The notes beneath the pieces were generated by a model that did no database searches, was not told the DNA's origin, and worked only from the letters and a program-made list of their open reading frames with translations. Of a DNA stretch of 12,149 nucleotides, positions 1 to 12,149 are shown one piece after another (positions within the stretch are counted from its first letter, which is position 1; each line of letters starts with the position of its first letter). The DNA lies in IMG/VR virus record IMGVR_UViG_2737471817_000011, positions 1 to 12,149 of that record. One strand, given 5' to 3'. The translations under genes and the position numbers were made by a program. Source of the stretch: a virus. Its lineage: Duplodnaviria; Heunggongvirae; Uroviricota; Caudoviricetes.

Positions 1-1284
1 TTACTTCTTCGCCTCTGCAACCACTTTACTACCCACGCCGCGGTTATTGTATTCCCACATGCGGTTGTAGTTAGTGTCATTCAGATTGCGCTGTATTTCG
101 TCGTTATCATCTACGCTGCCGGTATTACCCGCAAACGGACGATTAGAGATCACCGCATCGGCCCACGGTTTAGCCGTGTTAAAACCTTCGTTGATGGCGC
201 TATCACGGATCACCACCTGACCGTTGGTATTGGCATCAACATCCAGCGAGCGGCCCAGTTGCGCCACACCATCACCGAAAGCATTGAAACGGCTGTTTAC
301 GGCGAGGAAACCGTAGTAAATGTTGGACAGCGTAGCCGGTGCAAACACATACGCTTCTTGCTGAGTACGTGAGTTCACCACGCGGAATTCGGTGTTATCG
401 AACACCACTGCGCCGCGACCAGAAACGATATCCACATCCCCTTCAATGTAGCTGTTGGTCACCAGCGTACGCGGCTGACGGTTGGTTTCCAGACGGTTCT
501 GCACACCGCTGTTGGTGACAAAGAAGGTGTTCTGACGACCGAGAATGTTAACGTTGTTAATCTGTACCAGGTCACCATCAGTACGCAGTGCCACCGCCGG
601 ATGGTTACCTGCATCTACGCTATCGCCCAGCGTGTTTTCGATGGTCAGATTTTGCAGTTGCAGGCCATTGTTTTGTGACCAGAAGACCGCAGAGCAGAGA
701 ACACCGATACTGTCGCTGCGTTTGCTCTGGCAGCTATCGTACATATACCACGCTGGTTTACCTGGCATATATTTGCCGCGCGGGTTGACGTCGTGACGCC
801 AGTCGGCAGGGCTCATGCCACCATCAAGGGAAAGCCCAATCTTCACATCAATCGGTTTTTCACCTGTACCGTACAGAGTAATTCCACCCGGAGCGGCAGG
901 GACATATACCGTTCCCTGATACTCACCAGGCATCACGGCAATATACTGGCGCTTGTTGGTACGCTTGATAATTGCCGCATCTACCGCCGCCTGAATCGTG
1001 GTATGCGTTACACCTTGAGTGCCCGCCGGGCCGACAACAAAGTCAGGTTGCGCAGGCAGGGTAATCGGGGAAGGATTCCACGCTGCAGCACCTGGTGTCA
1101 GGGATGCAAAATAGTGTTGAGCATCGAAATTCTGCGCTTCTTTTGCCGACAGAATCGGGCGAGAAGAGGTACCAGGCGCGGTTTGATCAGAAGGACGTTG
1201 ATCGGGCGGGGTTGAGCTACAGGCGGTCAGCGTCACGCCAAAAGCCAATGCCAGCGCCAGACGGGAAACTGAAAATGTGTTCAC
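1..1284 (-). CDS. ybhC: Outer-membrane lipoprotein YbhC (pectinesterase-fold family; putative acyl-CoA thioesterase)
   Basis: 427-aa ORF ending at window base 1. N-terminus MNTFSVSRLALALAFGVTLTAC has a signal peptide and lipobox (LTAC). Recognised from memory as the gene flanking attB-lambda on the gal side in E. coli K-12. Confidence 0.88.
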   Translation of the reverse strand: MNTFSVSRLALALAFGVTLTACSSTPPDQRPSDQTAPGTSSRPILSAKEAQNFDAQHYFASLTPGAAAWNPSPITLPAQPDFVVGPAGTQGVTHTTIQAAVDAAIIKRTNKRQYIAVMPGEYQGTVYVPAAPGGITLYGTGEKPIDVKIGLSLDGGMSPADWRHDVNPRGKYMPGKPAWYMYDSCQSKRSDSIGVLCSAVFWSQNNGLQLQNLTIENTLGDSVDAGNHPAVALRTDGDLVQINNVNILGRQNTFFVTNSGVQNRLETNRQPRTLVTNSYIEGDVDIVSGRGAVVFDNTEFRVVNSRTQQEAYVFAPATLSNIYYGFLAVNSRFNAFGDGVAQLGRSLDVDANTNGQVVIRDSAINEGFNTAKPWADAVISNRPFAGNTGSVDDNDEIQRNLNDTNYNRMWEYNNRGVGSKVVAEAKK

Positions 1285-1330
1285 AGGTTGCTCCGGGCTA
1301 TGAAATAGAAAAATGAATCCGTTGAAGCCT

Positions 1331-1345
1331 GCTTTTTTATACTAA
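1331..1345. other. attL: attL core: 15-bp lambda-type overlap sequence GCTTTTTTATACTAA
   Basis: Exact 15-mer read at 1331-1345. Left flank (ccgttgaagcct) is bacterial B-arm-like; right flank (gttggcattataaaaaagcattgcttatcaatttgttgcaacgaacaggtcactatcagtcaaaat) matches the lambda P' arm as I recall it. Confidence 0.9.
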
Positions 1346-1426
1346 GTTGGCATTATAAAAAAGCATTGCTTATCAATTTGTTGCAACGAACAGGTCACTA
1401 TCAGTCAAAATAAAATCATTATTTGA
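1346..1426. promoter_or_regulatory. P' arm of attL with tandem Int arm-type sites (aggtcactat / cagtcaaaat, 1392-1411)
   Basis: Arm-type consensus-like decamers read directly at 1392-1401 and 1402-1411, followed by AT-rich aaaatcattatttg. The 3' end of int overlaps this arm, as in lambda. Confidence 0.7.
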
Positions 1427-2489
1427 TTTCAATTTTGTCCCACTCCCTGCCTCTGTCATCACGATACTGTGATGCCATGGTGTCCGACTTATGCCCGAGA
1501 AGATGTTGAGCAAACTTATCGCTTATCTGCTTCTCATAGAGTCTTGCAGACAAACTGCGCAACTCGTGAAAGGTAGGCGGATCCCCTTCGAAGGAAAGAC
1601 CTGATGCTTTTCGTGCGCGCATAAAATACCTTGATACTGTGCCGGATGAAAGCGGTTCACGACGAGTAGATGCAATTATGGTTTCTCCGCCAAGAATCTC
1701 TTTGCATTTATCAAGTGTTTCCTTCATTGATATCCCGAGAGCATCAACATGCAATGTTGTAGGTATGGCAATTTTTACGCCCGTTTTGCTTTGCTCGACA
1801 TAAAGATATCCATCTACGATATCAGACCACTTCATTTCGCATAAATCACCAACTCGTTGCCCGGTAACAACAGCCAGTTCCATTGCAAGTCTGAGCCAAC
1901 ATGGTGATGATTCTGCTGCTTGATAAATTTTCAGGTATTCGTCAGCTGTAAGTCTTGATCTCCTTACCTCTGATTTTGCTGCGCGAGTGGCAGCGACCGG
2001 GTTTGTTGTTATATGGCCTTCAGCTATAGCCTCTCGGAATGCATCGCTCAGTGTTGATCTGATTAACTTGGCTGATGCCGCCTTGCCCTCGTCAATGTAT
2101 CCATTGAGCATTGCCGCAATTTCTTTTGTGGTGATGTCTTCAAGTGGAGCATCAGGCAGACCCCTCCTTATTGCTTTAATTTTGCTCATGTAATTTATGA
2201 GTGTCTTCTGCTTGATTCCTCTGCTGGCGAGTATTTTTTCGTAGCGATCAAGCCATGAATGTAACGTAACAGAATTATCACTGTTGATTCTTGCTGTCAG
2301 AGGCTTGTGTTTGTGTCCTGAGAATAACTCAATGTTTGCCTGTATTGCTTCAGTAATTGCTATCCTCCTGTCTCTGCCTAATCCGAACTCTTTACCCGTC
2401 CTTGGGTCCCTGTAGCAGTAATATCCATTGTTTCTTAAATAAAGGTTAGGGGGTAAATCCCGGCGCTCATGACTTCGCCTTCTTCCCAT
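1419..2489 (-). CDS. int: Lambda-type tyrosine integrase Int
   Basis: 356-aa ORF starting MGRRRSHERRDLPPNLY and ending EWDKIEIK, near-identical to lambda Int as I recall it. Catalytic region contains HELRSL and GHKSDTMASQY (tyrosine recombinase R/H/Y signature). Sits next to the att core. Confidence 0.96.
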   Translation of the reverse strand: MGRRRSHERRDLPPNLYLRNNGYYCYRDPRTGKEFGLGRDRRIAITEAIQANIELFSGHKHKPLTARINSDNSVTLHSWLDRYEKILASRGIKQKTLINYMSKIKAIRRGLPDAPLEDITTKEIAAMLNGYIDEGKAASAKLIRSTLSDAFREAIAEGHITTNPVAATRAAKSEVRRSRLTADEYLKIYQAAESSPCWLRLAMELAVVTGQRVGDLCEMKWSDIVDGYLYVEQSKTGVKIAIPTTLHVDALGISMKETLDKCKEILGGETIIASTRREPLSSGTVSRYFMRARKASGLSFEGDPPTFHELRSLSARLYEKQISDKFAQHLLGHKSDTMASQYRDDRGREWDKIEIK

Positions 2490-2685
2490 TTCTGATCCTC
2501 TTCAAAAGGCTACCTGTTACTGGTCGATTTAAGTCAACCTTTACCGCTGATTCGTGGAACAGATACTCTCTTCCATCCTTAACCGGAGGAGGGAATATCC
2601 TGCATTCGCGCACCCATCGACGAACTGTTTCAAGGCTTCTTGGGCGTCGCTGGCGAGCGTTCCACTCCTGAAGTGTCAAGTACAT
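2467..2685 (-). CDS. xis: Excisionase Xis (lambda-type)
   Basis: 72-aa ORF MYLTLQEWNARQRRPRSLETVRRWVRECRIFPPPVKDGREYLFHESAVKVDL, matching lambda Xis from memory. Its 3' end overlaps the int start by 23 bp, as in lambda. Confidence 0.94.
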   Translation of the reverse strand: MYLTLQEWNARQRRPRSLETVRRWVRECRIFPPPVKDGREYLFHESAVKVDLNRPVTGSLLKRIRNGKKAKS

Positions 2686-2710
2686 CGCAAAGTCTCCGCA
2701 ATTACACGCA

Positions 2711-2736
2711 AGAAAAAACCGCCATCAGGCGGTTTG
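2711..2736 (-). terminator. Candidate intrinsic terminator between the 55-aa ORF and xis (GC stem ccgcc/ggcgg followed by a U-run on the minus-strand transcript)
   Basis: Stem aaaccgcc (2716-2723) / ggcggttt (2728-2735) with loop atca; minus-strand RNA continues with a U-tract (plus-strand A-run 2713-2718). The stop codon of the 55-aa ORF (2725-2727) sits in the loop. Confidence 0.5.
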
Positions 2737-2892
2737 GTGTTCTTTCAGTTCTTCAACTCGAATATTGGTTACGTCTGCATGCGCTATCTGCGCCCATATC
2801 ATCCAGTGGTCATAGCAGTCGTTGATGTCCTCTGCTTCGATAACTCTGTTGAATGGCTCTCCATTCCATTCACCTGTGACTCGGAAGTGCAT
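2725..2892 (-). CDS. Small hypothetical protein (55 aa), positional equivalent of the 55-aa ORF just upstream of xis in lambda
   Basis: Not in the supplied ORF track (below its length cutoff); read by hand from the minus strand: MHFRVTGEWNGEPFNRVIEAEDINDCYDHWMIWAQIAHADVTNIRVEELKEHQTA. GGAGA Shine-Dalgarno 6 nt upstream of the ATG. Same spacing from xis as lambda's 55-aa ORF, by my memory of lambda coordinates. Confidence 0.5.
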   Translation of the reverse strand: MHFRVTGEWNGEPFNRVIEAEDINDCYDHWMIWAQIAHADVTNIRVEELKEHQTA

Positions 2893-2972
2893 TTATCATC
2901 TCCATAAAACAAAACTCGCCGTAGCGAGTTCAGATAAAAGAAATCCATCAATTGGTTAGGGTATTTGTAATT

Positions 2973-3158
2973 CTACGAATTATGTTGTTTTTTAGCTTCA
3001 GCTTTCCATTCATCAAAGGCAGTGTCTTTGTTCATGGTGCTGATATTGATCTTACGGTCAATATCATATACACGCCACTCACCGTTAGGCCTCTCTTCGC
3101 ATCTAACTAAGTATGAATTGCCATTAATATCTATGCGTCTGTCTATTTGCATGAACAT
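2973..3158 (-). CDS. Hypothetical small protein (61 aa from the first ATG; track ORF uses a TTG two codons upstream at 3164)
   Basis: ORF MFMQIDRRIDINGNSYLVRCEERPNGEWRVYDIDRKINISTMNKDTAFDEWKAEAKKQHNS. I recognise no family. It is flanked by AT-rich gaps on both sides, unlike the overlapping genes upstream. Confidence 0.35.
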   Translation of the reverse strand: MFMQIDRRIDINGNSYLVRCEERPNGEWRVYDIDRKINISTMNKDTAFDEWKAEAKKQHNS

Positions 3159-3275
3159 TTTCAATTTTCGAATCCTCTTTAATATGCATTTTTTGCTATT
3201 TCAGTAGTTTACTATTGATGAGGCGTTATTATACACACTTCATTAATGCAAGCATCTTTATGCTATGCTACTAAT

Positions 3276-3557
3276 TTAGCCATCAATATTCACCTTTATC
3301 GCGTACACCTTTACCGGTTTATCGCCGAAGTGCGGATGTGTGATTGTCTTGATTTCATAGCCGCCATACGGAACGTCAATTCTGCGGCTGGAATCGTCGC
3401 GCTTCGGATATCCCTTTGTGATAATCAGGCTGTCATACTCCCGTAACATAATTCGCTTATTCCAATAGTCATTACACAGGCGATACTCTTCCGTTTTCTC
3501 TCCTCGAATCATGGCATCGAAGTATTCACCTTTGACGGCAAGTTGTAGGTTAGCCAC
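3276..3557 (-). CDS. 93-aa phage accessory protein; N-terminal motif resembles PUA-like ASCH/DUF3850 beta-barrel proteins; positional analogue of lambda ea8.5
   Basis: ORF MANLQLAVKGEYFDAMIRGEKTEEYRLCNDYWNKR... The pattern hydrophobic-x-(E/P)YF-x-A-x-x-x-G-x-KT-x-E-x-R is typical of ASCH/DUF3850 N-termini. Its start overlaps the stop of the upstream Lar-like gene by 8 bp (operon). Confidence 0.5.
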   Translation of the reverse strand: MANLQLAVKGEYFDAMIRGEKTEEYRLCNDYWNKRIMLREYDSLIITKGYPKRDDSSRRIDVPYGGYEIKTITHPHFGDKPVKVYAIKVNIDG

Positions 3558-3852
3558 GGTTAACCTCCTGCGGAGTAGCCTTTACAAGCACTGGTGCAAA
3601 TCCATCTTCATTAAGGTTATGAATATAGACTTCTGTTCTCCTGCGCTCTTCAACGTTTAATATTGTTTCTGGATCATAAACCCATACTTTCATTCGACTA
3701 TTCCATGAAGAAATCGCTTCAGATCTAGTTCGTTTTTCTGGTCCTTGGGCACCACATTTGCATGACACATAGCGCATTTTCCCTCTGATACTGAATGAGT
3801 ATCCGATGTTAAGCACAGTGGAACCACAGAATGGGCAGCGATATAGATTCAT
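3550..3852 (-). CDS. Lar-family zinc-ribbon protein (putative restriction-alleviation / modification-enhancement protein)
   Basis: 100-aa ORF MNLYRCPFCGSTVLNIGYSFSIRGKMRYVSCKCGAQGPEK with a CPFCG...C-x-CG four-cysteine zinc ribbon near the N-terminus, as in Lar (RalR-like) proteins. AGGTGGA Shine-Dalgarno upstream. ATGA start/stop overlap with the upstream 254-aa gene. Confidence 0.6.
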   Translation of the reverse strand: MNLYRCPFCGSTVLNIGYSFSIRGKMRYVSCKCGAQGPEKRTRSEAISSWNSRMKVWVYDPETILNVEERRRTEVYIHNLNEDGFAPVLVKATPQEVNRG

Positions 3853-4610
3853 AAATCATCCACCTTAGGCGCAGCTGAGACAGCAACATTCCAGAACTCA
3901 GAAAACATATTGTATGCACCAGATAGATTGGAAGTGGCATACCCTCCAAGCTCACTTCTAATCTGAACGGCTCTCATCATTTCCGGCGTTAACTCCTTCG
4001 GCACCATAACCCAACCATCCGGAGTTACCGGAGAGTTGCCATTTATATCGAAGTTTGGCTCTGCGTCCTGAACCAGGAGGATGTAACCATTCTTGGCAGT
4101 ATCAAGTTCTAACGCCTCGGTGACGGTGCCGAAATAGCGATTGCCTAAATCAGCATCACAAGTGCTTACATCAATGGAAACTTCCATGCCTTCGATTAAT
4201 TCTGGCAAGTTGTAAGTTTGGCTTACATGTTGGCTACCCTGAAGCATGGCGGCGCGGCAGGCGTTCCAGCCTCTCACCTCTGCAATAGCGGCAACAGCAT
4301 CAACCGCGTACATTTTAAGAGGGTTAGGCATTGGTTTTTCTTCAGGTACTACTGGCACTGGAGGGGCGGCATAAACAGGAATAACGTCCGATTGCTCTTT
4401 ATTGCTTTCATCCGTTAAAGCCCAGAATAATTTTCCAGCCGGATGTTTGAAAATATAAGCAACTGGTTCTGCTTCCAGCGATGCCAGCGCCAACTTGAAC
4501 GCCTGAAGCTCAATGGCACTGTTGGTATCCAGTCCAAACGGTAATTCATCACGATTGGCTTCGTATTCAGCGATAGTTTGCTTCAGCCATTCTTTGGTTA
4601 GTTCAGCCAT
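3849..4610 (-). CDS. Hypothetical 253-aa phage early-left accessory protein (positional analogue of lambda ea22; family not recognised)
   Basis: Track ORF 3849-4661; I place the start at the internal ATG 4608-4610 (MAELTKEWLKQTIAEYEANRDELPFG...), which is preceded by AAGGGG. Acidic, proline-rich linker (PVYAAPPVPVVPEEKPMPNP) between two predicted domains. Translationally coupled to the Lar-like gene. Confidence 0.6.
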   Translation of the reverse strand: MAELTKEWLKQTIAEYEANRDELPFGLDTNSAIELQAFKLALASLEAEPVAYIFKHPAGKLFWALTDESNKEQSDVIPVYAAPPVPVVPEEKPMPNPLKMYAVDAVAAIAEVRGWNACRAAMLQGSQHVSQTYNLPELIEGMEVSIDVSTCDADLGNRYFGTVTEALELDTAKNGYILLVQDAEPNFDINGNSPVTPDGWVMVPKELTPEMMRAVQIRSELGGYATSNLSGAYNMFSEFWNVAVSAAPKVDDL

Positions 4611-4614
4611 ATCC

Positions 4615-4824
4615 CTAATTCCCCTTGGTGCTGACTTTGACGCCAACCTTGCGAATCTCATCGGCGCATCTGTTCACGATACTCCGGTGAAACTCACAAA
4701 AAATTTTCGCCGACTGCGGCCCTAATGGGTGAACATCGTGCGCACGCGGCAGTACAACCTCCCGCGCCTCCATGTCAGCAATCCGCTTGTCTTTGGCTTC
4801 CAGCTCATTCAGCAGCGCCAGCAA
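4615..4824 (-). CDS. Questionable small ORF at the deletion junction (TTG start in track; possible 5'-truncated remnant of an early-left gene)
   Basis: Translation LLNELEAKDKRIADMEAREVVLPRAHDVHPLGPQSAKIFCEFHRSIVNRCADEIRKVGVKVSTKGN. No ATG with a Shine-Dalgarno at its 5' end; an in-frame stop lies only 8 codons upstream. It ends 4 bp before the 254-aa gene start. Confidence 0.25.
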   Translation of the reverse strand: MLALLNELEAKDKRIADMEAREVVLPRAHDVHPLGPQSAKIFCEFHRSIVNRCADEIRKVGVKVSTKGN

Positions 4825-5747
4825 TTCAGCAGATTGATACTGAGATATCTAATCTGCAGAAGCTTGGTAAGGTGGCTGATAACGAGACTATTTCAAAACT
4901 TCAGTCATATCGTGATGAGCTTGTTCGCAATGCTGGTCCTGATGGTCCGGTCAATCTGGATTTGAAGCAATTAAGCGATCTGCGCAGCCAGTTCAGAATG
5001 GACGTGAAGGGTGAGCGACCAGTGTTACCAAACCGTTCCGATGCTGCCATTCAGCGAGTTTACAAGGCGATGACCGACGATATCAATGGTGCCATTGGTC
5101 AGAATCTTGGCAATGATACTCTTCGTAAATATCAGCAGGCCAATGCCGTCTACGCTGACGAAGCGGCGAAACTAAAGAATACCAGGCTGAAGAATGTTCT
5201 CATGAAAGGCGACCTGACTCCGGAAGTTGTCAACAACATGCTATTCAGCAAGAACAAATCGGAAATTAAGACTCTGTATAACTCAGTTGGTCGTGTTGGC
5301 AGGGCGCAAATGCGCAATGGCATCATTGGAAAGGCGATGGAGAAATCAGGTGGTTCCCCTGACCAGTTCCTTCGGCAGCTTAATATCCTGCAAAACCATA
5401 CTGGCATCACATTTAAGGGGCAGGACTCTGCTTATCTGAAAGGATTAAAAAACTACCTGCAATCCACGCAGCAGGCTGCAAAAGCGGCAGTAACAACACC
5501 CACAGGGCAGCAAACTATCCCGTTCATTATTGGGTATGGGACGGCAATGAACCCGGCGACAACTGGCGCAGCAGTAAGCTATGGACTTCTTACGCGCGTC
5601 TATGAGAGCGAGCCATTCAGAAATGCAATGCTCCGAATGGCAAACACCCCGCGCGGATCAACAGCGTTTGAGAAAGCCATGCAGCAGGCACAAAAGGCAA
5701 TTAACGCTATGACGCAGGGGGCTAAGTCTGATGCGTTGTCAGAATAG
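4725..5747 (+). pseudogene. Probable 3' fragment of a P22-like internal virion / DNA-ejection protein gene (gp16-like by position); the first ~35 codons of the track ORF are probably not coding
   Basis: Long + strand ORF ending 90 bp before a convergent mnt-like gene, the position gene 16 occupies relative to mnt in P22. The C-terminal region is Ala/Gln-rich (QQAAKAAVTTPTGQQ...MQQAQKAINAMTQGAK). The N-terminal 4725-4830 is GC-rich, low-complexity and overlaps a minus-strand ORF. Confidence 0.4.
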
Positions 5748-5836
5748 CTTTTCAAACACCAGGAAAGTACAAAAACCAAATATGTAGAATGCAATATTCA
5801 TCATATCTCTTTGCATAAATCCTCCGTAATGGATGG

Positions 5837-6097
5837 TTAGTTGCTGTCTTTTTTATATAGCTCCTTGAGCGTATCAAAGACAATTTTCTTAACCATATCA
5901 GATTGTTGTTCTGCCATACGCTCTGCATCGTCAATGTAAACTGATGCAGAGCTTTGTTTATCCAATGATTCTTCAATCGCTGCAATTATCTCTGAGTTCA
6001 GCGACCTGTTATTCATCTTCGCACGCTGCTTAATTTTCGCGTGGAGTTCATGCGGAAGTCTCAAGTGAAACTGCGCCTCGTCGTATTTGCTGTACAT
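5837..6097 (-). CDS. mnt: Mnt-like ribbon-helix-helix repressor (immI-type)
   Basis: From the internal ATG at 6095-6097 (AAGGA Shine-Dalgarno upstream): MYSKYDEAQFHLRLPHELHAKIKQRAKMNNRSLNSEIIAAIEESL...DAERMAEQQSDMVKKIVFDTLKELYKKDSN. Closely parallels P22 Mnt as I recall it (FNFRMPMEV...GRSMNSELLQIVQDAL...DAERLADEQSELVKKMVFDTLKDLYKK). Confidence 0.8.
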   Translation of the reverse strand: MYSKYDEAQFHLRLPHELHAKIKQRAKMNNRSLNSEIIAAIEESLDKQSSASVYIDDAERMAEQQSDMVKKIVFDTLKELYKKDSN

Positions 6098-6170
6098 CCT
6101 TGATGCCTCACCAGTTGGGTGGAATGGCATCGTAACCTACTGGATAAATACTCAACAGTACCATTTCGGT

Positions 6171-6193
6171 ATGCAATCACATCATGATTGCAT
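6171..6193. promoter_or_regulatory. Perfect 9-bp inverted repeat with 5-bp spacer (ATGCAATCA-catca-TGATTGCAT); candidate operator upstream of mnt
   Basis: Read directly at 6171-6193. Lies in the 131-bp gap between the mnt start (6097) and the HNH gene stop (6229), where an immI-type operator/promoter would be expected. Confidence 0.45.
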
Positions 6194-6228
6194 CATATCA
6201 TTCGTCTGGAGCAATGAAATGTCAGATA

Positions 6229-6729
6229 TCACCTACTCAACAGATGGTCAGCAACCATGTTTGCTGCCTTATAAGCTATAGCAGCTTCATCAATGGTGTT
6301 GAATCTCCCAAGGGTTATGTTTTTACCTGAGACATTTATCTGAGCTTGCCATTGATTTCTGGCTTGACAGAAAGTTACCCCCTTGATCCCAGCATTGCTA
6401 TTTCGAGGTCCGACATTTAATGCATTTACGACTCTGCTGACATCCCTAAGGTTTGAGATTGCGTTATTTCTTCTGTTTCTATCAATGTGGTCAATCTCTT
6501 GTTTGGGCCATTCGCCATATACATACAGCCAGGCAAGTCTATGTGCAAAATATCTTACGCCATCAATATTAATTGCGTTATATCCATAAGAAATTGTGCC
6601 AGCAACTTTCCCAACAGCACCTCTGGCGCTTAATTTCTTTTTCCAAGTGAAAATTCCTGTTTCTTTATTGTAATCGAGAACCTCCATAAGGCGCTCCCGA
6701 GTTACTACCTCGTGACGTCTCTTACTCAT
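6229..6729 (-). CDS. HNH endonuclease with C-terminal AP2-type DNA-binding domain (homing-endonuclease-like)
   Basis: From the ATG at 6727-6729 (GGAG Shine-Dalgarno upstream): [14 protein letters not shown]... HNH_3-type motif [36 protein letters not shown], then AP2-like [43 protein letters not shown]. Confidence 0.8.
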
Positions 6730-6751
6730 TATTTTCTCCGGAATGTTTATT

Positions 6752-8644
6752 ATGCCAGAACAATTATACAACGTTGTTGTTTCACAACCAAGTCAGTTAT
6801 TTACTTTAGCTCGCTCGTTTAAAGCAAATGCCAATGGCAAAATTTATATCGGAAAAATTGACACTGACCCTGTAAATCCTGAAAACCAGATTCAGGTTTA
6901 TGTGGAAAACGAAGACGGCTCTCACGTTCCTGTATCGCAACCAATCATCATTAACGCTGCTGGTTACCCGGTATATAACGGACAGATTTCCAAGTTCGTA
7001 ACCGCGCAAGGCTATTCTATGGCTGTGTACGATGCATACGGCTCTCAGGAGTATTACTTCTCGAGAGTTAAAAATGACACGCGGTCAGTCACATCATTCC
7101 TGAGTAGCAGGGAATTATGGAAGAAGTACTTGAAGGAATTTGGAATCGTTCTAGTTGATGGTAGCTTTGAGGAAGGGGCAACAGTTAGCGCACCAAATCA
7201 GGCTGTATGGTATAAGTTTGATGGAAAGTGCTATGCAAGAGTAACCGGAGATAGCGTTATCGTTGCATCTGGCTCATCGCCAGACTCAGGCTGGACATCT
7301 GACATTGGCTCACGCATTAAAGCGTGGCTCCCTAATACATCACCAAATACAGATGTATCTACGCGTTTGCAGGCATTGCTTACAGTCGGGAAAGGTGAGA
7401 TTAAAATCCCTGACGGGCGCTATACGGTAAACACCGTCCTTATTACTAACTTTAGCGATTCATCATTCCCATCACTGGGGGCTGGCAGTCCACGTTATAA
7501 TTTTAGCGGTTCATCGATTAACAATACTATTTTCACGGTTTCTGATAATTACTTGCTGAATCACACTGGTGGGGTGAGCGGAACTGTAGTTCATGGAACA
7601 AACACTTATATGAGAACCGGTGATTGTCAGATAATTGGAACTGGAGCAACAAGTAGCGGTGGTTTCAAGTTTAGTTTTTGCACATTTATTGAAGTCGAAA
7701 ATATACGTGCAGCATTGCTTGGAATTCCAGTGTATTTTGCAAACTGCATATATAACTATGTGCGAAACATCAGAGTTGATAATTCTCTGTACGGCATATT
7801 TACAGAAAGTTCAGATCCATCATTCCCAACAAATTCAACATTTGTTGATGATTCAACATTTACTTACTGCTCAAGATATGCTGTAGAGGCGACCATTGGT
7901 CTCACCTTTAACATGACCAATTGCAGTATTGAGAAAAATGGTGTACAAGGTGATGTAAATACTGGTGGGATTTATTTAAAGGTTACTGAGCCGTTAAGTG
8001 TTATAAATATCACTGGAACGTATTTTGAAGCAAACAAAGGAAATGCTGACATAACTGTCCTTAACTCTGGCGGCGGCACCATAGTCGTAAATTTAATAGG
8101 TTGCACGTTTAACAGAGGTAACTCAGATGGGGGTTATACATTAACAAACTTCAAATCACTGTCTCATGCAGGGGTTGGTAAGATTATACTAAATCTACAA
8201 GGGTGTCATTTCTTCTCAAATACATCGTGGGGATTTACTCCATCGGCTGATAAACCTTTTATTACACCTGACACATGGCTTACTGTTAATGGTCTGGATA
8301 CATGTACATTCAGTGAAACAACAAGTCTACCAGACACTATTCAATCAAGCTCATCCAGTATTAGCGTCAAGGTTGCTGCGGATGGTACAAAAATCAGCGG
8401 CCCATCCTACATCACAACGTCAAAAACAGGAACTGGAGTTTATTCAGTAACAAGTAATTATCCATTAGGTACATCGCCTGTTGGCAATGATTATTCCGTA
8501 ATGGCTATATCCAACATCGATGGTTTTGTTGTTACAAGCTCGGCAAATCAAAGTGCAACTTCCTTTAATGTAAGAACTAAAAGTTCTTCCGGTTCCGCTG
8601 CAGACACAGCCTTTAGTGTGACAATTACAAGACGAATTGGGTGA
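6752..8644 (+). CDS. Tailspike protein: P22-type N-terminal head-binding domain plus a distinct beta-helix-like receptor-binding domain
   Basis: Residues ~10-105 ([72 protein letters not shown]...AVYDAYGSQ) parallel the P22 gp9 head-binding domain as I recall it. The rest is Ser/Thr/Asn/Gly-rich with repeated N-x-(S/T) and Cys-containing short repeats, typical of right-handed beta-helix depolymerases. Alternative start at 6743. Confidence 0.85.
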
Positions 8645-8649
8645 TTAAG

Positions 8650-8679
8650 GATGGCGCATATGCGCCATCTTTTTATTTA
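8650..8679. terminator. Bidirectional intrinsic terminator between convergent tailspike and gtrC genes
   Basis: Perfect 20-bp palindrome GATGGCGCATATGCGCCATC (8650-8669) followed on the + strand by TTTTTATTTA. The gtrC stop codon (8673-8675) lies in the T-run. Confidence 0.65.
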
Positions 8680-9947
8680 TTGATTACGCAATCATAAAAG
8701 GCTGATACCTGACCTAAATTACCAAAAAACCAATACTCTCTGTTGTTAATATATCTATATGTATATGGCGTTGAGATTCTATTAACTTTAATTCCATTTT
8801 TACACGACCCATTAAACCTTGCAGATTCAATTGTTGATTCTCTTAATGAATCTTGTGCTGAATATGCAACAGCTGCCTTAAGAGCAAGTAATGATGATGG
8901 AACCGACAGTAACACGATGGATAGCAAAATTATTATTGATGCCTTGCTTTGTTGTGATATCACCAAAATAGTGGAGCGAGTTATAACTGCTGTCATTATG
9001 CACCATGAGAACATGAATGCCCTTGCTTCTGTGTATGGTGACATAATCATTGAACCATCAACAAGAACAGCGGCAATAATACAGAGCCATATTTTTACAC
9101 TCGCTTTATTGGTATAAATTAAATATCCAATTGAAATAACGGATATAAACATTAAAAACCATGATGTAGTTACGAAAACAGTGATAACATCAATAATTCT
9201 TGCCGTGATGTAATCAATGCTCATTCCATTGTAATTTAAAGCATGTTGATAAAATTCCTTTCTCCGTACTGTTGATGGAGCTAGAACAATGATAATCCAT
9301 CCTGCCAACACAAAAATCATAGGAATAATGCGCTTTATTGATAGATTATCATTAATAAAACAAAATAATAACATCGTTATAAGTAAAGCAACTGGTACAT
9401 TTTCAAAACTAAGTCCAGCCAAGAGACATGCAAATAAATACACGCAATAATATTTTATTTTTATTTTTTCAATTAAATTGTAATTTATATACACAAGCAA
9501 TACCGATAGCGTTATTACCATCGGTTGCAGGTATCCAGCATTTGCTGTTTTCCAGAAAAAAACCTCAAATCCAGGCCAGAACGAATATATTGCAATAATT
9601 GAAACGCATGTCCCAAACATAGCGTTATTGCTATCATCTGAGAAAATCCTGAAAATAATATAAGATAGGGCCAAAAAAGAAATAATTGATACGACTATAA
9701 AAAATGTTGGCGGCATGCTCAAGTTAAATATTGCAAGTTGCTCACCAAGCCTTGCGTTCCACATTTCAATTTGTCTTGCTGATCTTTCAACTGAATACAT
9801 GATTCTTGTAATCAAGTCGTGATTAATGAATCTTTTGGTTAATGCAAAATCCTCACCAGCCAATGGGAATATTGAGAATGTTATTGCATAAACAGATGTA
9901 AGAAAGCCTGCAACTATGTAGATGCAGCGATTTATGTTATTTACCAC
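8673..9947 (-). CDS. gtrC: GtrC-type serotype-specific O-antigen glucosyltransferase (polytopic membrane protein)
   Basis: 424-aa, strongly hydrophobic ORF with many predicted transmembrane segments, immediately downstream of gtrA-gtrB and overlapping the gtrB stop by 11 bp. GTG start 5 nt after AGGAGG. Very AT-rich (only 11 G/C in 9421-9480). Confidence 0.75.
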
Positions 9948-10863
9948 ATTCCCCTCCTTTCAGAATATAGCGCGGACGATGCTTAACTTCTGTATAAATT
10001 CTGCCAATATATTCACCAAGAACGCCGATTCCAATCAATTGAATGCCACCGAGGAATAGTATTGATACAAGAAGTGACGGATACCCAGGAACGTTGTTGC
10101 CAAACATCAGCTTGTCAATAATCATCCACGAGCCATACATAAATGACAGGCTGGCGACAAAAAGGCCAATGTATGTCCACATTCTCAGTGGTAAGGTAGA
10201 GAAGCTGGTGATTCCTTCGAGTGCCAGATTCCATAACTTCCACCCGTTGAATTTAGAATCACCTGCGACGCGTTCTGCCCTGGCATACTCAACAACATCT
10301 GTGCGTCCGCCAACCCAGCTCAGCACGCCCTTCATAAATAGGTTGCGTTCCGGCATGAGTTTTATGTTCTCCACGACCTCGCGGGACATCAGACGGAAGT
10401 CACCAACGTTTTCTTCAATCTTCGGATGACTAATTTTGTTGTGCAGTTTATAAAACCACTCAGCGGTTTTTCGCTTTAATCTTCCATCAGTAGATCGATC
10501 TGATCGTTTTGCAAGCACCATATCAGCACCTGCCTGCCACTTTTCAATAAGATGAGGAATAACCTCAATCGGGTCTTGCAGGTCAACATCAATTGGAATT
10601 ACAGCATCTCCGGTTGCATGGTCTAACCCTGCAAACAATGCTGGTTCTTTACCAAAGTTTCGTGTAAATGACAGCGGAACAACTAGAGGATCTGAAACGG
10701 ACAGAGCGTTAATGATTGACTCCGTAGCGTCTTTGCTACCATCATTTATAAAAACAATTTCCACTTCATATGGCTTCAACTCTTCGAATTCACGTACCGT
10801 TTTATAAAAAATTGGTATCGCTTCCTCTTCATTGAAGACAGGAACGACCAGAGATATCTTCAT
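9937..10863 (-). CDS. gtrB: GtrB bactoprenol (undecaprenyl-phosphate) glucosyltransferase, GT2 family
   Basis: 308-aa [53 protein letters not shown]... (GT2 N-terminal fold, DxD-type region PIDVDLQDP) with two C-terminal transmembrane helices, the classic GtrB/YfdH architecture. 4-bp ATGA overlap with gtrA. Confidence 0.92.
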
Positions 10864-11222
10864 TTCGCATCCCTAAAGACAATGAACTTTGAATAGACGA
10901 AACCGCACACCAAGCTGATGGCGGAGAAGGTGACAAGAGTGACAATTGGAGGAAGTGCACATCTATCAGCAGCCCATCCAACAGTAGCACTCAGTGTTCC
11001 CATGAACCCGACATATAACATGTAACGCATCGTTGTAGTTGATGCTTTGAATGTGAATTTTGCATTCGCGAAGAAGCTAAAACTCACAGCCACAACAAAA
11101 CCTGCGAAGTTTGCAAGAGCCTGATTTGTATGCGCGGCATAGATACATACACCAAAAACCACCCAGTGTATAAGTGTGTTCAGCACACCAATCGAGGTGT
11201 ACTTTGCAAATAGCTTTAACAT
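10860..11222 (-). CDS. gtrA: GtrA flippase-family small membrane protein
   Basis: 120-aa [62 protein letters not shown]... with four predicted transmembrane helices. Recognised from memory as GtrA (YfdG-like). First gene of the gtr operon, as in P22 and Shigella serotype-converting phages. Confidence 0.92.
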
Positions 11223-11386
11223 TTATTTAATCAATGAGTTCATGAAAGGCATGAAGTCTATCATCCAAGTCTCAATCGATCGATACTTGCTATGGTTGAT
11301 GAGACAAAACTGAGACACACAAAGCTTTGCACTGAATTGCAAGGCTTTGTTCTTCTCTGGAGTGCGACAAGTTTGATGACAAAAAA

Positions 11387-11421
11387 TTAGCGCAAGAGGA
11401 CAAAAAATCACCTTGCGCTAA
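11387..11421. promoter_or_regulatory. sib-like stem-loop (candidate RNase III retroregulation site) on the phage side of the P arm
   Basis: Stem TTAGCGCAAG (11387-11396) / CTTGCGCTAA (11412-11421) around a 15-nt loop. It sits where lambda sib sits relative to attP, on the far side of the P arm from int. Confidence 0.45.
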
Positions 11422-11567
11422 TGCTCTGTTACAGGTCACTAATACTATCTAAGTAGTTGATTCATAGTGACTGCATATGTTGCGTTTTGCAGTATTATAC
11501 AGTCTATTTTTTAAGCCAAATGTATTGTAAGTGATTGCTATTAATGATTTTTGCTGTTTCTGGTTCA
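11422..11567. promoter_or_regulatory. P arm of attR with Int arm-type sites (acaggtcactaat at 11431-11443; catagtgactgcatat at 11460-11475)
   Basis: The distal P arm (ctctgttacaggtcactaatactatctaagtagttgattcatagtgactgcatatgtt) matches lambda from memory. The core-proximal ~60 bp (aagccaaatgtattgtaagtgattgctattaatgatttttgctgtttctggttcagc) appears to differ from lambda. Confidence 0.65.
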
Positions 11568-11582
11568 GCTTTTTTATACTAA
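11568..11582. other. attR: attR core: second copy of the 15-bp core GCTTTTTTATACTAA, followed by bacterial B' arm (cttgagcg)
   Basis: Exact 15-mer at 11568-11582, a direct repeat of 1331-1345. Downstream cttgagcgaaacggg matches the attB right arm as I recall it. Confidence 0.9.
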
Positions 11583-11641
11583 CTTGAGCGAAACGGGAAG
11601 GTAAAAAGACAAAAAGTTGTTTTTAATACCTTTAAGTGATA

Positions 11642-11664
11642 CCAGATGGCATTGCGCCATCTGG
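11642..11664 (-). terminator. Stem-loop immediately downstream of ybhB (possible terminator or mRNA-stabilising hairpin)
   Basis: CCAGATGGC (11642-11650) / GCCATCTGG (11656-11664) with loop ATTGC, 9 bp after the ybhB stop. No clear U-run follows on the minus-strand transcript, so terminator function is uncertain. Confidence 0.3.
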
Positions 11665-11672
11665 CAGAGTGA

Positions 11673-12149
11673 TTAACTAAACATCGCAGTAATCGAGGCG
11701 CTTGCCAGAGAGTGGAAATGAACGTTAAACCCGACCATCGCGCCGCTGGCACCTTCATCGACATCAATACGTTCTATATCCAGCGCGTGAACGGTAAAAA
11801 TGTAGCGATGAGTTTCGCCTTTCGGCGGTGCTGCGCCATCGTACCCGGTTTTACCAAAGTCGGTACGCGTCTGCAAAACGCCGTCTGGCATTGCTACCAG
11901 ACCAGAGCCAAACCCTTGCGGTAATACGCGGGTATCAGCGGGTAAGTTAACAACTACCCAGTGCCACCAGCCGGAGCCGGTTGGCGCATCCGGGTCATAG
12001 CAGGTGACGACAAAACTTTTCGTTCCCGCAGGAACATCATCCCACGCCAGATGCGGTGAAATATTATCGCCATCGTAACCCATGCCGTTAAAGACATGAC
12101 GATGCGGCAACTTATCGCCATCGCGCAGATCATTACTGATGAGTTTCAT
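11673..12149 (-). CDS. ybhB: YbhB, PEBP (phosphatidylethanolamine-binding protein / RKIP) family protein
   Basis: 158-aa ORF MKLISNDLRDGDKLPHRHVFNGMGYDGDNISPHLAWDDVPAGTKSFVVTCYDPDAPTGSGWWHW..., PEBP signature DPDAP...GxxHW. Start codon is the last 3 bases of the window. Known neighbour of attB-lambda on the bio side. Confidence 0.88.
   Translation of the reverse strand: MKLISNDLRDGDKLPHRHVFNGMGYDGDNISPHLAWDDVPAGTKSFVVTCYDPDAPTGSGWWHWVVVNLPADTRVLPQGFGSGLVAMPDGVLQTRTDFGKTGYDGAAPPKGETHRYIFTVHALDIERIDVDEGASGAMVGFNVHFHSLASASITAMFS

Follow-up and report, generated by a model that had tools for sequence, protein, structure and literature searches.

A prophage remnant at the lambda attB locus of Escherichia coli, very probably left by a single P22-like phage with a lambda-type integration cassette

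A stretch of DNA of 12,149 nucleotides (the window) contains an island of about 10.2 kb with lambda integration genes at its left end and P22-like genes at its right. Were these ends contributed by different phage lineages, as the original prediction proposed, or by one phage? The island lies between ybhC and ybhB, the lambda attB locus, and is bounded by two exact 15-bp copies of the lambda att core GCTTTTTTATACTAA (2 matches in the window against 0.01 expected by chance). These cores coincide with the predicted limits, 1331 and 11582, and together with the host flanks they confirm a prophage remnant at lambda attB. The boundaries are as follows.

1-1284, reverse strand: ybhC, host sequence flanking attB on its gal side (Pfam Pectinesterase; 98.9% identity to E. 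coli EC2 ybhC)
1331-1345, forward strand: attL core, exact repeat of 11568-11582
1346-1418, forward strand: P' arm of a lambda-type attP (direct reading; inside the 97.5% lambda match)
11316-11567, forward strand: P arm of a lambda-type attP, with arm sites P1 and P2 (89% identity to lambda 27473-27742)
11568-11582, forward strand: attR core, exact repeat of the attL core
11673-12149, reverse strand: ybhB, host sequence flanking attB on its bio side (Pfam PBP; annotated ybhB in E. coli records)

The motifs aggtcactat, cagtcaaaat and aaatcattat in the P' arm are the arm-type Int sites, with names taken from the lambda literature, and the hairpin of the P arm (11387-11396 / 11412-11421) corresponds to the lambda tI/sib region. 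Inward from attL lie int, xis and the early-left genes.

1419-2489, reverse strand: int, full-length lambda-type tyrosine integrase, 356 aa (Pfam Phage_integrase, Arm-DNA-bind_1)
2467-2685, reverse strand: xis, full-length excisionase, 72 aa (Pfam Exc, E = 4e-41)
2725-2892, reverse strand: 55-aa ORF, lambdap35 homologue, as in lambda (phrog_676)
2973-3164, reverse strand: 63-aa early-left ORF, no function assigned (phrog_16329, E = 8.5e-49)
3276-3557, reverse strand: 93-aa early-left ORF, ASCH-domain annotation in relatives (phrog_625; annotated ASCH in ETEC4091)
3550-3852, reverse strand: Lar-like restriction-alleviation protein, 100 aa (Pfam Lar_restr_allev, E = 1e-8; phrog_599)
3849-4661, reverse strand: DUF551/Ea22-type early-left ORF, 270 aa from the first ATG (phrog_60, phrog_5117 and others)
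4615-4823, reverse strand: 3' remnant of an ead/Ea22-like early gene, about 69 codons, cut at the deletion junction

The left end had been described as essentially lambda, and its P' arm, int, xis and 55-aa ORF are all present, with 97.5% DNA identity between window 1331-2946 and lambda 27724-29339. The lambda module (NC_001416, 27473-29339) shares 352 of 356 Int residues, 71 of 72 Xis residues, the 15-bp core, the P' arm and orf55, and its P arm, tI/sib hairpin included, is 89% identical; exactly this Int protein is carried by 452 contigs. The lambda match stops at 2946 and, unlike lambda, the remainder of the element is non-lambda. There are five early-left ORFs besides int and xis, and the early-left genes past 2946 match P22-like phages such as HF4s and Gally. 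The 93-aa ORF has 98% DNA identity to the 'ASCH domain' gene of HF4s (3286-3558), and the DUF551/Ea22-type ORF, for which gene callers choose a 253-aa start at 4610, partially matches DUF551 genes in C41 and ETEC4091. The segment 4464-4823 matches ETEC4091 at 97.5%, ending within its 150-aa ead/Ea22-like gene, and an early gene of phage Huey matches the window as far as 4823. Everything between the two ends had been thought deleted; the middle is indeed gone, but about 1.9 kb of early-left genes, passed over in that account, remains at 2973-4823. As such genes are common to all lambdoid phages, they cannot by themselves establish that the left arm comes from a podovirus.

The right end has the P22 gene order that was predicted, with the gene-16 fragment, mnt, tailspike, gtrC-gtrB-gtrA and the att arm all present.

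4824-5747, forward strand: 3' part of ejection gene 16, P22 gp16 family (phrog_770 'DNA transfer protein', profile positions 332-666 of 668)
5837-6130, reverse strand: mnt, Arc/Mnt ribbon-helix-helix repressor (Pfam Arc, 1e-14; Repressor_Mnt, 3e-14)
6752-8644, forward strand: tailspike, 630 aa (Pfam Head_binding, E = 3e-55)
8647-8672, no strand: GC-rich terminator-like hairpin between the convergent tailspike and gtrC (terminator scan: 11-bp stem, then a T run)
8673-9947, reverse strand: gtrC, specificity-determining membrane glucosyltransferase, 424 aa (DUF6056 / GT_STM0557_N type; Pfam PF19528, E = 3e-27)
9937-10863, reverse strand: gtrB, bactoprenol glucosyltransferase, GT2, 308 aa (Pfam Glycos_transf_2, 8e-31)
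10860-11222, reverse strand: gtrA, flippase-type small membrane protein, 120 aa (Pfam GtrA_DPMS_TM, 3e-13)

The gene called at the gene-16 fragment also matches Pfam Phage_P22_gp16. Mnt is the only immI gene in the island, where arc and ant are absent. The tailspike combines a P22/Sf6-type head-binding domain with a rare receptor-binding domain; in the PDB, residues 4-107 match the Sf6 and P22 tailspikes and residues 214-627 match 9occ_G. The exact protein (P0043) occurs in 5-7 contigs.

A lambda-like left arm beside a P22-like right arm could reflect the fusion of two prophages, one of them a lambda-like siphovirus and the other a P22-like podovirus, for instance by tandem integration at attB followed by recombination, the ends then being of separate origin. 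The int-xis-orf55 cassette, as close as it is to lambda itself, and early-left genes that are found in both phage types would fit this reading. However, the P arm at attR is likewise lambda-type and adjoins gtrA directly, as in many P22-like prophages, and one phage thus supplies both att halves. P22-like phages with a lambda-type int/attP cassette are already known. In a survey of the gtrA-ybhB junction in 5,426 complete E. coli genomes, gtrA was joined to ybhB via this attR in 91; with Huey, C41 and phiHS3, this contradicts the view that a podovirus tailspike and gtr module with lambda integration is unusual.

The prophage of E. coli C41 (NZ_CP127252.1, 2141592-2184514) is near-complete and P22-like, and occupies the same site in the order ybhC, int, xis ... 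cI, cro, cII ... terminase, portal, coat, gp4, gp10, gp26, gp14, gp7, gp20, gp16, mnt, tailspike, gtrCBA, ybhB. Window regions 1-2722, 4806-6233 and the right end map to it. It shares the lambda-type int/xis (98.3% DNA identity over window 1-2722) and the order gp16 - mnt - tailspike - gtrC(DUF6056) - gtrB - gtrA - attR - ybhB, but it keeps the whole phage save for an IS100 insertion, and has another tailspike receptor domain and gtrC allele, an additional gtr-cluster ORF and no HNH cassette. At two further loci, L020 (GCA_012391695.2) and L021 (GCA_033287625.1), compared within 10-kb flanks that leave the int ends outside view, a tailspike-gtrCBA module that matches window 6800-11350 or beyond at 98.9-99.0% identity is followed by the same attR and ybhB flank, whereas gp16, gp20, gp7, gp14 and gp26 are full length. 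Escherichia phage Huey (PQ850609.1), a P22-like temperate virion isolate, carries a tailspike, a contiguous attP and then int and xis; the int/xis stretch has 98% DNA identity to window 1331-2716 and the P arm is 89% identical. Unlike the window it is a viable phage, with a UmuD-like gene in place of gtrABC. The P22-like temperate phage phiHS3, which a preprint describes as integrating upstream of ybhC and excising (bioRxiv 10.64898/2026.05.19.726188), is also viable, and resembles the remnant in its reported integration site. The tailspikes of Huey and phiHS3 differ from that of the window, with capsule or colanic-acid specificity according to annotation and the paper.

Huey and C41 unite in single phages the two ends that were assigned to different lineages. 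Against a fusion stand the same cassette beside the tailspike in Huey virion DNA, the existence of near-complete single prophages of this design, and the additional events that a tandem-prophage route requires where one deletion accounts for everything; we regard it as very unlikely. The island is, with high probability, the leftover of one P22-like temperate podovirus with a lambda-type integration cassette, cut down by one deletion of about 30 kb, a size estimated from the C41 prophage. The parent would have been a Lederbergvirus/'Hueyvirus'-type podovirus whose cassette comprised tI/sib, attP, int, xis and orf55, and Int-mediated recombination at attB would have generated attL and attR. The collinear parent that the original prediction named as counter-evidence exists as regards architecture, and at 99% for the right-hand module, but no single record covering at least 80% of the window was found, so the exact parent is not recovered end to end.

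The deletion junction was located by aligning the window to the early gene of Huey on one side and to the C41 and Gally copies of gene 16 on the other.

4820-4823, no strand: deletion junction, 4-bp AGCA microhomology

The AGCA is common to both parents and is embedded in an imperfectly matching stretch of about 19 bp; the junction carries no IS element. Rightward, the gene-16 fragment aligns with its Gally counterpart from 4815 (96% identity) and with that of C41 from 4806 (95.7%). A 340-aa ORF across the junction (4725-5747) is chimeric: its first ~33 codons are the early-gene sequence read in antisense. Apart from the pieces cut here, all surviving genes are full length and intact. These alignments indicate that a single deletion produced the remnant, joining the ead/Ea22-like early gene to gene 16 at AGCA. 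Such an illegitimate event, later than integration and with both endpoints in gene interiors, would have taken the recombination, immunity (immC), replication, nin, Q, lysis, packaging, head and most tail genes.

As the source is a draft assembly, a chimeric contig of unrelated prophage pieces was considered. The same junction is, however, present in an NCBI assembly (E. coli draft GCA_000797955.1, contig JUCL01000034.1, 100% identical to the window) and in contigs from three sequencing runs (SRR2239623, SRR26665359 and SRR12721269), one contig with the junction showing one gap and a few mismatches against the window, and an artefact is scarcely credible. Copies of the remnant in several assemblies are 99.98-100% identical, which fits a deletion that occurred recently in one lineage. 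The small size, the placement of int and xis at one end, and the location in a phage attachment site might also suggest a phage satellite, a PICI-like island with a lambda-type integrase that hijacks a helper phage. By domain and phrog assignments, however, the island genes include no primase/replication module, AlpA-type regulator or packaging-redirection genes, and it has instead helper-type genes that are truncated, and a deletion junction that is clear, which makes a satellite exceedingly improbable.

The one-phage remnant has intact int, xis and both att sites, yet it probably cannot induce its own excision, since pL, N and cII are gone. Excision would be expected only if a lambda-att phage provided Int/Xis or transcription in trans. 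Even this may be lowered by a substitution in the IHF H2 motif of the diverged P-arm H2 region, which reads TTGCT in the window, with C at 11538, against TTGAT in the relatives aligned (lambda, Huey, C41 and L007).

The gtrABC operon probably still glucosylates the host O-antigen. Such an operon is normally a conversion module expressed from the prophage, in which GtrB (named 'bactoprenol glucosyl transferase' in source records) would load glucose onto undecaprenyl phosphate, GtrA would flip it across the membrane and GtrC would attach it to the O unit. A consensus promoter scan gave 18 sites against 25 expected, no excess above chance. The gtrC cluster has only 12 members, and gtrC has a GC content of 30-36%. 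We also considered that selection has kept the island for O-antigen conversion, with gtrABC, perhaps together with the tailspike, benefiting the host by changing its serotype or excluding phages, and with mobilisation in trans by the Int/Xis of a lambda-att phage. Its gtrA, gtrB, gtrC, tailspike, int, xis and att sites are all intact, and small remnants keeping gtr and tailspike arose at this site by other routes. One, in E. coli EC2 (NZ_CP058571.1), likewise lies between ybhC and ybhB with int, xis, early genes, mnt, tailspike and gtrCBA; unlike the window it has an IS1-associated deletion, more early genes retained, and different tailspike and gtrC alleles (glucosyltransferase domain type). 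Remnants of this kind thus form repeatedly at the lambda attB site. Given the near-identity of the copies, however, intactness may reflect merely a young deletion, and the substituted H2 motif and the absence of pL, N and cII also speak against this reading, which we consider unlikely. Under the preferred account of one recently deleted phage, the tailspike, mnt, HNH gene and gene-16 fragment would be passengers and not selected functions.

Between mnt and the tailspike lies an HNH gene that the original prediction omitted.

6219-6233, forward strand: relic of the ancestral tailspike start, ATG TCA GAT ATC ACC, the first five tailspike codons in the empty-site C41 and L021
6229-6729, reverse strand: HNH-AP2 endonuclease gene, 166 aa (Pfam HNH_3, 2.5e-16, and AP2; phrog_99)

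The inserted cassette (6234-6799) sits exactly behind tailspike codon 5, also provides the new 5' end of the tailspike, and now splits the relic from the gene; 6200-6233 matches the Sf101 tailspike start at 100%. Its presence is polymorphic among loci, the site being empty in L021 and occupied by a different HNH in L020. Phage vB_EcoP_Kapi1 (MT813197.1) has a 98.7% identical HNH cassette in the same place directly upstream of its tailspike, but that phage is complete, has arc and ant, integrates at argW and carries another tailspike receptor domain.

Two copies of the 15-bp lambda core GCTTTTTTATACTAA are present in the window, at 1331-1345 and 11568-11582 (0.01 expected by chance), and beyond them lie ybhC (1-1284) on one side and ybhB (11673-12149) on the other, the neighbours of lambda attB in E. 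coli. The original prediction had delimited a prophage remnant from exactly the first base of one core to the last base of the other. Its reading as a remnant was right. The element is a P22-like prophage, now defective, that combines integration functions of the lambda type with a gtr operon for conversion, and as such is a new example of a well-known kind; the main value of the analysis lies in its correct annotation, with little beyond. The window contains no tRNA gene and integration at a tRNA site is therefore excluded. A PICI-type satellite was also considered and rejected, as no replication module, AlpA-type regulator or packaging-redirection domain was found in any ORF.

The structure is real and present in more than one data set, because matching contigs were found in several assemblies and sequencing runs. 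The window is 100% identical to JUCL01000034.1 from the E. coli draft genome GCA_000797955.1, and contigs from runs SRR2239623 and SRR26665359 match it at 100% and 99.98% identity. In addition, a 5-kb contig from SRR12721269 spans the central part, including the deletion junction. An assembly artefact was rejected. Only the two genes interrupted at the junction are incomplete; the others that survive are all full length. Two matching loci (L006 and L014) seemed to differ from the window in gene content, with xis missing and a short Lar-like gene; this proved to be an effect of gene calling and not decay, their DNA being 100% and 99.98% identical to the window.

Features of the island, in window coordinates, with the strand where assigned.
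Left of int: P' arm, conserved with lambda
1419-2489, minus strand: int, product identical to lambda Int at 352 of 356 residues
2467-2685: xis, product identical to lambda Xis at 71 of 72 residues
2725-2892: 55-aa ORF
2973-3164: 63-aa early-left ORF
3276-3557: ASCH-type early-left ORF
3550-3852: Lar-like protein
3849-4661: DUF551/Ea22-type ORF
4615-4823: 3' remnant of an ead/Ea22-like gene
4824-5747, plus strand: 3' 924 bases of ejection gene 16 (phrog_770 positions 332-666 of 668; 96% to gene 16 of phage Gally)
5837-6130, minus strand: mnt
6229-6729, minus strand: HNH-AP2 endonuclease gene (166 aa; HNH_3 and AP2 domains)
6752-8644, plus strand: tailspike gene with a P22/Sf6-type head-binding domain
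8647-8672: hairpin between the convergent tailspike and gtrC genes
8673-9947: gtrC, PF19528 (GT_STM0557_N/DUF6056)
9937-10863: gtrB, PF00535, GT2 bactoprenol glucosyltransferase
10860-11222: gtrA, PF04138 (GtrA_DPMS_TM)
11316-11567: lambda-like P arm, 89% identical to lambda, ending in the attR core

Different phage lineages had been proposed for the ends of the island, lambda on the left and P22 on the right. We found no support for this. In phage Huey, a P22-like virion isolate, an uninterrupted attP comes after the tailspike region, with int and xis next to it; the attP-int-xis stretch is 98% identical to window positions 1331-2716 and the P arm is 89% identical to 11377-11586. Because Huey carries this attP in one piece, the left and right ends of the island represent a single P22-like phage attP split in two.

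Nor does the configuration prove unusual, as had been proposed; five lines of evidence, Huey among them, speak against that. The E. coli genome C41 holds a near-complete prophage, broken by IS100 only, between the same two genes. From ybhC it runs through int and xis to recT and kil, then cI, cro, cII, replication, nin, Q and lysis genes, followed by terminase, portal, scaffold, P22-type coat, gp4, gp10, gp26, gp14, gp7, gp20 and gp16, and its right end consists of mnt, tailspike, gtrC (DUF6056), gtrB and gtrA up to ybhB. The right-end order of the window (gp16 fragment, mnt, tailspike, gtrCBA, attR) is collinear with C41, with phage HF4s and with two loci seen on their ybhB side, L020 (GCA_012391695.2) and L021 (GCA_033287625.1). 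A join of gtrA to ybhB through this attR occurs in 91 of 5,426 complete E. coli genomes. For the P22-like phage phiHS3, integration upstream of ybhC and excision have been demonstrated experimentally (preprint, bioRxiv 10.64898/2026.05.19.726188). The best matches to the window as a whole are other small remnants of like kind; one of them, in the E. coli genome EC2, is associated with IS1.

The tailspike-gtrCBA module (6800-11350) is also found at 99% identity in prophages with full-length gp16, gp20, gp7, gp14 and gp26. It adjoins ybhB in L020 and L021, and is located at yfdC with a P4-type integrase in two further loci, L024 and L025. Similarity to the latter pair stops at ~11350. Similarity to lambda starts at 11316 and takes in a hairpin at 11319-11350. 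Position ~11350 is a clean exchange boundary for the integration cassette, and the pattern is the familiar modular swapping of such cassettes among P22-like phages. The island documents this exchange, which is already well known; within the group, the epsilon34 genome paper describes integrases with different target sites, thrW and argU (PMC2629481).

Int and Xis are intact. Int contains the Pfam domains Arm-DNA-bind_1 (2e-32) and Phage_integrase (1.7e-40), and differs from lambda Int by four substitutions (I18L, H164P, A245T and I248V) that leave untouched the catalytic residues, which we take from the lambda Int literature to be R212, K235, H308, R311, H333 and Y342. Xis matches the Pfam family Exc (4e-41), and its gene shares 23 bp with int, the same overlap as in lambda. 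In the alignment with lambda the P1 and P2 sites and the P' arm are conserved. The IHF H2 motif at 11535-11539 reads TTGCT, with a C at 11538, and is TTGAT in lambda, Huey, the C41 prophage and a further prophage, L007; this change might lower the efficiency of recombination and excision. Just outside the P arm, a hairpin at 11387-11421 (TTAGCGCAAG ... CTTGCGCTAA, followed by a T run on the minus strand) is conserved with lambda, where it belongs to the tI/sib retroregulation region. As in the lambda prophage, it lies apart from int. In the remnant, int and xis are without pL/N and without cII-dependent activation of pI, and with these inputs lost the island is unlikely to induce its own excision. 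A phage with lambda att specificity could provide the missing functions in trans.

To the left of the junction, similarity to intact early genes, an early gene of Huey and the ead/Ea22-like gene of record ETEC4091, ends at 4823, and similarity to gene 16 starts within 4806-4824. A four-way alignment places the crossover at AGCA (4820-4823), a tetranucleotide common to both parents, inside ~19 bp of imperfect similarity. Neither an IS element nor an extra att site is present at the junction. With the C41 prophage as a ruler, the missing DNA amounts to ~30 kb, comprising the early-left region, immC, replication, nin, Q, lysis, packaging, head and tail genes, to the middle of gene 16. No virion assembly, packaging, lysis, replication or immC genes lie between 4823 and 4824, which makes the element a defective remnant rather than a functional phage. 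The view that everything between the two ends had been deleted holds for the middle of the phage, but five further early-left ORFs survive (2973-4823). The deletion also created a 340-aa ORF (4725-5747) that some gene callers report as a gene; it is a chimera that starts with ~33 codons read antisense to the Ea22-like remnant and continues into gp16, of which it keeps the C-terminal ~308 residues. A 46-bp sequence across the junction had no exact match in contigs from one genome per species, a scan that, with a single representative for each, is silent on the frequency of the junction within E. coli. The island illustrates the decay of a lambdoid prophage into a small element in which the lysogenic-conversion genes are retained.

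Only the alleles of the tailspike receptor domain and gtrC are uncommon. The tailspike contains a Pfam Head_binding domain (3e-55) and matches the N-terminal domains of Sf6 gp14 and the P22 tailspike in the PDB. The receptor domain and gtrC (7060-9960) had no match by blastn at the 'distant' setting in 50,697 phage records, nor by megablast in the 5,426 complete E. coli genomes, where matching extended only to ~7060. Relatives were found by protein and contig look-ups, one of them with the window's own gtrB as the query. Contigs with the exact tailspike number 5-7, and 12 members make up the gtrC cluster; the gtrC allele is of the DUF6056/GT_STM0557_N type, with a GC content of 30-36%. Behind another N-terminal adaptor (PF18668), the receptor domain is found again at 62-90% identity in Hafnia and other hosts, its relatives including variants P0048 of Hafnia paralvei (72%) and P0045 (90%). 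Such re-use with other adaptors is normal for tailspikes.

The gtrABC genes form a conversion operon of a type normally expressed from the prophage. The three ORFs overlap and are co-oriented, and the operon is probably still active in O-antigen modification. GtrB would make UndP-glucose, which GtrA would flip and GtrC would transfer specifically, adding glucose to the O unit. In this strain a rare O-antigen modification, set by the gtrC allele, is probably combined with a tailspike specificity that is also rare. A single GATC lies upstream of gtrA, which gives little reason to propose Dam/OxyR phase variation of the Salmonella gtr type. A promoter scan found 18 sites against 25 expected by chance, and therefore backs no claim about expression. 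For the tailspike and mnt, no function in the remnant suggests itself.

An HNH cassette (6234-6799) interrupts the ancestral tailspike gene directly behind its fifth codon. It carries the HNH-AP2 endonuclease gene on the opposite strand and a new tailspike 5' end with its ATG at 6752. A relic of the old start, ATGTCAGATATCACC, remains at 6219-6233 and matches the tailspike start of phage Sf101 and of two loci with an empty site, C41 and L021. The site is empty in many related prophages, among them C41, L021, L024 and three further loci (L026, L028 and L029), and occupied in the window and in the viable phage Kapi1. The paper on Kapi1 gives no discussion of the HNH gene. Copies of the cassette at 98.7-99.6% identity occur in Kapi1 and in only 15 of the 5,426 complete E. 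coli genomes. A second HNH gene, encoding 169 aa with 42% identity over 92 aa, is located at the same insertion nucleotide in L020 (14065-14711), and the two genes have a common stop codon inside the relic. The shared position suggests that the tailspike 5' end is a recurrent homing target, or hot spot, for candidate HNH endonucleases. A broader interpretation would see the island as an O-antigen conversion locus that has been stabilised, bears a rare matched tailspike/gtrC pair and can be moved given Int/Xis of lambda att specificity, and the codon-5 homing hot spot as a driver of exchange of head-binding domains and tailspikes between phages; we consider this improbable. Two unrelated HNH cassettes at one tailspike nucleotide would lend themselves well to studies of homing endonucleases in temperate phages.

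Follow-up and report, generated by a model that had tools for sequence, protein, structure and literature searches.

A stand-alone mini-ASCH protein of predicted PUA-like fold in the ea22-xis variable slot of a lambdoid prophage remnant

Gene content of the prophage remnant

The stretch of DNA analysed here (12,149 nt from IMG/VR virus record IMGVR_UViG_2737471817_000011, hereafter the window) contains a complete prophage remnant of approximately 10.25 kb at the lambda attachment site, between ybhC and ybhB. It is considered complete because the lambda att core (GCTTTTTTATACTAA; 0.01 expected by chance) occurs without mismatch on either side of the whole element, at positions 1331-1345 and 11568-11582. 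The features within it are collected in Table 1. Both int and xis are intact, and the remnant may still be excisable. An internal deletion with its junction at approximately 4806-4820 has removed everything in between, namely the genes for recombination, immunity, replication, lysis, and the head, and the sequence upstream of the ea22-like gene now runs into a DNA-transfer-protein gene of which the 3' part is present. Towards attR lie a repressor gene, a tailspike gene, and an O-antigen modification cassette, the third gtr gene of which differs, in a serotype-specific manner, in related E. coli remnants. A 180-aa ORF of the homing-endonuclease type runs antiparallel to the tailspike gene and shares 29 nt with its start.

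Table 1. Features of the prophage remnant and of the ORF93 locus
Feature	Position	Strand	Remarks
int	1419-2489		Intact
xis	2467-2685		Intact
orf55	2725-2892	minus	
Terminator-like hairpin	2912-2931	minus	Common to window, EC2, and lambda; immediately before the mosaic breakpoint
Rest of swapped-in module 3' of ORF93	2947-3275	minus	orf63 and spacers; DNA alignment, phrog match
orf63	2973-3164	minus	63 aa; phrog_16329 (function label unknown), no Pfam match
ORF93, stand-alone mini-ASCH (predicted PUA-like beta-barrel) protein	3276-3557	minus	93 aa, GTG start (ORF list)
ASCH octapeptide GxKxxExR	3480-3503	minus	Codons for GEKTEEYR, residues 19-26; helix 1-strand 2 junction of model
Lar-family restriction-alleviation-like protein	3550-3852	minus	100 aa; PF14354, TIGR03655, phrog_599
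Shine-Dalgarno AGGAGG	3564-3569	minus	6 nt 5' of GTG (3555-3557), within 3' end of Lar-like gene; from sequence
ea22-like gene	3849-4661	minus	
DNA-transfer-protein gene, 3' part	4725-5747	plus	P22 gp16/Sf6 gp13-type
Mnt/Arc-like repressor gene	5837-6130		
HNH_3 + AP2-domain ORF	6229-6771	minus	180 aa, homing-endonuclease type; between repressor and tailspike
Tailspike gene	6743-8644	plus	
O-antigen modification cassette	8673-11222	minus	Next to attR
DUF6056 membrane protein	8673-9947	minus	GtrC position
GtrB-like family-2 glycosyltransferase	9937-10863	minus	
GtrA-like	10860-11222	minus	

ORF93 is a constrained gene of the leftward early operon

The 93-aa minus-strand ORF that the original prediction placed in overlap with a Lar-like gene was found as described. 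Its translation begins MANLQLAVKGEYFDAMIRGEKTEEYRLCND / MANLQLAVKGEYFDAMIRGEKTEEYRLCNDYWNKRIML, the motif quoted in that prediction corresponding to residues 6-26, and the overlap amounts to 8 nt (3550-3557), which read GTGGCTAA in the coding direction. In this direction the last codons of the upstream gene are ...CAG GAG GTT AAC CGT GGC TAA, and the GTG of ORF93 lies inside that stretch. This start is favoured because homologues share the N-terminus, beginning MANLQL or MADLHL at the same point. The upstream neighbour scores above the cut-offs of both Pfam PF14354 (Lar_restr_allev; 35.7 bits against 28.6, E 1e-8) and TIGR03655 (58.7 bits against 39.6, E 5.3e-16), and consists of a zinc ribbon at residues 2-53 and a C-terminal tail of approximately 45 aa; the tail, which is without a Pfam domain, matches inside the larger phrog_599 profile.

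ORF93 is a real gene, and its family is strongly constrained and found very widely among phages of Proteobacteria. Over 65 distinct alleles from viral contigs, dN/dS relative to the window allele has a median of 0.09, tblastn matches occur in 332 phage records, and 722 clusters (50% identity) match at E<=0.001 in an exhaustive HMMER scan, which together dispose of a chance ORF. The phages with tblastn matches include 933W, VT2-Sakai, phiV10, Sf11, and RCS47, together with Jersey-like Salmonella phages and P2-like Ralstonia and Vibrio phages. An overlapping plus-strand ORF at 3246-3446 was rejected outright.

Because stop and start codons overlap from the ea22-like gene through Lar to ORF93, and no promoter-like site was found upstream, ORF93 is assigned to the leftward early operon. 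This remnant has lost its pL promoter region, and the window copy of ORF93 may therefore be silent; its conserved residues are all retained.

Cassette exchange at the position of lambda ea8.5

The gene order int-xis-orf55-ea8.5-ea22 of lambda is replaced in the window by int-xis-orf55-orf63-ORF93-Lar-ea22-like. When the window is aligned with lambda and with the remnant that E. coli EC2 carries at the same att site, the DNA is near-identical through xis, orf55, and the terminator hairpin, up to a mosaic breakpoint at 2946/2947. Beyond it, lambda and EC2 have ea8.5 homologues that are 41% identical to one another, whereas the window has orf63, ORF93, and Lar. The slot between ea22 and xis has undergone a cassette exchange, with three genes filling the place of lambda ea8.5, and the locus provides a clean example of such an exchange within a block already described as variable (PMC8614690).

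The original prediction had observed that the protein shares its length and position with lambda Ea8.5 and lacks the Cys/His content expected of its zinc finger, and had proposed a non-orthologous replacement. Length and Cys/His content bear this out, both proteins being 93 aa long, with five Cys and four His in Ea8.5 and one Cys and two His in ORF93. The position agrees only loosely: both occupy the orf55-ea22 slot, but ORF93 is one of three genes there, and the replacement is to be corrected to one of ea8.5 by three genes. Equal length and a shared place between xis/orf55 and ea22 might instead be read as marks of a divergent orthologue of Ea8.5, a homeodomain/zinc-finger hybrid. We reject this reading: BLASTP returned no alignment between the two at E<=100, the metal ligands are missing, the predicted fold of ORF93 is an unrelated beta-barrel, the breakpoint marks a cassette exchange, and the true Ea8.5 homologue of EC2 is unrelated to ORF93. 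The equal length is a coincidence.

The orf55 gene, 95% identical to that of lambda, is conserved right up to the breakpoint; a modelling paper has proposed lambda Orf55 as a T7 Gp2-like RNA polymerase modulator (PMC8614690). Within 80 related viral loci, drawn from an alignment search that returned only homologues at least 92% identical, orf63 travels with ORF93 in 11 and is nearby in 12, and is absent from most. By position it is unrelated to the orf63 of lambda.

Assignment to the ASCH branch of the PUA-like superfamily

At the level of sequence profiles, ORF93 reaches only the margin of the ASCH family. Pfam ASCH (PF04266) matches it at 16.1 bits (E 0.019), under the gathering threshold of 21.2 bits, and matches the family consensus at 17.4 bits; only 4 of the 60 diverse homologues attain E<0.01, and the weak matches of ORF93 fall on N-terminal profile positions 25-58. 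None of the 120 close homologues has a precomputed Pfam assignment (entry '-'), whereas every YqfB homologue is assigned PF04266. DUF3850 (PF12961) gave no match to ORF93 at E<=1; two of the 60 homologues match DUF3850 at E<0.01 (E about 0.002). An NCBIfam scan gave no match, and a PDB sequence search with ORF93 and the 60-sequence profile returned chance matches only. PHROGs assigns it to phrog_625 (E 1.6e-49), for which the function label is unknown. Sequence HMMs alone do not justify the ASCH label.

That label is already public. RefSeq gives the name 'ASCH domain-containing protein' to proteins encoded by 96-98%-identical DNA in E. coli genomes, the nearest named protein clusters (88-95% identical) bear it likewise, and it is found in phages such as 933W and RCS47, the family being PHROG 625. 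The identification is correct but ordinary, mini-ASCH proteins being common in temperate phages; beyond the sub-threshold Pfam match, it is now backed by a confident structure prediction and a catalytic-pocket motif.

An AlphaFold2 model computed from the 60-sequence alignment (pLDDT 90.9, pTM 0.79) has the order b1(3-8)-a1(10-18)-b2(23-27)-a2(30-36)-b3(43-48)-b4(59-63)-b5(67-72)-b6(82-88), a predicted PUA-like beta-barrel in which a single helix separates strand 1 from strand 2. The best 16 Foldseek matches in the PDB are all of ASCH type, among them 3iuw, 2z0t, ZmASCH, TTHA0113, YqfB, and PF0470, and YTH domains come next. By match score, the structural neighbours are 3iuw (6.8), 2z0t (6.4), YqfB (9kyf; 6.0), the EVE protein PH1033 (5.4), the ASCH structure 3s9x (5.3), 1t62 and YTHDC2 (5.2 each), PF0470 and the EVE protein VcaM4I (5.1 each), and ZmASCH (5.0). 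In the viral structure library BFVD, the named weaker matches include several phage proteins designated DUF3850, ASCH, or 'activating signal cointegrator'. The beta-barrel anticipated in the original prediction is thus what was modelled, and no non-PUA fold emerged.

The ASCH/PUA-like reading of the N-terminal motif is likewise upheld by the octapeptide GxKxxExR, which has been described as part of the a1-b2 region of ASCH proteins, where it lines the cavity (PMC6803910). In ORF93 it falls between the helix at 10-18 and the strand at 23-27 of the model; across the 60 diverse homologues K21 is invariant, and G19, E24, and R26 are each kept in at least 90%. Further conserved residues are Y12/F13, W32, R35, Y50, H74, and F77, and the family has conserved motifs of its own (YWxKRL, GYPK, and THPHFG). 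When the family profile was compared by hhalign with YqfB, with a YqfB alignment, and with EOLA1, only the motif region was aligned; the octapeptide stands in exact register with YqfB (11-26) and EOLA1 (5-26) in alignments that are non-significant by themselves, and the YqfB alignment added little, since the database search behind it gave only homologues at least 83% identical. As predicted fold and motif agree, placement of ORF93 in the ASCH branch of the PUA-like superfamily, at the edge of the Pfam model's reach, is supported.

Comparison with known ASCH proteins and proposed function

Members of the ASCH superfamily (PF04266, PUA clan), such as PH0355 (2z0t), PF0470 (1xne), and L. crispatus ASCH (3s9x), have the beta-barrel of the ORF93 model, likewise with helix a1 following b1 and preceding b2 and with the octapeptide at the a1-b2 junction. 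With 93 aa, ORF93 is shorter than most of them, in addition to having its own motifs and a sub-threshold Pfam score. Identity to the structurally closest protein, the Enterococcus faecalis 'activating signal cointegrator' protein 3iuw, which we take to be a DUF3850 member, is only 16-17%.

Two characterised enzymes allow a more specific comparison. In E. coli YqfB, an N4-acetylcytidine amidohydrolase (9kyf/9kyh) and a chromosomal housekeeping gene unlike the phage-borne ORF93, Lys21, Thr24, Arg26, and Glu74 are catalytic for N4-acylcytidine hydrolysis (PMC9599836). ORF93 has K21 and R26 of this set, but the position of the nucleophile Thr24 is occupied by Glu24, and the helical insert that carries the acid Glu74 is missing, no significant alignment covering that residue. 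With the human EOLA1/TRIP4-like clade, ORF93 shares the Glu-type octapeptide in the same numbering (G19, K21, E24, R26). The EOLA1 pocket is formed by K21/E24/R26, R26A abolishes ac4C deacetylation, and E24, two residues before the motif Arg, is reported to be absolutely conserved in the TRIP4-like clade (bioRxiv 10.64898/2026.08.01.741249); the same Glu is retained in at least 90% of the 60 ORF93 homologues. Many bacterial members of the TRIP4/EOLA-like clade are reported to be linked to base modification and restriction-modification systems (bioRxiv 10.64898/2026.08.01.741249; PMC6803910).

Our literature search found no experimental work on the ORF93 gene. The YqfB and EOLA1 studies nevertheless lead to a concrete hypothesis, to which we assign a probability of roughly 60%: ORF93 would be a minimal ASCH protein that binds or hydrolyses a modified base in its pocket, encoded by a dispensable early accessory gene. 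The gene lies, translationally coupled, in the leftward early ('exo-xis'/ea) operon of a prophage remnant of lambdoid/P22-like type, and its protein would present K21, E24, and R26 to a nucleobase pocket, as EOLA1 does and as YqfB does with Thr in place of Glu. A modified nucleobase, whether part of a free nucleoside or nucleotide or flipped out of RNA or DNA, might enter this pocket, our best guess being an N-acylated or N-methylated cytosine or adenine, and would be closed in by the conserved Y12/F13, W32, R35, Y50, H74, and F77. The base would then be either bound only or hydrolysed, by an amidohydrolase-type reaction like those of YqfB and EOLA1. For the phage, the gene could serve host takeover or counter-defence as an independent cassette in the orf55-ea22 slot.

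Two other activities must be weighed against this proposal. A non-catalytic nucleic-acid binder, the barrel of which reads or regulates host or phage transcripts, strikes us as unlikely, if worth keeping in view. An older annotation, 'RNA-binding protein', implies such a role but is computational only; the K/E/R residues are catalytic in both characterised stand-alone ASCH enzymes (PMC9599836; bioRxiv 10.64898/2026.08.01.741249), and the conserved polar residues K21, E24, R26, R35, Y50, and H74 exceed what a simple binder would need. A metal-dependent ribonuclease that cleaves single-stranded RNA in the manner of ZmASCH, and so aids host shut-off, seems highly improbable. ZmASCH is larger (140-150 aa, with extra helices), the structural match to it is weaker than those to 3iuw, 2z0t, and YqfB, the residues reported as important in it could not be mapped onto ORF93, and many prophages carry this 93-aa protein, which as a constitutive RNase would probably be toxic.

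Possible links to Lar, zinc ribbons, and DNA modification genes

The overlap and translational coupling of ORF93 with the Lar-like gene in the window raise the question of whether the two form a restriction-alleviation module of two components. The pair recurs, with coverage of >=80%, in 14 E. coli genomes, Cys-pair-rich N-terminal extensions are present in 7 of 132 full-length distant homologues (50%-identity representatives, approximately 5%), and one of the structural neighbours in BFVD (A0A8S5UN54, 168 aa) bears the name 'Restriction alleviation protein'. Against this, the Lar gene of the window lies upstream of the ORF93 homologue in only 2 of the 80 related viral loci (homologues at least 92% identical), most having an Ea22/EaA/DUF551-type gene there instead. 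In the annotated records of Jersey-like, P2-like, and other phages no Lar was found near the ORF93 homologue, the neighbourhoods of distant members having been sampled through eight such records only, and the Cys-rich extensions have no similarity to Lar by Pfam or phmmer. A dedicated Lar partner is accordingly very doubtful. ORF93 behaves as an independent mosaic cassette, and in Jersey-like, P2-like, Casjens-like, and other phages its homologues have early or replication genes around them.

A broader version of the counter-defence idea, which we consider a long shot, is that phage mini-ASCH proteins act as enzymes or decoys on a modified base or nucleotide of host defence, at times with a zinc-ribbon (Lar-like) partner. 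Such a protein could, for example, strip off or cover an N-acyl or N-methyl modification, or degrade a modified nucleoside freed by tRNA or DNA cleavage; if true, this would constitute a new class of counter-defence protein.

The Cys-rich extensions (P0149, P0167, P0218, P0220, P0175, and P0209) are 55-90 aa long and zinc-ribbon-like, with two or more Cx2-4C pairs. A tblastn search of isolated phages with a zinc-ribbon-plus-ASCH homologue gave no fused version, and the sole Pfam match among the longer ORF93 homologues was an Ea22 read-through rather than a domain fusion. A 364-aa metagenomic homologue (P0180), in which a reverse-transcriptase-like N-terminal region without a Pfam match precedes an incomplete copy of the domain, may have arisen as a chimera during assembly. 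In two cases the ORF93 homologue has DNA methyltransferase genes no more than 1-2 kb away, Erwinia phage pEp_SNUABM_08 (L089, 3993-5021) and a Helicobacter prophage (L091, 594-1565 and 3456-4319); this proximity, anecdotal in a sample of two loci, accords with the reported link between Glu-type ASCH proteins and base modification.

Follow-up and report, generated by a model that had tools for sequence, protein, structure and literature searches.

The locus examined here raises the question of why a leftward lambda-like early gene should meet a rightward P22-like virion gene head to head, with the beginning of each gene missing. The original prediction, made from the letters alone, was that a deletion or recombination joint had connected a lambda-like early-left operon to a P22-like virion gene. 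The window (the whole stretch of DNA analysed, 12,149 nt in length) is an E. coli-type chromosome segment, and ybhC and ybhB at its two edges are the E. coli genes that bracket the lambda attachment site. Two exact copies of the 15-nt lambda att core, GCTTTTTTATACTAA, were found in the window, against 0.04 expected by chance. The 10.2 kb between these copies is therefore an integrated element, whose ends are duplicated att cores and whose position, between ybhC and ybhB, is a known site of phage attachment. The features of the window are listed in Table 1.

Table 1. Features of the window, with the strand and the basis of each assignment.
Feature	Position	Strand	Basis or remark
ybhC	1-1284	minus	left edge of window; adjoins attL core
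attL core (lambda att core)	1331-1345	plus	exact 15-mer
lambda-type integrase	1419-2489	minus	ORF list; Pfam Arm-DNA-bind_1 and Phage_integrase on record for identical gene in L013
excisionase (xis)	2467-2685	minus	ORF list; Pfam Exc on record for identical gene in L013
surviving early-left accessory genes, block including two small ORFs	2725-4661	minus	ORF list
ASCH-like gene	3276-3557	minus	RefSeq annotation of near-identical gene in ETEC4091
Lar-family gene	3550-3852	minus	TIGR03655, E = 5e-16
DUF551-type gene	3849-4661	minus	RefSeq annotation of near-identical gene in ETEC4091
ead/Ea22-like 3' fragment, last 69 codons and stop	4615-4823	minus	first 81 codons and start deleted
deletion breakpoint, AGCA common to both parents	4820-4823	.	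three-way alignments
gp16-family 3' fragment, C-terminal ~309 codons	4820-5747	plus	P22 DNA ejection/transfer protein; first ~357 codons deleted
Mnt/Arc-type repressor gene	5837-6130	minus	Pfam Arc 1e-14, Repressor_Mnt 3e-14
HNH_3/AP2 endonuclease-like gene, between mnt and tailspike	6229-6771	minus	Pfam HNH_3 2.5e-16; AP2 below cutoff
tailspike gene, P22-type head-binding domain, intact ORF	6743-8644	plus	Pfam Head_binding 3e-55
gtrC-type gene, O-antigen glucosylation operon	8673-9947	minus	Pfam DUF6056/GT_STM0557_N
gtrB	9937-10863	minus	Pfam Glycos_transf_2
gtrA	10860-11222	minus	Pfam GtrA_DPMS_TM
attR core, second exact copy of the 15-mer	11568-11582	plus	adjoins ybhB
ybhB	11673-12149	minus	right edge of window

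Analysis of the element between the att cores, using the ORF list and scans against Pfam, NCBIfam and PHROG, revealed no repressor or cro, replication, nin, lysis, terminase, portal or coat genes. We therefore observed an element in which the immunity, replication, lysis and head modules are all missing. As judged from its gene content, this is a defective P22-like prophage remnant of 10.2 kb at the lambda attachment site, without about three quarters of an intact P22-like genome, and virion formation is predicted to be impossible. A phage satellite or PICI-like small element was also considered, and was rejected because each gene at the joint is a shortened version of a normal phage gene and because neither replication nor packaging functions turned up in the scans.

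The left arm carries a lambda-type integration module, consisting of an Int with an arm-binding domain and a tyrosine recombinase domain, Xis and the exact att-lambda core. This module is followed by the early-left accessory genes, and the last of these before the joint lies in a minus-strand frame that is open from 4848 to 4615, as originally predicted. The frame is closed upstream by a TAG at 4849-4851, and its earliest possible start is a TTG at 4824. The sole in-frame ATG (4771-4773, codon 26 of the open stretch) corresponds to an internal methionine of the intact homologue, in agreement with the prediction that this frame runs into a stop without having a proper start.

We aligned each flank of the joint separately to intact phages and prophages, and the identities proposed for both sides were upheld. 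A left-flank query of 271 nt (4560-4830) matched 49 complete E. coli genomes, 41 of them over at least 80% of its length, and in 38 of these 41 the match to the left parent stopped at window position 4823 (query position 264). Identity reached 99.2%, and the matched genes are annotated as 'ead/Ea22-like family protein'. The intact ead gene of strain WP4-S18-ESBL-08 encodes 150 amino acids; the copy in the window is without the first 244 nt (81 codons) and covers only positions 57-132 of the 133 in phrog_1667. The fragment of 77 amino acids showed no matches in Pfam or NCBIfam, because the Ead_Ea22 domain (PF13935), which is matched at residues 2-101 of the intact 150-residue relative, sits in the N-terminal part that was deleted. 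Since this relative shares 99.2% DNA identity with the window over the retained part, the fragment is the remnant of a family member and not a functional member. In intact prophages (for example in ETEC4091) and in phage Huey, ead lies in the leftward early operon with DUF551, abc, erf and kil as its neighbours. The lambdoid gene order of these intact relatives implies that the early-left genes of the window are deprived of the pL promoter region, which would be located in the deleted part.

The right arm opens with the gp16 fragment. Matches to gp16 begin at 4806-4820 in more than 1000 E. coli genomes, and this part of the window is 96-98% identical at the nucleotide level to the genes of 683R2, Gally, Sf6, IME10 and many E. 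coli prophages. An intact gp16 protein has 665 residues; the window enters it at about codon 357, and 1070 nt are missing. One gene of each module is truncated with respect to its intact homologue, just as had been proposed. The 309 residues that remain align with positions 335-666 of the 668 in phrog_770 ('DNA transfer protein', E = 3e-122), and PF26808 (Phage_P22_gp16) is on record for the chimeric ORF in which the fragment is now read.

This chimeric ORF of 340 amino acids runs from an ATG at 4725 to 5747. Both strands had been predicted to be open between 4615 and 4850; on the plus strand, however, the gp16 frame is open only from 4641, after a stop at 4638-4640 and some 25 nt later than claimed, and the ATG at 4725 is its first. 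The frame had also been described as low in complexity until about 4835. Its first ~31 residues (MGEHRAHAAVQPPAPPCQQSACLWLPAHSAAP) are indeed rich in Ala and Pro, being the ead gene read in antisense, but the homology to gp16 begins at 4820, about 15 nt further to the left. The 340-residue ORF is an accident of reading frame, and what remains of the two genes at the joint is most reasonably viewed as dead pseudogene fragments. A scan for promoters and terminators around the joint returned no more than was seen in shuffled controls, and nothing ahead of the truncated ORFs; an intact start accompanied by a promoter would have argued against a joint, and neither ORF has one. Nor did any single gene span the joint or extend without a break across 4700-4900.

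Beyond the gp16 fragment, the window carries an Mnt/Arc-type gene, a tailspike with a P22 head-binding domain and gtrABC adjoining the att site, in the order of a P22-like late-operon right arm. This gene order agrees with that in Sf6, 683R2 and Huey. The nucleotide homology of the tailspike gene to its relatives stops near 7050, past the head-binding domain, and gtrA and gtrB are 84-88% identical to their counterparts in SfII, SfIV and HF4s. Several GATC sites are expected where P22-style phase variation operates; a Dam/OxyR signature of this kind was not evident upstream of gtrA, and 11223-11600 contains one GATC only. With the tailspike and gtrABC intact in the remnant, O-antigen glucosylation is plausible as a surviving function, and would serve as lysogenic conversion that blocks the adsorption of related phages, a role of gtrABC covered in a preprint (bioRxiv 10.1101/2023.08.15.553423).

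We then located the exact breakpoint by alignment, together with the microhomology that the original prediction had suggested might be present there. Homology to ead ends at 4823 and homology to gp16 starts at 4820, so that two genes that are distant in intact relatives, each truncated at its 5' end, abut head to head and the homology switches from one to the other at a single point. Judged by the genomes in which the two sets of matches stop and start here, this switch did not arise by chance. The left parent reads ...CTCATCCAGCAGCGCCAGCA/CGGTAGC... at the joint (the stroke marks the breakpoint), the right parent, in the allele of 23-AB02114, Z142-1 and IME10, reads ...ACATTCAGCCTGCGCGAGCA/ATTCAGCAG..., and the window reads ...CTCATTCAGCAGCGCCAGCAATTCAGCAG.... 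The AGCA that is common to both parents lies inside an 8/9 match, GCGC[C/G]AGCA (4815-4823), to the left of the crossover. Every base at the joint is explained by the two parental sequences, with zero inserted bases. Random breakpoints simulated in the two closest parental relatives gave at least 4 nt of exact identity with a probability of 0.017, and a match of at least 8/9 with a probability of 0.00015 for the same parents. The joint therefore displays microhomology in the strict sense, namely identity at the exact breakpoint that is above chance and unaccompanied by inserted bases.

One base in the vicinity departs from this simple picture. The window has a T at 4809 where all close relatives of the left parent have a C. 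With this T, CATTCAGC agrees with the deleted part of gp16 and ATTCAGCAG becomes a direct repeat of 9 nt on the two sides of the joint (4807-4815 and 4824-4832); the substitution could hint at a more complex event. A reading of T4809 as a heteroduplex or patch-repair tract was set aside, since it is not needed: intact ead genes of four viral contigs also have the T allele, although these genes belong to distant relatives only.

Taken together, these results point to a single internal deletion of a P22-like prophage by microhomology, which left a remnant behind, and we place the probability of this explanation at about 0.88. A P22-like temperate phage with a lambda-type int/xis/attP would have inserted between ybhC and ybhB, where lambda has its attachment site. 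One internal deletion would then have fused its early-left ead/Ea22-like gene to the gp16 ejection-protein gene of its late operon, at a short imperfect homology of 4 exact bases (AGCA) and 8/9 overall. The likely route would be RecA-independent illegitimate recombination or replication slippage. The deleted segment would have comprised the remaining early-left operon, the immunity region, the replication and nin genes and the lysis genes, along with the terminase, portal, coat and tail-adaptor genes and the other ejection genes, some 28-33 kb in all. What was left over would be a predicted non-viable remnant of 10.2 kb, with the att cores, int, xis and a few early-left genes intact on one side, and Mnt, the HNH gene, the tailspike and the gtrABC O-antigen-modification operon on the other. 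Such a remnant may persist either through useful lysogenic conversion by gtrABC, or because the event is recent.

The case for one parental phage is drawn largely from the intact phage Huey (38,575 bp). Its genome carries a P22-type virion module, the ejection-protein genes and a tailspike, followed by int/xis/attP and then by the leftward early genes. The int/xis/attP segment of Huey is 98.2% identical to window 1331-2716, and its early region includes the same ead segment at 98.5% identity. The gene content and order of Huey therefore show that one phage type can carry both arms in the order required. We attempted to map the gp16 breakpoint in Huey by tblastn and obtained no match, because the gp16 of Huey is of a different sequence type; the deletion size was for this reason estimated from gene positions and not from a gp16 breakpoint in Huey. 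The equivalent of the retained part occupies ~7 kb in a Huey-like genome. Since intact relatives measure 38.5-43 kb and the remnant 10.2 kb, ~28-33 kb would have been lost, which is in line with the ~30 kb claimed originally; this size is drawn from relatives and is not a measurement.

An undeleted prophage with the tailspike receptor domain and gtrC of the window was found neither in complete E. coli genomes nor in phage records, GTDB representatives or IMG/VR contigs, so that the single-prophage origin and the size of the deletion both rest on relatives. On this basis both arms probably derive from one prophage. The original picture of two joined modules holds to the extent that both arms could be identified, and can be refined: a single P22-like phage that carries a lambda-type integration module, of the kind seen in Huey, describes the prophage better than two separate elements do.

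A contribution from two prophages is nevertheless conceivable, though we consider it unlikely. Here, either a lambdoid and a P22-like prophage in tandem at att-lambda, or an incoming and a resident phage, would have recombined such that the early-left region of one was joined to gp16 of the other, with the removal of more than 30 kb. ETEC4091 carries the left-arm module at the same site too, in a lambdoid prophage whose virion module is not of the P22 type, and the two arms therefore need not share one genome. In addition, identity to Huey falls to 89% in the att P' arm near attR, as against 98% on the int side. However, each arm of the element has its lambda-type att arm correctly oriented and is flanked by its native neighbour, ybhC or ybhB, intact phages with exactly this combination exist, as seen with Huey, and two prophages would need more events than a deletion within a single genome. 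There is even less to commend an artefact of assembly, in which the joint would be a chimeric contig, or a deletion brought about by an IS element that was later excised or by Int acting at a secondary att site; to each of these we give next to no credence. The first of them was a caution attached to the original prediction, and the joint was indeed absent from 5,426 complete RefSeq E. coli genomes, from the GTDB species representatives (searched with 50-nt and 28-nt patterns) and from IMG/VR. An exact-protein lookup, on the other hand, placed the 340-residue chimeric ORF, whose first 31 residues cross the joint, on six contigs in NCBI and Logan. A contig of 152,855 bp (NLZP01000010.1, in GCA_002511355.1) matches 11,747 nt of the window at 99.99% identity, and the Logan assembly of the independent run SRR12721269 is 100% identical over 5,059 nt (window 4326-9384). 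The joint was thus observed repeatedly in independent public assemblies, which rules out the misassembly that had been feared; moreover, an overlap of 4 nt is too short to make an assembler join two contigs, and misassembly is therefore excluded for practical purposes. The assemblies that bear the joint may all be short-read and come from clonally related strains, and its absence from the complete genomes, GTDB representatives and IMG/VR makes it appear to be a lineage-specific event. As regards IS elements and Int, similar remnants in EC2, MB19 and 23-AB02114 do carry IS1 or IS3 at their joints. At the joint studied here, in contrast, we looked for an IS sequence, a long repeat, a terminal inverted repeat and a target duplication and found none of them, the two parents explain every base without any additional DNA in the middle, and no other sequence resembling the att core was present in the window, even when 2 mismatches were allowed.

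A different kind of proposal concerns function, and we regard it as very improbable. The remnant would be a domesticated island for anti-phage defence and surface modification, with the C-terminal half of gp16 serving as a dominant-negative decoy. The set of int, gp16 C-terminal fragment, Mnt, tailspike and gtr would then be under selection, hence the repeated reduction of P22-like prophages to this form, and, as a speculative extension, the 340-residue ORF, if expressed, would poison the gp20/gp16 DNA-ejection conduit of superinfecting P22-like phages. Mutations that escape SieA map to the C-terminal regions of gp16 and gp20, according to the preprint cited above (bioRxiv 10.1101/2023.08.15.553423). 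Remnants that have kept a gp16 fragment or gene are found in E10, VE-T9 and 23-AB02114; these are compatible with a decoy and do not demonstrate one.

Under the preferred explanation, a single microhomology deletion within one P22-like prophage, the feature is an ordinary scar of cryptic-prophage decay, one more example of a familiar type, and its importance hardly extends further than accurate annotation. Neither the ORF at 4615-4824 nor that at 4725-5747 should be recorded as a gene; both are pseudogene fragments, and the 10.2-kb element should be entered as a defective P22-like prophage that may still alter the O antigen by way of gtrABC. Defined to the base, the joint is a clean instance, found in nature, of a prophage inactivated by a microhomology deletion.

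The cryptic prophage CPS-53/KpLE1, at argW in E. coli K-12, keeps intS and yfdG/yfdH/yfdI, which are gtrA/gtrB/gtrC-like. The remnant in the window resembles cryptic E. coli prophages of this type in having been cut by deletion to an integrase and a few accessory or lysogenic-conversion genes. It differs from them in lying at att-lambda, in retaining both att cores, int and xis intact, and in having as its joint a clean microhomology deletion, with no IS and no further disruptions. The clean joint and the lack of further disruptions suggest that the deletion in the window is recent. In general terms the remnant is what would be expected of cryptic or 'grounded prophages', the subject of a review (PMC6379469).

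Intact P22-like phages (the Lederbergvirus members Sf6, 683R2, IME10 and Gally, and also Huey) share with the window the Mnt/Arc gene, the tailspike head-binding domain and the gene order; they share gp16 at the identity given above over the retained part, with the exception of Huey, which for its part has the integration module and the ead segment in common with the window. Closest in overall layout are the remnants in EC2, MB19 and 23-AB02114, which also lie at att-lambda, have int-xis-ea on the left and Arc, tailspike and then gtr or acyltransferase genes on the right, and total ~10-14 kb. However, they have independent joints at other positions, with IS1 or IS3-family elements in them; they differ from the window in the tailspike receptor domain and in gtrC, and cover only 42-46% of it. 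At argW, the remnants in E10 and VE-T9 have likewise kept a right arm with gp16, whole or as a fragment, together with Arc, tailspike and O-antigen-modification genes. These independent remnants at att-lambda and argW indicate that the reduction of P22-like prophages to integrase, tailspike and O-antigen-modification genes is recurrent, and the joint described here, together with the IS-associated remnants elsewhere, illustrates this recurrent reduction to an integrase-plus-serotype-conversion island.

Independent remnants of P22-like prophages, 10-14 kb in size, were found in the E. coli strains EC2, MB19, 23-AB02114, E10 and VE-T9, inserted either at att-lambda, the lambda attachment site between ybhC and ybhB, or at argW. 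The ends kept in these remnants are similar: int, xis and ea genes make up the left one, and the right one consists of Arc, tailspike, and either gtr or acyltransferase genes. The joints differ, and an IS1 or IS3-family element is usually present there. The P22-like remnants at these two sites look like the outcome of recurrent convergent reduction.

Positions of the features discussed (window coordinates unless stated)
Feature	Position	Strand	Remark
Lar-family ORF	3550-3852	minus	100 aa
Public gene call on identical DNA	4826-4969 of public-assembly locus L013		47 aa
Repeat ATTCAGCAG, left copy	4807-4815		
Repeat ATTCAGCAG, right copy	4824-4832		
gp16 stop to mnt gene	5748-5836		
HNH_3/AP2 endonuclease-like gene	6229-6771	minus	between mnt and tailspike gene
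Tailspike part beyond head-binding domain and gtrC-type gene	7050-9947		
Region between gtrA and attR	11223-11567		
Remnants of EC2 (L020), MB19 (L021), 23-AB02114 (L005)	att-lambda		
Remnants of E10 (L007), VE-T9 (L022)	argW		

In the window, the joint between the ead/Ea22-like and gp16-family fragments is flanked by a 9-nt direct repeat, whose left copy is perfect solely because base 4809 is a T, as opposed to the C found in all close ead/Ea22 relatives (Asp to Asn). This T also lengthens the similarity with the upstream sequence that the deletion removed from gp16 (CATTCAGC), and four intact but distant ead genes of IMG/VR carry the same allele. The T at 4809 and the repeat may be due to chance, or they may have been left by the recombination event.

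Homology to relatives ends at ~7036-7056 and is seen again in gtrB. Neither for the receptor-binding part of the tailspike, beyond the head-binding domain, nor for the gtrC-type gene was a near match detected in 5,426 complete E. coli genomes and 50,697 phage records. The GC content of the gtrC-type gene is 33%, and the gene contains a DUF6056 domain. The two may form an O-antigen specificity pair that is rare or has yet to be described.

The longest ORF of the HNH_3/AP2 gene shares 29 nt with the beginning of the tailspike ORF. Some relatives (VE-T9, GF66.2) carry the gene; most others lack it, and there the match is broken in two around its position. The gene looks like a mobile homing-endonuclease insertion.

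A match to the Lar restriction-alleviation family covers residues 3-54 of its ORF. The public call starts further downstream and leaves out the Lar domain, and therefore the start of this gene is probably wrong in the public annotation.

In P22, a Dam/OxyR phase-variation switch with several GATC sites lies upstream of gtr. The window has a single GATC between gtrA and attR, as against several in P22, and the switch may therefore be absent upstream of its gtr genes. The gap from the gp16 stop to mnt is just ~90 nt and holds no sieA-type superinfection-exclusion gene, unlike the corresponding interval of P22, which carries one.

Follow-up and report, generated by a model that had tools for sequence, protein, structure and literature searches.

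A conserved 23–25-residue hydrophobic micro-ORF beside the gp16-type ejection gene of P22-like prophages, a candidate superinfection-exclusion peptide

Does the narrow gap between a truncated DNA-ejection gene and an mnt-like repressor gene hold a gene of its own, and what would its product do? The window analysed here, a 12,149-nt stretch of viral DNA (IMG/VR record IMGVR_UViG_2737471817_000011), is overall a P22-like prophage remnant of ~10 kb adjoining ybhC, with the gene order integrase, Lar homologue, truncated ejection gene, mnt, HNH/AP2 gene, tailspike gene and gtr-like genes. Homology to Sf6 gene 13 begins only at nt 4821. An 89-nt gap separates the gp16-like stop (5745–5747) from the mnt-like stop (5837–5839), and here the original prediction, made from the sequence alone, placed an unannotated 25-codon hydrophobic ORF on the minus strand, with GGAGGA 3 nt before its ATG. 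Its coordinates and sequence features are confirmed (Table 1): read from the window sequence, the ORF runs from an ATG at 5816–5814 to a TGA stop at 5741–5739. It is convergent with the gp16-like gene, whose final 9 nt cover the ORF's stop and the two codons before it.

Table 1. Positions of the small ORF and of neighbouring features in the window
Feature	Position	Strand	Remarks
Small ORF	5739..5816	-	25 codons + stop, product MQRDMMNIAFYIFGFCTFLVFEKLF
Shine-Dalgarno GGAGGA	5820..5825	-	TTT spacer before the small-ORF ATG
gp16-type (Sf6 gene 13-like) DNA-ejection gene, 3' two-fifths	4821..5747	+	5' side truncated
gp16-like hydrophobic Gly-rich segment IPFIIGYGTAMNPATTGAAVSYGLLT	5517..5594	+	Counterpart of the BTP1 escape segment
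mnt-like Arc/Mnt ribbon-helix-helix repressor gene	5837..6130	-	Pfam Arc 1e-14, Repressor_Mnt 3e-14
Sigma-70-like promoter candidate, weak, CTGACA-17-AATGAT	6197..6225	-	Upstream of mnt, 9/12 match

The encoded peptide would open with a polar N-terminus (MQRD) and continue into a hydrophobic stretch of ~18 residues that is predicted to form a single transmembrane helix. GRAVY is 0.91 over all 25 residues and 2.35 over residues 8–21. The GGAGG core of the Shine-Dalgarno (SD) motif lies 4 nt from the ATG, and spacing this short counts against translation. Only one instance of GGAGG-N3-9-ATG followed by at least 20 codons occurs in the window, namely the small ORF; first-order Markov simulations of the window yield a mean of 0.67 such ORFs, and a strongly hydrophobic SD-led ORF arises in ~2% of them. 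Taken by itself the small ORF is within chance expectation, and the window alone is not decisive. The ORF is judged to be beyond chance because of comparative evidence, not window statistics.

In the window, the small ORF is probably the distal gene of an mnt transcript. The mnt stop lies 20 nt upstream of the ORF's ATG on a common strand, the ORF following mnt in the sense of transcription, and a scan of the window finds no terminator-like site between the two; this spacing and the lack of an intervening terminator suggest co-transcription. The true start of the mnt-like gene is likely the ATG at 6097, and its P22 counterpart is expressed in the lysogen. The CTGACA-17-AATGAT site upstream of mnt is a candidate for driving the joint transcript, its match being not above shuffle expectation. 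Strict scans around the ORF in the window, Sf6, locus L086 and BTP1 return no canonical promoters or terminators above shuffle expectation, and the scan of the window detects no promoter-like site near the ORF on the opposite strand. A TATAAT 22 nt upstream of the ATG is conserved in the 23-aa subfamily described below, with a -35 element absent. A stable hairpin just past the stop of the BTP1 ORF (-17.3 kcal/mol, z = -3) was set aside, being unconserved in the window, Sf6 and Citrobacter copies. The copy in the window may be idle because the prophage is a deletion remnant.

Related elements carry the same stretch. The 78 nt of the ORF are found in phages IME10, Sf6, Gally, ECO26.1, 683R2 and 720R6, at the DNA level in VSe13, and in 334 of 5,426 complete E. 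coli genomes (about 6%). A CDS annotation is absent from every listed record that carries the stretch, so the ORF is indeed unannotated, as had been stated. All 82 close matches keep the ORF intact, with 30 peptide variants among them. Loci were also gathered through the C-terminal 199 aa of the adjacent gp16-type protein, which makes the sample independent of the ORF, and in 172 of these 180 gp16-anchored loci the frame is intact. The eight exceptions are P22 (a fetched comparator in which sieA occupies the ORF's place), truncated or fragmentary gp16 matches, an ORF-less variant, and a locus from Yersinia that has another membrane ORF, of 42 aa, instead. No decayed copies, whether by loss of the start, premature stop or frameshift, occur among the gp16-anchored loci. 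The sole altered copy (L277) came from a later pattern scan; it has lost its stop, giving 52 aa, and the end of its gp16 is disrupted too.

The check proposed with the original prediction, conservation in related prophages, is borne out in two subfamilies. The 25-aa form is found in Escherichia and Shigella elements, and the window's peptide is present in identical form at loci L059, L205 and L260. The 23-aa form is found in Salmonella, Citrobacter, Klebsiella and Erwinia; it is carried by Salmonella phages BTP1, g341c, MG40, ST104, ST64T, L and SPN9CC, by Klebsiella phage phiKp_30 and E. coli phage HF4s, and by loci from Citrobacter, Pseudescherichia and Ca. Erwinia genomes (for example, MERDLLNFAFLIFGLVVGKLLFA). 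Searches of Pfam, NCBIfam and PHROGs give no credible family match to the peptide, the best scores (phrog_26923, E = 0.04; Adipogenin, E = 0.13) being taken as noise. Exact look-up of ten peptide variants in a collection of 15 billion proteins finds none of them, gene callers rarely emitting 25-aa products, and the peptide sequence is absent from the searchable literature.

Comparison among these copies indicates that the ORF is protein-coding, with purifying selection in frame and with start, stop and frame maintained. Selection on the ORF is moderate: pN/pS in its frame is about 0.31–0.34 in the 25-aa subfamily and about 0.25 in the 23-aa subfamily, the lowest value among the six frames, and only this frame of the six is open in both subfamilies. 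The ORF's synonymous sites have diverged as much (pS 0.23 in the 25-aa and 0.65 in the 23-aa subfamily) as those of the gp16 gene next to it (0.18 and 0.60), and pN of the ORF is 3–4 times lower. Minimum mutations at codon positions 1/2/3 number 17/9/44 in the 23-aa subfamily (chi-square ~28); the counts of 18/13/23 in the 25-aa subfamily show no significant bias, which counts against coding. The lack of nonsense mutations is mildly unlikely at most (P ~0.19 and ~0.04 in the two subfamilies). The subfamily consensuses agree at nine of the 16 N-terminal residues, and seven of these nine use different codons, such as Arg AGA vs CGA, or CGT in some 23-aa members (L088, BTP1). Among 166 distinct haplotypes, 97 carry GGAGG at a distance of 4 nt from the ATG, among them members of both subfamilies with unrelated upstream contexts; the SD-like motifs of the Sf6-type and Gally-type 25-aa contexts are only weak, which again counts against. 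A reading in which the plus strand extends gp16 by read-through was rejected, as that frame is closed in the 23-aa subfamily and its pN/pS is 1.44.

The ORF behaves as a cassette tied to one type of gp16. Many E. coli matches stop exactly at the ATG (window 5817), which marks a homology breakpoint, and a second breakpoint lies at the ORF stop, where the gp16 of ORF-less variants ends in ALSW instead of ALSE before its stop codon. Upstream of the ATG, at least five unrelated contexts are found across loci: mnt as in the window (38 loci), a lipoprotein gene (Gally type), divergent lipoprotein genes, the tailspike start (Sf6 type and most 23-aa loci), and others. Scanning IMG/VR with a degenerate DNA pattern that encodes the peptide's N-terminal half gave at least 119 matching stretches. 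A few of these lie at contig ends and have an unreadable flank; among the matches listed, all those with a readable flank converge on a gp16-type C-terminus ending in QGAKS.ALSE. Peptide subfamily also tracks the type of the gp16 hydrophobic segment. Within subfamilies, co-variation between peptide and segment is weak (r = 0.37 vs 0.28 for a nearer patch) and confounded by linkage, and it was dropped as evidence. The association with gp16 could simply stem from the physical overlap of 9–12 nt.

A homologue of the peptide lies inside a fragment with a published exclusion phenotype. In prophage BTP1 of S. Typhimurium D23580, STnc6030 is a 786-nt lysogen transcript reported to exclude BTP1 as an antisense RNA (Owen et al., 2020, Microb Genom 6:e000330; PMC7067206). 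It was classed as non-coding because it holds no ORF above 60 aa (PMC7067206). The BTP1 homologue has 23 aa (MERDLLNFVFLIFGLVVGKLLFA), and its ORF (D23580 404321–404250) is wholly within STnc6030 (D23580 403942–404727) and overlaps the end of the gp16-type gene by 12 nt. The primers used to clone pPL-STnc6030 map to positions 1095 and 1880 of locus L300, so the insert carries the ORF together with its SD, and besides this 23-codon ORF the STnc6030 strand of the insert has no ATG ORF that reaches 20 aa. Constitutive pPL-STnc6030 confers total immunity to BTP1 and none to P22, and it leaves phage yield on induction unlowered (PMC7067206). Five escape phages carry four unique single SNPs within D23580 404041–404078, and all escape SNPs are non-synonymous in STMMW_03891 (PMC7067206). 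The main species on Northern blots are ~500 and 480 nt (PMC7067206), and expression values in D23580 are 28–178 for STnc6030 vs 3–16 for the gp16-like gene. The sole later paper on the function of STnc6030, a 2025 review, retains the description as an antisense RNA.

The window and BTP1 share a layout and differ in their surroundings. Like STnc6030, the window's ORF is antisense to, and overlaps, the 3' end of a gp16 gene of the Sf6/L/BTP1 type. Homology of the window ORF to BTP1 is at the peptide level only, with the start context GGAGGxTTTATG in common. Whereas the BTP1 transcript starts inside the tailspike gene, in the window mnt and the HNH gene separate the ORF from the tailspike gene; the promoter region that BTP1 has within its tailspike gene is unconserved in the window. 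STnc6030 has been described as a non-coding RNA, but the conserved element in the present comparison is the micro-ORF. The window's peptide belongs to the 25-aa subfamily, while the published exclusion concerns the 23-aa region of BTP1.

The BTP1 escape mutations point to a short segment of gp16. They lie 172–209 nt past the ORF stop and map to gp16 residues 583–595 (ILGIGTVTNPALV), in the middle of the 19-mer with the highest hydrophobicity in the analysed C-terminal stretch of gp16 (502 residues). By entropy the segment is variable, yet it is not the most variable patch. SieA, an inner-membrane protein of P22, blocks DNA delivery (Leavitt et al., PMC10883804), and escape from SieA involves gp16 G532W and P546S together with changes in gp20 (PMC10883804). 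The C-termini of BTP1 and P22 gp16 share 40% identity by BLASTP (E = 1e-22), and P22 residues 540–552 align with the BTP1 escape window, P546 being at its centre. Since P546 aligns inside that window, two exclusion systems are escaped via one short gp16 segment, and of the two, SieA is already known as a membrane protein that acts at the step of DNA entry.

The P22 interval also bears on the position of the ORF. It had been proposed to hold the sieA region, correctly so: the P22 order is gene 16, sieA, orf59a, mnt. Like sieA, the window's ORF sits on the anti-late strand directly after the gp16 gene, and like sieA it would be expressed from the prophage. SieA is far larger, with ~160 aa and several membrane segments vs 25 aa and one predicted helix, and its P22 translation has no sequence resemblance to the peptide. 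SieA acts on P22-like phages broadly, whereas the BTP1 fragment leaves P22 unexcluded, and SieA accompanies a different gp16 type. Descent of the ORF from the 3' end of sieA was considered and rejected, as the peptide has no likeness to the SieA C-terminus and the P22 gp16 end differs. The P22 "orf25" (25 codons, MSGLDNGLYHRLDIIRFIPSMWGGG) is an unrelated ORF elsewhere in that genome.

The explanation favoured here, to which we give an even chance, is that the small ORF is a genuine unannotated gene for a single-helix inner-membrane peptide that would block gp16-dependent DNA entry, co-transcribed in this remnant with mnt. The cassette would be tied to the 3' end of the Sf6/L/BTP1-type gp16 ejection gene in P22-like phages, and the lysogen would transcribe it against the late operon; elsewhere the ORF lies behind a lipoprotein moron gene or is read from promoters in or near the tailspike gene. 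From the cytoplasmic membrane the peptide would engage the hydrophobic C-terminal segment of an incoming gp16 of the cognate type, the proposed target in the window being the segment encoded at 5517–5594. The trans-envelope DNA conduit would be left incomplete and superinfecting DNA kept out, while prophage induction would be unaffected by the peptide. We infer translation of the ORF, membrane insertion of the peptide and its direct contact with gp16; we take the peptide, not the RNA, to be the effector, and expect the E. coli subfamily of 25 aa and the remnant copy to act like the BTP1 homologue. The peptide reading accounts for the protein-like conservation, the type specificity, the non-synonymous gp16 escapes, the unaffected induction and the parallel with SieA. 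By extension, we would as readily believe as doubt that "STnc6030" and its counterparts are mRNAs encoding a new family of single-helix superinfection-exclusion "immunity peptides", each matched to the neighbouring gp16 gene, that would neutralise the C-terminal segment with which gp16-type ejection proteins insert into the membrane.

The published view of STnc6030 offers an alternative, in which the antisense RNA is the functional product, pairing with late mRNA at the 3' end of gp16, and the ORF is irrelevant or tolerated. An RNA effector fits the published data insofar as BTP1 is excluded and P22, whose DNA is dissimilar there, is not, and insofar as the SNPs fall within the transcribed region (PMC7067206); STnc6030 is still treated as an antisense RNA in the 2025 review. 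An RNA-only model, however, predicts no 3-periodic substitutions, no conservation of residues through codon changes, no kept SD and ATG, and no in-frame change of length between subfamilies. A single mismatch in 786 nt of perfect complementarity should barely weaken antisense pairing. The unique escape SNPs all change residues of the gp16 hydrophobic segment, homologous to the SieA-escape site. Over-expression of STnc6030 spares phage yield on induction though the same late mRNA is made, and the ~500/480-nt species, if they begin at the mapped 5' end, would miss the SNP region. The ORF persists in the window and at Gally-type loci even though other genes stand there in place of the upstream two-thirds of STnc6030. 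On this evidence an RNA acting alone seems unlikely; a dual-function RNA is possible.

A second alternative is a real small membrane protein whose role is not exclusion: it might act like a type I toxin, modulate a membrane protein or transporter of the host, or serve in lysogenic conversion. Many small membrane proteins and toxins are of like size and hydrophobicity and lie in prophages, and the gene is expressed with moron-like genes. A general host-directed role nonetheless leaves unexplained the linkage to one gp16 type in all assessable matches among the at least 119 listed, and phage exclusion is the only phenotype known for a fragment carrying the ORF. Rfam, Pfam, NCBIfam and PHROGs contain no matching cognate antisense sRNA or toxin family, and constitutive expression of the BTP1 fragment from PLlacO-1 is tolerated, with usable lawns (PMC7067206). 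Another role for the protein is, on balance, decidedly unlikely. Very improbable is the view that the ORF is not a gene at all and that its frame hitch-hikes with the gp16 3' end under nucleotide-level constraint on the intercistronic region of the late operon. Chance expectation for the window-alone ORF accords with that view, as do the close relatedness of the sequences, their recombination as blocks and the weak statistics of the 25-aa subfamily. It does not explain why synonymous sites of the ORF diverge at the pace of gp16 and non-synonymous sites do not, nor the third-position excess (44 vs 17 and 9), the conserved residues with replaced codons and the SD kept across contexts; no alternative frame is open in both subfamilies.

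The original prediction had named two roles for a short hydrophobic peptide here, and they fare differently. An exclusion peptide receives indirect support from a conserved small hydrophobic gene in sieA's place with a homologue inside the BTP1 exclusion fragment. A small membrane toxin is unsupported: no toxin or antisense-RNA family matches, and expression of the BTP1 fragment still gave lawns for plaque assays, which speaks against strong toxicity; the conserved antisense RNA that was to be looked for did not emerge, a scan of the window at Rfam gathering thresholds giving 0 matches. Type I toxins (Hok, Ldr, Ibs, TisB, ShoB) are hydrophobic, ~20–50 aa long and often found in prophages, and the peptide is likewise small and hydrophobic; for toxin and small ORF alike, a fully complementary transcript lies on the other strand. 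Unlike for type I toxins, a dedicated antitoxin sRNA or family match was not found in these searches, the SD is strong and not sequestered, and expression is apparently tolerated. Type I toxin genes are free-standing, whereas the small ORF is linked to gp16.

Further parallels come from exclusion and immunity proteins of the inner membrane. HK97 gp15 and T4 Imm are small inner-membrane proteins of the resident phage that stop genome entry, with specificity set by the injection machinery of the incoming phage. They are unrelated to the peptide in sequence, several times larger, have two or more membrane segments or extra domains, and stand in a different gene context. Immunity genes of pore-forming colicins also encode small membrane proteins and are convergent at the 3' end of a gene for a membrane-inserting protein. 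Their products neutralise the colicin within the inner membrane in a type-specific manner. With 3–4 helices, they guard against a toxin, not a phage conduit, and share no homology with the peptide, so the analogy is one of layout and logic only.

Membrane proteins of prophages that prevent DNA from entering were known already, and so was the exclusion conferred by the BTP1 region. Apparently new are a conserved family of 23–25-aa genes held by no database and the likelihood that this family is the real effector of the published "RNA" exclusion system. Should the effector prove to be the peptide, superinfection exclusion by STnc6030, a textbook-bound case of RNA mediation, would pass to a micro-protein, which, at 23–25 residues and one helix, would be the smallest exclusion factor known. 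Together with the SieA escape data, it would mark the short hydrophobic segment of gp16 as the vulnerable step in podovirus DNA delivery, and entry of the trans-envelope conduit into the inner membrane could be studied with the peptide as a minimal tool. Conserved prophage genes are hidden by length cut-offs, which stood at 60 aa in the original study and stand at ~30 aa in gene callers; hundreds of sequenced E. coli and Salmonella genomes carry this ORF, and none annotates it.

Published expression data for E. coli LF82 bear on the 25-aa subfamily. In its Gally prophage, the ORF lies 21 nt downstream of the stop of the lipoprotein gene GALLYPH_13. The authors of the LF82 study scored no Gally gene as a moron at a 5-fold cut-off, which counts against the favoured explanation. 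In LB, GALLYPH_13 has 70 normalised counts vs a prophage median of 15.6 (4.5 times background), the ORF itself being uncounted. In macrophages, GALLYPH_13 reaches a log2 fpkm of 10.3, and the Gally gp16-type gene 3.6–4.2.

The window is a P22-like prophage remnant of about 10 kb adjoining ybhC (table). The gp16-type DNA-ejection gene is homologous to Sf6 gene 13 only from nt 4821 onward, so the element must have lost the bulk of its early and morphogenetic genes; mnt, the tailspike gene, and gtr-like genes are retained. The HNH/AP2-domain gene probably starts at an ATG at 6729, and the divergent tailspike start lies 13 nt away, at 6743 on the plus strand. Given this short gap, any promoter of the HNH/AP2-domain gene must be within the tailspike coding region. 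The promoter of STnc6030, the published antisense transcript of phage BTP1 linked to superinfection exclusion, is likewise situated within tailspike coding sequence.

Features of the prophage remnant and of two related loci
Feature	Sequence	Position	Strand	Remark
Lambda-type integrase	window	1419-2489		
Lar homologue	window	3550-3852		
Unknown ORF	window	3849-4661		270 aa
gp16-type gene	window	after the 270-aa ORF		Sf6 gene 13 homology only from nt 4821; junction near 4821
HNH/AP2-domain gene	window	6229-6771	minus	on the mnt strand, between mnt and the tailspike gene
Lipoprotein gene LF82_138	phage Gally (L003)	1739-2254	minus	signal peptide and LAGC lipobox
Stable hairpin	BTP1 (L300)	1565-1599		spans the small-ORF stop; -17.3 kcal/mol, z = -3.0

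In BTP1, an RNA that started at the mapped 5' end of STnc6030 and stopped at the hairpin, which spans the stop of the small hydrophobic ORF, would be ~505 nt long, in agreement with the main Northern band of ~500 nt. Such an RNA would leave out the proposed antisense 'seed'. The window lacks a conserved counterpart of this hairpin.

On the opposite strand, each of the 40 unique sequences of the 25-aa small-ORF subfamily keeps the gp16 frame open for about 30 codons beyond the TAG stop (window 5745-5840, plus strand). A coding extension of gp16 past the stop is nevertheless rejected, as this stretch has a pN/pS of 1.44 and members of the 23-aa subfamily do not have it open.

Elements upstream of the small ORF vary among loci. 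Loci of the 23-aa subfamily have, in the spacer that separates the ORF from the tailspike start (L086, about 2165-2260; BTP1, 1420-1500), a perfect TATAAT 22 nt 5' of the small-ORF ATG, with no recognisable -35 element; the same spacer contains TTGCG(C/T) repeats and a 7-bp hairpin. Either divergent gene, the small ORF or the tailspike gene, could be regulated through these elements. In Gally, the lipoprotein gene lies directly 5' of the small ORF. Its expression in LB is second only to the repressor among Gally genes and it is induced in macrophages; its value of 70 falls slightly below the published moron cut-off of 78.

The position after gp16 also has other occupants. In an ORF-less variant (L303, 1357-1452; also L304, L057, and L066), gp16 ends in ...ALSW*, and 31 codons of the pre-tailspike spacer share the reading frame of the annotated tailspike ATG and encode MNRRSFFKSIASFVALTPLSSLSNMSNRIAH. 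By sequence, this peptide resembles a twin-arginine signal peptide, which would be unusual for a tailspike. In Yersinia aleksiciae (L089, 2116-2244, minus strand), another 42-aa ORF, VLEIASFVALAAIVYLIRQVGILSNRVSELEKITDRLNDKIN, unlike the small ORF, occupies the same convergent place after a gp16-type gene. It has an N-terminal hydrophobic helix and a GGAGG Shine-Dalgarno sequence, and may be a cassette analogous to that of the small ORF.

Follow-up and report, generated by a model that had tools for sequence, protein, structure and literature searches.

A lone mnt gene beside the tailspike gene of a P22-like prophage remnant, and a likely operator adjoining a lineage-specific palindrome

The mnt gene and its product

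The window, by which we mean the whole stretch of 12,149 nt that was analyzed, contains a ~10-kb prophage remnant at the lambda attachment site (ybhC-ybhB). Its mnt gene (5837..6097, minus strand) encodes an 86-aa repressor of the Mnt family, with an N-terminal ribbon-helix-helix and a C-terminal Mnt tetramerisation helix. The reading frame is uninterrupted on the minus strand and covers 5837-6130 when counted from a longer ATG (97 aa); in this 97-aa frame the ribbon-helix-helix domain is matched by Pfam Arc (PF03869, 1.1e-14, residues 18-60) and the C-terminal coiled-coil tetramerisation domain by Repressor_Mnt (PF11423, 3.3e-14). In PDB, residues 6-79 of Mnt match 1MNT (phmmer, 5e-19) and residues 56-84 match the tetramerisation domain 1QEY (1.7e-8). 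The unbroken frame and these matches bear out the original prediction of an intact Mnt-type ribbon-helix-helix repressor, and judging by its domains the protein is a true member of this type, with a predicted oligomeric state. Its DNA-reading strand is QFHLR (..DEAQFHLRL..). RefSeq phage records mislabel this mnt as 'partition protein ATPase'.

As homologues in other genera begin at the corresponding position, with M(M/I/V)YSKYDE or MIYKEDE, the start of mnt was fixed at ATG 6097; PGAP calls are 86-88 aa long. Translation probably does not begin at the in-frame ATG 6130. Reading the ST64T sequence directly, we find an in-frame stop in the stretch equivalent to 6098-6130, and the codons of this extension vary non-synonymously among close relatives (P to Q/L, T to I/F/L/P). 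The stretch 6098..6130 (minus strand) is probably the 5' untranslated leader of mnt, with a candidate Shine-Dalgarno sequence GGTGAGG at 6112-6106. Codons 1-50 carry 43 synonymous and 45 non-synonymous variants in the phage population, where 19% would be expected to be synonymous, and mnt, including its DNA-binding domain, is thus under purifying selection.

The mnt-only layout and the HNH insertion

The plus strand to the left of mnt carries a gene 16-like DNA transfer protein gene, of which the 3' half is present (PHROG 770, 1.5e-122), so that mnt runs against the direction of the late operon between this gene and the tailspike gene, as in Sf101. On the right, a relic tailspike start (6208..6233, plus strand) is preserved, with the Shine-Dalgarno sequence GGAG (6208-6211) followed by the ATG and codons 1-5, MSDIT (6219-6233), 121 bp from ATG 6097. 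Sf101 and IME10 are collinear with the window up to 6233 and then run into their tailspike genes, whereas in the window translation from the relic start now opens a 20-codon dead-end ORF. Mnt is therefore encoded alone, divergent from and adjacent to the original tailspike start, in a layout that has been secondarily interrupted by an HNH gene.

Searches with Pfam and PHROGs found no Arc- or Ant-like protein encoded in the 12,149-nt window, confirming the claimed absence of arc and ant; an immI arrangement as in P22, with arc and ant under the control of Pant, is accordingly not present in the window. Sf101, carrying the same mnt module, has neither arc nor ant in its whole genome, and no QFHLR-type mnt was found next to arc/ant among phage records, ~290 E. 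coli genomes and at least 200 viral and metagenomic loci, nor in the Klebsiella, Rahnella or distant homologues that we examined. The description of mnt as an 'orphan' is thus true of the gene content, but for this allele the arrangement is the usual one: the same allele lies directly beside the tailspike gene both in Sf101 and IME10 and, among 5426 complete E. coli genomes, in ~290. Nor is the orphan state new, as the ant morons of ST64T, ST104 and Para1 were reported to consist of mnt and one unknown gene only (PMC2629481), and that of phage L is likewise mnt-only (bioRxiv 10.1101/2020.10.05.325894). We take the locus to be the mnt-only version of this variable 'ant moron' between the DNA-transfer and tailspike genes of P22-like phages.

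Comparison with individual relatives sets this version apart from others. The mnt genes of Sf101 and IME10 (Lederbergvirus) and of the ~290 E. coli prophages are 97-98% identical to that of the window and share its leader, including the palindrome described below (with one mismatch in Sf101), as well as a tailspike ATG at the position of window 6219; Sf101 and IME10 differ in being complete phages with an uninterrupted tailspike gene. ST64T, ST104, L, SE1, ST160 and coliphage Gally also have a lone mnt divergent from the adjacent tailspike gene and retain an operator dyad, which is strong and P22-like in the mnt-only layouts of ST64T, ST160 and Gally. However, the proteins of this ST64T type read QFNLR, their dyad (AAGACCAC-C-GTGGTCTT) has 8-bp arms, the leader of their tailspike gene is P22-type and they have no HNH insertion.

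The inserted gene (6229..6729, minus strand) encodes an HNH_3/AP2 endonuclease of 166 aa (Pfam HNH_3, 2.5e-16; PHROG 99, 7e-63). Beyond it the tailspike gene continues with a replaced N-terminus (6752..8644, plus strand, with an alternative ATG at 6743; Pfam Head_binding, 3.4e-55), identical to that of phage Kapi1 (MPEQLYN). The HNH protein is 100% identical to that of Kapi1 (Kapi1_066, between ant and tailspike), inserted after the same tailspike codon 5, and 80% identical to the one at this insertion point in Rahnella and metagenomic phages. Kapi1 otherwise differs: its mnt-arc-ant module is complete and has another specificity, and its leader is P22-type and lacks the palindrome. An HNH gene follows tailspike codon 5 in the window, Kapi1, VE-T9, Rahnella L260 and L263, while the site is empty in Sf101 and L264; this presence/absence polymorphism, together with the HNH domain, marks a predicted free-standing HNH homing endonuclease. 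From this comparison, the HNH gene is a secondary insertion outside the mnt module. It is a later insertion, probably of the homing type, that moved the tailspike start by 530 bp, and would be unrelated to control by Mnt. The suggestion that Mnt regulates the HNH gene is not supported: the gene begins at 6729, 500 bp from both sites discussed below, which lie downstream of its stop codon, and of the ~290 E. coli genomes with this mnt only 2 have it.

A dyad and a palindrome upstream of mnt

The region upstream of mnt aligns with the regulatory region of P22. A putative P22-like Pmnt (6129..6155, minus strand) consists of a -35 element TTGAGT (6155-6150) and a -10 element TACGAT (6134-6129) and aligns with the annotated Pmnt of P22 (TTGAGA-17-TATCAT); TTG of the -35 element is invariant in all 12 sequences aligned with MAFFT. 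The spacer is 15 nt in the window and 17 nt in the K_EC180, VSe13, Klebsiella and Rahnella types, and owing to this short spacer Pmnt falls below the threshold of a consensus promoter scan; its activity as a promoter is suggested by the alignment. A spacer of 15 nt is unfavourable for sigma-70. In the rightward, tailspike-directed orientation no promoter reached the scan threshold, and the homologue of Pant is degenerate, reading TAAATA at the -10 position where P22 has TATATT.

Next to the -35 element of Pmnt lies the dyad GTACC-ATTTC-GGTAT (6158..6172, centre 6165), which by homology to the mnt operator of P22 is a likely operator of the QFHLR-type Mnt. In the MAFFT alignment it occupies the same columns as the operator annotated in BK000583, GGTCCAC-G-GTGGACC, and the dyad AGACCAC-C-GTGGTCT of ST64T, and CC/GG at ±3/4 is invariant in 12/12 sequences, as is CAA. 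The form GTACC-N5-GGTAY is kept in all QFHLR-type phages found, in E. coli, Salmonella VSe13, Klebsiella aerogenes, Rahnella and metagenomes, although across the four genera the dyad spacer and all sequence to its right differ (in Rahnella, GTACC-TTAAC-GGTAC). We thus have a candidate odd-centred operator beside Pmnt, in the P22 register and maintained across genera.

The case for this candidate is purely comparative. Its arms are only 4-5 bp, as against 8-9 bp in P22, and the 131-bp spacer holds four perfect 4-N5-4 dyads, so that taken alone it would be unremarkable. An arm is changed in ~9% of Sf101-type contexts (TGTAT in 10; GATAT, GTTAT, GGCAT, ATACC and GAACC in 1-2 each), and therefore the constraint on the dyad is not absolute. 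Since the whole block 6098-6176 is conserved, the promoter, rather than an operator, could in part account for the conserved arms. A conservation map of the spacer within the population was uninformative, the sequences being too similar.

The original prediction had assigned the operator to a different element, the palindrome ATGCAATCA-CATCA-TGATTGCAT (6171..6193), which abuts the dyad with an overlap of 2 nt and begins 74 bp from ATG 6097 and 41 bp from ATG 6130. Its 9-nt arms are 100% complementary around a 5-nt spacer, so that a perfect 23-bp inverted repeat is indeed present in this copy, but most related copies are imperfect. Perfect copies are in the minority (15 of ~225), and only 2 of the 16 haplotypes of the 23-mer in related phages are symmetric; dyad symmetry is thus not maintained in the population. 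The majority form, in the plus sense, is ATGCAATCA-CATCA-TGGTTGCAT, with one mismatch, T against G at ±5. When the 131-bp spacer is shuffled, 1.6% of the shuffles contain a perfect inverted repeat with arms of ≥9 bp and ≤15 nt between them. As the window contains seven such repeats where 0.9 would be expected, including one at 5920-5952 within the coding sequence of mnt, the palindrome is non-random by composition and yet not exceptional for real DNA. It is absent from the LR-50-type and K_EC180 E. coli prophages, VSe13, A3, Klebsiella L261, Rahnella L260 and the metagenomic L263-L266, all of which carry a Mnt with ..AQFHLRL.., and the conserved block that it shares with other QFHLR-type phages takes in only its first ~6 bases. 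By this distribution it belongs only to the Sf101-type tailspike leader.

Several further roles were considered for the two sites and rejected. Additional Mnt targets are not indicated, as dyad and palindrome each occur once in the window and once in the 38.7-kb genome of Sf101. The palindrome is not an intrinsic terminator, having no U-tract, and no terminator-like site was found in 5700-6800; a search of Rfam at E ≤1 gave no known RNA family, apart from a chance miRNA match elsewhere. It is also not the recognition or homing site of the HNH enzyme, as Kapi1 and the Rahnella type have the HNH gene after codon 5 with no palindrome and Sf101-type phages have the palindrome with no HNH gene.

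Could the palindrome nevertheless be the Mnt operator, used for autoregulation, for control of the HNH gene or for action on incoming phages? Like the operator of P22 it is odd-centred, and its 9-bp dyad is perfect; it lies in the sole non-coding stretch upstream of mnt, and its appearance by chance is infrequent in the shuffles. It also overlaps by 2 nt an extended -10-like sequence, TGaTATGAT (6192..6200, minus strand), read directly from the sequence, and follows a promoter-like site of the scan. That overlapping site, CTGACA-17-AATGAT, has 9/12 matches, but the scan returned two sites where 3.2 are expected, and a second leftward promoter at TGaTATGAT is a possible lead only; in the Sf101 lineage such a promoter might be controlled through the palindrome. 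The palindrome accompanies this mnt allele in 159 of 160 leaders, a linkage that is trivial because the two are 40 bp apart. Against the assignment, every other lineage with the same Mnt reading strand is devoid of the palindrome, which is therefore not co-conserved with QFHLR, and the majority haplotype breaks symmetry at ±5, the core of the would-be half-site. That half-site (CA at -4/-3) is unlike the CC/GG core common to the P22, ST64T and QFHLR dyads, the position homologous to the P22 operator is taken by the neighbouring dyad, and the start of HNH, a rare and recent insertion, is 500 bp away. We regard this assignment as quite improbable; the palindrome is probably not a Mnt binding site, and the site directly beside it is the better candidate.

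The palindrome would instead be a hairpin in tailspike-sense RNA or incidental. In late-operon transcripts entering the tailspike gene, such a stem-loop would end 14 nt ahead of the Shine-Dalgarno sequence and influence how the tailspike mRNA is processed, how stable it is or how it is translated. All nine pairs, counting Watson-Crick and G.U, are kept in the plus sense in 13/16 haplotypes, as against 2/16 in the minus sense; one position occurs as U-A, U.G and C-G, and four of five independent arm transitions yield G.U on the plus strand. Other leader types also have a hairpin with plus-sense G.U between dyad and Shine-Dalgarno sequence, CCGUAGC-CAY-GCUGCGG in P22, ST64T and LR-50 and CCGCAG-CUCUG-CUGUGG in Klebsiella and A3, although the VSe13 and Rahnella leaders have no clear equivalent. 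However, four of five transitions corresponds to p ~0.19, most haplotypes inherit a single U.G, and folding energies of Sf101-type leaders on both strands lie within ~2 SD of shuffles (z -1.1 to -1.9) and are not significant. With no Rfam family, no U-tract and hence no terminator function, and with the tailspike start of the window moved away in a prophage that has no late promoter, we hold the stem-loop to be possible but somewhat doubtful. It is compatible with the dyad being the operator. That the palindrome has no function, being an inverted repeat that is incidental to a leader rich in A+T and in ATCA repeats (AATCA CATCA TGATT GCATCA TATCA), is a serious contender which we stop a little short of expecting. 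Its confinement to one lineage, the minority status of the perfect allele, the abundance of inverted repeats in the window and the comparable rates at which loop and arm positions vary all favour it, whereas the strand-biased substitutions and the compensatory C-G variant argue against it.

Possible roles of Mnt with no ant in cis

Taken together, we lean towards a joint explanation in which the locus is an mnt-only ant moron, the dyad is the operator of Mnt, the palindrome is not a Mnt site and the HNH gene is a later insertion. The two-domain Mnt of the window, with its ribbon-helix-helix and tetramerisation helix, shares 49% identity with that of P22 (tblastn), and position and orientation between the DNA-transfer and tailspike genes are the same. 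Its regulatory region is homologous base for base to Pmnt, Pant and the mnt operator of P22, comprising a putative leftward Pmnt, a decayed Pant -10 and a dyad in the same register with invariant CC/GG. Unlike P22, the window lacks arc, ant and sar; where P22 has the reading strand HFNFR and the half-site GGTCCAC, the window has QFHLR and, in the candidate operator, GTACCAT. A Mnt tetramer may bind the dyad with one dimer per half-site, the conserved Arg contacting the invariant CC/GG and the changed residues Q and H the changed outer bases; this assignment of residues to base contacts draws on background knowledge of Mnt and on works cited in PMC3413123. Mnt bound at the dyad would then set its own expression and block transcription crossing between mnt and the tailspike gene.

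An alternative is that Mnt acts mainly in trans, shutting the antirepressor promoter of superinfecting P22-like phages and sparing resident prophages from induction. P22 Mnt acts in this way for P22 (immI immunity), and this precedent, together with purifying selection on mnt although no ant is present in cis, speaks for such a role. However, the QFHLR-type contexts surveyed above are mnt-only without exception, and therefore no ant promoter with a GTACC-type operator is known; moreover, by the ORF list and PHROGs, the prophage of the window has no c2-type repressor left to protect. We thus consider this role unlikely.

More speculative, and in our view rather doubtful, is a reading that goes beyond the mnt-only ant moron, in which mnt-only modules are not relics of immI but a selected, self-contained switch and the three specificity classes form a recognition-code series. 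Mnt bound at the dyad might gate read-through of the late operon into the tailspike gene while setting its own level, a part of the proposal that we advance with equal caution. The classes pair the reading strand HFNFR with the half-site GGTCCAC, QFNLR with AGACCAC and QFHLR with GTACCAT, and it is conceivable, if on the doubtful side, that the residues co-vary with the bases, the first (H/Q) with T/A at -5, the second (N/H) with G/T at -6 and Arg with the invariant CC.

Since the orphan state is ordinary and published, its value as a discovery is small. What is gained is a clean example of an HNH gene homing, in several genera, into P22-like tailspike genes at their first codons, evidence of purifying selection on mnt-only modules, which bears on the role of Mnt without ant, and a testable operator assignment for a widespread and uncharacterised Mnt specificity class (QFHLR with GTACC-N5-GGTAY). 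If true, the specificity series could be used as a natural code by which ribbon-helix-helix proteins recognise DNA.

The mnt gene and its candidate operator

The Mnt-type repressor gene is intact, as the original prediction held. The ORF at 5837-6130 (minus strand) is unbroken; in Pfam it hits Arc (1.1e-14) and Repressor_Mnt (3.3e-14), and among solved structures it aligns with the P22 Mnt entries 1MNT (5e-19, residues 6-79) and 1QEY (1.7e-8). The true start is ATG 6097 rather than ATG 6130, because its counterparts in other genera open with M(M/I/V)YSKYDE or MIYKEDE, ST64T has an in-frame stop in the equivalent of 6098-6130, this stretch varies non-synonymously among close relatives and a Shine-Dalgarno sequence, GGTGAGG, precedes ATG 6097. 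The gene is not in decay: among 111 haplotypes, codons 1-50 hold 43 synonymous and 45 non-synonymous variants (19% expected synonymous), and premature stops occur in only two of the 111. The coding sequence also contains a perfect 10-nt inverted repeat (GCTCTGCATC / GATGCAGAGC, 13-nt spacer, 5920-5952) where it codes for the linker that leads into the tetramerisation helix. Several RefSeq phage records, among them NC_027398 (Sf101), NC_002371 (P22) and NC_011802, name mnt "partition protein ATPase", a label carried by PHROG 795 that is wrong for a ribbon-helix-helix repressor of 83-97 aa.

In the annotated P22 record, mnt starts at ATG 14770, followed by Pant (14793-14821), Pmnt (14798-14826), O_arc (14798-14818) and O_mnt (14822-14844, ATAGGTCCAC-G-GTGGACCTGT). 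At the place of O_mnt, the mnt-only phages ST64T, ST160 and Gally, whose DNA-reading strand is QFNLR, carry CAATA-AGACCAC-C-GTGGTCT. Unsupervised MAFFT alignment of twelve mnt-proximal regions put window 6158-6172 (GTACCAT-T-TCGGTAT) in the same columns as O_mnt and the ST64T dyad, with CAA, CC and GG invariant in all twelve. Distant proteins with the motif ..DEAQFHLRL.. were found by protein search and their genomic contexts then looked up. The dyad reads GTACC-ATTTT-GGTAT in Klebsiella aerogenes, GTACC-TTAAC-GGTAC in Rahnella and one metagenomic phage, where the arms are perfect and the spacer is unrelated, and GTACC-ATTTC-GGTAT in another metagenomic phage; Mnt proteins of this reading strand also go with it in several types of E. 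coli prophage and in Salmonella phage VSe13. In all of these the conserved block stops a few bases past the dyad and the sequence beyond is wholly different. From these alignments we favor, with moderate confidence, the dyad GTACC-N5-GGTAY at 6158-6172 as the operator, so that the candidate site probably lies 13 bp left of the one first proposed. The arms are short, the spacer holds four perfect 4-N5-4 dyads, and arm changes occur in about 9% of ~170 contexts, with TGTAT in one clade.

The half-site co-varies with the reading strand at a fixed register, HFNFR with GGTCCAC, QFNLR with AGACCAC and QFHLR with GTACCAT. This fits the work of Knight and Sauer in 1989 (cited in PMC3413123), who reportedly found that a short N-terminal region sets the specificity of Arc and Mnt, and we infer a pairing of particular Mnt residues with particular bases. 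A Pmnt homologue on the minus strand (TTGAGT 6155-6150, 15 nt, TACGAT 6134-6129) adjoins the dyad and would give an mnt leader of ~25 nt holding the Shine-Dalgarno sequence, and the equivalent of the Pant -10, TAAATA, is probably dead. Comparison of window 6129-6155 (minus strand) with L006, L004 and the Klebsiella and Rahnella regions gave a Pmnt spacer of 15 nt in Sf101- and LR-50-type lineages versus 17 nt in other QFHLR lineages, owing to a 2-bp deletion (GTAA--CC versus GTAAAACC); the shorter spacer may make for a weaker promoter in the lineage to which the window belongs.

The palindrome in the tailspike leader

The inverted repeat that had been proposed as the operator, ATGCAATCA / TGATTGCAT at 6171-6193, was correctly described, with 9-nt arms, 100% complementary, and a 5-nt spacer, and with 74 bp between it and ATG 6097 (41 bp for ATG 6130). 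The window holds no further copy with up to 3 mismatches allowed. The palindrome is restricted to the leader type shared by the window, Sf101 and IME10, and only its first ~six bases fall within the block conserved in QFHLR-type phages. It is absent from other QFHLR leaders, and we conclude with good confidence that it is not the Mnt operator. Among ~225 related copies, which include some contigs fetched twice, we found 16 haplotypes. The majority form is imperfect (plus sense ATGCAATCA-CATCA-TGGTTGCAT), the perfect form of the window is a minority of 15 copies and a compensated C-G form occurs in 7.

What else the palindrome may be is a matter of degree. That it is incidental is quite conceivable, if short of an even chance. 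On composition alone, shuffling the 131-bp spacer gave such an inverted repeat in 1.6% of cases, but the real window contains seven such repeats versus 0.9 expected, one of them within the mnt coding sequence. An RNA hairpin in the tailspike leader is somewhat less likely. All nine pairs are kept in 13 of the 16 haplotypes in the tailspike sense versus 2 of 16 in the mnt sense, although some five independent arm transitions at most, split four to one, underlie this bias. In other leader types, too, a hairpin with plus-sense G.U lies in the stretch that runs from the dyad to the Shine-Dalgarno sequence of the tailspike gene, but folding energies are not significantly below those of shuffles, and the palindrome has neither an Rfam family nor a terminator signature. 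A role as Mnt operator is improbable, and the remainder of our expectation goes to something else. We keep a second, lineage-specific promoter as a possibility because an extended -10-like TGaTATGAT (6200-6192, minus strand) overlaps the palindrome.

In one viral contig (L177), an Sf101-type leader has unrelated sequence, which we guess to be a putative insertion sequence, starting right after ...TGATTGCATAC; the palindrome and tailspike are thereby cut off from the mnt dyad, the sole unlinked case among 160 leaders. In P22 (L005), a direct repeat, AAAATTCACCGTAGCCA(C/T)GCT, lies between ant and gene 9 at 2443-2466 and 2556-2578, and the hairpin of the gene 9 leader, CCGTAGC-CAT-GCTGCGG, is made by the second copy. 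The ST64T-, LR-50- and Kapi1-type leaders share this gene 9 leader, a pattern that suggests either a boundary of recombination or an element conserved in leaders.

HNH insertion and prophage deletion

Homology to Sf101 and IME10 ends at window 6233, codon 5 of their tailspike gene (ATGTCAGATATCACC), and in the window the original tailspike start now opens a 20-codon dead-end ORF. From 6234 on, the sequence matches phage Kapi1, which carries a 100% identical HNH protein at the same point, after tailspike codon 5 (ATGACAGACATTACC|TACTCAACAG). An 80%-identical HNH occupies this point in a Rahnella prophage and a metagenomic phage (L263), and the site is empty in a sister phage (L264). The HNH_3/AP2 insertion lies within 6219-6760 in the window, 3017-3560 in Kapi1 and 1818-2420 in both the Rahnella prophage and L263. 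After it the tailspike restarts with the N-terminus MPEQLYN in place of MSDITAN, divergent from HNH across a gap of only 22 bp. The HNH gene is a later insertion that disrupted the locus, and it looks like a homing endonuclease whose target is the conserved 5' end of the tailspike gene in P22-like phages. Only two of 5426 complete E. coli genomes, VE-T9 being one, have this mnt and HNH together. The suggestion that Mnt regulates HNH is not plausible for control of initiation, because 500 bp separate the HNH start (6729) from any candidate operator and both sites lie beyond the end of the HNH reading frame, past the stop codon.

The locus belongs to a P22-like prophage remnant of ~10 kb between ybhC (1-1284, minus) and ybhB (11673-12149, minus) at the two window ends, the genes that flank the lambda attachment site of E. 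coli. An integrase (1419-2489), an excisionase (2467-2685) and a few early-left genes, one of them for a Lar-like protein, are followed by a DNA-transfer gene reduced to its 3' half (4725-5747, plus; PHROG 770 positions 332-666 of 668), then the Mnt-like gene (5837-6097, minus), HNH and the tailspike gene (Head_binding 3.4e-55), and by three ORFs at 8673-11222 (minus) named from the ORF list as putative gtrC, gtrB and gtrA. The remnant retains neither an immC repressor nor any gene for replication, lysis or the head, and a late promoter is missing as well. The deletion junction lies at about 4615-4830, where a truncated early-left ORF (4615-4824, minus), whose match to PHROG 1667 is confined to the C-terminal half, adjoins the DNA-transfer ORF, whose first ~30 residues are unrelated sequence; ~30 kb of phage DNA (immC, replication, lysis and head genes) was lost there. 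The exact window is absent from the 5426 genomes (best matches 46% coverage, 95% identity), many of which carry similar remnants at the same attachment site.

The mnt-only arrangement

The window encodes neither arc nor ant, as predicted, and mnt does stand without them; that this makes it an unusual orphan is not borne out, the arrangement being shared by Sf101, IME10 and E. coli prophages and already described in the literature. In Sf101 and IME10 an mnt allele 97-98% identical diverges from the tailspike gene across only 88 bp, with no arc or ant, and ant is absent from the entire Sf101 genome. A 1013-bp query over the mnt region matches 291 of the 5426 E. coli genomes, and in the great majority of sampled matches mnt and the first five tailspike codons are covered and the annotation reads "Arc family DNA-binding protein" beside "tailspike". 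Other Mnt classes also have mnt alone beside the tailspike (ST64T, ST160, Gally and VSe13). The QFHLR-type mnt-only prophage of E. coli A3 (L009, 420-2034) has two further genes beyond the far end of mnt, one for a separate helix-turn-helix regulator and one for an antirepressor with a P22AR C-terminal domain; they form a different kind of antirepressor module within the same moron.

Villafane et al. 2008 (PMC2629481) refer to the region as the ant moron, which in ST64T, ST104 and Para1 comprises only mnt and one unknown gene. For phage L, too, an mnt-only moron is on record (bioRxiv 10.1101/2020.10.05.325894). The facts first read from the sequence were right, and their reading as an unusual orphan with its operator was wrong. 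The module of the window is the QFHLR-class case of a known and common mnt-only kind.

Follow-up and report, generated by a model that had tools for sequence, protein, structure and literature searches.

A probable homing-endonuclease cassette at the extreme 5' end of P22-like tailspike genes

The segment from position 6234 to about position 6825 of the window (the whole 12,149-nt stretch of DNA analysed here, IMG/VR record IMGVR_UViG_2737471817_000011) is most likely a compact homing-endonuclease cassette that has been spreading recently, with specificity for the very beginning of the tailspike gene in Lederbergvirus (P22-like) phages. The kind of gene is already known: the combination of HNH and AP2 domains is a recognised architecture, and an identical gene is annotated as "HNH endonuclease" in phage Kapi1. 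Its target locus, the insertion inside an ORF with an orphaned start, the putatively promoter-bearing 5' end and the presence of two lineages at one junction are all undescribed in the literature that we searched. With regard to homing endonucleases, temperate phages have received much less attention than virulent T4-like phages, in which these enzymes are well studied. The locus described here offers an unusually complete natural record, comprising exact empty and filled sites, two competing lineages at one nucleotide and a near-clonal 600-bp island found on about 19 different receptor-binding domains, and because Kapi1 can be cultured it also provides a simple, testable system.

Genomic context of the HNH gene

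The window is a piece of enterobacterial chromosome in which ybhC (1-1284) and ybhB (11673-12149) flank a P22-like prophage remnant of about 10 kb. Its main features are the following:

1419-2489: integrase of the prophage remnant
2467-2685: excisionase of the prophage remnant
4725-5747: fragment of gene 16 (DNA transfer protein) that matches positions 332-666 of 668 in PHROG 770, i.e., the C-terminal half only
5837-6130, minus strand: mnt repressor gene (Pfam Arc and Repressor_Mnt), the left neighbour of the cassette and outside of it
6752-8644, plus strand: tailspike gene (630 aa; head-binding and receptor-binding domains; Pfam Head_binding, 3.4e-55)
8673-11222, leftward: gtrA/gtrB/DUF6056 O-antigen modification module

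The tailspike ORF can be read from 6743 or 6752 to 8644, and alignment with other tailspikes favours the ATG at 6752. Genes for replication and morphogenesis are missing from this prophage, so the cassette is stranded here with the HNH gene itself intact, and since the prophage is defective, no homing would be possible from the window copy without a helper. The intact gene could still act on incoming phages. A few early-left genes are also kept in the prophage remnant. None of the complete E. coli genomes that were compared has this same remnant, the best coverage being 38%.

The interval between gene 16 and gene 9 (the tailspike gene) of P22-like phages has been described as a hypervariable "ant moron" that comes in ten types among sixteen genomes and ranges from absent (Sf6) over mnt-only (ST64T, ST104) to six genes in P22 (PMC2629481). 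The preliminary description of this DNA had placed the HNH gene in the arc/ant slot of P22 and proposed that it displaced the antirepressor cassette. This "arc/ant DISPLACEMENT" idea does not hold, because the HNH-less phages IME10 and Sf101 share the mnt gene and the mnt-tailspike spacer of the window and already lack arc/ant. Neither are the HNH gene and arc/ant mutually exclusive, as ant and HNH occur together in Kapi1, Combat2C1, GB089, and NRG857C; in Kapi1, a 100% identical HNH protein is encoded between ant and the tailspike gene, and the identical HNH gene is found likewise in Combat2C1 and GB089. In GF66.2, the HNH gene directly follows gene 16 and there are no immI genes at all, and mnt-only loci without the HNH gene are common.

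Anatomy of the cassette

Alignment of the mnt-to-tailspike interval with HNH-less P22-like phages, as had been suggested, defined the boundaries of the insert at 6233/6234 on the left and at about 6825 on the right. The features in and around it are:

6234 to about 6825: mobile cassette of about 590-600 bp, absent from IME10/Sf101 and forming a near-clonal island
6208-6233, plus strand: orphaned ancestral tailspike start with Shine-Dalgarno sequence GGAG (6208-6211), ATG (6219-6221) and the codons TCA GAT ATC ACC (MSDIT), equal to the functional start of IME10/Sf101
6219-6281, plus strand: residual 20-codon ORF that begins at the orphan ATG and continues antisense to the 3' end of the HNH gene, for which we propose no function
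6730-6751: divergent spacer of 22 bp with two Shine-Dalgarno sequences around TCCGGA, i.e., CTCC at 6736-6739 (GGAG, for the HNH gene) and GGAA at 6740-6743 (for the tailspike)
6752-6830, plus strand: cassette-borne replacement of the tailspike 5' end (relative to HNH-less alleles) with an MPEQL start and recoded codons 6-26; nucleotide diversity (pi) stays at or below 0.018 up to 6825 in 26 copies

The left junction follows codon 5 of the ancestral tailspike ORF. In the HNH-less phages IME10 and Sf101, the tailspike starts with GGAG-N7-ATG TCA GAT ATC ACC GCA AAT GTT GTG GTA (MSDITANVVV); these genomes lack the segment from 6234 to about 6766, so that ACC reads straight into GCA AAT and the empty site has the form ...GGAGCAATGAAATGTCAGATATCACC|GCAAATGTTGTGGTAAGCATGCC.... 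The insertion is thus located inside the tailspike ORF and not between genes, and it has left the old ribosome-binding site, the ATG and five codons behind as an orphan. The cassette itself comprises the HNH gene, the back-to-back ribosome-binding sites, the new tailspike start and some 22-26 recoded tailspike codons, and the spacer between the two genes, CTCCGGAA, is conserved in most members of the clade.

The DNA of tailspike codons 6-22 shares no more than 49-53% of its bases with HNH-less alleles (24 of 51 nt differ) even though the same residue is encoded at 13-14 of these 17 positions, with 12 codons changed synonymously. From codon 23 on (compared over codons 23-60), DNA identity is 91-93%, and this abrupt change indicates an inserted or converted block from 6234 to about 6825. 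The tailspike stays functional because a new ribosome site, a new ATG and the first 22-26 codons come with the cassette. Kapi1 is an isolated, infectious temperate phage that carries the cassette, and its viability demonstrates that a tailspike gene with the rearranged start is functional.

A 10-nt direct repeat, TACTCAACAG, at 6149-6158 and 6234-6243 was considered as a possible target-site duplication and judged to be a coincidence. The repeat copy is replaced by TACTCAATAG in IME10, Sf101, and the E. coli locus EC06 and is missing in the ant and gene 16 contexts, and about 0.3 such 10-nt repeats are expected by chance per 800 bp.

The HNH-AP2 protein

The nuclease gene and its functional elements are arranged as follows:

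6229-6729, minus strand: HNH_3 + AP2 endonuclease gene (166 aa), assigned from Pfam, PHROG, motif alignment to I-HmuI, AlphaFold/Foldseek and pN/pS
6552-6421, minus strand: HNH_3 domain, residues 60-103 (Pfam)
6424-6492, minus strand: catalytic HNH(N) motif, from D80/H81 via N93 to N102 (alignment to I-HmuI, VDHKDGNKDNNLSTNLRWVTQKIN)
6390-6262, minus strand: AP2 domain, residues 114-156 (Pfam and fold of the model)

The longest ORF listed on this strand extends from 6229 to 6771. We favour the ATG at 6729, which is preceded at 6-nt spacing by the Shine-Dalgarno sequence GGAG (6739-6736), over the internal methionine called by PGAP (yielding 152 aa) because residues 6-14 (HEV.TRERL) are conserved throughout the clade. 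The descriptive statements made earlier about this gene, i.e., that it is a leftward ORF with HNH and AP2 domains whose ATG at 6729 lies 22 bp from the tailspike ATG at 6752, are all correct. The stop codon (TGA, 6231-6229) is contributed by the orphaned tailspike codons. With its own GGAG and ATG, its orientation on the strand opposite to the tailspike gene, a stop codon in flanking DNA and neither intron nor intein, the gene is free-standing; an Rfam scan of the window returned nothing, including no intron. Both the orphan start and the true start of the 166-aa HNH protein are miscalled or overlooked by automatic annotation pipelines.

The HNH_3 domain (PF13392) is recognised well above threshold (E=2.1e-16, 59.7 bits with a cutoff of 24.8), while the match to AP2 (PF00847; E=3.6e-6, 27.6 bits) stays under its cutoff of 33.3 bits; precomputed PF00847 matches are present on many homologues. 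The protein further belongs to PHROG 99 "HNH endonuclease" (7e-63), and no NCBIfam model matches it. Residues D80, H81, N93, and N102 align with D74, H75, N87, and N96 of I-HmuI, which we take to act, as in 1U3E, as an Asp-His general-base pair, a structural Asn and a metal-ligand Asn. Among 84 homologues, D80 never varies and the conservation of H81, N89, N93, and N102 is 90% or higher, and within the tailspike-linked clade D80, H81, N93, and N102 are identical throughout. The absence of catalytic residues, which had been named as a finding that would speak against an active nuclease, is therefore contradicted by both the I-HmuI alignment and the conservation across homologues.

An AlphaFold model built on the 84 homologues (pLDDT 89.4) matches I-HmuI (1u3e_M) in Foldseek with probability 1.0 over 96 columns (rmsd 3.5) that comprise the beta-beta-alpha-metal fold and the N-terminal sheet. 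In the AP2 region, the model has three strands (118-121, 126-133, and 136-143) and a helix (146-165), and this region matches plant TEM1 and AtERF1 with probability 1.0, an rmsd of 1.2-1.4 Å and up to 39% identity. Comparison with clade relatives further indicates strong purifying selection on the HNH protein (pN ~0.13 at a pS of ~0.8, which is saturated). The dN/dS is 0.07 between the window and the Salmonella locus L043, the sole comparison without synonymous saturation; saturation makes the ratio non-computable for all others. We infer that the protein is an HNH(N) nuclease of the I-HmuI type fused to an AP2 domain, with a predicted site-specific nuclease activity and a predicted target site. 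By analogy, the enzyme would be expected to be monomeric and to read a long asymmetric site.

A candidate promoter inside the imported tailspike codons

The promoter of the HNH gene seems to lie on the opposite strand of the imported tailspike codons, where we find the following candidate:

6763-6791, minus strand: candidate sigma-70 promoter of the HNH gene in tailspike codons 4-14, with -35 TTGGTT (6791-6786), a 17-nt spacer and -10 TATAAT (6768-6763)

The candidate -35 element is weak (3/6), and a strict scan for the sigma-70 consensus reported no HNH promoter. The -10 hexamer begins 39 nt upstream of the HNH start codon in the window, and a relaxed scan across relatives detected TATAAT, TATGAT, or TATTAT at -37 to -41 from the HNH ATG in every clade member, or at -51/-46 in the most divergent one from Serratia (L046). 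The second HNH lineage introduced below has TATAAT at -34, while HNH-less starts (ATG TCA GAT ATC ACC GCA) are devoid of the hexamer. Depending on the lineage, the hexamer is read in two different frames of the tailspike gene, either as ATT ATA (Ile-Ile) or as cAA TTA TAc (Gln-Leu-Tyr), and its maintenance across two coding frames argues for selection on the DNA motif and not on the protein. A promoter within the imported codons would account for the element bringing along a tailspike 5' end of its own.

It had been reasoned from the short distance between the two start codons that each promoter must lie inside the other gene's coding sequence. This seems to apply to the HNH gene, given the candidate described above, and does not apply to the tailspike gene: in P22, polymerase that starts at P-late reads through the gene16-gene9 region and transcribes the tailspike gene (PMC2629481), and a promoter inside the HNH gene is thus unnecessary.

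Empty and filled sites

The left flank of the insert is found in 239 of 5426 complete E. coli genomes, and in about 224 of these the match ends at window positions 6233-6236 and overlaps an annotated tailspike CDS. Empty sites are present in IME10, Sf101, CUS-3, eps34, and more than 200 (~210) E. coli prophages, and at the ant-context empty sites of eps34, CUS-3, and N7, the match extends up to 1 nt from the junction. DNA of the head-binding region is found in 952 of the 5426 genomes (1017 places). The HNH gene of the window (lineage HNH-A) and a second HNH-AP2 gene (HNH-B; 169 aa, 42% identical over 92 aa) are each present in 15 of these 952 genomes, together at about 3% of E. coli tailspike loci, so the HNH gene is no fixed component of this phage group at this site. 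Sporadic occupancy, precise empty sites and the retained catalytic residues bear out the earlier view that this is a free-standing homing endonuclease gene of the HNH-AP2 type. Cassette-type 5' ends without an HNH gene were not seen in any of the 5426 E. coli genomes.

HNH-B occupies the identical junction (ACC|TACC) in both mnt and ant contexts and provides a new tailspike start of its own (MTDSINANVVV). In the right flank of the HNH-B allele, only the insertion and one base differ from the empty site, and this nearly unchanged flank suggests that the recoding seen with HNH-A may be sequence of the donor lineage rather than target immunity.

We collected 26 HNH-A loci from E. coli genomes, Kapi1, and IMG/VR. 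Nucleotide diversity among them is at most 0.031 and mostly below 0.02 over 6227-6825, as compared to 0.3-0.45 left of 6199 and more than 0.5 beyond 7093. This island is found in at least five left contexts and is joined to about 19 receptor-binding-domain clusters in tailspikes of 446-981 aa. The gene is intact in 25 of the 26 HNH-A loci, and 20 copies are identical; the exception, EC06, has a nonsense codon (Y60*), and a single decayed copy among intact ones fits the invade-then-decay cycle of homing endonucleases.

Relatives of the same clade with 67-84% identity to the window protein are found in Salmonella, Citrobacter, Mixta, and Serratia, and the Salmonella relative lies upstream of a genuine P22-type tailspike gene. 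At every clade locus examined (Salmonella, Mixta, and Serratia genomes and IMG/VR contigs), the HNH gene is divergent from a Head_binding tailspike gene at a distance of 22-33 bp. The IMG/VR relatives L028-L037 each have their own orphan at the left, consisting of a Shine-Dalgarno sequence, an ATG and 4-6 codons, and the C-terminal tail of the HNH protein after ...ADHLL differs between relatives, as the reading frame continues into whichever orphan lies next to it.

Two orphan alleles, ATGTCAGATATCACC and ATGACAGACATTACC, adjoin the junction ACC|TAC; they differ at 3 positions, the nearest of them 3 nt from the junction. Allele ATGTCAGATATCACC belongs to the main mnt context and equals the start in use in IME10 and Sf101, which lack the HNH gene, while ATGACAGACATTACC is found in ant, gene 16, and other contexts and equals the functional start of CUS-3 save for its last base (ACA). 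Three loci with an mnt gene of 65% identity (L015, L018, and L031) carry the ATGACAGACATTACC allele despite their mnt context.

Proposed homing and alternative explanations

In the homing scenario that we favour, HNH-carrying and HNH-less relatives would meet in one cell, either by co-infection or by superinfection of a lysogen. The N-terminal sheet, HNH core and AP2 domain of the enzyme would together bind the long asymmetric site, by analogy with enzymes of the I-HmuI type, and the naive tailspike allele would be nicked or cut at or within a few nt of ATC ACC|GCA AAT. Repair of the break from the HNH-carrying genome would leave the recipient's sequence to the left of the break untouched and copy in the cassette together with a short right-hand tract, which would end in the conserved head-binding codons (here around codons 23-33). 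For both cassettes and in both contexts, recipient-type sequence is kept to 3 nt from the junction, and the break, at least of the top strand, would thus most simply fall at or near ACC|GCA.

It is unlikely that the gene is instead a passive moron, i.e., an inert or otherwise-employed passenger that goes back to one insertion event and was later reshuffled by homologous recombination at boundary sequences and within the head-binding domain, with no homing by a nuclease involved. Such shuffling would have a suitable setting, as the moron interval between gene 16 and the tailspike gene is on record as hypervariable (PMC2629481), the ant-tailspike spacer of CUS-3 is annotated as "boundary sequence" and the head-binding domain offers right-hand homology of 90-95% identity in about 800 genomes; because this interval is a recombination hot spot, some of the diversity of contexts could indeed arise without nuclease action. 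However, homology on the left is limited to the 27-nt orphan, whose two alleles each match the local HNH-less allele, so that homologous recombination from a single insertion would need crossovers within 3 nt. The presence of two distantly related HNH genes at one junction and the strong purifying selection on catalytic residues and the whole protein likewise speak against an inert passenger.

We consider it quite unlikely that the gene is primarily a domesticated prophage weapon or regulator, which would exclude superinfecting HNH-less relatives by cutting their tailspike gene, or use its AP2 domain to tune the expression of tailspike or mnt, with homing being secondary or extinct. Its location among genes of lysogenic conversion and exclusion such as sieA, mnt, and gtr, the putative sigma-70 promoter separate from the late operon and its persistence as an intact gene in a remnant prophage are in line with such a role, as is the generic "homing endonuclease" model that is its sole match in PADLOC. 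On the other hand, PADLOC matched no dedicated defence-system protein, the gene is carried by only about 3% of tailspike loci, and the near-clonal island is a signature of spread and not of long-term host benefit; besides, a role as weapon or regulator would be compatible with homing and does not exclude it. Finally, a terminase-associated packaging cofactor of the HK97 gp74 type, with which the gene has the HNH superfamily in common, is extremely unlikely and was rejected, as the gene is of the HNH_3/I-HmuI type with an AP2 domain and in all loci lies next to the tailspike gene and never by terminase or portal genes, and P22-like phages package their DNA by a headful (pac) mechanism.

Beyond homing of the cassette as such, a more far-reaching reading is possible though doubtful. 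Two lineages of HNH-AP2 nucleases may have specialised on the first codons of P22-type tailspike genes across the Enterobacterales, each forming a self-contained bidirectional module that overwrites the 5' end of its target with a version that doubles as the nuclease promoter; their breaks may drive the shuffling of receptor-binding modules, and the nuclease expressed from a prophage may act against superinfecting relatives that lack the cassette. If true, the well-known shuffling of tailspike receptor-binding modules would be actively driven by breaks beside the conserved head-binding domain. The locus hence raises the questions of whether a selfish nuclease stimulates the exchange of host-range modules, how an insertion into an essential ORF is tolerated through a replacement start and whether prophage-borne homing endonucleases are active in phage-phage competition.

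Comparison with known homing endonucleases

Among the closest known systems are the enzymes of the I-HmuI/I-HmuII/I-BasI/I-TwoI group, with which the HNH-AP2 protein has in common the DH...N...N motif with Asn replacing the last His as well as the N-terminal sheet and beta-beta-alpha-metal core, and like them it would be expected to be a small modular monomer. Enzymes of the I-HmuI type nick one strand. Sequence similarity to I-HmuI is weak (E=0.07), and the members of this group are encoded in group I introns and have a C-terminal helix-turn-helix, whereas the gene in the window is free-standing, lies on the strand opposite to its target and encodes a C-terminal AP2 domain.

Free-standing homing endonuclease genes of the T4 family (mobE, SegF/SegG with "intronless homing" and mobE of Aeh1, which splits nrdA) similarly lie beside or inside conserved genes and have flanking donor DNA co-converted, alleles with and without them differ near the site, and insertion into an ORF is tolerated with the parts of the gene still expressible. 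Unlike in these phages, five codons have been split off and discarded at the tailspike locus, and the cassette supplies a ribosome-binding site, a start codon and N-terminal codons with, apparently, its own promoter inside.

The combination of HNH and AP2 is a recognised architecture of homing endonucleases, as stated in PMC10448857 with reference to Magnani 2004. The homing endonuclease genes of this architecture from phages, cyanobacteria, and protists that are treated there, including "IPA-HNH" of ICP1, share with our gene the two domains, carriage by phages and a sporadic distribution, and the same paper places nuclease genes at boundaries of genetic exchange, where the gene in the window is also located. 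The differences are that our gene encodes a canonical HNH_3 and not the divergent ICP1 type, that it resides in temperate P22-like phages and prophages and that it is inserted specifically between codons 5 and 6 of the tailspike gene, where it comes with a replacement 5' end.

The literature that we searched describes no HNH gene at the start of a P22-like tailspike gene, and the HNH gene is undiscussed in the Kapi1 papers that it includes. A further close counterpart is this phage's Kapi1_066 "HNH endonuclease" (vB_EcoP_Kapi1, MT813197), which is 100% identical at the protein level and has the same junction and the same new tailspike start, while its left neighbour is ant instead of mnt and the receptor domain of the adjacent tailspike is different from that in the window.

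HNH genes at the tailspike junction

The tailspike junction occupied by HNH-A, the putative homing-endonuclease cassette of the window, is exactly the same site that carries a second, distantly related HNH-AP2 gene, HNH-B (169 aa, 42% identical to HNH-A), in 15 E. coli genomes:

L004 3580-4175 (E. coli EC1515; also L049-L051): HNH-B locus

HNH-B comes with a spacer of 86 bp and a new tailspike start of its own (MTDSIN), and the tailspike codons to the right of HNH-B are not recoded. In the GenBank record of phage CUS-3, the 101-bp spacer between ant and the tailspike gene (L048 457-557) is labeled "bsq1; boundary sequence". The labeled segment runs up to the tailspike ATG (L048 557); the position at which other phages carry inserted HNH cassettes is 15 nt downstream of that end.

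Two copies of the HNH-A element are examples of its decay: the HNH gene of E. coli EC06 (L005) is annotated as a pseudogene and carries a nonsense mutation (Y60*, equivalent to window 6550), and the match of 30COLEC to the cassette begins only at cassette position 44. At the 5' end of the HNH gene (window 6685-6729), the PGAP model (annotations of L006-L008) starts at an internal Met (MEVLDYNK...) and gives a protein of 152 aa. This automatic call looks too short, since a good GGAG precedes the start of the 166-aa version and the clade as a whole shows conservation of residues 6-14.

The mnt-tailspike spacer

Three sequence features lie in or at the edge of this spacer:

6149-6158 and 6234-6243: exact 10-nt direct repeat, TACTCAACAG
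6171-6193: perfect 9-bp inverted repeat, ATGCAATCA/TGATTGCAT, in the stretch that separates mnt from the orphan tailspike start (the ancestral start left of the HNH gene)
6197-6225, leftward: promoter-like site, CTGACA-17-AATGAT, with the -35 overlapping the orphaned tailspike ATG

Judging from sequence, the inverted repeat is likely the Mnt operator and the promoter-like site is probably Pmnt. These predictions at the orphan start would place the HNH cassette immediately upstream of Pmnt, so that HNH transcripts would read into mnt. The direct repeat, with one copy in the spacer and the other making up cassette positions 1-10, is probably a product of chance because relatives carry TACTCAATAG or do not have the repeat.

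The prophage remnant and its O-antigen modification module

The ybhC-ybhB interval (window 1300-11600) holds a ~10-kb deletion remnant of a prophage, without any head, terminase, lysis, or replication genes. Gene 16 (window 4725-5747) is reduced to its C-terminal half, corresponding to PHROG 770 positions 332-666, and, around window 4661-4725, directly adjoins early-left genes. The same remnant was not found among the complete E. coli genomes searched (best coverage 38%). Kept in it, apparently intact, is the following module:

8673-11222, leftward: O-antigen modification module with gtrA (120 aa), gtrB (308 aa), and a DUF6056 membrane protein (424 aa)

The DUF6056 protein is a gtrC-like serotype-specific transferase.

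What the first reader, a model, noticed from the sequence alone, without database searches (positions are those of the whole stretch)
6752..8644. Apparently intact orphan tailspike retained in a prophage missing all other virion genes
A 1.9-kb uninterrupted ORF with a P22-type head-binding domain and a long beta-helix-like C-terminal domain has survived a deletion that removed capsid, portal and terminase. Keeping a 631-aa reading frame intact in a decayed prophage suggests recent decay or selection. Its receptor-binding domain probably defines an O-antigen specificity paired with the adjacent gtr module.
Basis: partly seen in the sequence, partly recalled or inferred. Interest (0 to 1): 0.6.

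Follow-up and report, generated by a model that had tools for sequence, protein, structure and literature searches.

The report
Leftover phage tailspike gene in E. coli
This is a genuine, still-intact tailspike gene left in a 10-kb remnant of a P22-like prophage at the lambda attachment site of E. coli; its sugar-binding domain is a rare, uncharacterised type, but keeping a tailspike next to O-antigen-modifying genes in a decayed prophage turns out to be common and already described.

Summary

The remnant is one young clone: copies are >=99.97% identical, the useless gp16 fragment is equally undamaged, and the window branch shows 18 synonymous to 2 non-synonymous changes. Recent decay plus linkage to gtrABC explains the intact frame, so selection need not be invoked.

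The receptor-binding domain is rare (16 clusters among 5.8 billion proteins). Its nearest characterised relatives are the Sf11/Sf101 tailspikes at 26% identity. Relatives at 67-76% identity sit in apparently complete prophages.

Orphan tailspikes are ordinary: 3 of 10 sampled E. coli loci are such remnants, and Scholl 2012 published one.

New detail: an HNH homing-endonuclease cassette has been inserted into the gene's 5' end, as in the viable phage Kapi1.

The parts
1331..1345 (+). attL core (lambda-type 15-bp core GCTTTTTTATACTAA), left boundary of the prophage remnant next to ybhC
   Evidence: Exact match, one of two in the window; 0.04 expected by chance
1419..2489 (-). lambda-type integrase, intact (356 aa)
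   Evidence: Pfam Phage_integrase 1.7e-40 and Arm-DNA-bind_1 2e-32
2467..2685 (-). excisionase, intact (72 aa)
   Evidence: ORF; PF07825 Exc on the identical gene in L004
2725..4661 (-). surviving early-left genes: small PHROG-only ORFs, an ASCH-like gene, a Lar-like gene and a DUF551/Ea22-like gene
   Evidence: PHROG hits; annotation of homologous stretches in other E. coli genomes
4820..4823 (.). deletion junction: crossover at an AGCA microhomology inside an imperfect ~19-nt patch; about 30 kb of prophage lost
   Evidence: Three-way alignment of the left parent (L059), the window and the right parent (L002 gp16); homology limits
4815..5747 (+). C-terminal fragment of ejection protein gp16 (residues 356-665 of 665). 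It lies within a chimeric 340-codon ORF (4725-5747) and is non-functional but free of stops and gaps
   Evidence: phrog_770 positions 332-666 of 668, E=1.5e-122; tblastn 98% identity with no gaps
5837..6130 (-). Mnt-type repressor (Arc/ribbon-helix-helix domain plus Mnt C-terminal domain), intact
   Evidence: Pfam Arc 1.1e-14 and Repressor_Mnt 3.3e-14
6205..6231 (+). orphaned ancestral tailspike ribosome-binding site and first five codons (GGAGCAATGAA ATG TCA GAT ATC ACC)
   Evidence: Identical to the start of the tailspike gene in L002 and aligned with the starts in L001, L007 and L013
6229..6729 (-). freestanding HNH-AP2 homing-type endonuclease gene, a ~530-nt insertion into the 5' end of the tailspike gene
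   Evidence: Pfam HNH_3 2.5e-16 and AP2; insertion polymorphism; 98.7% identical cassette in phage Kapi1 and in 15 E. coli genomes
6752..7069 (+). tailspike head-binding domain (residues 1-106), with a new start and N-terminus (MPEQLY) and a recoded first ~50 nt supplied along with the HNH cassette
   Evidence: PF09008 E=3.4e-55; PDB Sf6/P22 N-domains; alignment
7070..7393 (+). tailspike neck/linker module (residues ~107-214), with sequence similarity to tailspikes of many unrelated phage genera
   Evidence: tblastn hits to residues 9-130 of the RBD query at 31-47% identity in Escherichia, Klebsiella and Pectobacterium phages; AF2 secondary structure
7394..8251 (+). right-handed parallel beta-helix (residues ~215-500), with near-invariant N361, E394, E426, N428, D433 and R455 as the putative active site
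8252..8644 (+). tailspike C-terminal beta-rich domain (residues ~501-630) and stop codon
   Evidence: AF2 strands 533-629; aligned end to end with Sf11 gp13
8647..8672 (+). GC-rich hairpin between the convergent tailspike and gtrC genes (terminator-like)
   Evidence: 11-bp stem followed by a T-run
8673..9947 (-). gtrC, the serotype-specific transferase, of DUF6056 / GT_STM0557_N type (424 aa), 33% GC
   Evidence: PF19528 3.3e-27; 79% and 70% identical to the GtrC paired with the related RBDs in L058 and L013
9937..10863 (-). gtrB (bactoprenol glucosyltransferase, GT2)
   Evidence: PF00535 7.7e-31
10860..11222 (-). gtrA (flippase-like)
   Evidence: PF04138 3.4e-13
11568..11582 (+). attR core, right boundary next to ybhB
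   Evidence: Exact 15-bp repeat of the core at 1331-1345

Best explanation
The ORF is a bona fide tailspike gene (gene 9 type) of a P22-like (Lederbergvirus) temperate phage that integrated at the lambda attachment site of E. coli (strain GCA_000797955.1). In the ancestral phage, the N-terminal domain docked the trimer onto the tail hub. The beta-helix bound, and probably cleaved, the host O-antigen; conserved E394, E426 and D433 are the likely catalytic carboxylates. The convergent gtrABC operon then modified that O-antigen in lysogens to block superinfection. A single illegitimate-recombination deletion of about 30 kb, at a 4-nt microhomology, removed everything between an Ea22-like early gene and codon ~356 of gene 16. 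What remains is int, xis, some early genes, half of gene 16, mnt, an HNH cassette, the tailspike and gtrABC. The tailspike frame is intact because the deletion is recent and because the gene lies next to the host-beneficial gtr operon. It has lost its late promoter and antiterminator, so it is most likely silent or only weakly expressed. Shown: gene identity, fold, junction, clonality and absence of decay. Inferred: catalytic residues, O-antigen as the target, lack of expression, and hitchhiking rather than selection.
For: Identity and fold. Genomic position identical to the gene 9 position in complete P22-like prophages (coat, gp4, gp10, gp26, gp14, gp7, gp20, gp16, immI, tailspike, gtrCBA, att). 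Relatives of the RBD at 76% and 67% identity sit in such prophages, so the RBD type belongs to working phages. The junction is one crossover with no IS element. att cores are present at both ends. Recency: the window is 100% identical to L004 and L006, and L005 differs by 2 mismatches and 1 gap over 12.1 kb. All contigs carrying the exact protein show the same remnant. The functionless gp16 fragment has no stop or gap and is 98% identical to an intact copy. RBD dN/dS is 0.13-0.20 against 0.25 between two intact-prophage copies, and the window branch has 18 synonymous to 2 non-synonymous changes. No sigma-70-like plus-strand promoter lies between the junction and the start codon, and the native RBS is displaced 520 nt upstream by the HNH insertion. 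The HNH arrangement is compatible with function because the viable phage Kapi1 has it. Conserved acidic residues lie in the confidently modelled helix turns. There are precedents for remnant tailspikes that are functional and target the host's O-antigen, and for tailspike/gtr interplay (PMC3303846; PMC4413052).
Against: Neither expression nor enzymatic activity was tested. The promoter scan is a crude consensus search and found fewer sites than in shuffles, so a weak or non-canonical promoter, or read-through from the Mnt-controlled region, cannot be excluded. Low dN/dS and an intact frame are also what ongoing selection would produce. All 8 other independent remnants inspected also keep a full-length tailspike, which hitchhiking explains but does not prove. 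The host strain's O-antigen type is unknown, so the RBD's target is inferred only from family behaviour and the gtr linkage.
Confidence: 0.78

Rival explanations
1. The tailspike is kept by selection as a domesticated host gene. For example, it might work with gtrABC as an O-antigen editing pair: it trims unmodified chains and so sets O-antigen length and composition, as the BTP1 tailspike does in Salmonella. Alternatively, it might be kept as a reservoir from which incoming P22-like phages acquire a matching receptor-binding domain.
For: Every remnant inspected keeps a full-length tailspike beside an O-antigen modification gene, despite different junctions and IS hits in neighbouring virion genes (L001, L002, L003, L047, L052, L053, L054). 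In L003 the deletion ends 5 nt before the tailspike start. dN/dS is low, with 18 synonymous to 2 non-synonymous changes on the window branch. In Salmonella D23580 the prophage tailspike shortens the host's O-antigen unless gtrC is present (PMC4413052).
Against: No promoter was detected, and the late promoter and antiterminator are deleted. The useless gp16 fragment is just as intact. The remnant is a single young clone, so there has been no time for selection to be visible. My sample was conditioned on the head-binding domain being present, so remnants that lost the tailspike were never counted. In BTP1 the effect comes from an inducible, complete prophage.
Confidence: 0.14
2. The gene is functionally dead despite its open frame, because the HNH cassette separated it from its native ribosome-binding site and start codon and replaced its first residues.
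For: The ancestral RBS and ATG are stranded at 6205-6231. The new start at 6752 has only a weak GGA-type Shine-Dalgarno, and it lies 22 nt from a divergent gene.
Against: The identical arrangement (98.7% over 626 nt, same 22-nt gap) is present in the isolated, plaque-forming temperate phage Kapi1, whose only head-binding protein is the gene downstream of the HNH. It is also present in 15 complete E. coli genomes with different RBDs.
Confidence: 0.03
3. The receptor-binding domain targets a surface polysaccharide other than the O-antigen (capsule, colanic acid or ECA), so it is not functionally paired with gtrABC.
Against: The nearest characterised homologue, Sf11 gp13, uses the O-antigen (PMC12724387). 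The two other relatives keep a homologous DUF6056 GtrC that diverges roughly in step with the RBD (RBD/GtrC 90/79% and 67/70%). P22-like prophage tailspike types are reported to correlate with host O-antigen (Casjens and Grose 2016, as cited in PMC10408124).
Confidence: 0.1

Closest known systems
P22 gp9 / Sf6 gp14 / HK620 gp9 tailspikes (Lederbergvirus)
   Same: They share an N-terminal head-binding domain (83-85% identical to Sf6 gp14 over residues 4-106), a right-handed beta-helix body and a C-terminal beta domain. The gene position is also the same: last late gene, downstream of gene 16 and the immI region, convergent with O-antigen modification genes beside the att site.
   Different: No sequence similarity is detectable beyond residue ~107. 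The conserved acidic residues lie in different sequence motifs (IEKNG.. and YFEAN..D). An HNH cassette has replaced the first five codons.
Tailspike of Shigella siphophage Sf11 (gp13, PDB 9occ) and of the serotype-converting podophage Sf101
   Same: These are the nearest characterised homologues of the receptor-binding domain: E=5e-24 and 26% identity over ~415 residues to the very C-terminus, including the E-x-N-G-x-x-G-D..TGG and YFEAN motifs. Sf11 uses the O-antigen as its receptor (PMC12724387).
   Different: With only 26% identity, specificity cannot be transferred. Sf11 gp13 attaches through an N-terminal helical bundle to a siphovirus distal tail protein rather than through a head-binding domain. 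Only residues 4-59 are modelled in 9occ, so this RBD type has no experimental structure.
Tailspike plus O-acetylase retained in the P22-like prophage remnant of E. coli O104:H4 (Scholl et al. 2012, PMC3303846)
   Same: It has the same situation: a deletion removed much of a P22-like prophage, yet the full-length tailspike and the adjacent O-antigen modification gene remain. That tailspike was shown to be functional and specific for the host's own O-antigen.
   Different: It has a different RBD, a different modification gene (an acetylase rather than gtrABC) and a different integration site. No activity data exist for the present protein.
Escherichia phage vB_EcoP_Kapi1 tailspike locus (MT813197, Kapi1_066/067)
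   Same: It has the same HNH-AP2 cassette inserted at the same point of the tailspike 5' end (98.7% identical), the same new N-terminus and the same 22-nt divergent spacing.
   Different: Kapi1 is a complete, viable phage integrated at argW. Its tailspike is 791 aa with an unrelated RBD, it retains arc and ant, and it has no gtrABC.
BTP1 prophage tailspike / gtrC pair of Salmonella Typhimurium D23580 (PMC4413052)
   Same: It has a convergent tailspike and gtrC. GtrC protects the lysogen's O-antigen from the prophage's own tailspike, which is the model for how the two genes here relate.
   Different: BTP1 is a complete prophage that induces spontaneously. Its tailspike is a P22-type endorhamnosidase, and its GtrC belongs to a different family.

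Membership tests
P22-like (Lederbergvirus) tailspike, gene 9 type | N-terminal head-binding domain (PF09008) that docks to the gp4/gp10 tail hub | tested here: met
   Pfam E=3.4e-55 over residues 1-106; phmmer E=1.9e-53 to Sf6 gp14 and ~1e-40 to the P22 gp9 N-domains
P22-like (Lederbergvirus) tailspike, gene 9 type | Right-handed parallel beta-helix receptor-binding body | tested here: met
   [not shown]
P22-like (Lederbergvirus) tailspike, gene 9 type | Gene position: downstream of ejection gene 16 and the immI (mnt) region, next to the O-antigen modification genes and att | tested here: met
   Window gene order matches the complete prophages L007-L013
P22-like (Lederbergvirus) tailspike, gene 9 type | Homotrimer incorporated into virions | not testable with these tools
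   Only a monomer was modelled, and no virion genes remain in this element
P22-like (Lederbergvirus) tailspike, gene 9 type | Endoglycosidase (or other depolymerase) activity on the receptor polysaccharide | not testable with these tools
   Near-invariant E394, E426 and D433 in the helix turns are suggestive only; hydrolase and lyase cannot be told apart
Sf11 gp13 / Sf101-type receptor-binding domain family | Full-length sequence homology of the C-terminal ~415 residues | tested here: met
   E=4.8e-24, aligned to the last residue; 102 representative clusters at E<=1e-10
Sf11 gp13 / Sf101-type receptor-binding domain family | Recognition of a Shigella flexneri-type O-antigen | not tested
   26% identity is too low to infer specificity, and the host's O-antigen cluster is not in the window
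gtrABC O-antigen glucosylation operon | GtrA (PF04138), GtrB (GT2, PF00535) and a variable serotype-specific GtrC, co-oriented beside the phage att site | tested here: met
   Pfam hits for all three, with GtrC = PF19528 DUF6056/GT_STM0557_N; all frames intact
Freestanding HNH homing endonuclease cassette | HNH nuclease domain plus a DNA-binding module (AP2) | tested here: met
   HNH_3 2.5e-16 and AP2 5e-6; phrog_99 1.2e-63
Freestanding HNH homing endonuclease cassette | Presence/absence polymorphism at a fixed site in a conserved target gene, with an altered flanking sequence | tested here: met
   The insert is absent from L001, L002, L007 and L013 at the same point; the downstream ~50 nt are recoded; the cassette is found in front of different RBDs
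Freestanding HNH homing endonuclease cassette | Site-specific cleavage of the cassette-free allele | not testable with these tools
   Needs an enzyme assay
Lambda-type site-specific integration module | Lambda-like Int and Xis, with the 15-bp core repeated at both ends between ybhC and ybhB | tested here: met

The most novel reading that the evidence does not exclude
Tailspike genes may be preferentially preserved, together with the adjacent O-antigen modification genes, when P22-like prophages decay in E. coli. All nine independent remnants seen here keep a full-length tailspike. That could be because the pair benefits the host, for instance if a low level of tailspike trims unmodified O-antigen so that the modified form dominates, or if the remnant donates a host-matched receptor-binding domain to incoming phages. 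On this reading the present gene would be a domesticated enzyme rather than debris.
Probability: 0.12. Interest if true: 0.6.

Novelty: new member of a known kind. Interest (0 to 1): 0.27.

Why it matters
There are three practical points. First, the receptor-binding domain is a rare tailspike type with no experimental structure and no assigned specificity. As Scholl et al. showed for O104, such remnant-encoded tailspikes can be turned directly into strain-specific binding or killing reagents, and they usually report the O-antigen of the strain that carries them. Second, the rough base rate obtained here matters for prophage annotation: about 22% of complete E. coli genomes carry a head-binding tailspike, and about 3 in 10 of those loci are remnants without capsid genes. 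An intact tailspike is therefore not evidence of a live prophage. Third, the HNH cassette inside the 5' end of tailspike genes, shared with the viable phage Kapi1, is a small, apparently undescribed example of a homing element using the most conserved stretch of an otherwise hypervariable gene as its target. None of this changes current understanding of phage or host biology.

Tried and rejected
1. An exact look-up of the 633-aa version (start at 6743) found nothing. The recorded protein starts at 6752.

2. I searched 5,426 complete E. coli genomes for the RBD at megablast level. Nothing was found beyond the head-binding domain, so the strain's lineage is not among the complete genomes. The draft genome GCA_000797955.1 is the source.

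3. A literature search for the assembly accessions JUCL/JUCM gave no paper, so the strain's serotype stays unknown.

4. I considered that the 90%-identical RBD (P0002, on a 73-kb contig) might come from an N4-like lytic phage. This was rejected: the contig is chromosomal, with the tailspike followed by an acyltransferase, a DUF6056 gtrC and gtrB.

5. The PHROG top label 'colanic acid degradation' was rejected as uninformative, because the match covers only the head-binding domain.

6. A test of selection within the remnant is impossible, because the copies are essentially identical.

7. The Dam/OxyR phase-variation layout upstream of gtrA is not evident, with only one GATC.

8. Satellite or mobilisable-element reading: int, xis and both att cores are intact, but no packaging or replication functions remain. 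I rate this below 3% and did not pursue it.

Full report
OBSERVATION. The window holds an uninterrupted plus-strand ORF from 6743/6752 to 8644. The start at 6752 gives 630 aa, identical to a protein that NCBI records in E. coli as a 'phage head-binding domain-containing protein' (P0001). None of 2000 base shuffles of the stretch is stop-free. Residues 1-106 match Pfam Head_binding at E=3.4e-55. They also match the solved N-terminal domains of Sf6 gp14 (E=1.9e-53) and P22 gp9 (about 1e-40).

SETTING. The flanks are E. coli ybhC (1-1284) and ybhB (11673-12149), which bracket the lambda attachment site. Perfect copies of the 15-bp lambda core GCTTTTTTATACTAA lie at 1331-1345 and 11568-11582, against 0.04 expected by chance. 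They delimit a 10.25-kb element. Reading left to right, it contains:
- a lambda-type integrase and excisionase;
- a few early-left genes ending in a DUF551/Ea22-like gene (3849-4661);
- the C-terminal half of ejection protein gp16;
- an Mnt repressor;
- an HNH-AP2 endonuclease gene on the minus strand;
- the tailspike;
- a hairpin;
- gtrC (DUF6056 type), gtrB and gtrA on the minus strand.

This is the P22 prophage gene order with the middle missing. Complete relatives show coat, gp4, gp10, gp26, gp14, gp7, gp20, gp16, the immI genes, the tailspike and gtrCBA in exactly this arrangement.

THE DELETION. Homology to intact early-left regions runs up to about window 4823. Homology to gene 16 starts at 4806. 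A three-way alignment places a single crossover at AGCA (4820-4823), inside an imperfect 19-nt patch, with no IS element. gp16 residues 356-665 of 665 survive, 98% identical to an intact copy, with no gap or stop. The '340-aa ORF' at 4725-5747 is therefore a chimera of antisense early-gene sequence and the gp16 tail. About 30 kb was lost in one illegitimate-recombination event, judging from the ~39-40 kb genomes of this phage type such as Kapi1. The loss covers the rest of the early region, immunity, replication and lysis genes, terminase, portal, scaffold, coat, tail hub, needle and the other ejection genes.

HOW RARE IS THE RECEPTOR-BINDING DOMAIN. A word-indexed search of 5.8 billion clustered proteins found 16 clusters. 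An exhaustive phmmer search over 1.84 billion representatives found 280 at E<=1e-3 and 102 at E<=1e-10. No complete E. coli genome among 5,426 holds it at megablast level. In the phage collection the best full-length matches are 25-27% identical, including the tailspikes of Shigella phages Sf11 and Sf101. The only PDB sequence match is Sf11 gp13 (9occ, E=5e-24). In that entry only residues 4-59 are modelled (PMC12724387), so no experimental structure of this domain type exists. The same domain occurs behind other virion adaptors (PF18668 or none) and in Hafnia. This is the usual modular exchange of tailspike domains.

IS IT A WORKING TYPE OF TAILSPIKE. Yes. Relatives with 76% (P0003) and 67% (P0008) identical domains sit in P22-like prophages with complete late regions, at the lambda site or at argW.

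PAIRING WITH GTR. The relatives compare as follows:
- L058: RBD 90% identical, paired with a DUF6056 GtrC 79% identical to the window's.
- L013: RBD 67% identical, paired with a DUF6056 GtrC 70% identical.
- L007: RBD 76% identical, paired with a GtrC of an unrelated family (Glucos_trans_II).

The pairing is therefore a tendency rather than a rule. Biologically it fits the known logic that the gtr operon modifies the O-antigen that the phage's own tailspike recognises (PMC4413052).

RECENT DECAY OR SELECTION. The window is 100% identical over all 12,149 bases to a contig of E. coli GCA_000797955.1. Two other assemblies carry the same remnant at 100% and 99.975% identity. Every contig carrying the exact protein has the same junction. 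The element shows no decay anywhere, including the gp16 fragment, which cannot be functional. RBD dN/dS against relatives is 0.13-0.20, no higher than the 0.25 between two intact-prophage copies. Changes assignable to the window's own branch are 18 synonymous to 2 non-synonymous. Nearly all its history was therefore spent under constraint, meaning in a live phage. No sigma-70-like plus-strand promoter lies between the junction and the start codon, and the late promoter and antiterminator are gone. The simplest reading is a recent deletion, with the tailspike surviving as the immediate neighbour of the useful gtr operon. Selection is not excluded but is not needed.

A NEW DETAIL. The HNH-AP2 gene (6229-6729, minus strand) is an insertion of about 530 nt into the 5' end of the tailspike gene. 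The ancestral ribosome-binding site and first five codons (ATG TCA GAT ATC ACC) are still at 6205-6231, exactly as in a cassette-free allele. The gene resumes at codon 7 behind a new start (MPEQLY), with its first ~50 nt synonymously recoded. The same cassette, 98.7% identical and with the same 22-nt spacing, precedes the tailspike of the isolated temperate phage Kapi1 and of prophages in 15 complete genomes with different receptor-binding domains. It therefore does not inactivate the gene. It behaves like a homing element that targets the conserved head-binding coding sequence. The Kapi1 preprint does not mention it.

VERDICT. This is a real and correctly read feature: a P22-like tailspike with a rare, uncharacterised receptor-binding domain, stranded by one recent deletion next to its gtrABC partner. 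It is a new member of a known kind in a known and frequent situation, so interest is modest.

Noticed in passing
window 6205-6751: The HNH-AP2 endonuclease gene is a ~530-nt insertion after codon 5 of the ancestral tailspike gene. The old RBS and start are stranded at 6205-6231. The tailspike restarts at 6752 with a new N-terminus and a synonymously recoded first ~50 nt. The same cassette is present in the viable phage Kapi1 and in 15 of 5,426 E. coli genomes, in front of different receptor-binding domains.
   Followed up: yes
window 1331-1345 and 11568-11582: Perfect lambda att core repeats, together with intact lambda-like Int and Xis, suggest the 10.25-kb remnant may still be able to excise.
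   Followed up: partly
window 4725-5747: The deletion created a chimeric 340-codon ORF: about 30 codons of antisense Ea22-like sequence fused in frame to gp16 residues 356-665. Gene callers report it as a gene (PF26808 Phage_P22_gp16 in L005 and L006).
   Followed up: yes
[not shown]
   Followed up: partly
L056 3198-3782; L054 10656-11189; L049 11353-11862: Other HNH/NUMOD4 endonuclease genes sit inside or between late genes of P22-like prophages: within gp10, between gp10 and gp26, and a different HNH gene upstream of a tailspike. Homing endonucleases seem to be frequent passengers in these late operons.
   Followed up: no
window 5837-6130: An Mnt-type repressor is retained although its usual targets, arc and ant, are absent. 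In this phage lineage (as in L002), mnt lies directly upstream of the tailspike start. This raises the question of whether the Mnt-controlled promoter region ever drives the tailspike.
   Followed up: no
window 8673-9947: gtrC has a much lower GC content (33%) than gtrB and gtrA (44%), the tailspike (41%) and the host flanks (53%). This is consistent with gtrC being the most recently exchanged cassette.
   Followed up: no
window 11223-11567: The region upstream of gtrA contains a single GATC (1.5 expected), so the four-GATC Dam/OxyR phase-variation layout known from some Salmonella gtr operons is not apparent.
   Followed up: partly
L058 187-5142: The closest relative of the receptor-binding domain (90%) carries a different N-terminal adaptor (PF18668). 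It is followed by an extra acyltransferase gene inserted between the tailspike and a DUF6056 gtrC, in a chromosomal contig near yedD/yedE.
   Followed up: partly

Follow-up and report, generated by a model that had tools for sequence, protein, structure and literature searches.

The DNA analysed here (12,149 bp, the whole of which is referred to as the window) carries at 8673–11222, on the minus strand, what appears to be an intact serotype-conversion operon, gtrA-gtrB-gtrC, located on a defective P22-like prophage and for which we propose a glucosylation mechanism; we give this reading a probability of about 0.8. The Gtr system and its logic are textbook knowledge and no concept is changed by this locus, the new part being the gtrC allele, which is rare and uncharacterised. 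In E. coli, side-branch glucose is commonly added by prophage Gtr genes, and half of the glucose-branched O-units lack a matching transferase in their O-antigen cluster; these are presumed to rely on gtr genes of prophages (PMC7685785). Being rare, clean and intact, the present GtrC allele is a candidate for matching to an O-antigen structure, which is of interest for serotyping, for vaccine antigens and for host range in phage therapy. To our knowledge, a structure has been assigned to very few of the GtrC types of E. coli.

The operon, its upstream region and the carrier prophage

The main features of the locus are the following.

1331–1345: attL core copy, an exact copy of GCTTTTTTATACTAA
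6743–8644, plus strand: tailspike gene, with the P22 head-binding domain PF09008 (E = 3.4e-55, residues 4–109) and a divergent receptor-binding domain
8647–8672, no strand: hairpin, probably a bidirectional intrinsic terminator; a GC-rich palindrome between the tailspike gene and gtrC
8673–9947, minus strand: gtrC, 424 aa, predicted polytopic GT-C-fold glycosyltransferase of the short clade of PF19528, presumed specificity determinant
9937–10863, minus strand: gtrB, 308 aa, PF00535 (E = 7.7e-31), GT2 bactoprenol (undecaprenyl-phosphate) glucosyltransferase
10860–11222, minus strand: gtrA, 120 aa, PF04138 GtrA_DPMS_TM (E = 3.4e-13), small 4-TM protein, proposed UndP-glucose flippase
11223–11350, minus strand: regulatory region ahead of gtrA, of the type found in Shigella phages SfII and SfV, with a conserved inverted repeat at 11319–11350
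11568–11582, plus strand: attR core, identical to the lambda att core GCTTTTTTATACTAA

The three ORFs are undisrupted and overlap, gtrA with gtrB by 4 nt and gtrB with gtrC by 11 nt; gtrC starts with GTG, with GGAGG just before it. The first-pass annotation, made from the sequence alone, had called a gtrABC operon with conserved gtrA and gtrB at exactly these coordinates, and this has stood: GtrA falls in PF04138, GtrB is a GT2 enzyme and a GT-C-fold protein takes the gtrC position. At the amino acid level, GtrA is 90–91% identical to its counterparts in SfI, SfII, SfIV and SfV, 78% to that of P22 and 99% to that of an E. coli prophage (L026), and GtrB is 90–92% identical to GtrB of SfI, SfII, SfIV, SfV and P22 over 98–100% of its length. 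The sequence features by which a Gtr system is recognised were found, i.e., a GtrA of the expected family and size, a conserved GT2 GtrB, a polytopic GtrC (9–11 TM expected) directly 3′ of gtrB and a prophage int/att site. Two further ORFs were dismissed, one antisense (8743–9117) lying inside gtrC and one of 62 aa (11223–11411) spanning the conserved non-coding regulatory region. No Rfam family matched anywhere in the window.

The carrier is a degraded prophage of ~10.2 kb that occupies the attB site of lambda, between ybhC and ybhB, in a chromosome of E. coli type, with the operon at the right end of the prophage. The att core is present in two exact copies in the window (0.04 expected), which bracket the region from int (1419–2489) through gtrA, between ybhC and ybhB; the distance from gtrA to the attR core is 345 nt, with int and xis at the opposite prophage end. 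Both int and att are lambda-type, and P22-type virion genes are present in P22 order, namely the tailspike with PF09008, gp16 and mnt (Mnt/Arc domains). Gene 16 is truncated, matching only positions 332–666 of the 668 of PHROG 770 (DNA transfer protein), that is, the C-terminal half, and no head, lysis, replication or immunity genes were found in the prophage. We are thus dealing with a deletion remnant of a P22-like (Lederbergvirus-type) phage. The order int/att-gtrA-gtrB-gtrC, with the tailspike gene convergent, is also seen in P22, epsilon34 and E. coli prophages.

The region upstream of gtrA aligns nearly base for base with its counterparts in SfV and SfII. As in these two phages, a P22 block of ~87 bp, comprising four GATC sites and OxyR half-sites, is missing, and only one GATC (at 11278) occurs in 11223–11582. 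The signature of Dam/OxyR phase-variable gtr operons is a set of four GATC sites ahead of gtrA, arranged as two pairs and overlapping with three OxyR half-sites (PMC2909390). The single GATC and the missing block rule out the P22-type arrangement, and expression of the operon is probably not phase-variable by the Dam/OxyR mechanism of P22.

Given such a reduced carrier, the operon might look intact and yet be a relic that gives this host no phenotype, either silent or facing an O-antigen that offers no acceptor (a rough host or an O-type other than that of the phage's original host). We consider this unlikely. It would fit a prophage that is down to ~10 kb and has lost the genes listed above, a consensus sigma-70 scan that called no promoter upstream of gtrA, and a 1-nt insertion 28 nt before the gtrA ATG that is unique among the six sequences aligned; in addition, some Salmonella Gtr families give no visible LPS shift even when constitutive (PMC3688519). 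Against it, the three ORFs are free of disruption and have retained every family-invariant residue, and apart from the insertion the upstream region is near-identical to those of SfII and SfV, which convert serotype from their native regions. A second, independent sample (SRR26665359) contains the same 12-kb locus, undisrupted and at 99.975% identity, and remnants of a comparable kind are found at this site in many genomes of E. coli. Moreover, the retention of int, tailspike and gtrABC while ~30 kb were lost is the pattern expected under selection for gtr. We retain the reading of an intact conversion operon.

A short-clade GtrC with a predicted GT-C fold

As the first-pass annotation had noted, gtrC is strikingly AT-rich, with 33.1% GC (GC3 28.5%) and exactly 11 G/C in the 60 bases at 9421–9480. 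The dip is confined to this gene: there are 34 positions in the window with 60-mers of 11 or fewer G/C and 34/34 fall inside gtrC (9312–9451), the lowest (6/60) being at 9432. The contrast drawn with flanking genes of ~50% GC is right for the chromosomal genes outside the prophage (ybhC 53.4%, ybhB 52.4%) but not for the immediate neighbours of gtrC, which range from 41 to 44% (tailspike 40.8%, gtrB 43.6%, gtrA 43.8%). The recent horizontal origin that had been read from this composition did not survive comparison, since all the gtrC genes compared, which encode unrelated protein families in various hosts, have 32–36% GC beside a gtrB of 42–44%. A low GC content is a general property of gtrC genes and no evidence of recent arrival, and a very recent arrival is argued against by the heavily deleted state of the carrier prophage.

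The suggestion that this gtrC is probably novel has fared better. Searches of GtrC with BLASTP and phmmer against GtrI, GtrII, GtrIV, GtrV, P22 GtrC and epsilon34 GtrC (gp20) gave nothing significant, so no near-identical serotype-specific transferase exists among these characterised types; no match was obtained by tblastn against 50,697 phage records, or by blastn of gtrC, in near and distant modes, against 5,426 complete E. coli genomes. The protein-level searches exclude near-identity to a characterised GtrC and the blastn search excludes a common E. coli allele. Among full-length relatives the best reach 70–79% identity and none of them is characterised, which applies also to a partial Enterobacter protein with 89% identity. 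The closest protein in a collection of 15 billion sequences (P0001) differs by one residue (I154M) and comes from one Logan sample only.

No family for GtrC was found in NCBIfam or PHROGs, and a PDB sequence-profile search returned no relative with a solved structure. Its family assignment comes from Pfam: PF19528 (DUF6056, currently named GT_STM0557_N) matches residues 9–399 over model positions 8–407 of 442 with 95.8 bits (cut-off 27), and the same model gives 227 bits (E = 3.7e-67) with epsilon34 gp20. Judging by these profile matches, the window GtrC belongs to a family that also holds the epsilon34 GtrC and is named after the genetically characterised STM0557 of Salmonella; the link to STM0557 comes from the name that Pfam gives the family, from the paper on epsilon34 and from comparing the profiles. 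PF14264 (Glucos_trans_II), which matches GtrII (1.8e-30) and P22 GtrC (1.3e-33), gave no match with the window GtrC at E ≤ 0.01.

When the window clade and the epsilon34/Salmonella clade were compared by hhalign, they aligned with 99.1% probability (E = 1.1e-18) over 395 columns with 15% identity. In this alignment E32-D33 of the window GtrC pairs with the acidic pair D30-D31 of the other clade, and four further conserved motifs align; the motifs aligned between clades include PLxGEDF / PMx (12 protein letters not shown) / GCSNENTS and SPYTEPRAF / SPxxPPRS. Because pairwise BLAST and phmmer similarity to the epsilon34 clade is not significant, the window GtrC would represent a distinct subfamily of PF19528, tied to the characterised clade at the profile level only. 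Members of the window clade, which is small and uncharacterised, have ~424 aa and are without the C-terminal region of ~125 aa present in the epsilon34/STM0557 clade (546–551 aa), and the hhalign alignment stops near position 423 in the profile of the epsilon34 clade, which has 559 columns. A contig scan with the short-clade motifs returned no Salmonella locus. As pairwise similarity is insignificant to every characterised GtrC, acceptor and linkage are not transferable by homology.

The AlphaFold2 (AF2) model of GtrC, a confident one, has ~11 long helices and a GT-C fold, and in both fold searches GT-C enzymes scored far above transporters and other folds; on this modelling evidence GtrC carries the GT-C transmembrane fold. 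The E32-D33 pair is invariant in 50 sequences and lies just after the helix 2–26, aligned to the invariant D30-D31 of the epsilon34 clade, and the dN/dS of gtrC is 0.13–0.19. It could be argued that the third gene does not encode a glycosyltransferase at all but an O-antigen acetyltransferase, a polymerase/ligase-like protein or a transporter, given that GtrC is a positional name and that PF19528 was for long a DUF in Pfam. Salmonella GtrC family II proved to be an O-antigen acetyltransferase, and proteins in the GtrC position are reportedly not all glucosyltransferases (the BTP1 GtrC paper, PMC4413052). In our case there is no acyltransferase-3 or other Pfam match, the alternative folds rank far below GT-C enzymes, and the acidic pair right after TM1, invariant in both clades, would fall at the position of the GT-C catalytic loop, which makes this explanation hardly credible.

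Taking GtrC as a glycosyltransferase, the proposed route would begin at the cytoplasmic face, where GtrB, given its 90–92% identity to known GT2 counterparts, is expected to move glucose from UDP-glucose to undecaprenyl phosphate. GtrA, by its family membership, would carry UndP-glucose to the periplasmic face, and GtrC may then pass glucose from UndP-beta-Glc to one defined sugar in the growing O-antigen repeat, probably using the predicted catalytic pair E32-D33 in the first periplasmic loop. The resulting branch would probably be alpha-linked, because GT-C enzymes invert. Once the O-antigen is modified in this way, related phages would be expected to adsorb less well and the serotype to change.

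Linkage of gtrC with the tailspike

The first-pass annotation also placed the gtr operon beside a tailspike as in P22, and indeed the tailspike gene is convergent with gtrC and the order tailspike > < gtrC-gtrB-gtrA-att matches that of P22. The receptor-binding domain of this tailspike has its best match among phage records in Sf101 (37.5%). Across the loci compared, the identities of receptor-binding domain and GtrC to those of the window are 100/100, 90/89, 56/76, 66/70, none/47 and none/39%. A single continuous block of 2355 bp with 90.4% identity covers both gtrC and tailspike sequence, and the dS values of the two genes are equal (0.302 for gtrC and 0.296 for the tailspike). Between them lies the hairpin at 8647–8672, which has an 11-bp stem with 6 G-C pairs, a T-run after it on the plus strand and, on the other side, an A-run preceded by T-rich sequence; the hairpin is part of the block shared by co-inheritance with the Enterobacter locus (L030), and a terminator is annotated at the corresponding place in P22. 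From these sequence comparisons, gtrC and the receptor-binding domain of the tailspike vary together and are inherited as one block. P22-family tailspikes are O-antigen-specific, and inheritance as one block fits a tailspike and a GtrC that would recognise the same O-antigen, the former binding and cleaving it and the latter modifying it.

This linkage also bears on whether GtrC might act on some other periplasmic acceptor, such as enterobacterial common antigen, LPS core, capsule or protein. The GT-C fold is common to enzymes of lipid A, protein and cell-wall glycan modification (ArnT, PglB/STT3, PMT, Emb/Aft), and homologues from the short clade are also found in non-enteric genomes, among them actinobacterial and acidobacterial MAGs, where GtrAB is frequently missing at distances of up to 6 kb. 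Among the homologous loci from other genera, 9/17 have a GtrB homologue within 6 kb and the other 8/17 have neither GtrA nor GtrB at that distance, so membership of the wider clade does not strictly imply a Gtr operon. Nevertheless, in every Enterobacteriaceae locus examined gtrC sits downstream of gtrAB and beside a tailspike or tail-fibre gene, and GtrC divergence follows that of the receptor-binding domain of these O-antigen-specific tailspikes. Furthermore, STM0557-0559 acts on the O-antigen (PMC3688519) and genes 20–22 of epsilon34 have been assigned to O-antigen conversion (PMC2629481). A different acceptor seems to us very improbable, and the O-antigen remains the probable acceptor.

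A further, joint reading can be put forward tentatively, as we give it somewhat less than an even chance. GtrC would be the first recognised short-clade PF19528 enzyme devoid of the C-terminal domain, adding alpha-Glc at an acceptor/linkage so far unassigned to E. coli gtr genes, and it would travel with the tailspike in a mobile cassette. With the same tentativeness, gtrC, the receptor-binding domain, the shared terminator and the 3′ end of gtrB might form a "recognise-and-mask" unit of ~3 kb, which may move between phages that differ in their virion adaptor, and from one genus to another (E. coli, Enterobacter). If the cassette reading is true, Gtr specificity would be predictable from the tailspike, and vice versa. 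The gtrC/tailspike linkage offers a route to predict the O-antigen modified by a given GtrC, and may show which phages are excluded.

Comparison with known systems

Among characterised systems, the gtrABC operon of Salmonella phage epsilon34 (genes 22-21-20) and STM0557-0559 of S. Typhimurium have the same operon order and P22-like prophage setting as the window. The epsilon34 gtrC is likewise convergent with the tailspike gene, and GtrB of the epsilon34/STM0557-type system is 88% identical to that of the window. Their GtrC proteins belong to PF19528 as ours does, but share only ~15% identity with it at the profile level and are longer (546–551 vs 424 aa); the hosts differ from that of the window, and presumably so do the acceptor O-units. 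The STM0557 operon (gtrLT2_I) has the four-GATC/OxyR region (PMC2909390), whereas the window has one GATC. Genes 20–22 of epsilon34 are assigned specifically to the serotype conversion 3,15 to 3,15,34 (PMC2629481), STM0557-0559 (GtrC family III, O:12-2) adds Glc alpha1-4 to Gal (PMC3688519), and O:12-2 glucosylation mediated by GtrABC restricts the adsorption of phages (bioRxiv 10.1101/2023.11.08.566301).

The Shigella flexneri serotype-converting phages SfI, SfII, SfIV and SfV resemble the window in the conserved half of the operon (GtrA 90–91% and GtrB 91–92% identical), in the int-att-gtrA-gtrB-gtrC layout, in the low GC of gtrC (32–33%) and, for SfII and SfV, in the type of gtrA upstream region. 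Their GtrC proteins are unrelated in sequence to the window GtrC: GtrII belongs to PF14264, GtrI and GtrIV give weak GT-C-type matches and GtrV none. They also have other tail genes beside gtrC and a thrW-type int/att, in contrast to the P22-type tailspike and lambda-type int/att of the window. The Salmonella phage P22 itself (O:1, GtrC family I) shows the identical layout, tailspike > terminator < gtrC-gtrB-gtrA-att-int, shares the type of tailspike head-binding domain and has a GtrB 90% identical, but its GtrC has 486 aa and belongs to PF14264 (424 aa and PF19528 in the window), it uses another integration site and it carries the Dam/OxyR phase-variation block that the window is without.

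The closest relatives are uncharacterised prophages with the same convergent gtrC/tailspike pair. The E. coli P22-like prophages near fadL/mlaA/yfdC (P0004, L026–L029) have a GtrC 70% and a receptor-binding domain 66% identical to those of the window; they differ in integrase and att site and look largely complete, whereas ours is a remnant. The Enterobacter sichuanensis prophage (P0005, L030) is closer in both proteins, with 89% identity for GtrC (partial) and 90% for the receptor-binding domain, although its tailspike has the N-terminal adaptor PF18668 where that of the window has PF09008.

The gtr operon and its base composition

Three overlapping ORFs, all on the minus strand, make up the gtr operon, and their calls coincide exactly with the span of 8673-11222 proposed in the first-pass annotation. 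They are given here with the neighbouring genes used for comparison of base composition:

1-1284: ybhC, left end of the window, 53.4% GC
6743-8644: tailspike gene, with a P22 head-binding domain, 40.8% GC
8673-9947, minus: gtrC, 424-aa ORF, 33.1% GC (GC3 28.5%), with a GTG start codon nine bases downstream of GGAGG
9937-10863, minus: gtrB, 308-aa ORF, 43.6% GC
10860-11222, minus: gtrA, 120-aa ORF, 43.8% GC
11673-12149: ybhB, right end of the window, 52.4% GC

GtrA matches PF04138 and is 90–91% identical to the GtrA of Shigella phages, and GtrB, a GT2 match, shows 90–92% identity along its whole length to the GtrB of SfI, SfII, SfIV, SfV (Shigella flexneri serotype-converting phages) and P22, in keeping with the earlier description of both genes as conserved. 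Identity this high to known GtrBs means that GtrB can safely be taken to produce undecaprenyl-phosphate-glucose.

The AT-richness of gtrC is real, given the 60-mer counts and the GC of each gene: 11 of the 60 bases at 9421-9480 are indeed G/C, and the 34 positions in the window at which a 60-mer has ≤11 G/C are all inside gtrC (the lowest, at 9432, has 6/60). The contrast drawn with flanking genes of ~50% GC stands for the chromosomal genes outside the prophage, but not for the genes that abut gtrC. Neither could low GC be kept as a sign of recent horizontal origin, since gtrC genes generally have low GC beside a gtrB of 42–44%, the range found in the gtrB partner of every gtrC compared. The genes gtrI, gtrII, gtrIV, gtrV, the gtrC of P22 and of epsilon34, and a 70%-identical relative are each 32–33% GC, and the gtrC of L002 (E. 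coli USMARC-49610, DUF6056 family) is 36%. Genes of this class have low GC as a lasting trait, which provides no clock, and a prophage so degraded speaks against a very recent arrival. The window GtrC contains 13.9% Ile and 7.3% Phe.

A rare GtrC and its distant family

The nearest full-length relatives of GtrC come from single Logan contigs (79 and 76% identity), followed by an E. coli "DUF6056 family protein" (70%, full-length); a partial protein from Enterobacter sichuanensis is 89% identical, and all remaining relatives are at ≤47%. An exhaustive HMMER search of 1.84 billion cluster representatives retrieved only 135 relatives at E ≤ 1e-3, of which 54 reached E ≤ 1e-30. There was no match to the protein by tblastn among 50,697 phage records and none to the gene by blastn (0 matches) in 5,426 complete E. 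coli genomes; no family of NCBIfam or PHROGs covers it, no PDB entry is related to it in sequence, and none of the papers searched mentions DUF6056 in connection with Gtr. Pairwise comparison with six known GtrCs (epsilon34 gp20, GtrI, GtrII, GtrIV, GtrV, and P22 GtrC) gave nothing significant, which rules out near-identity to a characterised transferase and bears out the initial impression of a probably novel gtrC. All 34 columns invariant in a 50-sequence alignment are kept by the window GtrC, and dN/dS against relatives is 0.13–0.19. Of 17 homologous loci in other genera, nine have a GtrB homologue within 6 kb, among them loci of Enterobacter, Erwinia, Pseudescherichia, Stenotrophomonas, Pseudomonas, Modicisalibacter, and Polaromonas.

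GtrC matches Pfam PF19528 (DUF6056, newer label GT_STM0557_N) with 95.8 bits over residues 9–399 (cut-off 27), and does not match PF14264, to which GtrII and P22 GtrC belong. A strong member of PF19528 is epsilon34 gp20, a GtrC that has been linked with the conversion of 3,15 to 3,15,34 and is reported to share 30–40% identity with STM0557 (PMC2629481); the STM0557-0559 operon puts glucose alpha1-4 on galactose in the S. Typhimurium O-antigen (PMC3688519). Profile-profile comparison of alignment A1 (50 relatives of the window GtrC, all ~420–460 aa) with A2 (41 relatives of epsilon34 gp20, ~546 aa, Salmonella proteins included) gave 99.1% probability (E 1e-18, 395 columns, 15% identity), and conserved blocks were aligned.

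Conserved blocks aligned between A1 and A2
A1; A2
PLxGEDF; PMxSDDY
19-residue stretch; NPNLGQTSFWIVGSANYLW
GLSFENVP; GCSNENTS
APSTxxRR; SPGNxxRA
SPYTEPRAF; SPxxPPRS

The profile match and these blocks therefore make the window GtrC a genuine, if very remote, member of the STM0557/epsilon34 family, in a separate short clade that lacks the ~125-residue C-terminal region of the epsilon34 clade. The Modicisalibacter coralii locus (L011) has two paralogous short-clade PF19528 genes (6001-7245 and 10484-11743), ~3 kb apart and adjoining a single gtrA-gtrB pair, which suggests a single UndP-Glc supply feeding two transferases.

The AlphaFold2 model of GtrC based on A1 (pLDDT 93.2, pTM 0.92) comprises about eleven long helices plus a small domain at the C-terminus, and its top Foldseek matches are STT3, ArnT, AglB, PglB, and EmbB. 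All of these enzymes work on the extracytoplasmic side with a polyprenyl (di)phosphate carrier as the source of the sugar, and GtrC is assigned precisely this role. In GT-C enzymes the catalytic acidic residues are located just after the first transmembrane helix, and the invariant E32-D33 pair, just past the first transmembrane helix of GtrC, would correspond to that position. Glucose as the donor and GT-C as the enzyme class are well supported. Because GtrB (GT2) and GT-C enzymes are both inverting, the expected product would be an alpha-glucosyl branch, as in all Gtr systems characterised to our knowledge.

A reduced prophage and its regulatory regions

The features of the element outside the operon are as follows:

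1331-1345 and 11568-11582: exact copies of the 15-bp lambda att core GCTTTTTTATACTAA
3550-3852, minus: Lar-like restriction-alleviation gene (PHROG 599, E 3.8e-18)
4725-5747: P22 gp16-type DNA-transfer gene, C-terminal half only (profile positions 332–666 of 668)
6229-6771, minus: HNH-AP2 (homing-type) endonuclease ORF, between mnt and the tailspike gene
8647-8672: GC-rich hairpin between the convergent tailspike gene and gtrC
11319-11350: inverted repeat with a 13-bp stem, ACAAAGCTTTGCA...TGCAAGGCTTTGT, upstream of gtrA

The two att cores (0.04 exact copies expected in the window) bound an element of ~10.2 kb. Its left part holds a lambda-type integrase, xis and a few early-left genes, the Lar-like gene among them, joined directly to the truncated gp16-type gene, after which come mnt, the HNH-AP2 endonuclease, the tailspike, gtrC, gtrB, and gtrA. 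The element is a P22-like prophage shrunk by a large internal deletion; a single event seems to have taken the recombination, immunity, replication, lysis, and head genes, leaving everything from mnt onward on the gtr side. Comparable remnants, differing in their alleles of gtrC and the tailspike, occur at the same site in many complete E. coli genomes, and Logan assembly SRR26665359 contains the same 12-kb locus (99.975% identity) beside bioA-D and uvrB. The endonuclease ORF, also present in comparison locus L001, has a listed start that overlaps the opposite-strand tailspike start by 29 nt. At the same attB site, L002 carries a four-gene gtr version, in which an extra 150-aa ORF (8701-9153, no Pfam hit) separates gtrB from the gene of a different PF19528 protein, 413 aa long. 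Window-wide, GATC occurs 23 times vs. about 46 expected from base composition.

The hairpin at 8647-8672 probably acts as a terminator in both directions. Over the 130 bp upstream of gtrA, the alignment with SfII and SfV agrees at nearly every base, and a consensus scan of the upstream region called no sigma-70 promoter. At ~11250, 28 nt ahead of the gtrA start codon, one base is inserted (TTTCATGAAC vs. TTTCA-GAAC) that P22, SfV, SfII, epsilon34, and a further E. coli locus lack; it creates a 6-codon upstream ORF (MNSLIK*) whose stop abuts the ATG of gtrA. The inverted repeat at 11319-11350 is also kept in P22, SfII, SfV, and epsilon34; it scored as terminator-like on the + strand, and the annotation of epsilon34 lists the equivalent site as a possible terminator of int transcription.

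Linkage to the tailspike and comparison with known systems

The N-terminal head-binding domain of the tailspike is 75–88% identical to those of HK620, Sf6, CUS-3, and Kapi1. The receptor-binding domain (residues 121–633 in the identity comparison) is itself rare, its best match among 50,697 phage records being Sf101, at 37.5% identity. Across loci its identity co-varies with that of GtrC, a divergence that GtrA, GtrB, and the N-terminal adaptor do not track.

Identity to the window at comparison loci
Locus; GtrC; receptor-binding domain
L001; 100%; 100%
L030 (Enterobacter sichuanensis prophage, different adaptor domain, PF18668); 89%; 90%
L033; 76%; 56%
L026-29 (P22-like E. coli prophages); 70%; 66%
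L031/32; 47%; none
L034; 39%; none

The E. sichuanensis contig aligns with 7112-9465 as one unbroken 2355-bp block of 90.4% identity, which starts at tailspike codon ~123, crosses the terminator and continues into gtrC, where the contig ends; dS is equal for the two genes (0.296 and 0.302). Against L026, the divergent block, at roughly 7570-10580, takes in gtrC together with the receptor-binding portion of the tailspike gene and two-thirds of gtrB (its 3' part); it is bordered on one side by gtrA and 5' gtrB (96–100% identical) and on the other by the N-terminal part of the tailspike (97–99%). In this handful of loci, gtrC and the tailspike's receptor-binding part appear to be inherited together as one block, which is what one expects, small as the sample is, of one exchangeable specificity cassette whose tailspike and GtrC would read the same O-antigen. 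This reading fits the limitation of phage adsorption by Gtr glucosylation (bioRxiv 10.1101/2023.11.08.566301) and gtrAB recombination that ignores gene boundaries (PMC3688519).

For half of the E. coli O-units with a Glc branch, the cluster encodes no transferase for it, and the branch is ascribed to Gtr genes (PMC7685785); matching the window gtrC allele to an O-antigen structure would be useful, though not surprising. Phase variation requires four GATC sites and three OxyR half-sites (PMC2909390), which P22 carries in a ~87-bp segment that is absent upstream of the window gtrA, where only one GATC is found. The tailspike-gtr arrangement, as had been proposed, is that of P22 (tailspike, terminator, gtrC-gtrB-gtrA, attP, int), in which the gtr genes are likewise convergent with the tailspike, and the locus is a textbook Gtr system with a rare, uncharacterised specificity gene.
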